A stretch of 20,000 nucleotides of DNA from an uncultured virus (IMG/VR IMGVR_UViG_3300027153_000004). Taxonomy: Duplodnaviria; Heunggongvirae; Uroviricota; Caudoviricetes. The translations under genes were made by a program, and so were the position numbers. Below, piece after piece: positions 1 to 20,000 of the stretch. Numbering within the stretch: the stretch's first letter is position 1; every line of letters begins with the position of its first letter. The notes beneath the pieces were generated by a model. It saw only the letters and a list, made by a program, of their open reading frames with translations. It was not told where the DNA came from and made no database searches. The stretch lies in the IMG/VR virus record IMGVR_UViG_3300027153_000004, one strand, 5' to 3'.

Positions 1-24
1 GAATGCTCGATTTGACGGCCACAT
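1..24 (-). CDS. 5' end of a gene running off the window (MWPSNRAF...), possibly the endolysin of a lysis cassette
   Basis: ATG at 24-22, 4 nt after the stop of the holin-like ORF; only 8 codons visible, function inferred from position alone. Confidence 0.3.
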
Positions 25-28
25 GGCC

Positions 29-172
29 TCAGCCCTTCACGCGAAAAATAGTCTTCAAGCCTTCAAGAAGAAGCTGAAGAACGTTATTGCTTTTCCAAGG
101 GGAACGATCAAGAATTTGGTCGGCGGCGGCAATAATGATGCCACCAATAACAAACCATTCTGCGCCGCTCAT
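29..172 (-). CDS. 47-aa holin-like membrane protein (MSGAEWFVIGGIIIAAADQILDRSPWKSNNVLQLLLEGLKTIFRVKG)
   Basis: Manual translation, below the ORF-track cutoff; hydrophobic N-terminus, amphipathic KSNNVLQLL helix, basic tail; co-oriented with neighbours. Confidence 0.55.
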   Translation of the reverse strand: MSGAEWFVIGGIIIAAADQILDRSPWKSNNVLQLLLEGLKTIFRVKG

Positions 173-202
173 GATGAACAATGCAAGGAAGATATAAATA
201 CG

Positions 203-421
203 CTAGCGCTTAATTTCTAAACTGCGCACTCTAGTTTCAATGTCGCTCATCTTATCTGTGAGCACGCTTAGCTTCTCGGTGATGCTTTCAATTTGCACTG
301 CCACTCTTGCTTGCTGAGTGCCCACTGCAATAAGCATGGCGCCTGTTGACAGCAACATGCCAGCCGTGATGGTGGCTACAAAATTTGCAAGGCCGTCCTT
401 GAAACTGTCCATAGCCATCAA
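203..421 (-). CDS. Small membrane protein with C-terminal coiled coil, likely lysis-cassette associated
   Basis: TM segment ([20 protein letters not shown]) followed by heptad pattern ending IETRVRSLE. Confidence 0.6.
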
Positions 422-498
422 TCAATACGCCTATTCTATACAAAATTCACGAGGCATTATTTAGCGTTAAACTATGGTCAAGACAATTTAATAGTGCC

Positions 499-981
499 AT
501 GCCAAGAGCGAATGGTCCTGATGAGCTGCTTTATTCTCTCATTGAACTTCGCCCTGGAGATGCAAAACGTAGATTTCGTAAGAGTATTTTTGAAGATTAT
601 TTTCTGAGGGGACCATTTGGGCAGTGTGCCTGTGCATATTGCGGGGAATGGAAAGAAAAGCTTACGATTGACCACATTGTTCCCAAGAGCAAAGGAGGCC
701 CGCATTTCAGCCGTTGGAACATGCTTCCCGCATGCAAAAGCTGTAATCTTCGTAAAGGAAACCTTCCAATGCTGGAATGGTGGCGAGTGCAACCATTCTG
801 GACCGAGAAGCGAGAGGAGATTGTGATGGCATGGGTGTATTGCAATAGCTTTGTTAGCGCCCACACTGACCAGAAGGAGCTTGAAGCATGGTGCGAGAAG
901 AAAGGGATTGTGCTGCCGATGCACCAAACAATTGAGCATGAAAAAGCCCCCTTATGGGGGCTTTGTTGCAATGCTGCTTAG
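499..981 (+). CDS. HNH endonuclease
   Basis: CAYCG...[13 protein letters not shown]...[14 protein letters not shown]: two CxxC pairs plus DH/N/N HNH motif. Confidence 0.92.
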
Positions 982-1346
982 TTTTCAATGGGAGCAAAAG
1001 TGATTTGCTTTCCGGGAAGATCGTAGCGAATGCCAGGAACCGGCTGAACCGAGCCAGGCATTGGACAGAATCCTCCTTCGCATTGTTGGGAAGCATTCTC
1101 AAGAGCCTCAACTGCTTCTTGCTGTGGCTCGTTTTCCATATTAAAAATGAGAAGATCAAGATACCAACTGGCTTTCTTCAAATCTTCCAGGCCATTTTTT
1201 TCTTCATAGCGCCAAACGTATTTCATTACATTCCCTTTCAGGAATCCACGAAATTCGTCTTGGTCCATTGAAGCTTCAATAGCCTCAATACATTCAATGC
1301 CGCCATTCTTGGCATAATGACGGGGATGATTCACGGCGTCAGTCAT
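978..1346 (-). CDS. DUF3310 family protein (T7 gp1.7-like nucleotide kinase / SaV-like)
   Basis: DAVNHPRHY...IECIEAI...[30 protein letters not shown] signature. Confidence 0.88.
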
Positions 1347-2059
1347 TAGAAAGAAGATTGGTGAAGATCAAAAGCCTCAAAGGCTTCTTTGAACAATGGA
1401 CGGGCAAGGGAAGACAAGGCCTGAGCATAAGCCTGGATTTCTCCTTGGCTATCAGCCTTGTCCCGCAGAGAGATGAAATGCAAGAGAGCCTGAAGGCTGC
1501 AAGTCCAGGTGAAGGACGTATAGGTGGACATTGGCATGATGCCTCGTGCCTGCTCCTTGCTCACTCCTAGCGTCAGCAACGCCTTGTAAGCCTGCTTGGA
1601 CTGCTCAAGGGCCTTGGCATATTCAATCATGGCCACTTGGTTCATGCTTGGCTCCAGAGGGCCGCTAGAGGCCTGTTTGTTGCTGGGGCTTTGCTGGCGG
1701 AATTCACGAGGCATGTAATAGGCCTCTTCATCAGCTTCGCAGTAGCGAAAGCTTTTCTCGTTCCAACCAAGCGTGTCATTGGCAAACGTACCACCAATAA
1801 CATGCTTCCACCATTGCCGACAAACGAACAGCGGAGCCTTCACTTGCCATTTGGTGACAACGCCACGAAATGGACTGGTGTGTTGGTGCTTGACGAGATA
1901 ATTAAGAAGCTTCTGGTCCTTTTCGGACCATTCGCTGCTGGTCTGATCAAAGCTCTGCCGAGCGTCGCAAACAATATCAAGAGAGCTTCCCATCCAATCA
2001 ATGAGACGCACCATGCTGATGCCATCCATCAGCGGATCGATTTTTTCAGCAATAGCCAT
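1346..2059 (-). CDS. thyX: Flavin-dependent thymidylate synthase ThyX
   Basis: ARQSF, HQHTSPF, APLFVCRQWWKH, NEKSFRY, GVSKEQARGIMP, LLHFISLR, QGEI motifs. Confidence 0.93.
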   Translation of the reverse strand: MAIAEKIDPLMDGISMVRLIDWMGSSLDIVCDARQSFDQTSSEWSEKDQKLLNYLVKHQHTSPFRGVVTKWQVKAPLFVCRQWWKHVIGGTFANDTLGWNEKSFRYCEADEEAYYMPREFRQQSPSNKQASSGPLEPSMNQVAMIEYAKALEQSKQAYKALLTLGVSKEQARGIMPMSTYTSFTWTCSLQALLHFISLRDKADSQGEIQAYAQALSSLARPLFKEAFEAFDLHQSSF

Positions 2060-2363
2060 GGATTAAAGCGAGAGGCCTGAGCCGTTGCAGACTGATTGTA
2101 GGAGCAATGTTCGTAGCCGAATGCCACCGTACTCGTGCCTTACGAGATCTTCCGCTTTCATCAAAGCCTTCAATGGTGCCAACAACGGAAGAGGGCATCC
2201 ACCCTGCTGCCGTACGTTGTACGTACACCACATGCTGTCCTGGAAGCCATTCATGGTTGCGAGGAGTGCGAGGGAGTTTGTAAGGACGGTAGCCCGTCCC
2301 GCATTTTACGGCATCCTTCCCATCGTCCACCAGATAAACAAACTGCTTGCCAAATCGCTGCAT
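2046..2363 (-). CDS. Hypothetical phage protein (possible SH3-like beta barrel)
   Basis: 105-aa ORF in operon, overlapping the thyX start; beta-strand pattern WLPGQHVVYV...GTIEG...ARVRW. Confidence 0.6.
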   Translation of the reverse strand: MQRFGKQFVYLVDDGKDAVKCGTGYRPYKLPRTPRNHEWLPGQHVVYVQRTAAGWMPSSVVGTIEGFDESGRSRKARVRWHSATNIAPTISLQRLRPLALIHGYC

Positions 2364-2393
2364 GGCTAGGCTAAACGAAACAATGCAAGGACA

Positions 2394-2768
2394 ATGAGCA
2401 CTTTCTCTATTCCCGTTGGCCTAAAATACAATGGTCAAGATTGTATTGGCGTTATGGGGCCTTTTGAACGGAGCATGGAGCGGGACTTCGCTCTCGTTGC
2501 GAATAAGAAGGCACTGAGTGAATGCAATGACATTGACAAGCTGCGTGAAGTGGCTTGCACGATGATGGAAGGCTGGAGCAATATGCAAGAAGCCGTCACT
2601 GCATTGGTCAAGGAGAATCTTGAGCTGCGGCAAGCTATGCAGCTCCAAGAGCGTGATTTACAAGCTGCTGATGAGCTGCTTGGTGAAGCTGCTGATGCAG
2701 TTAAGCGCTTCGCAGAAAAGCAGCAATCCGCTCAAGCCAAAAAGTTTCCTTGGCCGTTTGGGTGGTAA
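2394..2768 (+). CDS. Helical protein with NblA-like core plus C-terminal coiled coil (tentative)
   Basis: SMERDFAL matches the NblA S-x-E-x-x-F-x-L pattern, followed by a second amphipathic helix; ORF is credible, family call uncertain. Confidence 0.45.
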   Translation: MSTFSIPVGLKYNGQDCIGVMGPFERSMERDFALVANKKALSECNDIDKLREVACTMMEGWSNMQEAVTALVKENLELRQAMQLQERDLQAADELLGEAADAVKRFAEKQQSAQAKKFPWPFGW

Positions 2769-3063
2769 GAAGGAAGATCTTCCAGCCACCCATCGTTGCC
2801 AAATTGAATTTGCGAGCATCACGCTCGTAGCCTGAGCCAGTTACGTGACGGCCACGATTGAACGTGCCGCCTTGTATTTCAATGAGAGAACGTGAGGGCA
2901 GATGAGCGAAGTCTGCCCTGTAACGCTTTGAACGCTTGCTTTTGGCATAGCGCTCTTGAAAATCAGCTTCCCACGTTTCTACGTCGCTGTATTCCCTAAT
3001 CAATGGAAGATCTGGGAAATGAGCCTGCCATAGCCCGAGGAATTGATCTTCAAGAGCGCTCAC
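2701..3063 (-). CDS. Vsr/DUF559-like PD-(D/E)XK endonuclease
   Basis: YRADFA...LIEIQGG...GRH..GSGYERDARKFN.A...GWKIF pattern. Confidence 0.8.
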   Translation of the reverse strand: MSALEDQFLGLWQAHFPDLPLIREYSDVETWEADFQERYAKSKRSKRYRADFAHLPSRSLIEIQGGTFNRGRHVTGSGYERDARKFNLATMGGWKIFLLTTQTAKETFWLERIAAFLRSA

Positions 3064-3066
3064 AAG

Positions 3067-3654
3067 CTATACGGCAGCAAACGTTACGTTAGCGCCTTGG
3101 TTTTGATACTTGCCATTTCCATAGTCACTTCGTGAGTCTTCATTGAGACGGACGAACATGACTTGCACGATGCCTTCGTTGGCATAGATGCGAACGGGAA
3201 AAGCCAGGGGATTAACAATACAAATAGTGAGATGGCCAGACCAGCCAGGCTCAATTGGCGTAACGTTAATGATCGTACCTTGTCGAGCATACGTTGATTT
3301 GCCGTCCGTCAGTCCCATAATGTTAGACGGCATTGTCAGGAGTTCCACACTCACGCCAAGAGCGCAGGAGAACGGCGGAAGGACAAAGAACGTGGAGCCA
3401 TTCTCTTCAATTGGTTCAGCCTCGTACACCAGCTCCTTATTAAAAGCCTTTACGTCTAGCACTTCATCCGTGATGTGGGAATCATTGATGACCATGAACC
3501 CCTTAGGGGATAAACGGAGGTCATACCCTGCATGACTTAAACCGTATGAGAGGGCTTTTGTGCCATTGGGCAGCTCTCTGGTTTTCTCTGCGACGAAAGG
3601 AAAAATAATATCATTTTCAGCAAGAACGCTGATTTCCTTGTCATTAAGAAGCAT
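3067..3654 (-). CDS. dcd: dCTP deaminase
   Basis: LSYGLSHAGYDLRL, GKSTYARQG, NVTPIEPGWSGHLT, IYANEGIVQ, GKYQNQ motifs. Confidence 0.93.
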   Translation of the reverse strand: MLLNDKEISVLAENDIIFPFVAEKTRELPNGTKALSYGLSHAGYDLRLSPKGFMVINDSHITDEVLDVKAFNKELVYEAEPIEENGSTFFVLPPFSCALGVSVELLTMPSNIMGLTDGKSTYARQGTIINVTPIEPGWSGHLTICIVNPLAFPVRIYANEGIVQVMFVRLNEDSRSDYGNGKYQNQGANVTFAAV

Positions 3655-3662
3655 GGTTCTGG

Positions 3663-3690
3663 AAAAAGAAAAGGGGCTCTTAAGAGCCCC
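3663..3690 (-). terminator. Intrinsic terminator after the SSB-like gene
   Basis: GGGGCTCT-TA-AGAGCCCC inverted repeat followed on the minus strand by TTTTCTTTTT. Confidence 0.75.
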
Positions 3691-3722
3691 GTTGTCAAGA
3701 AAAGAAAAGCTTCAAGAAGCGA

Positions 3723-4001
3723 TCAAAACGGATCGTCAGAGCCGCCAGAAAAGCTTTGCTTGGAGCCACTGCCGTTGTCCCACATCGAAGCATAAGCCTT
3801 GGGGCTCTCTGTCATTTCAGGCACTGTCACCAGACCCTTGAAATGAGGGGCAGTATCTTTATCGCGCTTGTCGTTGTTCCACAATGCAAAACGCAGCTTG
3901 TAGTTGCCATTTGCATTAGTCCCGGCCTTTTTCATGGCATTGAGAATGTCGGGAGTAAGATCAAGCGATCCAGAAAAAGAAGGAAGATTGCCAGCGGGCA
4001 T
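3723..4001 (-). CDS. Putative single-stranded DNA-binding protein
   Basis: Small beta-rich ORF with Gly/Ser linker and acidic-aromatic tail GGSDDPF; located in Sak/exonuclease module. Confidence 0.6.
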   Translation of the reverse strand: MPAGNLPSFSGSLDLTPDILNAMKKAGTNANGNYKLRFALWNNDKRDKDTAPHFKGLVTVPEMTESPKAYASMWDNGSGSKQSFSGGSDDPF

Positions 4002-4072
4002 TGAGTGTTCCTCTGCGGAGTGTAGTAGGCCCTGGAAGGGGCATCAGAAGCATAGCGCCATAAACAGGGGAG

Positions 4073-4837
4073 TCAAGCTCCACGGTCCATAGAAATTGTT
4101 AAGGGGCGCCCGCCTGGGTAGTGATCAAAGAAGAACTGCTGCACCTTCTGCACCATGATGCCTGCCTGCATAGCAAGCTCTGCTGCCGAAAGACTTACGA
4201 TTTGCGCTTCCTGGCCGTTACCAGTGTCGGGATCGTAAATAGCAATGGCGCAATGTGCTTCATTGACTTCGATGTCATACATCTGTTCAATGGCTTGCAC
4301 GTAGGCACCAAGCTGCATGCGGTAATCGGCCAGTTGAGTGTCAGGCTTTTCCTTGTAGCTCGTCTTCCAATCAAGCAAGGCATACGCCCCGCTGTTCATC
4401 TTGGCGAGCATATCGAACGTGCCTGAATAGCCAATTTCTTGCGCAGGATCGTACCAGGCAATGGCGCTTTCAACGAGCAGCGGACTATCCACTCGCTCAA
4501 GAAAGCCAACAATGCTTTCAAAGTAGGGGACGTAATTCTCGTGCGAATCGAGGTGGGTTTGAATGTCTTCACCATTCCAGAGGTCTTCTAGAACACCGTG
4601 AAGCCAATTGCCTCGATCCACAGCATTACGAGTGCGACGATTAGCTTCTTCATCGCCCACTTTCCTGCGCCAATTCATGAGCGCTGCAATCTTGCCAGGC
4701 GATGAACACGCGCTCGCAATAGTCGTCACAGAGGGCAAAACACACCCTGCGGGAACATTGGGAAAATCGTCGCAAACGTAATAGCGCTTCTTGTTCAGTT
4801 GGAGCCTGTTGGGTTCGTAGCGGGGAAACGCTGGCAT
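4073..4837 (-). CDS. PD-(D/E)XK exonuclease (RecB/Cas4-like phage nuclease)
   Basis: LPSVTTI, WRRKVG, RGNWLH, YSGTFD, LLDWKTS, QLGAY motifs; ATG at 4837 preferred over the upstream start at 4873. Confidence 0.88.
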   Translation of the reverse strand: MPAFPRYEPNRLQLNKKRYYVCDDFPNVPAGCVLPSVTTIASACSSPGKIAALMNWRRKVGDEEANRRTRNAVDRGNWLHGVLEDLWNGEDIQTHLDSHENYVPYFESIVGFLERVDSPLLVESAIAWYDPAQEIGYSGTFDMLAKMNSGAYALLDWKTSYKEKPDTQLADYRMQLGAYVQAIEQMYDIEVNEAHCAIAIYDPDTGNGQEAQIVSLSAAELAMQAGIMVQKVQQFFFDHYPGGRPLTISMDRGA

Positions 4838-4876
4838 TTGAAGGGCTGCAAGGCATAGATCGTAACAAGCCACTTG

Positions 4877-5197
4877 TCATTTTTCATTCATGTCCCAGAA
4901 GTAGTCGCAGCCCTCTTCATCGCATGGAGGCGCAGCGAAATAGCTCTGCCAGCGATCCGCAGGCGCCATGTAACGCCAGCAATTTTCTTTAACAGGGCAT
5001 TCACCCCCCGTGCACATCGCAATGTCAGGCATGAGAATAGTGCGAGCAGTTTGATAAAGGAATCGCTTATCAGCCAAAGGATGATTAGCAACGGCCTCAA
5101 GAACAGCAGCAATGCGACGATCACTGCTAAGCGTGTCTTCAGGAAAGCTCCAGAACGCTTCATGACAAGCATCAATTAGAGAGCGATGATTTTGCAC
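4877..5197 (-). CDS. Hypothetical protein with C-terminal Cys-rich domain
   Basis: MPDIAMCTGGECPVKENCWRY...QSYF...CDYFW. Confidence 0.65.
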   Translation of the reverse strand: MQNHRSLIDACHEAFWSFPEDTLSSDRRIAAVLEAVANHPLADKRFLYQTARTILMPDIAMCTGGECPVKENCWRYMAPADRWQSYFAAPPCDEEGCDYFWDMNEK

Positions 5198-5384
5198 GCT
5201 TTTCTTCCATCATTTCATGCTCTTCAACCATTGTTTCCATGGAGGCCATTATGCAGCTCTCAAAGAAGCCACAAGCCAAAATAAACTGCTTGAAATGTTC
5301 AATGATTTCAGGCATGTAAATGTTATGGAAAGAATAGGAGACTTTGGTTTCTCCTTCTTCGTAAAGAAAAGTGAAACGACTCAT
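5172..5384 (-). CDS. Hypothetical phage protein (MSRFTFLYEEG...FKQFILACGF)
   Basis: ATG at 5384 overlaps the TGA of the upstream ORF (ATGA coupling). Confidence 0.7.
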   Translation of the reverse strand: MSRFTFLYEEGETKVSYSFHNIYMPEIIEHFKQFILACGFFESCIMASMETMVEEHEMMEEKRAKSSLSN

Positions 5385-5521
5385 GGGAGAATCAGCGAAA
5401 GAATCGCCAAGATTGACAGAGCAAGGATCAGGCATGTAAAGGTAACGAGAAGGAACAGGCCAAGAGGATCATTCGCCAAATAGGGCGGGAGGAAGCTCAG
5501 TAATTGGTAGGGCATCATCAT
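5381..5521 (-). CDS. 46-aa membrane peptide (MMMPYQLLSFLPPYLANDPLGLFLLVTFTCLILALSILAILSLILP)
   Basis: Manual translation; long hydrophobic helix; fills the gap after a hairpin and is ATGA-coupled to the next gene. Confidence 0.6.
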   Translation of the reverse strand: MMMPYQLLSFLPPYLANDPLGLFLLVTFTCLILALSILAILSLILP

Positions 5522-5540
5522 CAATGCAAACTGCTCCAGC

Positions 5541-5562
5541 AAAGGCCCGCGCTAAGCGGGCC
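5541..5562 (-). terminator. Hairpin / weak terminator after sak
   Basis: GGCCCGC-N5-GCGGGCC inverted repeat with short T-tract on the minus strand. Confidence 0.5.
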
Positions 5563-5572
5563 GCTGCTAGAT

Positions 5573-6526
5573 CTACTGCTTTTTTGCGACGAAAGCTTTC
5601 ATGCCATCAATAATGGCAGCAGTATCTTCAAGGCCACGCACGGCATTGATTTCTTCAGTCATTTCAGCTTTGCTAATGGCAATTTGCTCTTGCTTTGCCC
5701 ATAGCGTCATCATTGCTGCGACGACGTTTCCGAAGGCTTGCCAGCTTTTGACTTCCGTGGCGCGAGCAAGTCCAATGCTTTCAAGAGCAGCTTTACCTGC
5801 AGCCATAGAAGCTTTCTCGTCGCCATAGTTCAACGGATTGGCTTTACACACTGCTGTAAGAGCTGCTTTTGCGTCGAAAGGCTCACTGGTCCCTGTATCG
5901 GCGGCGGCAGTAGGCCCTTCTTCTCCAACATCAGAAGTGCCACCAGTAGTGGCCGTCGCAGCCTTCTTGGCCGCACGAGCAGGCTTTGGGGCATCTTGCT
6001 GCAGCGCCGGTTTCGGCGCTTCTTCCTTCGGGATGTCCTCTCCGGCATAGAGACGAAGACCAAGGCCCGTGAACGTAGCGATGGCCTTGACGCTCGCACG
6101 TTGGATGTTGTCACTAATGGCACGGCCATCAAGCTGTTGAATAGAGTTGTGCTTCCTGTCCATCACGGGAAAGACAAGAGCAGGGGTGCGACGAATGCCG
6201 TCCGTGAGGTAGGGGCGAAGGATAAAAGCACCAGGCTCACCGAAGACGGGCCAGCCAAGAGTTTTCTCTTCAAAGGCCACAAAGAGCGTCGGGAAATGCT
6301 CCTTCAAATAGCGGAATGCAAATGGCCAGGACAAATAGGACAAGCCTTTGTAGTCCTTTTCAATGTGAGGGCCAATGTCTGGAGTGTCATACGCAGCTTT
6401 AAAAGCTTCGGCGCTGATTTCCAGCGGGGTGAAGATGCCGTTGTAACGGTCGAGCATTGCTGCTTTTGCGGAGTCTTCCATGCTGGAAAAGTCGGACGGA
6501 GAATAAGTGAAGATAGTGTGGTTCAT
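5573..6526 (-). CDS. sak: Sak-family (DUF1071, Rad52-like) single-strand annealing protein
   Basis: KGLSYLSWPFAF, FPVMDRKHNSI, IQRASVKAIATFTGLGLRLYAGEDIP; Ala/Pro linker then C-terminal helical domain. Confidence 0.85.
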   Translation of the reverse strand: MNHTIFTYSPSDFSSMEDSAKAAMLDRYNGIFTPLEISAEAFKAAYDTPDIGPHIEKDYKGLSYLSWPFAFRYLKEHFPTLFVAFEEKTLGWPVFGEPGAFILRPYLTDGIRRTPALVFPVMDRKHNSIQQLDGRAISDNIQRASVKAIATFTGLGLRLYAGEDIPKEEAPKPALQQDAPKPARAAKKAATATTGGTSDVGEEGPTAAADTGTSEPFDAKAALTAVCKANPLNYGDEKASMAAGKAALESIGLARATEVKSWQAFGNVVAAMMTLWAKQEQIAISKAEMTEEINAVRGLEDTAAIIDGMKAFVAKKQ

Positions 6527-6798
6527 TCAATTGAAGCCACTGCTTTGTAACCAAAACCACGAGGTTGATATTCGCCATACATGATGACAAACATCTTGTC
6601 TGGGTTTTCGTTCTTGGTGATAAGACTGTCACCAGGGAGAGGCCAGTCATTAATCACCCTCACATCAGTGGGCTCTTCAAGGTATTCAGGATCGTAGTTT
6701 TCAGAAATGACGCCTTCTTCCCATAGAATCTTCACTTCAGAATCGGGATGCTCAAGAAGAAACTCTTCGCAGGCAAGTTTAAGCTGAGAAACCTTCAT
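6523..6798 (-). CDS. Hypothetical acidic phage protein
   Basis: 91-aa ORF, ATGA-coupled to sak. Confidence 0.7.
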   Translation of the reverse strand: MKVSQLKLACEEFLLEHPDSEVKILWEEGVISENYDPEYLEEPTDVRVINDWPLPGDSLITKNENPDKMFVIMYGEYQPRGFGYKAVASIE

Positions 6799-7024
6799 AG
6801 TTTTCGATGGTGATGTCAGAAATGGAATAATCCTCGATCATGGAAAAAGCACCATCAGAAAGAGTGGCGCTACCTTCCCAGATGGGAGTGGAGCGAATGA
6901 GACGCTCCACTGTTTCACTCAGGCTTTGCCTTGCATCATGAGCGATGTTCTTCAGATGGGCGTAGGCAGTATCAGTGAGGGTGAAGTGGCGGCTCTTCTT
7001 TAGCTCGCCGTGATCAATGGTCAT
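6779..7024 (-). CDS. Ribbon-helix-helix (CopG-like) DNA-binding protein
   Basis: KKSRHFTLTDTAYAHLKNIAHDARQSLSETVERLIR fits the RHH beta-alpha-alpha pattern; ATG at 7024. Confidence 0.7.
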   Translation of the reverse strand: MTIDHGELKKSRHFTLTDTAYAHLKNIAHDARQSLSETVERLIRSTPIWEGSATLSDGAFSMIEDYSISDITIENYEGFSA

Positions 7025-7088
7025 AGAACAGAGGGCCGAGAAGGTAACCAATGCTGAAACCGATGATGGCGGCCAGCAAGAGTTCCAT
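7014..7088 (-). CDS. 24-aa hydrophobic peptide (MELLLAAIIGFSIGYLLGPLFYDH)
   Basis: Manual translation; AACC-ATG start context as in other genes; first ORF after the leftward promoter. Confidence 0.45.
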   Translation of the reverse strand: MELLLAAIIGFSIGYLLGPLFYDH

Positions 7089-7114
7089 GGTTTTGCCGTG
7101 CGAGGGACATGGCC

Positions 7115-7142
7115 AATATAGCCGTCATAGCCAGAGCGTCAA
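7115..7142 (-). promoter_or_regulatory. Sigma70-type leftward promoter
   Basis: TTGACG-N16-TATATT on the minus strand upstream of the recombination/nucleotide operon. Confidence 0.55.
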
Positions 7143-7181
7143 GGCTTGAAGCTAAAGCTGGCATGAAGAATTGCGAAAGCC

Positions 7182-7210
7182 TTGCAGCAGCAGGATTCTG
7201 GTGCTAGAAC
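7182..7210 (+). promoter_or_regulatory. Possible rightward promoter for the primase-helicase
   Basis: TTGCAG-N17-TAGAAC with TG extension; weak consensus match. Confidence 0.35.
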
Positions 7211-7231
7211 ACCCCCATCTCACCATCGCCC

Positions 7232-9247
7232 ATGGCTTTTTCCATTCTTGAACACCTCGCCAAACTGGAGCCGAGCGACCATGCAGGCAAATACATCTGC
7301 CCTGCGTGCGGTGGCAACGACCTGTCCGTGAACGAAGGGAACGGAGCATACAACTGCTTCAATGACGACAGTCCGAAGCATCGTGCAGAAATTCGTAACA
7401 TTCTTGCTCCTCTAGAGCGCTGGGAACGTCCCATGCGCGAAGCAAAACGCTATTCGTTCCCCTATCAAAATCGCAATCGCGAAGACGTGATAGTCGTCAC
7501 GCGAGATGACACTTCTGGCAAGAAAAGCATTTCGCAAGACTATCCCACTGCCAATAATGTAAGTGGCAAGCGTTCTGAAATTGTCAAACAACTTCGCAAG
7601 AACGTTCTTCCCTATCGCTATTACGATGCCATTGAAGCATCAGCAGCTTCAGGCCTGCCCATCTTCATTGTTGAAGGCGAACTGACTGCTGATAGGCTTT
7701 GGGAAATCGGCCTGCCTTCTAGCACGTTTCTTGGTGGCAGCGGACAATATCGTGCGAACGGTGACTATTCGCAACTGTTTCGCGGGCAGAAAGTAGTTCT
7801 ATGTCCTGATCGTGATGAGCCTGGCGTGGCTCTCATGAAGGAGGTGGCTGCAGACAATCCCAATGCGCAATGGTGCTACGCGGATCCAAGCAGCTTTGAA
7901 TGGGACAATCTGCCTCAGAAAGGAGGCTATGACTTAGCCGACTGGCTTGATGATGGTGCAGATCAAGATGCCATTCTTTCATCCATCGTCTCAAAGGATA
8001 GGCACGAAGGGAAAGACGGGCTCCCTTCTTACGAGGAGATCATTGGCACGTTTGAGCGCATGGTTGGTCTCTACAACAACGATGCCCGCATTGCCTATGA
8101 AGCTCGCCAATGGATGGATGCTCATGGCGTCAAGCTGAATTCACAAGAAATCGACAAGCTGCTTTCTGAAGCACGCGGTCGCGTACATGGCAAAGAGGAA
8201 ATGGAAATCCTCGATGCAAAAGCAATTGCACAGTCTGAAGACTCAAGGAAGTGGACTATTGCTGGCATTCTTCCTGAAAGTAGCGTGATGCTGCTAGCTG
8301 CAGCTCCCGGAAGTGGCAAGAGCACAATCGTCTACAACTGGGCTTTGCACGTTGCCACTGGTAAAGATTGGAGCAATCGCCGTTGCAAGAAAGGGAAAGT
8401 GCTCATCATTCAATGCGACGAGCCAGTTGTTGATGCTGCAGAAAAGCTTCAAATTATTGGCTACGACGATGATGCACTAGGCAATGGTCAGATTGATTTC
8501 ATTGATCGCTGGCGCTTTAGTAACATCCCCCAGCTCCTTTCTTACGTGCAGCGCCACCAGCCACAGCTCATCATGATTGATAGTCTCACTTCATGCTTGG
8601 CTGGCATGGATGTAGATCTCATCCGTTCTGATGCTGGTAATTGCATTTACGAACTGCGCGACATTGCCAATCAATATGGTTGCTCCATTGTCATCCTTCA
8701 CCACTTGAATAAAAGTGGTGGTATTCGTGATAGCTCCAGCTTTGAAGCCAACGTTAGTGAAGTGGTGAAACTCTATCGCACTGACAATAATCCTGATTCA
8801 ACGCAGTTCATGTTTGAATGGACCAAGAGCCGAAGTGGCTTAGCTGGTAAGCATTTCATGCAGCGTGATCCTGCCACTTATGGCTGGTATTACAAAGGGC
8901 CTGCAGTGGGTGGCAATGAGAGCATGGATAATCTCGTCAATATGATCAACTCTCGCAAGCACGAGCGTTTCGATAGGAAGGCTGCTGCTAATGCTTCTGG
9001 CTCATGGGACACGGTAAGCGTGGGACGTTTGCTGGAAGTGGCACGTCGTCAAGGCTTGATTGACACCAGCTTCATTGTTGGTCCCAATGGTGAACGCACC
9101 AGGATGTACCAAAGCTGGGCTTATGAAGCTCCAGATGTTGATTTTGAGCCTGTTCCCGCTCAGGAAGAAGCTCCCCAAGAAGAGCCTGTTCCCATTGTTC
9201 CCAATGAAAGTCTTCCCGAAGGGGAAGACGATGATGAGTGGTTCTGA
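7232..9247 (+). CDS. Primase-helicase fusion (Zn-binding domain, TOPRIM, RepA/AAA_25 helicase)
   Basis: YICPACGG...YNCF; IFIVEGE..AD; CPDRDEPG; GYDLADW; Walker A AAPGSGKS; Walker B LIMIDS; ILHHLNK; KSR; acidic tail DDDEWF. Confidence 0.92.
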   Translation: MAFSILEHLAKLEPSDHAGKYICPACGGNDLSVNEGNGAYNCFNDDSPKHRAEIRNILAPLERWERPMREAKRYSFPYQNRNREDVIVVTRDDTSGKKSISQDYPTANNVSGKRSEIVKQLRKNVLPYRYYDAIEASAASGLPIFIVEGELTADRLWEIGLPSSTFLGGSGQYRANGDYSQLFRGQKVVLCPDRDEPGVALMKEVAADNPNAQWCYADPSSFEWDNLPQKGGYDLADWLDDGADQDAILSSIVSKDRHEGKDGLPSYEEIIGTFERMVGLYNNDARIAYEARQWMDAHGVKLNSQEIDKLLSEARGRVHGKEEMEILDAKAIAQSEDSRKWTIAGILPESSVMLLAAAPGSGKSTIVYNWALHVATGKDWSNRRCKKGKVLIIQCDEPVVDAAEKLQIIGYDDDALGNGQIDFIDRWRFSNIPQLLSYVQRHQPQLIMIDSLTSCLAGMDVDLIRSDAGNCIYELRDIANQYGCSIVILHHLNKSGGIRDSSSFEANVSEVVKLYRTDNNPDSTQFMFEWTKSRSGLAGKHFMQRDPATYGWYYKGPAVGGNESMDNLVNMINSRKHERFDRKAAANASGSWDTVSVGRLLEVARRQGLIDTSFIVGPNGERTRMYQSWAYEAPDVDFEPVPAQEEAPQEEPVPIVPNESLPEGEDDDEWF

Positions 9248-9339
9248 CTGTCTCGCAATAGGAGGGAGGCTCTATTGCACAGCCTCCCCGCTGCCTACCG
9301 TAGCGAGCAGCTTTCTTCAGTATAGACAAAAGACTAACG

Positions 9340-9360
9340 GGGGCTCAAGCCCCCTTTTTT
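9340..9360 (+). terminator. Intrinsic terminator after the primase-helicase
   Basis: GGGGC-TCAA-GCCCC followed by a T run; a second hairpin GGGAGGCT...AGCCTCCC lies at 9264-9288. Confidence 0.7.
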
Positions 9361-9702
9361 GTGCCAATTTCCTCACTGGCCCTCTTGTGAAAATTTGGCG
9401 GGGGTGAGTAAACTGGTTCCGGAATGTCCCGCGAGTATCCCAGAGATCTCAGACGAGCATTCCAGGGGGCTACAAGCCTACGCTGCCTGGCCATCCAGAG
9501 CAAGCGGAGCCCCCCAGGGCGAAGCGCCTCGATCATCAGGCCAAGATTCCCTAAAAGGAACAGGCCAGACGAGGCCTCAAACCTCCGCAATGCCGCTCTA
9601 GCCAGAGTGGAGCCCCACAGGGCGGAACGTTCCAGACGAAAGGCAAACAAGCCTTCAAACAAAAAGAACGTTACTAACATTGCAAAGGAAACTACCAAAG
9701 CA

Positions 9703-9939
9703 ATGCTTCTACCGCCTCAGCCAGTAGAAAAGCTCCCTCTGCTGGAGCACAATGGAGCAGAAATTCTGCCAATCATTCATCACGGCTTTTCAAAACCCGC
9801 TAAAGGGCCGCAACCAGCGGCCCGTACGCTTTACGGAGCCCGTGATAACAATGGTGAGCGCCATTGGCGCGGAAGCTTGCATGAAATCCAGCAATTGATT
9901 GATGGTGGTTTCGCCGTGCAGGAGCAAGCCAATGCGTGA
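9703..9939 (+). CDS. Hypothetical protein (MLLPPQPVEKLP...)
   Basis: 3' part of track ORF 9424-9939; the upstream part is Arg/Pro/Ser-rich and looks non-coding, so ATG 9703 is preferred. Confidence 0.6.
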   Translation: MLLPPQPVEKLPLLEHNGAEILPIIHHGFSKPAKGPQPAARTLYGARDNNGERHWRGSLHEIQQLIDGGFAVQEQANA

Positions 9940-10147
9940 ATTCTGCACCAACCCAAAGGATTGCATGGCTCTTGCTTACGAGCGTGAAGCTGAGCATGAA
10001 ATGGACTCTCGCGGGCTAGATGCTGCTTATGCAGAAATCGTTGATAGCTTCCACAAAGAAATGGAAGAATTTATTAGGAAGTATTGCCCTAAAAAGCTAA
10101 ATGAGTTTGATGATCTGTTAGAAAAAGCTTTCTGGCAGTATCATTGA
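9932..10147 (+). CDS. Hypothetical acidic helical protein
   Basis: ATG at 9932 overlaps the previous ORF end. Confidence 0.65.
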   Translation: MREFCTNPKDCMALAYEREAEHEMDSRGLDAAYAEIVDSFHKEMEEFIRKYCPKKLNEFDDLLEKAFWQYH

Positions 10148-10150
10148 ACC

Positions 10151-10324
10151 ATGCTTAATTCAGGCGATGATCTTCAGCGTCTCATTGATGATGCCATTCG
10201 TCGCCATGAAATCAGAGTGGCACTATGGAGCGGCGCATTAGGCGCCGCTCTTCTATTAGGCACGTTCCATGCCATTGCATTGCTTCGTCATGAATTACAC
10301 TCCCTCACCATTGTCACAAGCTGA
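10151..10324 (+). CDS. 57-aa membrane protein (MLNSGDDLQRLIDDAIRRHEIRVALWSGALGAALLLGTFHAI...)
   Basis: Manual translation; AACC-ATG start; IDDAIRRH followed by a TM helix, resembling small cyanophage proteins. Confidence 0.65.
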   Translation: MLNSGDDLQRLIDDAIRRHEIRVALWSGALGAALLLGTFHAIALLRHELHSLTIVTS

Positions 10325-10460
10325 ATGGGAAGAGCTTTGTATGTTGAAGCAAGCCATTGATGATGCTCCGGCCACTGTCGTGGCCTCGCGCATGGAACGT
10401 TTCACAGAATTATTTGTTCGTACTCTCCATGGAAAGGGAGATACCATGAGGGGCGCATAG
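10290..10460 (+). CDS. Small cyanophage-type hypothetical protein (LSQAEWEELCMLKQAI...MERFTELFVRTL)
   Basis: ORF in gene run; two-helix pattern. Confidence 0.65.
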   Translation: MNYTPSPLSQAEWEELCMLKQAIDDAPATVVASRMERFTELFVRTLHGKGDTMRGA

Positions 10461-10502
10461 CCAAAAGCTTCGCTTACAATGCGAGAAGCAAAATAATAAA
10501 GA

Positions 10503-11258
10503 ATGCCTCGTCCTGAAATTGAATTTGCTACGCCTGAAGAAGAAGAGGCTTATGCACGAAAAGCTTTAGCAAAGGCTGGCGTTCCAATTTCACAATACGA
10601 AGCCATTCGTGAGCATAAATCAAAAGGCGGTACAGCCGGTCCTGGCATCTACACCAAAGAGATGCTTGGCGTTAGGCGATGGATGGTGCAGGAGCTTCTT
10701 GCAGCAAAAATGAGCAATCGTCAGATTGCGAATGTTCTTAAACTCAGCAAAGAAACAGTTAATGGTGATCGCCATTTCAACCGCGATCTCTATACGCAAG
10801 AAATCTTGAAGAATCAAGATACGCACAGGGCGCGTCTCTTGAAAGAACAAATGGAGCTAAAAGACTTAGCTCTTCGTAGCTTTGAAAATAGTAAGCGCAA
10901 GAAAGTAGTCACCATTATGGACGGTGGTGACGATGGTAGCAAGGAGATGGTGAAGATTGAAGAAAGTGCTGGCGACGCATCGTTCCTTAACGTGGCCAAG
11001 AATTCCCTGGTGGAACAAGCAAAGTTGCTTGGCTTGAACGAAATCAAGCAAGTGGAAAACCAAGACACCTCCTATAGGAAATTCCTGAAAGATTTGTCTT
11101 CCACCATTGAAAAGGAGAAGGAAGCCAAAGCAACGGAAGAACGCCGAAGCAATTCTCTTCCTGCGTCTGCTGAGACTATTAGCTTCGATGCAGAACCAGA
11201 AAACGAGCCACTTCCTGACGCCATGCCTTTACAAACAATTAATGAAGATGACTATTGA
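10503..11258 (+). CDS. HTH protein, putative terminase small subunit
   Basis: HTH MSNRQIANVLKLSKETVNGD; helical region; AGDASFL...EQAKLLGL resembles TerS-like proteins; acidic tail. Confidence 0.55.
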   Translation: MPRPEIEFATPEEEEAYARKALAKAGVPISQYEAIREHKSKGGTAGPGIYTKEMLGVRRWMVQELLAAKMSNRQIANVLKLSKETVNGDRHFNRDLYTQEILKNQDTHRARLLKEQMELKDLALRSFENSKRKKVVTIMDGGDDGSKEMVKIEESAGDASFLNVAKNSLVEQAKLLGLNEIKQVENQDTSYRKFLKDLSSTIEKEKEAKATEERRSNSLPASAETISFDAEPENEPLPDAMPLQTINEDDY

Positions 11259-11283
11259 CAATGGTCCTTAATGGGACCATTAT
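11255..11283 (+). promoter_or_regulatory. Sigma70 promoter with overlapping palindromic operator
   Basis: TTGACA-N17-CATTAT; AATGGTCC-N6-GGACCATT inverted repeat at 11260-11281. Confidence 0.65.
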
Positions 11284-11306
11284 GAGCCCATCTTCTCCCT
11301 TTTCCA

Positions 11307-11732
11307 TTGGACGCTTTTGATTCCGTCGACCAGTTTCTACGGCAAGCTGTAGCCGCTAAAGATGGCAAGCGGCAAGCTATCGGCGCTTCAATCTCGCCTC
11401 ACTTGCAGGACCATGGCACTGTAGGCATTCCGCCGAAACTGGCCAAGACCATAGAAGCCATGCTGCAGAAGCATGGCGACGAAACCTACCGGCAAGTGGC
11501 CCTGTTCTGCCTGGGCAAATGGTTTGAGCTGCACATTGGCATGTTTGAGGAACTCATTGGTGAAGAGCCCAGTATGGCTTGTAGCTGCCTAATGGACTCC
11601 ACTCGCATTGCTGATGCTCTCCATCTCCTTTCAGAAATTAATAGCATTGGAGGCGACGGCGGATGGCGCACCATGCTTGAAGAAACGCTCAGTCAGCACA
11701 TTCTTGAAGAGCTTGAAGAGGAGAGTTGGTAA
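11307..11732 (+). CDS. Hypothetical helical protein
   Basis: 141-aa ORF, TTG start just after a promoter. Confidence 0.7.
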   Translation: MDAFDSVDQFLRQAVAAKDGKRQAIGASISPHLQDHGTVGIPPKLAKTIEAMLQKHGDETYRQVALFCLGKWFELHIGMFEELIGEEPSMACSCLMDSTRIADALHLLSEINSIGGDGGWRTMLEETLSQHILEELEEESW

Positions 11733-11902
11733 TGGCTGCAACGTGCCGCACATTCTTGATCACCACTTACGAAGGCAAGAAAATCGCCCTTGGGGCGATT
11801 TCCGCAAAACAAGCTGAACACTTTATGCTTGCCATGCGTCCCGATGTGAGGATTGCAATGATTGAAGAAATTCCTCCGCTTCCCGAAGACCCCAAATTAT
11901 GA
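11732..11902 (+). CDS. 56-aa hypothetical protein (MAATCRTFLITTYEGKKIALGAISAKQAEHFMLAMRPDVRIAMIEEIPPLPEDPKL)
   Basis: Manual translation; TAATG coupling upstream and ATGA coupling downstream. Confidence 0.7.
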   Translation: MAATCRTFLITTYEGKKIALGAISAKQAEHFMLAMRPDVRIAMIEEIPPLPEDPKL

Positions 11903-12069
11903 TTTTCTCTTTCCATTGCTCTGACATCACTGGGCATATTCGCCTGGGAGATTTCTGTTTTCAATGGAGAAATAGTTTTCTTCTTGGCACAATGTATGAC
12001 GGCTTTGGTGAAAGCCTTCTAATCATCGGCAATCGTTCTTTTCGTTTCGGACAATTCCGTTTCATCTAA
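11899..12069 (+). CDS. 56-aa Phe-rich hypothetical protein (MIFSFHCSDITGHIRLGDFCFQW...)
   Basis: Manual translation; ATGA-coupled; stops 2 nt before the next ATG. Confidence 0.6.
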   Translation: MIFSFHCSDITGHIRLGDFCFQWRNSFLLGTMYDGFGESLLIIGNRSFRFGQFRFI

Positions 12070-12071
12070 TC

Positions 12072-12491
12072 ATGGACTTTCAGCTCTCCCTTGTTGAAGA
12101 GCATTCTCTGCCTCGCATGGTTCACATTTGCATTCCTCCTCAATTGCGAGAAGAAGCACAAGCTTTAGCCATGGAGAATCCGCCCATTCATCCTGCATGG
12201 CGAAAGGCTCAACAACGTGGTAGACATTTTGTCATTGCCACCAATGAGCTAGATGACATTACGGAACTTGCCGACTTTGCTCGTACCAACATTGAAGAGC
12301 CTGAAGGGCCGATGAGCAAGCCAAAGCGACAGGCTTATCAAATCCTGCTGGATAGGGCATTCAGGCATGCTGAGCTAATGCCAGTGGGCTCTTGCCATGC
12401 CATTGCCATTAAATGGCGAGACAAGCCTTTGCCTATCACCAAAAATCTAAGCATCGCCACACAGGCTTTGCGCAAGCCACGAGCTTTGTAA
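12072..12491 (+). CDS. Hypothetical protein
   Basis: 139-aa ORF in operon. Confidence 0.7.
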   Translation: MDFQLSLVEEHSLPRMVHICIPPQLREEAQALAMENPPIHPAWRKAQQRGRHFVIATNELDDITELADFARTNIEEPEGPMSKPKRQAYQILLDRAFRHAELMPVGSCHAIAIKWRDKPLPITKNLSIATQALRKPRAL

Positions 12492-12583
12492 CGATTTATG
12501 AACGGCCCCCTTGATAGGGGGCCTTTTGCTGGCACACTATGCACATGCGACGGCGAACGTCGCTAGCCCTCTGCTTCACCATC

Positions 12584-12916
12584 GTGACCGTCTCCTTCAA
12601 TCACCTACTGCCCAACCATCCTGTTTCTGCTTTTAAGGATGGAGAGCTTGCCATGCACTTTGGCCAGCCAATGGTGACGCGCAGCTTCTCCATGGGAGAT
12701 CTGCAAGAATTCATTTGCACCATTGAAAAGGCTATTGATGAAGAGCCTAACGTCGTGCAACAACTGGCCCTGGAGCGCATTCGTTGTGCTTTTGTTGTGA
12801 GCTTGGACATGCTCAAGCAGAATCATGAAGAGCTTCAAAAAGAGGCTCCTCTTGGTGCTGATTTTGAAGAATATCTAATGAACTACAACAATGCCATTAA
12901 AGGAGGCAAACTGTGA
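12584..12916 (+). CDS. Hypothetical protein
   Basis: GTG at 12584 after a promoter/hairpin module (track start 12539). Confidence 0.65.
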   Translation: MTVSFNHLLPNHPVSAFKDGELAMHFGQPMVTRSFSMGDLQEFICTIEKAIDEEPNVVQQLALERIRCAFVVSLDMLKQNHEELQKEAPLGADFEEYLMNYNNAIKGGKL

Positions 12917-13089
12917 GCACGCCCAAAGATGTGCTTTCAGACGCTATTTTTAATTACTTTGATAATGACAATGGCGATGAGTTCATCAAAGATCTCGCGG
13001 AATTGTTGGCGCAAGATAGGGATCATCATCTTAGGAAATTTCGCGCTATCTCTCATGCCTACGAACAACTCTTTGGCCAAAGCTTCTGA
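12913..13089 (+). CDS. 58-aa hypothetical protein (MSTPKDVLSDAIFNYFDNDNGDEFIKDLAELL...)
   Basis: Manual translation; GTGA coupling and an upstream GGAGG. Confidence 0.65.
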   Translation: MSTPKDVLSDAIFNYFDNDNGDEFIKDLAELLAQDRDHHLRKFRAISHAYEQLFGQSF

Positions 13090-13228
13090 TCCATTGTTGG
13101 ATTGGGATTATGACAAACGAAGCGTGATGCAACTTGCTACGGCAAAGCTTGAACGTAGGCTTCAATACTGGCGAGAGAAAGAGCAGGAGGAAATCCTGAA
13201 GCGATATCGTCTCGTCACTTCCATCTAG
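13055..13228 (+). CDS. Hypothetical protein (MPTNNSLAKASDPLLDWDYD...)
   Basis: 3' part of track ORF 12929-13228. Confidence 0.55.
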   Translation: MPTNNSLAKASDPLLDWDYDKRSVMQLATAKLERRLQYWREKEQEEILKRYRLVTSI

Positions 13229-13265
13229 CCAAATTGCCAATTTCTACACACTACGAGGTTCAACA

Positions 13266-13475
13266 ATGACTCAAGAACATCCCATCACCCCAATGAGCGA
13301 CTTCCACCCCGCACCATTCGATGACTTTTCCACCGAACTGCGCGATCCGTGGCCCGTTGTGGAGCGGCTACGCATGGCACTGCGCGAGGCCGAGCGCTAC
13401 TGCCTCGGCGCTGAAAACACCACCGGGCAGTGCATCACATCCCTTCTTGAAATTCTTCCTGACGAAGATGACTGA
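13266..13475 (+). CDS. Hypothetical protein
   Basis: 69-aa ORF overlapping the next start. Confidence 0.6.
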   Translation: MTQEHPITPMSDFHPAPFDDFSTELRDPWPVVERLRMALREAERYCLGAENTTGQCITSLLEILPDEDD

Positions 13476-13719
13476 CTTCCGAGCGCTGTGCGCCCGCATG
13501 GCTGACGAGCTGGACCATTACCGGCAGCTTTTGATGGATGACCGACGCGAAGCACATGCGTTGGCGACAGAAGCCCGCGCCGCACTTGCTCAGCCCAAGC
13601 CGCCGAGCTTGAAGGAGCAGGCGCTTGCATTGATAAGCCACGATCCTGAGAATCAACCCTTCCTAAGTGAGAAGGGTATTGCGATCATCCGCCGCGCTCT
13701 TGAATCCCTGCCTGAGTAA
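13468..13719 (+). CDS. Cyanophage-type hypothetical protein (MTDFRALCA...ARAALAQP..PSLKEQAL...IRRALESLPE)
   Basis: ATG at 13468; modular motifs recalled from picocyanophage accessory genes. Confidence 0.7.
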   Translation: MTDFRALCARMADELDHYRQLLMDDRREAHALATEARAALAQPKPPSLKEQALALISHDPENQPFLSEKGIAIIRRALESLPE

Positions 13720-13724
13720 GTACC

Positions 13725-13937
13725 ATGACCCATCAGATTGAACCTGTCGAATTCATCAAACCTGATTTTGCTTACATCTATGCCAAAGTTGCTAGGCATG
13801 TAGCAGCAGCTTATGCTGTATGCGGTTATGACGAACACGTTTTAGATAAAGAACTTCGATTGGCAATGGAAGCTATTGAATTGTTTGAAAAAGCAAGCAT
13901 GACCATTTACTCTGTTATTCCTAATCCTAAGAATTAG
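13725..13937 (+). CDS. Hypothetical protein
   Basis: 70-aa ORF, ACC-ATG start. Confidence 0.6.
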   Translation: MTHQIEPVEFIKPDFAYIYAKVARHVAAAYAVCGYDEHVLDKELRLAMEAIELFEKASMTIYSVIPNPKN

Positions 13938-13961
13938 TAGTCAACATCATTTCTCTTCCTC

Positions 13962-14204
13962 ATGACAAAACTTACACCCGCTGCAGAAGCAGTCCACAAT
14001 GCTTTTTGGTCTGGGCATGAGTATCCAGATAGTCTCAGCAATGAAGATCTTGCTGCTGCTCTTCGTGCTGCAGTTGATGAGGTGATCTCGCCTGTACCAC
14101 CACCTTGTTCAGATTCTGATGAATACCAACGAGGTTTTCTAGCCGCTCACATTAAATATCGAACGCTACTCCTTATTCTTGCCGACGAACTAGAAACCCA
14201 GTAG
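13962..14204 (+). CDS. Cyanophage-type hypothetical protein (LTPAAEAV...LAAALRAAVDEV...LADELE)
   Basis: 80-aa ORF with a recurrent phage helical motif. Confidence 0.7.
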   Translation: MTKLTPAAEAVHNAFWSGHEYPDSLSNEDLAAALRAAVDEVISPVPPPCSDSDEYQRGFLAAHIKYRTLLLILADELETQ

Positions 14205-14265
14205 TCCGATCAACTAATCATCAATTATCAGGATTTCCAATAAACGCCATTTATCAAGAATCCTG

Positions 14266-14433
14266 CTAAAGCCCCGTAAGGGGCTTTTTCTTTGCCCAAG
14301 TGGTATCGCCAGGAAGAGGTTCAGTGGCATATTCAAACGTATCGTAATCTGGCTCATTGCGAGGATCATACATTTCCCCGCTTGCCATCCATCGCTTAAG
14401 CCTTTCCCTTTCCTGCTCTGCAGAAAGCTTCAT
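14266..14433 (-). CDS. 55-aa hypothetical protein (MKLSAEQERERLKRWMASGEMYDPRNEPDYDTFEYATEPLPGDTTWAKKKPLTGL)
   Basis: Manual translation; protein-like composition; fills an otherwise empty interval. Confidence 0.6.
   Translation of the reverse strand: MKLSAEQERERLKRWMASGEMYDPRNEPDYDTFEYATEPLPGDTTWAKKKPLTGL
14268..14289 (+). terminator. Intrinsic (possibly bidirectional) terminator
   Basis: AAAGCCCC-GTAA-GGGGCTTTTT between convergent genes. Confidence 0.75.
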
Positions 14434-14519
14434 GATCGGCTGATCTTGTATTGGTCGAGTCTAGCTAGCAAGGTATGAGAGCTTGTTGCACAAGCTCCCA
14501 CTGTGCAACAGTGGCCAAG

Positions 14520-14728
14520 CAAAAGAAAAGGGGCCTTACAGCCCCTTTTCTTCACACCCTCCGATGCCCCTTTCCCTAAAGATACAAGGGAGATGATGCG
14601 CCTCGCAGGAGACCATGCAAAAACTCCTTGGCTAAGCCATACGGCTTTGCCCGCATCATCAGAGGCGTCCACCCTCACGGCTCGCCCAAAGACGAGAGCA
14701 GCAATTAAGCCGCTAGGACCGAGTGCTT
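14520..14728 (-). ncRNA. Candidate structured non-coding RNA (~210 nt)
   Basis: Extended -10 TGTTATGCT at 14733-14741, at least seven helices with G-U pairs favouring the minus strand, 3' intrinsic terminator. Confidence 0.55.
14521..14552 (-). terminator. Intrinsic terminator ending the RNA candidate (may be bidirectional)
   Basis: Perfect 12-bp inverted repeat AAGAAAAGGGGC-N6-GCCCCTTTTCTT. Confidence 0.75.
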
Positions 14729-14839
14729 CAAAAGCATAACACACCTCGTCGGCTCGGCAGCAACGATTGAATTCATGGCACAATGGGCATTGCCTTGTCG
14801 GAGACGACTTGGCCCTCGCTAGTTCTTTCGTACTATTTG

Positions 14840-15190
14840 ATGAAACGTTTCCTTTTCTCCCTCCTGCTGCTCTGCCCCTTACAAGCGCAAGCAGCAACAC
14901 TCCAATGTGGTCGCGCCTCGCACTACGGCATTGGCGACGGTTATCACGGACAACGAGCTGCTAACGGCTCTCGCTTTGACGCTTACGCCCTCACTGCTGC
15001 TCACCCCTGGCTTCCATTTGGCACAAAAGTGCTGGTAAAGAATCGCAACAATGGAAAGTCAGTGGTAGTGACAATCAATGATCGAGGCCCATACTACGGG
15101 GGCCGCATCTTGGACTTGTCCTACGGCAGCTTCTCTCGCATTGCTTCTCCTTCTCAAGGCGAAGCCTCCATCTGCATTTCAAAGCTATGA
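14840..15190 (+). CDS. rlpA: RlpA-like (double-psi beta-barrel) lytic transglycosylase with signal peptide
   Basis: [18 protein letters not shown] signal; [40 protein letters not shown]. Confidence 0.9.
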
Positions 15191-15384
15191 AAGACGCAGC
15201 TTCATTCCTGCTAGTGAGCCTGATCTTTGGGCTCGGTGCTTTTGCCATTGCAGCCTCCCCCAATGTGCTCCCTAACAAGGAAGGCCTTGACAAGTGCATG
15301 CAGCTCCACCCTGAGCGCTACTGCCGCATTGCCAACGGCTTCCCCGTGGAAAGGCTTGACAGCCCGGTTCAACTGAGCCTATAG
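15187..15384 (+). CDS. Small secreted/membrane protein
   Basis: N-terminal hydrophobic helix, Cys pair ([11 protein letters not shown]); ATGA-coupled to rlpA. Confidence 0.65.
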
Positions 15385-15424
15385 TTCCCTCGGTCGATGG
15401 GAAAGGAGCCTCGCAAGAGGCTCC
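15356..15424 (+). promoter_or_regulatory. Sigma70 promoter plus GNRA leader hairpin
   Basis: TTGACA-N18-TATAGT; GGAGCCTC-GCAA-GAGGCTCC at 15405-15424. Confidence 0.65.
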
Positions 15425-15462
15425 CCCTTTCTTCCTCGTTCCTTCGCTGGCGACAGCTCCTC

Positions 15463-15741
15463 ATGGACAAAACCAACAAGATCAAACAATTCATTTTCAA
15501 TGCTGGTCACAGCATTGTTTCAGTGGAATTCATCAAGGCTGATGGCTCCATTCGCAAGCTTTGCTTTAATCCTTGGGACACCAAGGAAATCAAGGGCACT
15601 GGCACGGCAGTAAAGAAGCCCAACATTGTCCGCTGTCGTGATTTCTCCATTGCTCGTAAAGAAGGAGAAGGTGCTTGGCGTTCGTTTGATTGCGAGCGCG
15701 TGGTCAGCATCAAAGCCAACGGTCAAACCCTCGTCTTCTGA
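15463..15741 (+). CDS. WYL_2-like SH3 beta-barrel protein
   Basis: VSVEFIKADGSIRKL...GAWRSFDCERV (F-x-K-x-D-G-x-x-R ... W-R-S-F signature). Confidence 0.75.
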   Translation: MDKTNKIKQFIFNAGHSIVSVEFIKADGSIRKLCFNPWDTKEIKGTGTAVKKPNIVRCRDFSIARKEGEGAWRSFDCERVVSIKANGQTLVF

Positions 15742-15744
15742 ACC

Positions 15745-15951
15745 ATGCCTCTCACAAAAACGCAACAGGCTATTGCCAGAATGGTTTCTGACAATGCAAA
15801 ACATAAGTGGAAAGATTACAGCGCAAATGATCGTTCTTCTGCTCGCAGTTTTATTCTTTCCCGCATTAATAAGCCCGCTTATAAAAAGAAACGCGATTTG
15901 CTAATTACGCTTGCAGATGCTCTGCAAGATGACATTTGGAAAGTGCTTTAA
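15745..15951 (+). CDS. Basic hypothetical protein
   Basis: 68-aa ORF, AACC-ATG start. Confidence 0.7.
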   Translation: MPLTKTQQAIARMVSDNAKHKWKDYSANDRSSARSFILSRINKPAYKKKRDLLITLADALQDDIWKVL

Positions 15952-16142
15952 TGGGGACGCAAGACAATAGGCGAGCAGTATTTGCTTTGGCCGCAAAATA
16001 TGACTTTGTCCTTCATCGCGAAAAAAGACATTATGTTTTCAAACATCCTTCCGGTAAAATATTTTGCACAAGTAAAAGTACTTTAGACAAGCGTTTTCTA
16101 AGAAACGTTGAAAGCTTTATTAAGCGAGTCTTGTCTTCGTAA
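15951..16142 (+). CDS. HicA-like (dsRBD-fold) small protein
   Basis: helix-FVLHREKRHYVFKHPSGKIFCTSKS-helix; TAATG coupling. Confidence 0.55.
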   Translation: MGTQDNRRAVFALAAKYDFVLHREKRHYVFKHPSGKIFCTSKSTLDKRFLRNVESFIKRVLSS

Positions 16143-16209
16143 CGGTTTGTGACAAAGGGGCCTCGTGGCCCCTTTCTTCTGTATTGTTCCCTTGTTCGCG
16201 CTTCAAACC

Positions 16210-16530
16210 ATGGCAACCATTCCAACTATTCATCTCAACGGCACTGGCGCCACCACACTGCGTGATGAATACGCTGCTGCTTACGATGCCATTGGTAAGG
16301 CAGTAGATGCGCTCGTAGCAGCCACGTGTAACGCTCGCGATTTCTATCCACAAGGCACTGACGCCTACTACAAAGCTCGCGATGAAAGAGCAGAGGCTTT
16401 CGATAAGCTTCGCCAGGCGCAACACTATGTAGGCGAAATGTTAATGGGCATTTGTGATCAATGCCCTGAAGCCAGAGCTGAGCTAGGCTTCACGAGGCCT
16501 AGCTCTCACAGCGTGCTCCGTCGCTCGTAA
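16210..16530 (+). CDS. Phage hypothetical protein (PTIHLNGT...NARDFYPQG)
   Basis: AAACC-ATG at 16210 after a promoter module. Confidence 0.75.
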   Translation: MATIPTIHLNGTGATTLRDEYAAAYDAIGKAVDALVAATCNARDFYPQGTDAYYKARDERAEAFDKLRQAQHYVGEMLMGICDQCPEARAELGFTRPSSHSVLRRS

Positions 16531-16568
16531 CGCCCCACAAAGAAATTGTTGGGAACATTCATCTTATC

Positions 16569-16778
16569 ATGCCTTTTCCCATTGGCACCCTCGTTGATCT
16601 CTACGATTTTGGCTTCAAGCAATGGCGAGGAGAATACACCGTCGTAAAGATCACGGAGACTGGCCTGCATAAAATCAAAAACACAAAAACCAATAGCCAG
16701 CAGTTTGTCAAGGAAAAAGCTCTACGCATGGGCAGGCTCGCCCCGTTTCGCATTGAGAGCCTTTATGACGGTTTGTAA
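16569..16778 (+). CDS. Small SH3/KOW-like hypothetical protein
   Basis: FPIGTLVDL...YTVVKI...KIKN...QFVKEKAL beta pattern. Confidence 0.65.
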   Translation: MPFPIGTLVDLYDFGFKQWRGEYTVVKITETGLHKIKNTKTNSQQFVKEKALRMGRLAPFRIESLYDGL

Positions 16779-16856
16779 CAGGCCTCGATAGAGGCCCTGC
16801 CATGCCGTATAGTTCTTCTCACAGGCGGAGACGCCTCCTCTAACCAACCATCCACC

Positions 16857-17243
16857 ATGACTCTCATCGCTCCTCCTCTCCAAGGCACCCAGCTCCAGCC
16901 AGGTACCATCCTTTCCAGTTCCTGGGGCTATTCCATGACCATCGTGGATTTCTACGTGGTGGTGCGCTGCACAGAGAAGACTGCCTGGGTGCAGCAGATC
17001 GAGAGCCATGAAGTGGACAAAGGCCCTGCTGGTGGCTACGCAGTGCCCGAACTCACTCGCAAGCCAAAGCTGGTCTTCCAGAATCGTGCCGATGGTGAAG
17101 GCGGTGAGCTGGTAGTGGCGCCTGTCAAGAGTTTCCGCATCAAATGCCACAGCGATGGTGAAGAGTGGCTGTGGAACAGCAAGCTCCAACGCACCATGCG
17201 CATCTGGAGCGGTAAGCAGATCTACAGCAACCACTGGGACTGA
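16857..17243 (+). CDS. Phage hypothetical protein (GTILSSSWGYSMTIVDFYVVV)
   Basis: 128-aa ORF with its own promoter module; SWGY..T.VDFY motif recalled from phage early proteins. Confidence 0.8.
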   Translation: MTLIAPPLQGTQLQPGTILSSSWGYSMTIVDFYVVVRCTEKTAWVQQIESHEVDKGPAGGYAVPELTRKPKLVFQNRADGEGGELVVAPVKSFRIKCHSDGEEWLWNSKLQRTMRIWSGKQIYSNHWD

Positions 17244-17350
17244 CCTTTGTAACGAAATATCAACGCCAGCAGCGGGGCCGTAAGGCCCTGCTTTGCCATG
17301 CTGTATAGTTCTCTCATGAGCGGCGACGCTCCTCGTTTAAGGAACCAACC

Positions 17351-17641
17351 ATGACCTCCTATTCCATCCTCTGCACCAACTCCAGCAATGGCGGTCAGTG
17401 CGAGCTTCTCATTGATGCTGCTTCTCCCGAGCAGGCTCAGCAGCACGTTGCAGATTCCCGCCCCTCCTACATCATCAAAACCATTGAGCCTGTAGAGCGT
17501 AAGTTCGTCTGCTATGGCTTCTGCCGTAGAAATCAGCGCAACGACGCTCTTGGCTATATCACTTTTTCTGCTGAGCAAGCACGTTCCATTTGCCAGCAGC
17601 TCCACCCTGACTTCGCCATTGATCGCGTTGAGCTTGCGTGA
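17351..17641 (+). CDS. Hypothetical protein with two tandem copies of a small domain
   Basis: AASPEQAQQHVADSRPSYIIKTIE versus TFSAEQARSICQQLHPDFAIDRVE. Confidence 0.75.
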   Translation: MTSYSILCTNSSNGGQCELLIDAASPEQAQQHVADSRPSYIIKTIEPVERKFVCYGFCRRNQRNDALGYITFSAEQARSICQQLHPDFAIDRVELA

Positions 17642-17727
17642 AGCTTTGTAACGACGGGGCCGATCACGGCCCCTTTCGGACTATTGTTCTCTCATGAAGC
17701 GCGAGCTTCCCTCGATTTTTTAAAACC

Positions 17728-17928
17728 ATGAGCACCCTGCCTCTCGCCACCCACACCTACGCCGTCACCATCGAGCACCGTTACGGCGACATCTATCTGA
17801 ACTGGCAAACCATTAACCTTGATGCCACTAGCGAAGAAGAAGCTAAAACGCTGGCTGAGCATCGTTTTCCTGAATCCTGGAACGTGAAGGCTATTCGTGC
17901 TGTCCGTCATGAATGGGCTGCGCTCTGA
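17728..17928 (+). CDS. Hypothetical protein
   Basis: AAAACC-ATG after a promoter module. Confidence 0.75.
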   Translation: MSTLPLATHTYAVTIEHRYGDIYLNWQTINLDATSEEEAKTLAEHRFPESWNVKAIRAVRHEWAAL

Positions 17929-17951
17929 TTTCTCTTGTTTCTCCTTTGATC

Positions 17952-18176
17952 ATGCCTTTTCCTATTTCTTTCGTTTCTGAAGATGAATATGGAGTGTCTT
18001 ATACAGCACGCACATTCCATTCCGTTGAAGAACTACACGATGAAATCAGAGCTTTAGAAGAACTGCTTGATGAAAGCTCAGTCGGCAGGGGCTATGTCAT
18101 CCAGGTAGCTCTAGACCAGCTCAAACAACTTGCCCACGAAATCGAAGACGAGCCCCTTCCCACTTGCGACCAATGA
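17952..18176 (+). CDS. Acidic hypothetical protein
   Basis: ATG 17952; ATGA-coupled to the next gene. Confidence 0.65.
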   Translation: MPFPISFVSEDEYGVSYTARTFHSVEELHDEIRALEELLDESSVGRGYVIQVALDQLKQLAHEIEDEPLPTCDQ

Positions 18177-18475
18177 TCACTACCATCCGTACCTACCAAG
18201 ACAACGGCCCGTATTTCTCCTGCACAAGAGGCAGCTACCAAGCTGCCTCGCTCCAGCAGCTCATCTTCCACGTGAGACAGGCGATGGAGGACCGTGAGCA
18301 CGTCATTGGCATTTACGGCCCCGATGGGGCCTGCAAGGGCATCTGGCAGCTCGATATTGAAGGGCACGTGGACAGTGCTGGCGATACCATCGTGGATCAC
18401 GAGGCCTATGAACTGCTCAGGCCCAGCACCAAGAGCAAATGGGCCTGGGAGTTCCTGCAGAGGCAATTGGCTTAA
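18173..18475 (+). CDS. Hypothetical protein
   Basis: ATG 18173 within track ORF 18164-18475. Confidence 0.7.
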   Translation: MITTIRTYQDNGPYFSCTRGSYQAASLQQLIFHVRQAMEDREHVIGIYGPDGACKGIWQLDIEGHVDSAGDTIVDHEAYELLRPSTKSKWAWEFLQRQLA

Positions 18476-18499
18476 TTATTTCATTGGAGACGATTAATC

Positions 18500-18658
18500 A
18501 TGATTCTCATTGATTTCTTTGATGAAGCCTCTTGCAAAGGCACTGAACTCATTGAAGGCTGGTATTTCTACGATGATTCTGATGATTCAGTGGTAGGAGG
18601 GCCTTTTTCCAATGAAGAAGCCGCCATAAAGGCGGCGTTTGATGGGCACGGCTGGTGA
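18500..18658 (+). CDS. 52-aa acidic protein (MILIDFFDEASCKGTELIEGWYFYDDSDDSVVGGPFSNEEAAIKAAFDGHGW)
   Basis: Manual translation; upstream GGAG; GWY...GPF..EE.A motif. Confidence 0.7.
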   Translation: MILIDFFDEASCKGTELIEGWYFYDDSDDSVVGGPFSNEEAAIKAAFDGHGW

Positions 18659-18659
18659 T

Positions 18660-18731
18660 GTATCTGGGGTCCGGCTGGAAGCGTATAGGGTCCGGCTAGC
18701 TCCGTATCTAGGGTCCGGCTAGGGGCGTATC
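18660..18731 (+). repeat. Three 21-23 bp direct repeats, GTAT-N(1-3)-GGGTCCGGCT-(A/G)G
   Basis: GGGTCCGGCT exact at 18667, 18688 and 18711; partial fourth GTATC at 18727. Confidence 0.9.
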
Positions 18732-18794
18732 ATGGTTTCTTCACATTGTTTCATAACGCTACCGTTTTATGCTTTTATGCGCATAACCGCATAG

Positions 18795-18826
18795 TAGTGC
18801 GTCTGTACTATAGTACACCTGTATTT
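18795..18826. promoter_or_regulatory. Two abutting cyanobacterial LexA-like boxes
   Basis: AGTGC-GTC-TGTACT (18796-18809) and AGTAC-ACC-TGTATT (18812-18825), each one mismatch from AGTAC-N3-TGTACT. Confidence 0.5.
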
Positions 18827-18855
18827 GTGCCAATCTTCGGATCGTCCCTGATTAT

Positions 18856-19234
18856 GATACGTACCAGTATCGGCAGCCGCCTGCGATCCGCAGCCGTATC
18901 GGCAAGCGGTCCTGATCTGCGTTCGTAGCAGCTCACGCCAGTGATCACGATCGTGATCAGCCAGCCACTGCCGTTCTGCGTTGGTAGCGGCCTGCGCCAG
19001 TGATCAGCATTTTGATCAGCCAGCCCTACCGTTCCGCGTTCGTGCGGCCTGCGCAGCGTGATCAGCAGCGCAGGCCCTGGCCCCAATCGTTCCGCATCCG
19101 CAACGTCAGGCGGGGCCGTTCCGCATCGATGCCAGCCCCTGGCCTTTGTTCCGCATCCGCACGGCCTGCCCCTGCTGATCAGCAGCACGACCCCCAGGCC
19201 GTGCCCTTCCGCATCCGCATCAATGGACGGCGTG
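18856..19234 (+). repeat. Degenerate 29-bp-period tandem array, 12-13 units, GATC-rich
   Basis: G(A/T)TCNGC-type unit starts at 18885, 18914, 18943, 18973, 19002, 19031, 19060, 19089, 19118, 19148, 19177, 19206. Confidence 0.85.
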
Positions 19235-19474
19235 CCGATTGGCCTAGTTGCCAAAGCGGCAGGCGATGCCGTACGTGCGTGCGCGATCATCTCTTTTTTG
19301 CTTTGCACGGCATGGCAGGCGCTGGCCCGTACCATCCCGCAGGGGCCAAAGCCCCTAGCTAGTAGGCCACCTATGGGAGTGGCCTAGTTGCCCCTGGCTT
19401 TACCTTGCCTGCTAGGGGCTGCAGGCCTTTTAATGGGGGCACTGGCGCGAGCCAGCCCCTTTGCACTTGAAACC

Positions 19475-20000
19475 ATGCCCGCCAACACCGCTCCCGCTGG
19501 CCCCGCCGCCTATCTGCAGGCCGTGGCCACCAAAGCCACCAAGGCCCAAGGCCTGAAGCGCCCAACCCTGACAGCCCTGCAGCAGGCCGCCAAAGCCCTG
19601 GCCCTGCCCGTCCACATCAGTTACGCCACGTACGGCTACCACGTGCGCTGCGGCGACTGCTTGAGCCCTGCCAGCAACCTGGCTGAGGTTGCCGCATGCA
19701 TGCTGCGCAGCCTTGAAAAGGCCTGGGCTGTCAAGCCTGTAGCCCGTGGCCCTCTCCTGCCAGGCGAGGCCCCTGCAGCCCCTGCCCACACGCTGCGCAG
19801 CCCTGCCGAGCGTGTGGCCGATGAGATCCTGGAAGCGCTGGCCGAGCTAAGCGCACGGCCTGAGCCCGAACTACCCGAACTGCCCACGCGTTTCACGTGC
19901 CGGCCTGGCCAGGGTCAAACCGAACCCTGGGCCAAGCTGCAGCCAATGGTCACGTACAGCCAGCCCCAGCAGCAGCCTCAGCAGGCCCCTGCCCCTGTAG
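19475..20000 (+). CDS. Ala/Pro-rich hypothetical protein, truncated by the window end (MPANTAPAGPAAYLQAVATKATKAQGLKRP...)
   Basis: AAACC-ATG at 19475, open frame to 20000 with GC3-rich codons; absent from the ORF track because it has no stop. Confidence 0.75.
   Translation, partial: MPANTAPAGPAAYLQAVATKATKAQGLKRPTLTALQQAAKALALPVHISYATYGYHVRCGDCLSPASNLAEVAACMLRSLEKAWAVKPVARGPLLPGEAPAAPAHTLRSPAERVADEILEALAELSARPEPELPELPTRFTCRPGQGQTEPWAKLQPMVTYSQPQQQPQQAPAPV

Follow-up and report, generated by a model that had tools for sequence, protein, structure and literature searches.

The RNAs raiA, OLE, ROOL, GOLLD and HEARO are encoded by stand-alone genes and are characterised by extensive covariation, multi-helix junctions and tertiary elements of the GNRA type. 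In these features, as well as in being carried by phages and in having a function that cannot be read from the sequence, they resemble the RNA described here, which is encoded at positions 14520 to 14728 of a 20,000-nucleotide stretch of DNA (the window) from an uncultured virus (IMGVR_UViG_3300027153_000004). However, the latter matches none of their Rfam models, is smaller (its core measures 155-197 nt across the family) and has been found in a single cyanophage family, every time preceded by a host-type -10 promoter. New RNA classes of such size with well-supported folds are rare, and past cases have been ribozymes, riboswitches or parts of RNA-protein machines.

Other described systems share part of this arrangement. 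The packaging RNA of phage phi29 (pRNA, RF00044) is likewise a phage-encoded structured RNA of similar size with a three-way junction, and acts in trans, as is proposed here. The type III toxin-antitoxin systems (ToxI of ToxIN) have the order promoter, RNA, terminator and protein gene that is found in one part of the present family (subclade 1). Terminator-type riboswitch leaders (lysine, cobalamin, M-box) are similar in size, in having their conservation centred on the junction and in the intrinsic terminator lying directly 3′ of P1. 6S RNA differs in forming a long, irregular duplex around a central bubble, the present RNA being branched with five branch points and having no match to RF00013.

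Comparison with Rfam 15 (4,227 models, gathering thresholds) gave no matches in the whole window. With E-values of up to 10 allowed, the region 14350-14900 gave terminator look-alikes only, namely ctRNA_p42d (25.1 bits against 50) and Bp1_162 (25.8 against 50). An Rfam search had been proposed in a sequence-only reading of this locus, and its outcome does not remove the novelty of the RNA. A scan of the window for tRNA and tmRNA genes found none, and with respect to a retron, no reverse transcriptase was found among the 32 window ORFs compared with PHROGs or the 10 compared with Pfam, the flanking genes being rlpA and small ORFs. A catalogue of 8,495 candidate structured RNAs has been assembled from IMG/VR (PMC10690425), the data source used here, and likewise on the basis of covariation in phage contigs. 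The RNA may be among its unnamed candidates; passages of the main text of that paper name no such motif, and six contig numbers are absent from its searchable supplement files.

An independent RNA gene and its occurrence in cyanophages

The interval represents a non-coding RNA gene in its own right, which lies on the minus strand of the window and possesses its own promoter and terminator. An extended -10 promoter element, TGTTATGCT (TGn followed by TATGCT), is present at 14741-14733 on the minus strand, where it had been noticed earlier, and was identified both in the sequence and by its conservation in the family. A TAnnnT box lies 4-7 nt ahead of the model start in all 115 distinct family members, and a TG one base upstream of this box is found in 109 of them, while T16, A17 and T21 of the -10 region are invariant in alignment A1. 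This host-type promoter would start the transcript near 14727/14726, presumably with the host polymerase, giving a predicted primary transcript of ~207 nt (14521..14727, minus strand) whose start is placed from the -10 box and whose end is placed from the U tract.

The strong intrinsic terminator (14522..14553, minus strand) is a hairpin of 14 pairs with the loop GUAA and a U tract reaching 14521. It sits directly 3′ of helix P1 without overlapping it, and would end the transcript after ~207 nt, the first ~175 nt of which fold as a conserved three-way junction. A strict automatic test found its equivalent in 99 of the 115 members and inspection found the same hairpin and T run in the other 16, so the terminator previously suggested to follow the RNA is a feature of the family. 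A program scan of the window for promoters and terminators missed it, the T run being part of the long stem. As there is a T run at the end of the plus strand of the hairpin too, transcripts arriving from either side may be terminated here.

The 115 distinct versions of the RNA come from viral and metagenome contigs. They include that of one isolate, Synechococcus phage S-CBS4, which carries it in a region left unannotated in its genome record. The relatives of the window's virus are S-CBS4-like siphoviruses with a primase-helicase and, within the collections searched, the RNA family is confined to siphoviruses of this kind, whose hosts are picocyanobacteria of fresh and estuarine waters. Such hosts are major primary producers, and little work has been done on their siphoviruses. 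Plain sequence searching is too weak in this case, as blastn in 'distant' mode with 14400-14900 gave no match among 50,697 phage records although S-CBS4 has the RNA. No host homolog was found by a strict pattern over 185,579 species genomes. Covariance-model searches also gave none in 90 genomes from the order to which one 'Synechococcales' MAG belongs or in 151 genomes across its phylum, results which apply to the genomes searched, their coverage of the true host group being uncertain. The only genome matches were two short MAG contigs on which the RNA adjoins rlpA, and these look like mis-binned phage DNA. At 19 loci with an rlpA 63-67% identical, several of them on contigs of 83-132 kb, the RNA was not detected even with filters off (best score 8.1 bits), and it was not found beside the rlpA of S-CREM1. 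Its position relative to contig ends varies, with no link to a genome terminus.

Fold and covariation of the RNA

The structured core (14552..14728, minus strand; covariance-model match of 192.5 bits) is a three-way junction of helix P1, a 5′ domain and a 3′ domain, with eleven helices and five branch points in the model. P1 links the 5′ end of the RNA to its 3′ end, its 5′ strand GCACUC (14721..14726) pairing with GGGUGU (14554-14559) in six base pairs. All of its cells (100%) are paired in the 65-row alignment, with double-sided changes in 5 of the 6 pairs.

The 5′ domain (14667..14719, minus strand; helices 2-5 of the covariation table) consists of P2 (14716-14719 with 14667-14670) enclosing P2a, P2b and P2c. 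In P2a (14709-14714/14697-14702) GCGGC pairs with GCUGC around the loop CUUAAUUG. P2b (14691-14696/14681-14686) is the covarying hairpin CUCGUC-UUUG-GGCGAG, which is capped in the family by UNCG or GNRA loops. P2c (14673-14680) is the short hairpin CC-GUGA-GG with a 2-bp stem and a GNRA loop, the variants GUGA, GUAA, GCGA and GCAA occurring in the alignments.

The 3′ domain (14566..14666, minus strand; helices 6-11 of the covariation table) begins with P3 (14662-14666/14566-14570), all five pairs of which have changed on both sides. P4, formed by GAUGAUGCG/CGCAUCAUC (14652-14660/14592-14600), shows double-sided changes in 8 of its 9 pairs. Covariation was also found for P4a, GGC-A-AAGCC-GUAU-GGCUU-A-GCC (14630-14651), and for P4b, AGGAG/CUCCU (14624-14628/14607-14611), the loop of which contains a conserved GCAUGG. 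P5 (14573-14591), a variable hairpin with the stem UCCCU/AGGGA, has weaker support, with 79% of its cells paired. P3 and P1 are joined by the strand AUCGGA (14560..14565), the columns of which are invariant in alignments A1 and A2, and which is retained in the divergent members L218, L219 and L352.

The sequence-only reading had proposed P2b, P4, P4a, P4b and P5, and for these the comparison gives covariation, as stated. It fared less well in the 5′ domain and at the proposed closing helix. Its pairings of CACUC with an internal GGGUG and of GCGG with CCGU are formed in 85.2% of cells against 84.5% in shuffles, with the middle pair broken in 46 of 65 rows. CACUC instead has the 3′-terminal GGGUG as its partner in P1, while CCGU is part of the P2c hairpin and GCGGC belongs to P2a. 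The suggested closing helix CCUCUGAUG/CAUCGGAGG is paired in 69.2% of cells against 68.9% in shuffles, a value reached by 192 of 500 shuffles, and it shows no covariation. Because this helix neither exceeds shuffles nor covaries, there is no comparative support for the suggested competition between two conformers.

With RNAalifold, 44 sequences gave a structure of 50 pairs, 31 of them with compensatory changes. In a model-based alignment (88 matches, 65 distinct rows), 97.2% of cells pair compared to 79.5% in shuffles, and double-sided changes occur in 42 of 54 pairs; none of 500 shuffles reached any of these measures, and slid controls were paired to 40-55%. The metagenome set (80 matches, 64 distinct rows) gave 97.1% against 71.9% in shuffles, with changes on both sides in 44 of 54 pairs. 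Compensatory changes among homologs, which had been named as a check, are thus present in 42-44 of the 54 pairs, with about 97% of pair cells standard. A separate scan for further covarying column pairs and pseudoknots listed 418 pairs, 33 of them known, and was dropped as far too permissive, the sequences being related.

The strand is the minus strand, as G-U pairs, promoter and terminator all indicate. G-U pairs are kept on the minus strand only, which bears out the earlier argument for this orientation. UG is the commonest combination at pair 7-258 (55 of 65 rows) and at pair 41-55 (56 of 65), and GU is the commonest at pair 18-33 (52 of 65 rows) and at pair 3-262 (30). The folding energy is -96.3 kcal/mol for the minus strand and -75.1 for the plus strand. 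Folding z-scores, also put forward as a check, gave a divided answer: with the terminator included they are marked but more extreme on the plus strand (minus -4.70, plus -5.34), and for the core alone they are modest on both (minus -2.44, plus -2.65). The case for the RNA therefore rests on covariation and not on folding energy.

Two ORFs of the window span the interval, one of 156 aa on the minus strand (14430..14900) and one of 78 aa on the plus strand (14503..14739), and could be taken to mean that the conserved object is a protein-coding stretch or a DNA element and not an RNA. Neither ORF is conserved and neither shows a coding signal, in agreement with the first impression that they are not protein-like. 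No reading frame is conserved across the core, the best being open in at most 9 of the 47 distinct sequences compared, whose core lengths are spread over the three modulo-3 classes (17, 18 and 12). In addition, G-U pairs restricted to one strand and double changes in most pairs are inexplicable by DNA or protein, and with these comparative data such an explanation stands refuted, retaining next to no probability.

Neighbouring genes

Upstream of the RNA gene and divergent from it lies an rlpA-like gene (14840..15190, plus strand) coding for a protein with a DPBB_1 lytic transglycosylase domain and a signal peptide. This divergent arrangement, noted from the outset, holds with a single exception at loci with sufficient flank: it was found at 70 of 71 such metagenome loci, at 15 of 16 further loci and at 10 of 10 loci of subclade 2. 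Member L352 is without rlpA, yet promoter, fold and terminator are kept. That rlpA is nearly always the neighbour may reflect no more than synteny within one phage family, or may point to a regulatory link for which the explanation favoured below makes no provision.

In one alternative the RNA would be a base-pairing sRNA, in which AUCGGA and the loops of P2a (CUUAA) and P4b (GCAUGG) recognise an mRNA of the host or the phage, perhaps the rlpA message, and alter its translation or stability. The RNA has its own promoter and terminator as classical sRNAs have, it possesses short invariant unpaired stretches, and sRNAs are often encoded beside their target or regulator, as the divergent rlpA would be. 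However, eleven covarying helices and a multi-junction fold exceed the usual structure of such RNAs, and some lineages have a GAAA tetraloop in place of the P2a loop, which speaks against a seed at this position. There is also no conserved complementarity to the leader of the neighbouring small ORF, a 5-bp match seen by eye being absent from the short-spacer clade, and L352 shows that the RNA can occur without rlpA. On balance, an sRNA of this type is considered unlikely.

The small ORF in question (14266..14433, minus strand) is conserved, codes for 55 aa with a predicted N-terminal helix followed by the motif YDPRNE..DYDTFEY.TEPLPGD..W, and in the window lies on the same strand as the RNA. 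In subclade 1, to which the window belongs, promoter, RNA, terminator and, after 45-150 nt, the small ORF follow one another on the same strand at 47 of 47 distinct loci, and the same order was found at 16 of 16 further loci. It is worth mentioning that this layout resembles that of a leader or of a type III toxin-antitoxin operon, which was counted against the explanation favoured below. Of 10 loci in subclade 2, 8 have the small-ORF homolog on the opposite strand and none has it on the same strand, while at 2 it was not found. The 80 metagenome loci divide into 37 with a same-strand homolog, 23 with one on the opposite strand, 14 at which none was found and 6 with too little flank. Since the ORF follows on the same strand in one subclade and is inverted or absent in the other, the RNA is a stand-alone gene and not an obligate leader. 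The persistence of the RNA where this neighbour is inverted or lost, and once where rlpA is lost, fits the stand-alone phage RNA of a family that could not be named that was originally proposed, a proposal also supported by the conserved promoter and terminator, the very strong covariation and the lack of an Rfam match.

The layout of subclade 1 and the size and junction-centred conservation of the RNA, reminiscent of large riboswitch aptamers, would also suit a cis-acting leader (a riboswitch or protein-responsive attenuator), in which ligand sensing by the core would determine how far transcription continues past the terminator into the small ORF. Against this, the same-strand downstream gene is not conserved, the small ORF being opposite or not found at 10 of 10 subclade 2 loci and at 37 of the 74 metagenome loci with enough flank, where the RNA keeps its promoter and terminator, and in L219 the next element after the RNA is the terminator of a convergent gene. 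The switch option of the earlier reading had the alternative helix as its sole support, which is lost because that helix is not conserved. The terminator does not overlap P1, and a non-exhaustive look revealed no conserved anti-terminator or other alternative pairing between core and terminator. TAnnnT boxes lie between terminator and small ORF in both spacer types, so the latter may also have its own promoter. Together with the lack of an Rfam match, these points make a cis-acting leader quite improbable.

No family was found for the small ORF in PHROGs, Pfam or PADLOC. In the ESM Atlas there were sub-threshold lookalike clusters only, named 'hypothetical protein', and the 24 clusters homologous to it are all unnamed or carry that same name. 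Its AlphaFold2 model, of low confidence (mean pLDDT 67), shows a single helix that runs into coil, and nothing in it points to an RNA-binding fold.

Contigs from environmental RNA libraries and possible function

The RNA-seq evidence consists of assembled contigs of four runs, the libraries with high-depth contigs on the core being from river water. One metatranscriptome contig over 14559-14685 has a depth of 166 and a second over 14559-14669 a depth of 843, values from assembled contigs which cannot show strand, ends or level of the RNA; on the neighbouring genes, the small ORF and rlpA among them, contig depth is 2-5.5. In runs X1 and X2 the small ORF and rlpA are covered by contigs and the RNA is not, an absence of cover which proves nothing. 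Both high-depth contigs, which are from different studies, stop at 14559, one base past the invariant AUCGGA, and pass into sequencing adapter there. This could mean processing or cleavage at that point, or could result if priming took place at the sole single strand accessible or if a few molecules had been copied. The read direction given by the two adapter junctions is contradictory between the libraries, and no strand was drawn from it.

These shared ends, together with the complex fold and the invariant junction nucleotides, are what could be expected of a ribozyme or self-processing RNA in which AUCGGA, UCGG and the docking of the GNRA loop form an active site that cuts after AUCGGA. However, no self-cleaving family (hammerhead, twister, pistol, hatchet, HDV-like) matches in Rfam at E-values of up to 10, and the CUGAUGA of the window lies within the covarying helix P4 and is not conserved. 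A cut at 14559 would moreover sever the 3′ strand of P1 from the rest of the RNA, and given the other possible sources of the contig ends, which as assembled contigs cannot establish RNA ends, this reading is held to be very improbable.

The explanation favoured here, to which an even chance is given, is that the stand-alone gene produces a stable, trans-acting RNA that most likely binds protein through its fold. Complex helices with GNRA and UNCG caps and loop swaps are typical of RNAs acting through tertiary structure. Such an RNA would work through its fold rather than through long base pairing, and would most probably bind a host or phage protein as a scaffold or decoy, a role as protein decoy being possible. 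The binding surface would be formed by the conserved unpaired nucleotides, these being AUCGGA, UCGG beside P1, the P2a and P4b loops and the GNRA loop, and the adjacent conserved small ORF may be regarded as the only candidate partner suggested by the data. If the RNA indeed binds or mimics a host factor, this would represent a new route of host takeover by cyanophages.

A bolder reading, offered tentatively and thought rather doubtful as a whole, would see a new class of complex-folded phage RNA with no described relative, very highly expressed in nature by cyanophages of fresh and estuarine waters and acting on a host target through its tertiary structure. It would then be either catalytic, cutting itself after AUCGGA, or a decoy capturing a host ribonuclease, polymerase, defence factor or similar protein in the takeover of picocyanobacteria. 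With an easily cultured pair in Synechococcus sp. CB0101 and S-CBS4, the 115-sequence alignment and the high-depth river contigs, function is directly testable.

Two narrower roles are together highly improbable: a ToxI-like antitoxin RNA or anti-defence decoy partnered by the small ORF, and a packaging RNA of the phi29 type. The former has in its favour the type III layout of subclade 1 and the arms race in which phages are engaged with their hosts. However, Tandem Repeats Finder (score 30) listed no tandem repeats in 14200-14900, so the antitoxin option raised initially fails for the ToxI type on this point. The neighbouring protein, which has 55 aa, consists mainly of coil and falls in no Pfam or PADLOC family, is also not a ToxN-like nuclease, and its gene is inverted or missing elsewhere. 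The packaging option, raised at the same time, finds no covariance-model match to pRNA, and the carriers of the RNA are S-CBS4-like siphoviruses and not phi29-like phages. The loops of P2a and P4b do contain the self-complementary words UUAA and CAUG respectively, which are replaced in some lineages by GAAA or CUAGUCAUU.

A stand-alone RNA gene divergent from rlpA

Read in reverse, the window corresponds to the first 19,932 bases of an IMG/VR record of 50,165 bases. The isolate closest to the window phage is the siphovirus S-CBS4, a Synechococcus phage that infects the estuarine strain CB0101, with identities of 66.9% for the primase-helicase and 75.3% for the RlpA-like protein. Annotated neighbours in the window are the primase-helicase, a Sak-like annealing protein, an exonuclease, dCTP deaminase and thymidylate synthase, and there is also a long series of small plus-strand ORFs without known function. 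A 251-aa ORF (10503-11258, plus strand) matched a PHROG labelled 'Rnase E' (E-value 8.8e-15), but this label looks unreliable, as the Pfam matches, to the helix-turn-helix families GerE and HTH_38, are weak and fall short of the cut-off. The HLR1/RpaB direct-repeat motif has minus-strand matches at five plus-strand gene boundaries (12485-12502, 16136-16153, 16762-16779, 17246-17263 and 17635-17652); its count alone is not significant (6 matches against 2.9 expected, with at least 6 in 13 of 200 shuffles).

The rlpA-like gene (DPBB_1 domain) starts at 14840 on the plus strand. Divergent from it, on the minus strand, an extended -10 promoter read in the sequence, TGTTATGCT (14741-14733), is followed by a structured stretch of 177 nt (14728-14552) and a terminator consisting of a 14-pair hairpin with a GUAA loop and a U tract ending at 14521. 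Both signals had been proposed in a sequence-only reading and are borne out by the relatives of the RNA: the promoter box is kept in all 115 distinct family members, 99 of which also have a terminator by a strict test, while the other 16 show it on inspection. Therefore, the conserved unit is promoter, RNA and terminator.

The minus-strand orientation claimed in that reading also holds, with several pairs being G-U in most rows of the alignments, promoter and terminator pointing the same way, and a minus-strand fold 21 kcal/mol more stable than that of the plus strand (-96.3 against -75.1 kcal/mol for the 209-nt interval). The folding z-score, suggested as a check, is low for the whole interval (-4.70 minus strand, -5.34 plus strand) but only -2.44 and -2.65, respectively, once the terminator is removed, so folding energy alone is insufficient for the claim. 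No conserved reading frame was found across the RNA core on comparison of relatives, in agreement with the earlier remark that ORFs here are not protein-like; that the interval is a feature other than an RNA is scarcely credible.

The RNA matches no Rfam family and is unannotated in S-CBS4. Searching the whole window against Rfam 15 gave no match at gathering thresholds, and at E-values up to 10 only the terminator of the RNA interval resembles anything. The accessible part of the literature on S-CBS4, on structured or small RNAs of cyanophages and cyanosiphoviruses and on rlpA RNA motifs yielded nothing on this RNA. A 2023 catalogue (PMC10690425) lists 8,495 unnamed candidates from IMG/VR, and these may include the RNA.

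Relatives and the conserved fold

IMG/VR was searched with the RlpA-like protein (80 loci) and with a small ORF of 55 codons located downstream of the RNA terminator (14433-14266, minus strand; 34 loci). Among these loci, blastn of the intergenic region identified 45 distinct RNA versions, one truncated at a contig end. Compensatory changes are obvious in a MAFFT alignment of 44 versions, for which RNAalifold gave 50 pairs, 31 of them changed on both sides. A covariance model, R1, built on the trimmed core (188 positions, 54 pairs), matches 62 of 88 sources at 118-201 bits, with one further 12-bit chance match that was later dropped. Of the 62 IMG/VR stretches hit by a first degenerate pattern, which was derived from the alignment, 16 are on additional contigs, and R1 matches each of these 16. 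A second pattern hit 54, with 8 on additional contigs; these 8 and two probably mis-binned MAG contigs form subclade 2, ten more divergent loci scoring 74-89 bits. With a third pattern, 101 stretches were found in JGI and other metagenome contigs, of which 80 were retrieved and all matched R1 (53.6-200.7 bits), although this set and that from IMG/VR are not independent, part of the contigs being the same DNA. Taken together, the searches yielded 115 distinct cores, 155-197 nt in length.

The S-CBS4 record has an R1 match of 138.2 bits (64540-64728, minus strand) inside an unannotated 416-base gap between gp092, the homolog of the small ORF, and gp093 ('lipoprotein precursor'). A strict pattern run on 185,579 prokaryote species, each represented by one genome, gave no match. 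R1 likewise gave none in 90 genomes around a cyanobacterial MAG or in 151 others around it, a set outside which the host lineage may lie. Six short contigs with phage-type rlpA (L180-L183, L218 and L219), two also with the RNA, are binned in MAGs labelled Crocinitomicaceae, Aquiluna and Bacteroidetes and are probably mis-binned cyanophage DNA.

The fold, on the minus strand throughout, is closed by helix P1 (14726-14721 with 14559-14554). The 5′ part has P2 (14719-14716 with 14670-14667), which encloses P2a (14714-14709 with 14702-14697, loop CUUAAUUG), P2b (14696-14691 with 14686-14681) and P2c (14680-14673, CC-GNRA-GG). There follow P3 (14666-14662 with 14570-14566), P4 (14660-14652 with 14600-14592), which encloses P4a (14651-14630) and P4b (14628-14624 with 14611-14607, its loop containing GCAUGG), and the variable hairpin P5 (14591-14573), while P3 is joined to P1 by the invariant strand AUCGGA (14565-14560).

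The 88 matches of the viral set give 65 distinct rows, in which standard pairs fill 97.2% of pair cells (shuffles: 79.5%) and 42 of the 54 pairs are changed on both sides; none of 500 shuffles reaches any of five measures, and sliding the 3′ partner by 1-3 columns lowers pairing to 40-55%. The corresponding values were 97.4% and 37 of 54 pairs in an earlier alignment of 63 rows, from which the chance match had yet to be removed. For the 64 distinct rows of the metagenome set they are 97.1% (shuffles: 71.9%) and 44 of 54 pairs, with P2 being uninformative as it is fixed by the search pattern. These alignments were fitted to the model and are biased towards its structure, but the MAFFT/RNAalifold result is free of this bias and agrees with them. 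The covariation anticipated from the sequence is thus present in homologs, and helices P2b, P4, P4a, P4b and P5 had been read correctly. Two other proposals fared no better than shuffled columns, namely the 'closing helix' CCUCUGAUG/CAUCGGAGG (69.2% paired against 68.9%) and the pairing of CACUC with an internal GGGUG together with GCGG/CCGU (85.2% against 84.5%; in 46 of 65 rows the middle pair is disrupted), which leaves the suggested two conformers without comparative support.

Leader or independent gene

In the window subclade the small ORF lies 3′ of the terminator on the same strand in all 47 distinct and all 16 further loci, as would be expected of a cis leader. However, there is no conserved downstream gene or conserved alternative pairing as for a leader or riboswitch, and a cis leader is decidedly unlikely. 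Of the 10 subclade 2 loci, 8 carry the homolog of the small ORF (67% identity over 24 residues, E-value 4e-12) on the opposite strand, and in the other two it was not detected; in L219 the RNA terminator is followed by that of the convergent homolog gene. Among 80 metagenome loci it is on the same strand in 37, opposite in 23 and not found in 14, with too little flank in 6.

On the other side, rlpA is divergent upstream of the RNA in 15 of the 16 further loci (a contig end cuts the other), in all 10 of subclade 2 and, among the 71 metagenome loci whose flank is long enough, in 70. The exception is L352, where the gene normally after rlpA occupies its place and the RNA retains promoter, P1, 5′ domain, AUCGGA and terminator. 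This locus, which lacks rlpA, carries the most divergent member (601-1020, 53.6 bits), with a rebuilt 3′ domain; divergent to its RNA is a homolog of window ORF 15187..15384 (motif C..LHPER.CR..NGF.VE.LD). Moreover, 19 loci with rlpA 63-67% identical, several on contigs of 83-132 kb, gave no RNA even with filters off, so the association with rlpA may reflect synteny within a single phage family.

Two extra perfect hairpins lie between the RNA terminator and the small ORF (14470-14515, minus strand; CCACTGT-TGC-ACAGTGG and GAGCTTG-TGCAA-CAAGCTC). They are limited to the window lineage and three other loci (L020, L024, L051), most relatives having about 9 nt instead, and may be a small inserted element. 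A terminator-like hairpin (14268-14287, plus strand) overlaps the final codons of the small ORF and is probably the terminator of the plus-strand gene 13962..14204, perhaps working in both directions.

RNA libraries and possible function

The analysis shows a stand-alone structured RNA gene with high-depth contigs of its core in RNA libraries. Among the listed runs, 24 hold part of 14200-15200, 18 of these recorded as RNA. When contigs of four river metatranscriptomes (X1-X4) were placed on 13500-15700, one from X3 covered 14559-14685 at a depth of 166 and one from X4 covered 14559-14669 at 843, whereas contigs on neighbours, among them the small ORF and rlpA, have depths of 2-5.5 across the four. 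Strand, ends and level cannot be read from contigs, however, and a stack of this kind can arise from the copying of a few molecules. For X1 and X2 no contig falls on the RNA, an absence which proves nothing. These depths support an abundant RNA species covering the core. The X3 and X4 contigs, from different coded studies, both run into sequencing adapter at 14559, where the 3′ strand of P1 begins directly after AUCGGA; RNA processing, preferential priming or copying of a few molecules could account for this shared end.

That the RNA works through its tertiary structure is suggested by the eleven covarying helices, the GNRA loop, the tetraloop caps and, in some lineages, the replacement of a loop by GAAA. 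An sRNA acting by base-pairing is unlikely and a ribozyme very improbable, while an antitoxin or decoy of the ToxI kind, or a packaging RNA, is highly improbable, the repeats and nuclease partner of type III antitoxins being absent. Given the signs of tertiary structure and the evidence against riboswitch and type III antitoxin, the favoured reading, for which the chances seem about even, is that the RNA would be stable and trans-acting and would bind a protein, as scaffold or decoy. The only candidate partner suggested by the data is the small protein, which belongs to no known family and is predicted to form a single helix, after which comes a conserved motif that is probably disordered.

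One relative (L048) has an interrupted small ORF, located about 160-750 nt 3′ of its RNA. A 196-aa ORF there has an HNH-like motif (H..H..N..H) and the C-terminal motif of the small protein at its end, which suggests insertion of a homing endonuclease gene into the small ORF.

Follow-up and report, generated by a model that had tools for sequence, protein, structure and literature searches.

The 29-bp repeat array analysed here belongs to an intergenic, cis-acting locus, packed with repeats and unique in the genome, which comes after the long early operon in a family of S-CBS4-like cyanosiphoviruses; within that locus it is the third block. It is most likely a double-stranded-DNA signal, neither a gene nor an RNA array, and with a probability of about 0.5 we consider it to be a phased protein-binding scaffold within a unique origin or regulatory hub.

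The window, meaning the whole stretch of 20,000 nucleotides that was analysed, makes up the end of a viral contig, 50 kb long, that is related to Synechococcus phage S-CBS4. Gene blocks on the + strand flank the locus on both sides, and a terminator-like hairpin precedes it. The preliminary description of this DNA dealt with the array and omitted its surroundings, namely the iterons, the LexA-box-like pair and the high-G+C island. The elements are as follows:

18620..18636, no strand assigned: G+C hairpin GCCGCC-ATAAA-GGCGGC, terminator-like, within the final codons of the small ORF that closes the long early operon on the + strand
18660..18731, no strand assigned: block A, three 21–23-bp iterons (..GGGTCCGGCTAG..GCGTATC..); period 23 and 3.2 copies by Tandem Repeats Finder (TRF)
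18732..18795, no strand assigned: AT-rich spacer, 37.5% G+C against 62–65% on either side
18796..18825, no strand assigned: block B, two LexA-box-like 14-mers 16 bp apart, AGTGCGTCTGTACT and AGTACACCTGTATT
18856..19234, no strand assigned: the 29-bp array, 13 units of 29–30 bp, non-coding
19235..19290, no strand assigned: conserved tail GATTGGCCTAGTTGCCAAAGCGGCAGGCGATGCCGTACGTGCG.GCGCGATC, nearly invariant in five orthologues (alignment and sliding identity profile)
19291..19474, + strand: G+C-rich leader with several hairpins
19475..20000, + strand: 5' part of the GP88 ORF (549 aa; complete in L002)

Counted from 18856, the array units follow each other at spacings of 29, 29, 29, 30, 29, 29, 29, 29, 29, 30, 29 and 29 bp. 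All 12 unit heads listed in the preliminary description are present, with correct coordinates and letters, as is the weaker unit at 18856 that was said to share GTATCGGCA with the next unit. The heads have the consensus G-W-T-C-N-G-C-A-T-C, and three unit types can be distinguished: GATAC..GTATC (units 1 and 2), TGATCAGCA and GTTCCGCATC. The proposed period of ~29 bp was borne out by autocorrelation over 18856–19234, where identity at lag 29 was 0.431 compared to 0.276 in shuffled sequence (z 6.4; the largest z at any lag in 500 mononucleotide shuffles was 4.3). A doublet-preserving shuffle gave z 6.6 at lag 29, the 95th percentile of the maximum z being 3.1. Other lags that stood out were 58 (z 5.6), 59 (z 4.3), 88 (z 4.6) and 117 (z 8.4). 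The first of these agrees with the 58-bp higher-order repeat described earlier, for which TRF reports a unit of 59 bp (18916–19067, 2.6 copies, 82% matches); TRF reports this unit only, because the 29-bp units are too dissimilar to each other. A repeat search yielded one pair spaced by 59 nt (18916–18966 and 18975–19025, 82%) and one spaced by 117 nt (19031–19102 and 19148–19219, 71%).

Mean pairwise identity among the units was 0.67 over positions 1–10 and 0.39 over positions 11–29, with 0.28 expected from base composition alone. The tails had been described as drifting, and they are indeed less alike (39%) than the heads (67%), but they are also biased at four positions (14, 16, 19 and 23) and ~85% conserved between orthologues. 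The hexamer TGATCA occurs six times in 401 nt at the array compared to 16 times in the remaining 49.8 kb of the contig, a 46-fold enrichment; the six copies span 18942–19181, and half of the units have none. Symmetry at the DNA level is evident in a GATAC-N6-GTATC element and several inverted repeats.

The same intergenic site was found in 80 related viral loci, where repeat blocks are conserved in series: 21–23-bp iterons, an AT-rich stretch, tandem LexA-box-like 14-mers and a third array, the sequence and period of which vary among lineages. The block A iteron motif is present two to five times in most relatives, and the window's AT-rich spacer (18732..18795) holds TTTTATGC twice together with a TATGC..GCATA palindrome. 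Third arrays of the TGATCA/GATAC type have a period of 29–30 bp in eight of ten segments, which were picked by eye and some of which are kin to one another (L017 and L020). Lag 29 ranks first in the window, L020, L017, L023, L024, L035 and L042, and lag 30 in L076, each above the 95th percentile of shuffles; L059 and L063 have a top lag of 12, with lag 29 among the top four. None of the nine other segments matched the window array by blastn, the L035 match to the window being confined to block A (18661–18731). The earlier suggestion of selection on spacing is thus supported by comparison, because arrays of different sequence in the relatives keep the same period at the same site, and orthologous arrays are better conserved than neighbouring third codon positions.

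That second comparison gave 93–95% identity for orthologous arrays (412/435 for L018 and 350/378 for L084), whereas in the adjacent 103-aa gene the identity at third codon positions is 73% (L018) and 70% (L084). Flanking 100-nt bins are 73–88% identical. Changed positions amount to 9.3% in the heads versus 15.2% in the tails. Judged by these sequence comparisons, the array is under constraint, although the neighbourhood is mosaic, with non-homologous blocks close to the array, and the high identity of orthologues could instead reflect recent cassette exchange in mosaic genomes. No part of the module is present at the corresponding place in S-CBS4, the one cultured relative that turned up, and the locus is therefore not indispensable at that position.

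The locus is unique within the genomes. In the three complete genomes G001, G004 and G005, as in the contig to which the window belongs, matches to the iteron regular expression and the LexA pattern are confined to the locus, but for a single stray iteron match in G005. The unit-head motif GTTCYGCRT also clusters there; one to three strays occur outside the locus in G001, in G004 and in that contig. A survey of 3,813 ORFs from 83 loci revealed no ORF family that tracks TGATCA-rich arrays beyond near-identical contigs.

On the upstream side, the hairpin at 18620..18636 was listed for the − strand by the scan; relatives L024 and L018 have it too, with TTTT behind it, and it would work as a + strand terminator. 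On the downstream side, homology to relatives without GP88 ends at ~19290, and the leader (19291..19474) is common only to the long-GP88 lineages (L047/48, L065 and L076; 73–76% identity). In the 549-aa ORF an N-terminal extension is joined to a GP88 domain (PF17338), whose model is radical-SAM-like. A search for GP88 relatives in bacterial genomes yielded 600 candidates and none confirmed; the phage isolate collection contained none, the PDB gave no sequence match, Foldseek returned nothing at E ≤ 0.001 and a literature search for PF17338 found no paper containing the identifier. The same array is present in two complete genomes without GP88 anywhere. It is independent of the downstream GP88 gene, which, as far as can be told, plays no part in array function.

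The cyanobacterial LexA box is given as RGTACNNNDGTWCB or AGTACWNWTGTACT in PMC3091678. The window has no perfect match to RGTACNNNDGTWCB, and its two adjacent 14-mers, at 18796 and 18812, carry one mismatch each. Perfect patterns are found at the same site in 44 of 83 loci (116 in total on both strands, with ~4 expected). Perfect 14-mers of the relatives, such as AGTACGCCTGTACT and AGTACATCTGTACT, differ in the first letter alone from boxes predicted upstream of marine Synechococcus recA. Unlike host LexA boxes, the pair in block B is phage-borne, arranged in tandem at 16-bp steps and imperfect in the window. By TRF, L081 has about nine 16-bp units of the LexA-box type. A pattern scan of viral contigs with GTTCCGCATCCGCA yielded at least 119 matching stretches; the matches listed include 80 loci and, the known relatives excepted, nearly all of them are single and chance-like.

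Clusters of iterons are known from lambda ori, P1 oriR/incA and P4 ori and crr, which are bound by the P4 primase-helicase, and classical origin iterons sit at about two helical turns. The present array is a variant of such already known iteron-like arrays. As in iteron origins, several tandem-repeat families are gathered at a single non-coding locus, stray motif matches aside, with an adjoining AT-rich stretch (18732–18795, 37.5% G+C) and variable copy number, and the phage encodes a primase/helicase (7232–9247), with no match to a DNA polymerase family among the ORFs scanned. The differences are that the array has a period of 29 bp and very degenerate units of three types. The two-turn spacing of iterons (17–23 bp) is found in block A (21–23 bp), not in the array. 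In contrast to an iteron origin with its initiator or DnaA boxes, no DnaA box at ≤1 mismatch was found in 18400–19500 and no Rep-type initiator family in Pfam or PHROGs among 40 window ORFs. GC skew proved ambiguous as an origin marker, with merely a local minimum 0–3.5 kb downstream that gene blocks can explain.

The phased tandem sites are also reminiscent of plasmid centromeres such as sopC of F (43-bp repeats) and parC of R1 or pSK41, which have inverted repeats wrapped by a dimeric protein. A partition centromere would have parA/parB-type genes beside it; a search for ParA/ParM and ParB/ParR in the window and in 73 ORFs of G004 found none. The ORFs scanned likewise gave no match to an integrase or plasmid-maintenance family, and the phage therefore looks lytic. 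The E. coli-type Fur-box consensus had no match at the locus in the window, G001, G004 or G005.

It is possible, though unlikely, that the array is solely an operator or leader: it would lie downstream of a LexA-gated promoter, hold sites at which a regulator of the phage controls the timing of the downstream operon, and have no replication role. The position fits, with the tandem LexA-box-like pair 30 nt upstream of the array, perfect LexA boxes at the same place in relatives, + strand gene blocks on either side and the terminator-like hairpin in front, and an RNA-library contig overlies the array. However, a sigma-70-like promoter scan of 18300–20000 gave no sites, and 13 sites over 380 bp far exceed usual operator needs. 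Operators of a phage regulator would furthermore be expected at several promoters, whereas the array motifs are concentrated at one locus. The downstream operon itself starts with GP88 or acidic proteins, followed by ribonucleotide reductase.

We are more doubtful that the array is a neutral minisatellite in a mobile high-G+C cassette, with a period that is the footprint of duplication by unequal crossing-over. Conservation speaks against this, since orthologous arrays are 93–95% identical compared to 70–73% at adjacent third codon positions, heads are better conserved than tails and unrelated-looking arrays elsewhere retain both the 29–30-bp period and the TGATCA/GATAC vocabulary. Neutral duplication would nevertheless account for copy number that shifts by whole higher-order units (indels of −117 nt in L019 and −57 nt in L084 and L030) and for the degeneracy of the units, and the array does sit at a compositional break (65% versus 49.5% G+C) in a mosaic neighbourhood.

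Function as RNA, whether as a structured leader, a protein sponge or a precursor of ~29-nt units, is improbable. RNA library X19 contains a 230-nt contig that matches 18867–19079 with no mismatch, and the bin 18621–19285 is covered in three of four RNA libraries, so transcription through the array is possible. Logan contigs carry neither strand nor ends and RNA libraries can contain DNA, which weakens this evidence, and the essentially absent cover of bins 17291–17955 and 19286–19932 says nothing on absence of transcription. The array folds better than shuffles (z −3.6 and −4.1 for the two strands), but its complement does so to an equal or greater degree, which points to DNA palindromes as the source of the signal. 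In L084, the left arm of the strongest hairpin is lost to the 57-nt deletion, while short folds of the tail, the leader and the left end are no better than shuffles (z −0.9, −1.4 and −0.2, respectively). A search of Rfam with 18300–20000 at E up to 1 gave four chance-level rows, none of them on the array, and no processing enzyme or effector is encoded nearby. The variable halves of the units, which the preliminary description proposed to search against host and phage genomes, had no other match at ≤2 mismatches in four phage genomes (the own contig and three complete relatives). With tails unmatched, both strands folding equally well, a hairpin arm deleted and Rfam empty, processing of a transcript into ~29-nt RNAs in a repeat/variable format finds no support.

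CRISPR and ToxI arrays do share with the array a period near 30 nt and a division into conserved and variable parts. A CRISPR array has near-identical repeats of 23–47 nt, unique spacers and cas genes or spacer targets, and type III toxin–antitoxin RNA has near-identical repeats of ~36 nt (36 nt in ToxI), with a terminator and the gene of an endoribonuclease toxin behind them. Here, by contrast, the conserved part is only ~10 nt long and 67% alike, there is symmetry on both strands, neither a cas family nor toxin genes were found and the variable parts have no targets in the four phage genomes, so the earlier judgement that this is not a CRISPR array holds. Units that are 39–67% alike, with a downstream gene that is GP88-like or absent, likewise differ from a type III toxin–antitoxin locus. 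There is a slim chance that a LexA-box promoter transcribes the array on host DNA damage or infection to give Cas-free repeat/variable RNA decoys or guides; if true, phage small-RNA arrays would gain a new class.

An equally slim chance attaches to a P1-type pac site, in which a small terminase would read the clustered TGATCA hexamers under the control of GATC methylation. According to PMC10028697, the P1 pac site packs seven TGATCA/G hexamers, with Dam sites, into 161 bp and lies inside pacA. The array shares this density of GATC-bearing hexamers, with six TGATCA within 240 bp, but it differs in its regular 29-bp register, in the half of its units without TGATCA, and in having no terminase gene adjoining and no methyltransferase family among the ORFs scanned. 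In G004 (73 of 96 ORFs scanned), a 454-aa − strand ORF ~10 kb downstream of the array, at the position of the annotated terL of S-CBS4, was assigned as the putative large terminase gene by synteny with S-CBS4, as it has no Pfam match; ribonucleotide reductase genes lie between the two. This distance speaks against the packaging role that had been suggested for the array, as does the location of 127-bp terminal repeats on different sides of it in G004 and G005. As candidate termini these repeats were themselves rejected, since their equal length and opposite positions lead us to read them as assembly overlaps. The ends of the S-CBS4 record were rejected as physical termini at the locus too, because the 103-aa homologue is where that record is cut open, and the module is missing there.

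The array is non-coding. This had been argued from a period of 29 that is not a multiple of 3; the conclusion stands, but the argument was too quick, because one − strand frame has no stops across the array in four of four orthologues (two to seven in the other five frames) and the indels between orthologues (57 and 117 nt) are multiples of 3. Despite these two features, it is scarcely credible that the array is the coding sequence of a 175-aa − strand ORF (18808–19335), since changed codons in this frame are mostly nonsynonymous (15/19, 20/25 and 27/32), G+C by codon position is flat (0.64/0.59/0.64 versus 0.74/0.56/0.75 in the adjacent gene), successive units of the DNA repeat are read in different frames and the ORF has no Pfam or PHROG match. 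Substitutions are in excess at window position mod 3 = 2, which is codon position 2 of the open − frame and therefore lends no support to coding.

The phased protein-binding scaffold, first proposed in the preliminary description, is still the best reading. Each 29-bp unit would be one site for a sequence-specific DNA-binding protein, with palindromic sites in the TGATCA and GATAC..GTATC units and asymmetric sites in the GTTCCGCATC units. Candidate binders among the phage proteins are the primase/helicase (7232–9247), an HTH-like protein of 251 aa (10503–11258) and the products of small ORFs at 6523–7051. Neighbouring bound proteins would touch one another, and these contacts would hold the centre-to-centre distance at ~29.2 bp while the linkers drift. 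The DNA helix has 10.5 bp per turn. At 29.2 bp, or ~2.8 turns, successive sites would rotate by ~80 degrees, and every fourth site (117 bp, ~11 turns) would return in phase. In this way the bound protein could wrap the DNA into a superhelical nucleoprotein body, whose likeliest job would be to organise the phage replication origin region and whose second likeliest would be to gate the promoter of the downstream operon jointly with host LexA. A bolder and unlikely extension, less radical than the small-RNA array considered above, would make the array a new type of DNA scaffold, in which non-integral phasing of 2.8 turns builds a superhelical body resembling an origin or a centromere, with host LexA as its gate.

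A literature search on cyanophage iterons and LexA boxes returned nothing on the replication start or the expression switch of these cyanosiphoviruses, judged by titles and the openings of abstracts. The locus is the one place in these 73–75-kb genomes with four kinds of repeated sites, apparently including operators of the host SOS repressor, and is therefore an obvious handle on the origin and the early-to-middle switch. The predicted array-binding protein would be new, and the 29-bp register retained in arrays that cannot be aligned is a natural experiment on spacing constraint in nucleoprotein assembly. Should the LexA boxes prove genuine, phage development would be linked to the UV or DNA-damage status of surface-water picocyanobacteria.

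The window sits at one end of an IMG/VR viral contig that is 50,165 bp long and has an estimated completeness of 70%. The window carries genes for an HNH endonuclease, ThyX, a dCTP deaminase, a PD-(D/E)XK exonuclease, a Sak annealing protein and a primase/helicase, followed by about 25 small plus-strand ORFs; head, tail and lysis genes lie elsewhere on the contig. Among isolates, similarity was found to Synechococcus phage S-CBS4 alone, whose gene order is the same. The 103-aa ORF at 18164-18475, upstream of the array, served to collect relatives from viral contigs, yielding 80 loci at 57-99% identity, many of them near-duplicates and several on 73-75-kb contigs. Tandem Repeats Finder revealed a recurring series of blocks 3' of the 103-aa gene in these relatives.

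Features of the repeat locus
18660-18731: block A, 21-23-bp iterons, repeated two to five times in relatives
18732-18795: AT-rich stretch, 37.5% G+C
18796-18825: block B, 16-bp tandem palindrome (TAGTACAnnnGTACTA in relatives); LexA-like 14-mers in 16-bp steps, found also in relatives such as L018 (6680-6709), L084 (6764-6793) and L081 (5783-5982)
18856-19234: block C, the third array, made of the 29-bp units
18808-19335, minus strand: ORF of 175 aa spanning the array

Block A iterons are of the type CCGGCTAG..GCGTATC or of a second type, GGGACT..GC..GCGGTA, and the AT-rich stretch of relatives holds palindromes of the TATGCGCATA type. The unit and period of block C vary by lineage: 23 bp (CATTATCACGCTTGCGTTGTTTG), 24-26, 29-30, 34/68, 38 or 49 bp. 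Across three complete related phage genomes (G001, G004 and G005) and the window's own contig, an iteron regular expression matched at this locus alone, bar one stray match, and matches to a LexA pattern were confined to it. The GTTCYGCRT unit-head motif also clusters here; outside the locus, G001, G004 and the own contig have one to three strays. The S-CBS4 record (NC_016766) is opened inside its homologue of the 103-aa gene (69222-69420 and 1-352), which is followed directly by ribonucleotide reductase, without the whole repeat-plus-GP88 module.

The twelve unit heads and the weaker unit at 18856 listed in the preliminary description are all present, and its 29-bp period holds: over 18856-19234 the lag-29 autocorrelation reaches 0.431, compared with 0.276 for shuffled sequence (z 6.4; 6.6 under a doublet-preserving shuffle). 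Other peaks occur at lags 58 (z 5.6), 59 (z 4.3), 88 (z 4.6) and 117 (z 8.4); the highest z that 500 mononucleotide shuffles gave at any lag was 4.3. Tandem Repeats Finder recovered the higher-order repeat, as a 59-bp unit (18916-19067, 2.6 copies), but called no 29-bp unit; a repeat search found a further pair of array segments spaced 117 nt apart. Pairwise likeness of the units is 67% at positions 1-10 and 39% at positions 11-29, against 28% expected from composition only. Third arrays of other lineages gave no blastn alignment to that of the window, and these share one small vocabulary with it (TGATCA, TGATAC/GTATCA). Ten such array segments were chosen by eye, representing fewer than ten independent cases since L017 and L020 are kin; lag 29 (30 in L076) ranked first in eight and exceeded the 95th shuffle percentile in every one of them, while L059 and L063 had a top lag of 12 with lag 29 within the first four. 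The L020 unit can be read as a composite 18-bp site plus a linker of 11-12 nt. A 29-30-bp period in non-aligning arrays backs the earlier proposal of selection on spacing.

We favour, with a probability of about 0.5, a phased protein-binding scaffold in a unique hub. Each 29-bp unit would hold one protein site, with the spacing set by contacts between the proteins of different units; wrapping of the array DNA is probable, given that 29.2 bp corresponds to about 2.8 helical turns and 117 bp to about 11. Binding and function, like this wrapping deduced from helical phase, are what we infer. Should the array be such a scaffold, a role as an origin would be somewhat the likelier, and promoter gating with LexA somewhat less likely.

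Block B is similar to the LexA box of cyanobacteria (RGTACNNNDGTWCB or AGTACWNWTGTACT); one example in Table 1 of PMC3091678 is CGTACGCCTGTACT, from the recA upstream region of Synechococcus WH8102. In the 734,507 nt of 83 related loci, 116 matches to this pattern were counted over the two strands, spread over 44 loci and mostly within this intergenic region, where about four would be expected from the chance rate in the window of 0.10 per 20 kb. The window itself has no perfect box and two neighbouring one-mismatch matches, at 18796 and 18812, 16 bp apart; in L081, about nine 16-bp units were called by Tandem Repeats Finder, and the strict pattern matches five sites. These tandem boxes suggest that the phage locus may be under host SOS control. 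That the array serves transcription only, a reading that overlaps the LexA gating role, seems unlikely. Papers listed for cyanophage iterons or the LexA box apparently include none on this locus. Palindromes of the GATAATGAGAATC..TTCTCATTATC type, which may resemble the Fur-box consensus, occur in some relatives (L065/L076 at about 3040-3070, L055 at about 4500-4600 and L081 at about 5714-5782); none was found at the window's locus.

Arrays that align with that of the window occur in L018, L019, L084 and L030. Array identity is 412/435 with L018 and 350/378 with L084. At its third codon positions, the 103-aa gene reaches just 73% and 70% identity, respectively, and 100-nt bins beside the array 73-88%; recent cassette exchange could be an alternative source of the high array identity. 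Substitution is lower in heads (9.3%) than in tails (15.2%), on counts that are not independent. Deletions comprise exactly 117 nt in L019 and 57 nt in L084 and L030, and these losses are whole higher-order units, as unequal crossing-over would give. The 56 nt 3' of the last unit (19235-19290) are near-invariant in orthologues, and the homology of L018 and L084 to the window ends at about 19290. We regard a neutral minisatellite as a less likely account still than transcription only.

A function of the array as RNA is improbable. Four riverine metatranscriptome runs (assembled contigs only) contain patches of the whole window, including a 230-nt contig identical to 18867-19079 with 0 mismatches, which reports presence in an RNA library rather than strand, ends or RNA source. 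However, the array had no Rfam match, its two strands are alike in folding strength (z -3.6 for plus and -4.1 for minus), as expected of DNA palindromes, and the L084 deletion leaves the best hairpin (19046-19076) with a single arm. The 13 tails, previously cast as the variable halves of a repeat/variable format, had no match beyond themselves and their orthologues when searched, with up to two mismatches, in the own contig and in G001, G004 and G005. Elsewhere in the window, 13966-15295, a DPBB/lipoprotein-like gene region, reached a summed contig depth of 18-40 in two of the four libraries, against about 0-4 elsewhere in the window, and other organisms' contigs may add to this figure. A match of about 30 nt at 13595-13625 was found in contigs of all four; these diverge on either side, and it is therefore a short conserved stretch common to other sequences.

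The case for a pac site, which we rate marginally lower, comes from TGATCA, enriched 46-fold in the array; hexamers of this type make up P1 pac according to PMC10028697. Against it, the putative terL of G004, a 454-aa minus-strand ORF assigned by synteny with the annotated terL of S-CBS4 (Pfam gave no match), lies about 10 kb downstream of the array; no methyltransferase family was seen among the scanned ORFs (73 of 96 in G004), and G004 and G005 have their 127-bp terminal repeats on different sides of the array.

In the window, L018, L084 and L019 alike, the minus frame of 18808-19335 runs through the array without a stop (the remaining five frames have 2-7), and the array indels of 57 and 117 nt are both divisible by three, so this frame was tested directly for coding. 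It failed, leaving a coding array highly improbable and the sequence non-coding as first described: changed codons are mostly nonsynonymous (15/19, 20/25 and 27/32), codon-position G+C is flat (0.64/0.59/0.64 against 0.74/0.56/0.75 in the neighbouring gene), Pfam and PHROG searches gave no match, and successive units read the TGATCA motif in different frames.

The ORF at 19475 (19475-20000) is complete in the near-identical locus L002 (5990-7639), encoding 549 aa, of which the C-terminal 360 form a GP88 domain (PF17338, 37.7 bits; phrog_1617). An AlphaFold model (27 sequences) is confident at residues 190-549; the first 14 neighbours in a wide structural search were all radical-SAM enzymes, at Z-scores (5.0-6.2) below the reliable level, and the protein has three invariant cysteines, C-x6-C-x3-C. 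An N-terminal extra part of about 185 residues in the window's lineage is missing from most relatives. In 51 of the 83 loci, a GP88 homologue lies 3' of the arrays; none was found anywhere in G001 or G004, though both carry the 29-bp array, followed instead by two acidic ORFs of about 335 aa. Such ORFs (L018:7465-9523; G004 7465-9486) have no Pfam family and are preceded by a C/T-rich low-complexity stretch. Searches of bacterial genomes and phage isolates gave no relative of the GP88 protein. The downstream gene is probably not the array's partner. A G+C island of 2.5 kb begins at the array (65-73%, against 42-55% elsewhere in the genome); it comprises the array and the GP88 gene (window 19001-20000; L002:5500-8000), within a phage whose own G+C is about 48%.

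Known examples for comparison are lambda, P1 oriR, P4, sopC, parC and ToxI. Unlike origin iterons, the array has a period other than two turns; Pfam and PHROG searches of 40 window ORFs gave no Rep gene, and a search around the array gave no DnaA boxes. The array lies away from the terminase genes, in contrast to P1 pac, and no par genes, as parC and sopC would entail, were hit in the window or in the 73 scanned ORFs of G004; CRISPR and ToxI differ in that the repeats here are not near-identical and have no partner gene and no target. Although it misses defining features of each named family, the locus would act like an iteron or centromere-type array, and its neighbouring blocks suggest that this repeat-packed region is a unique cis-acting site of the phage.
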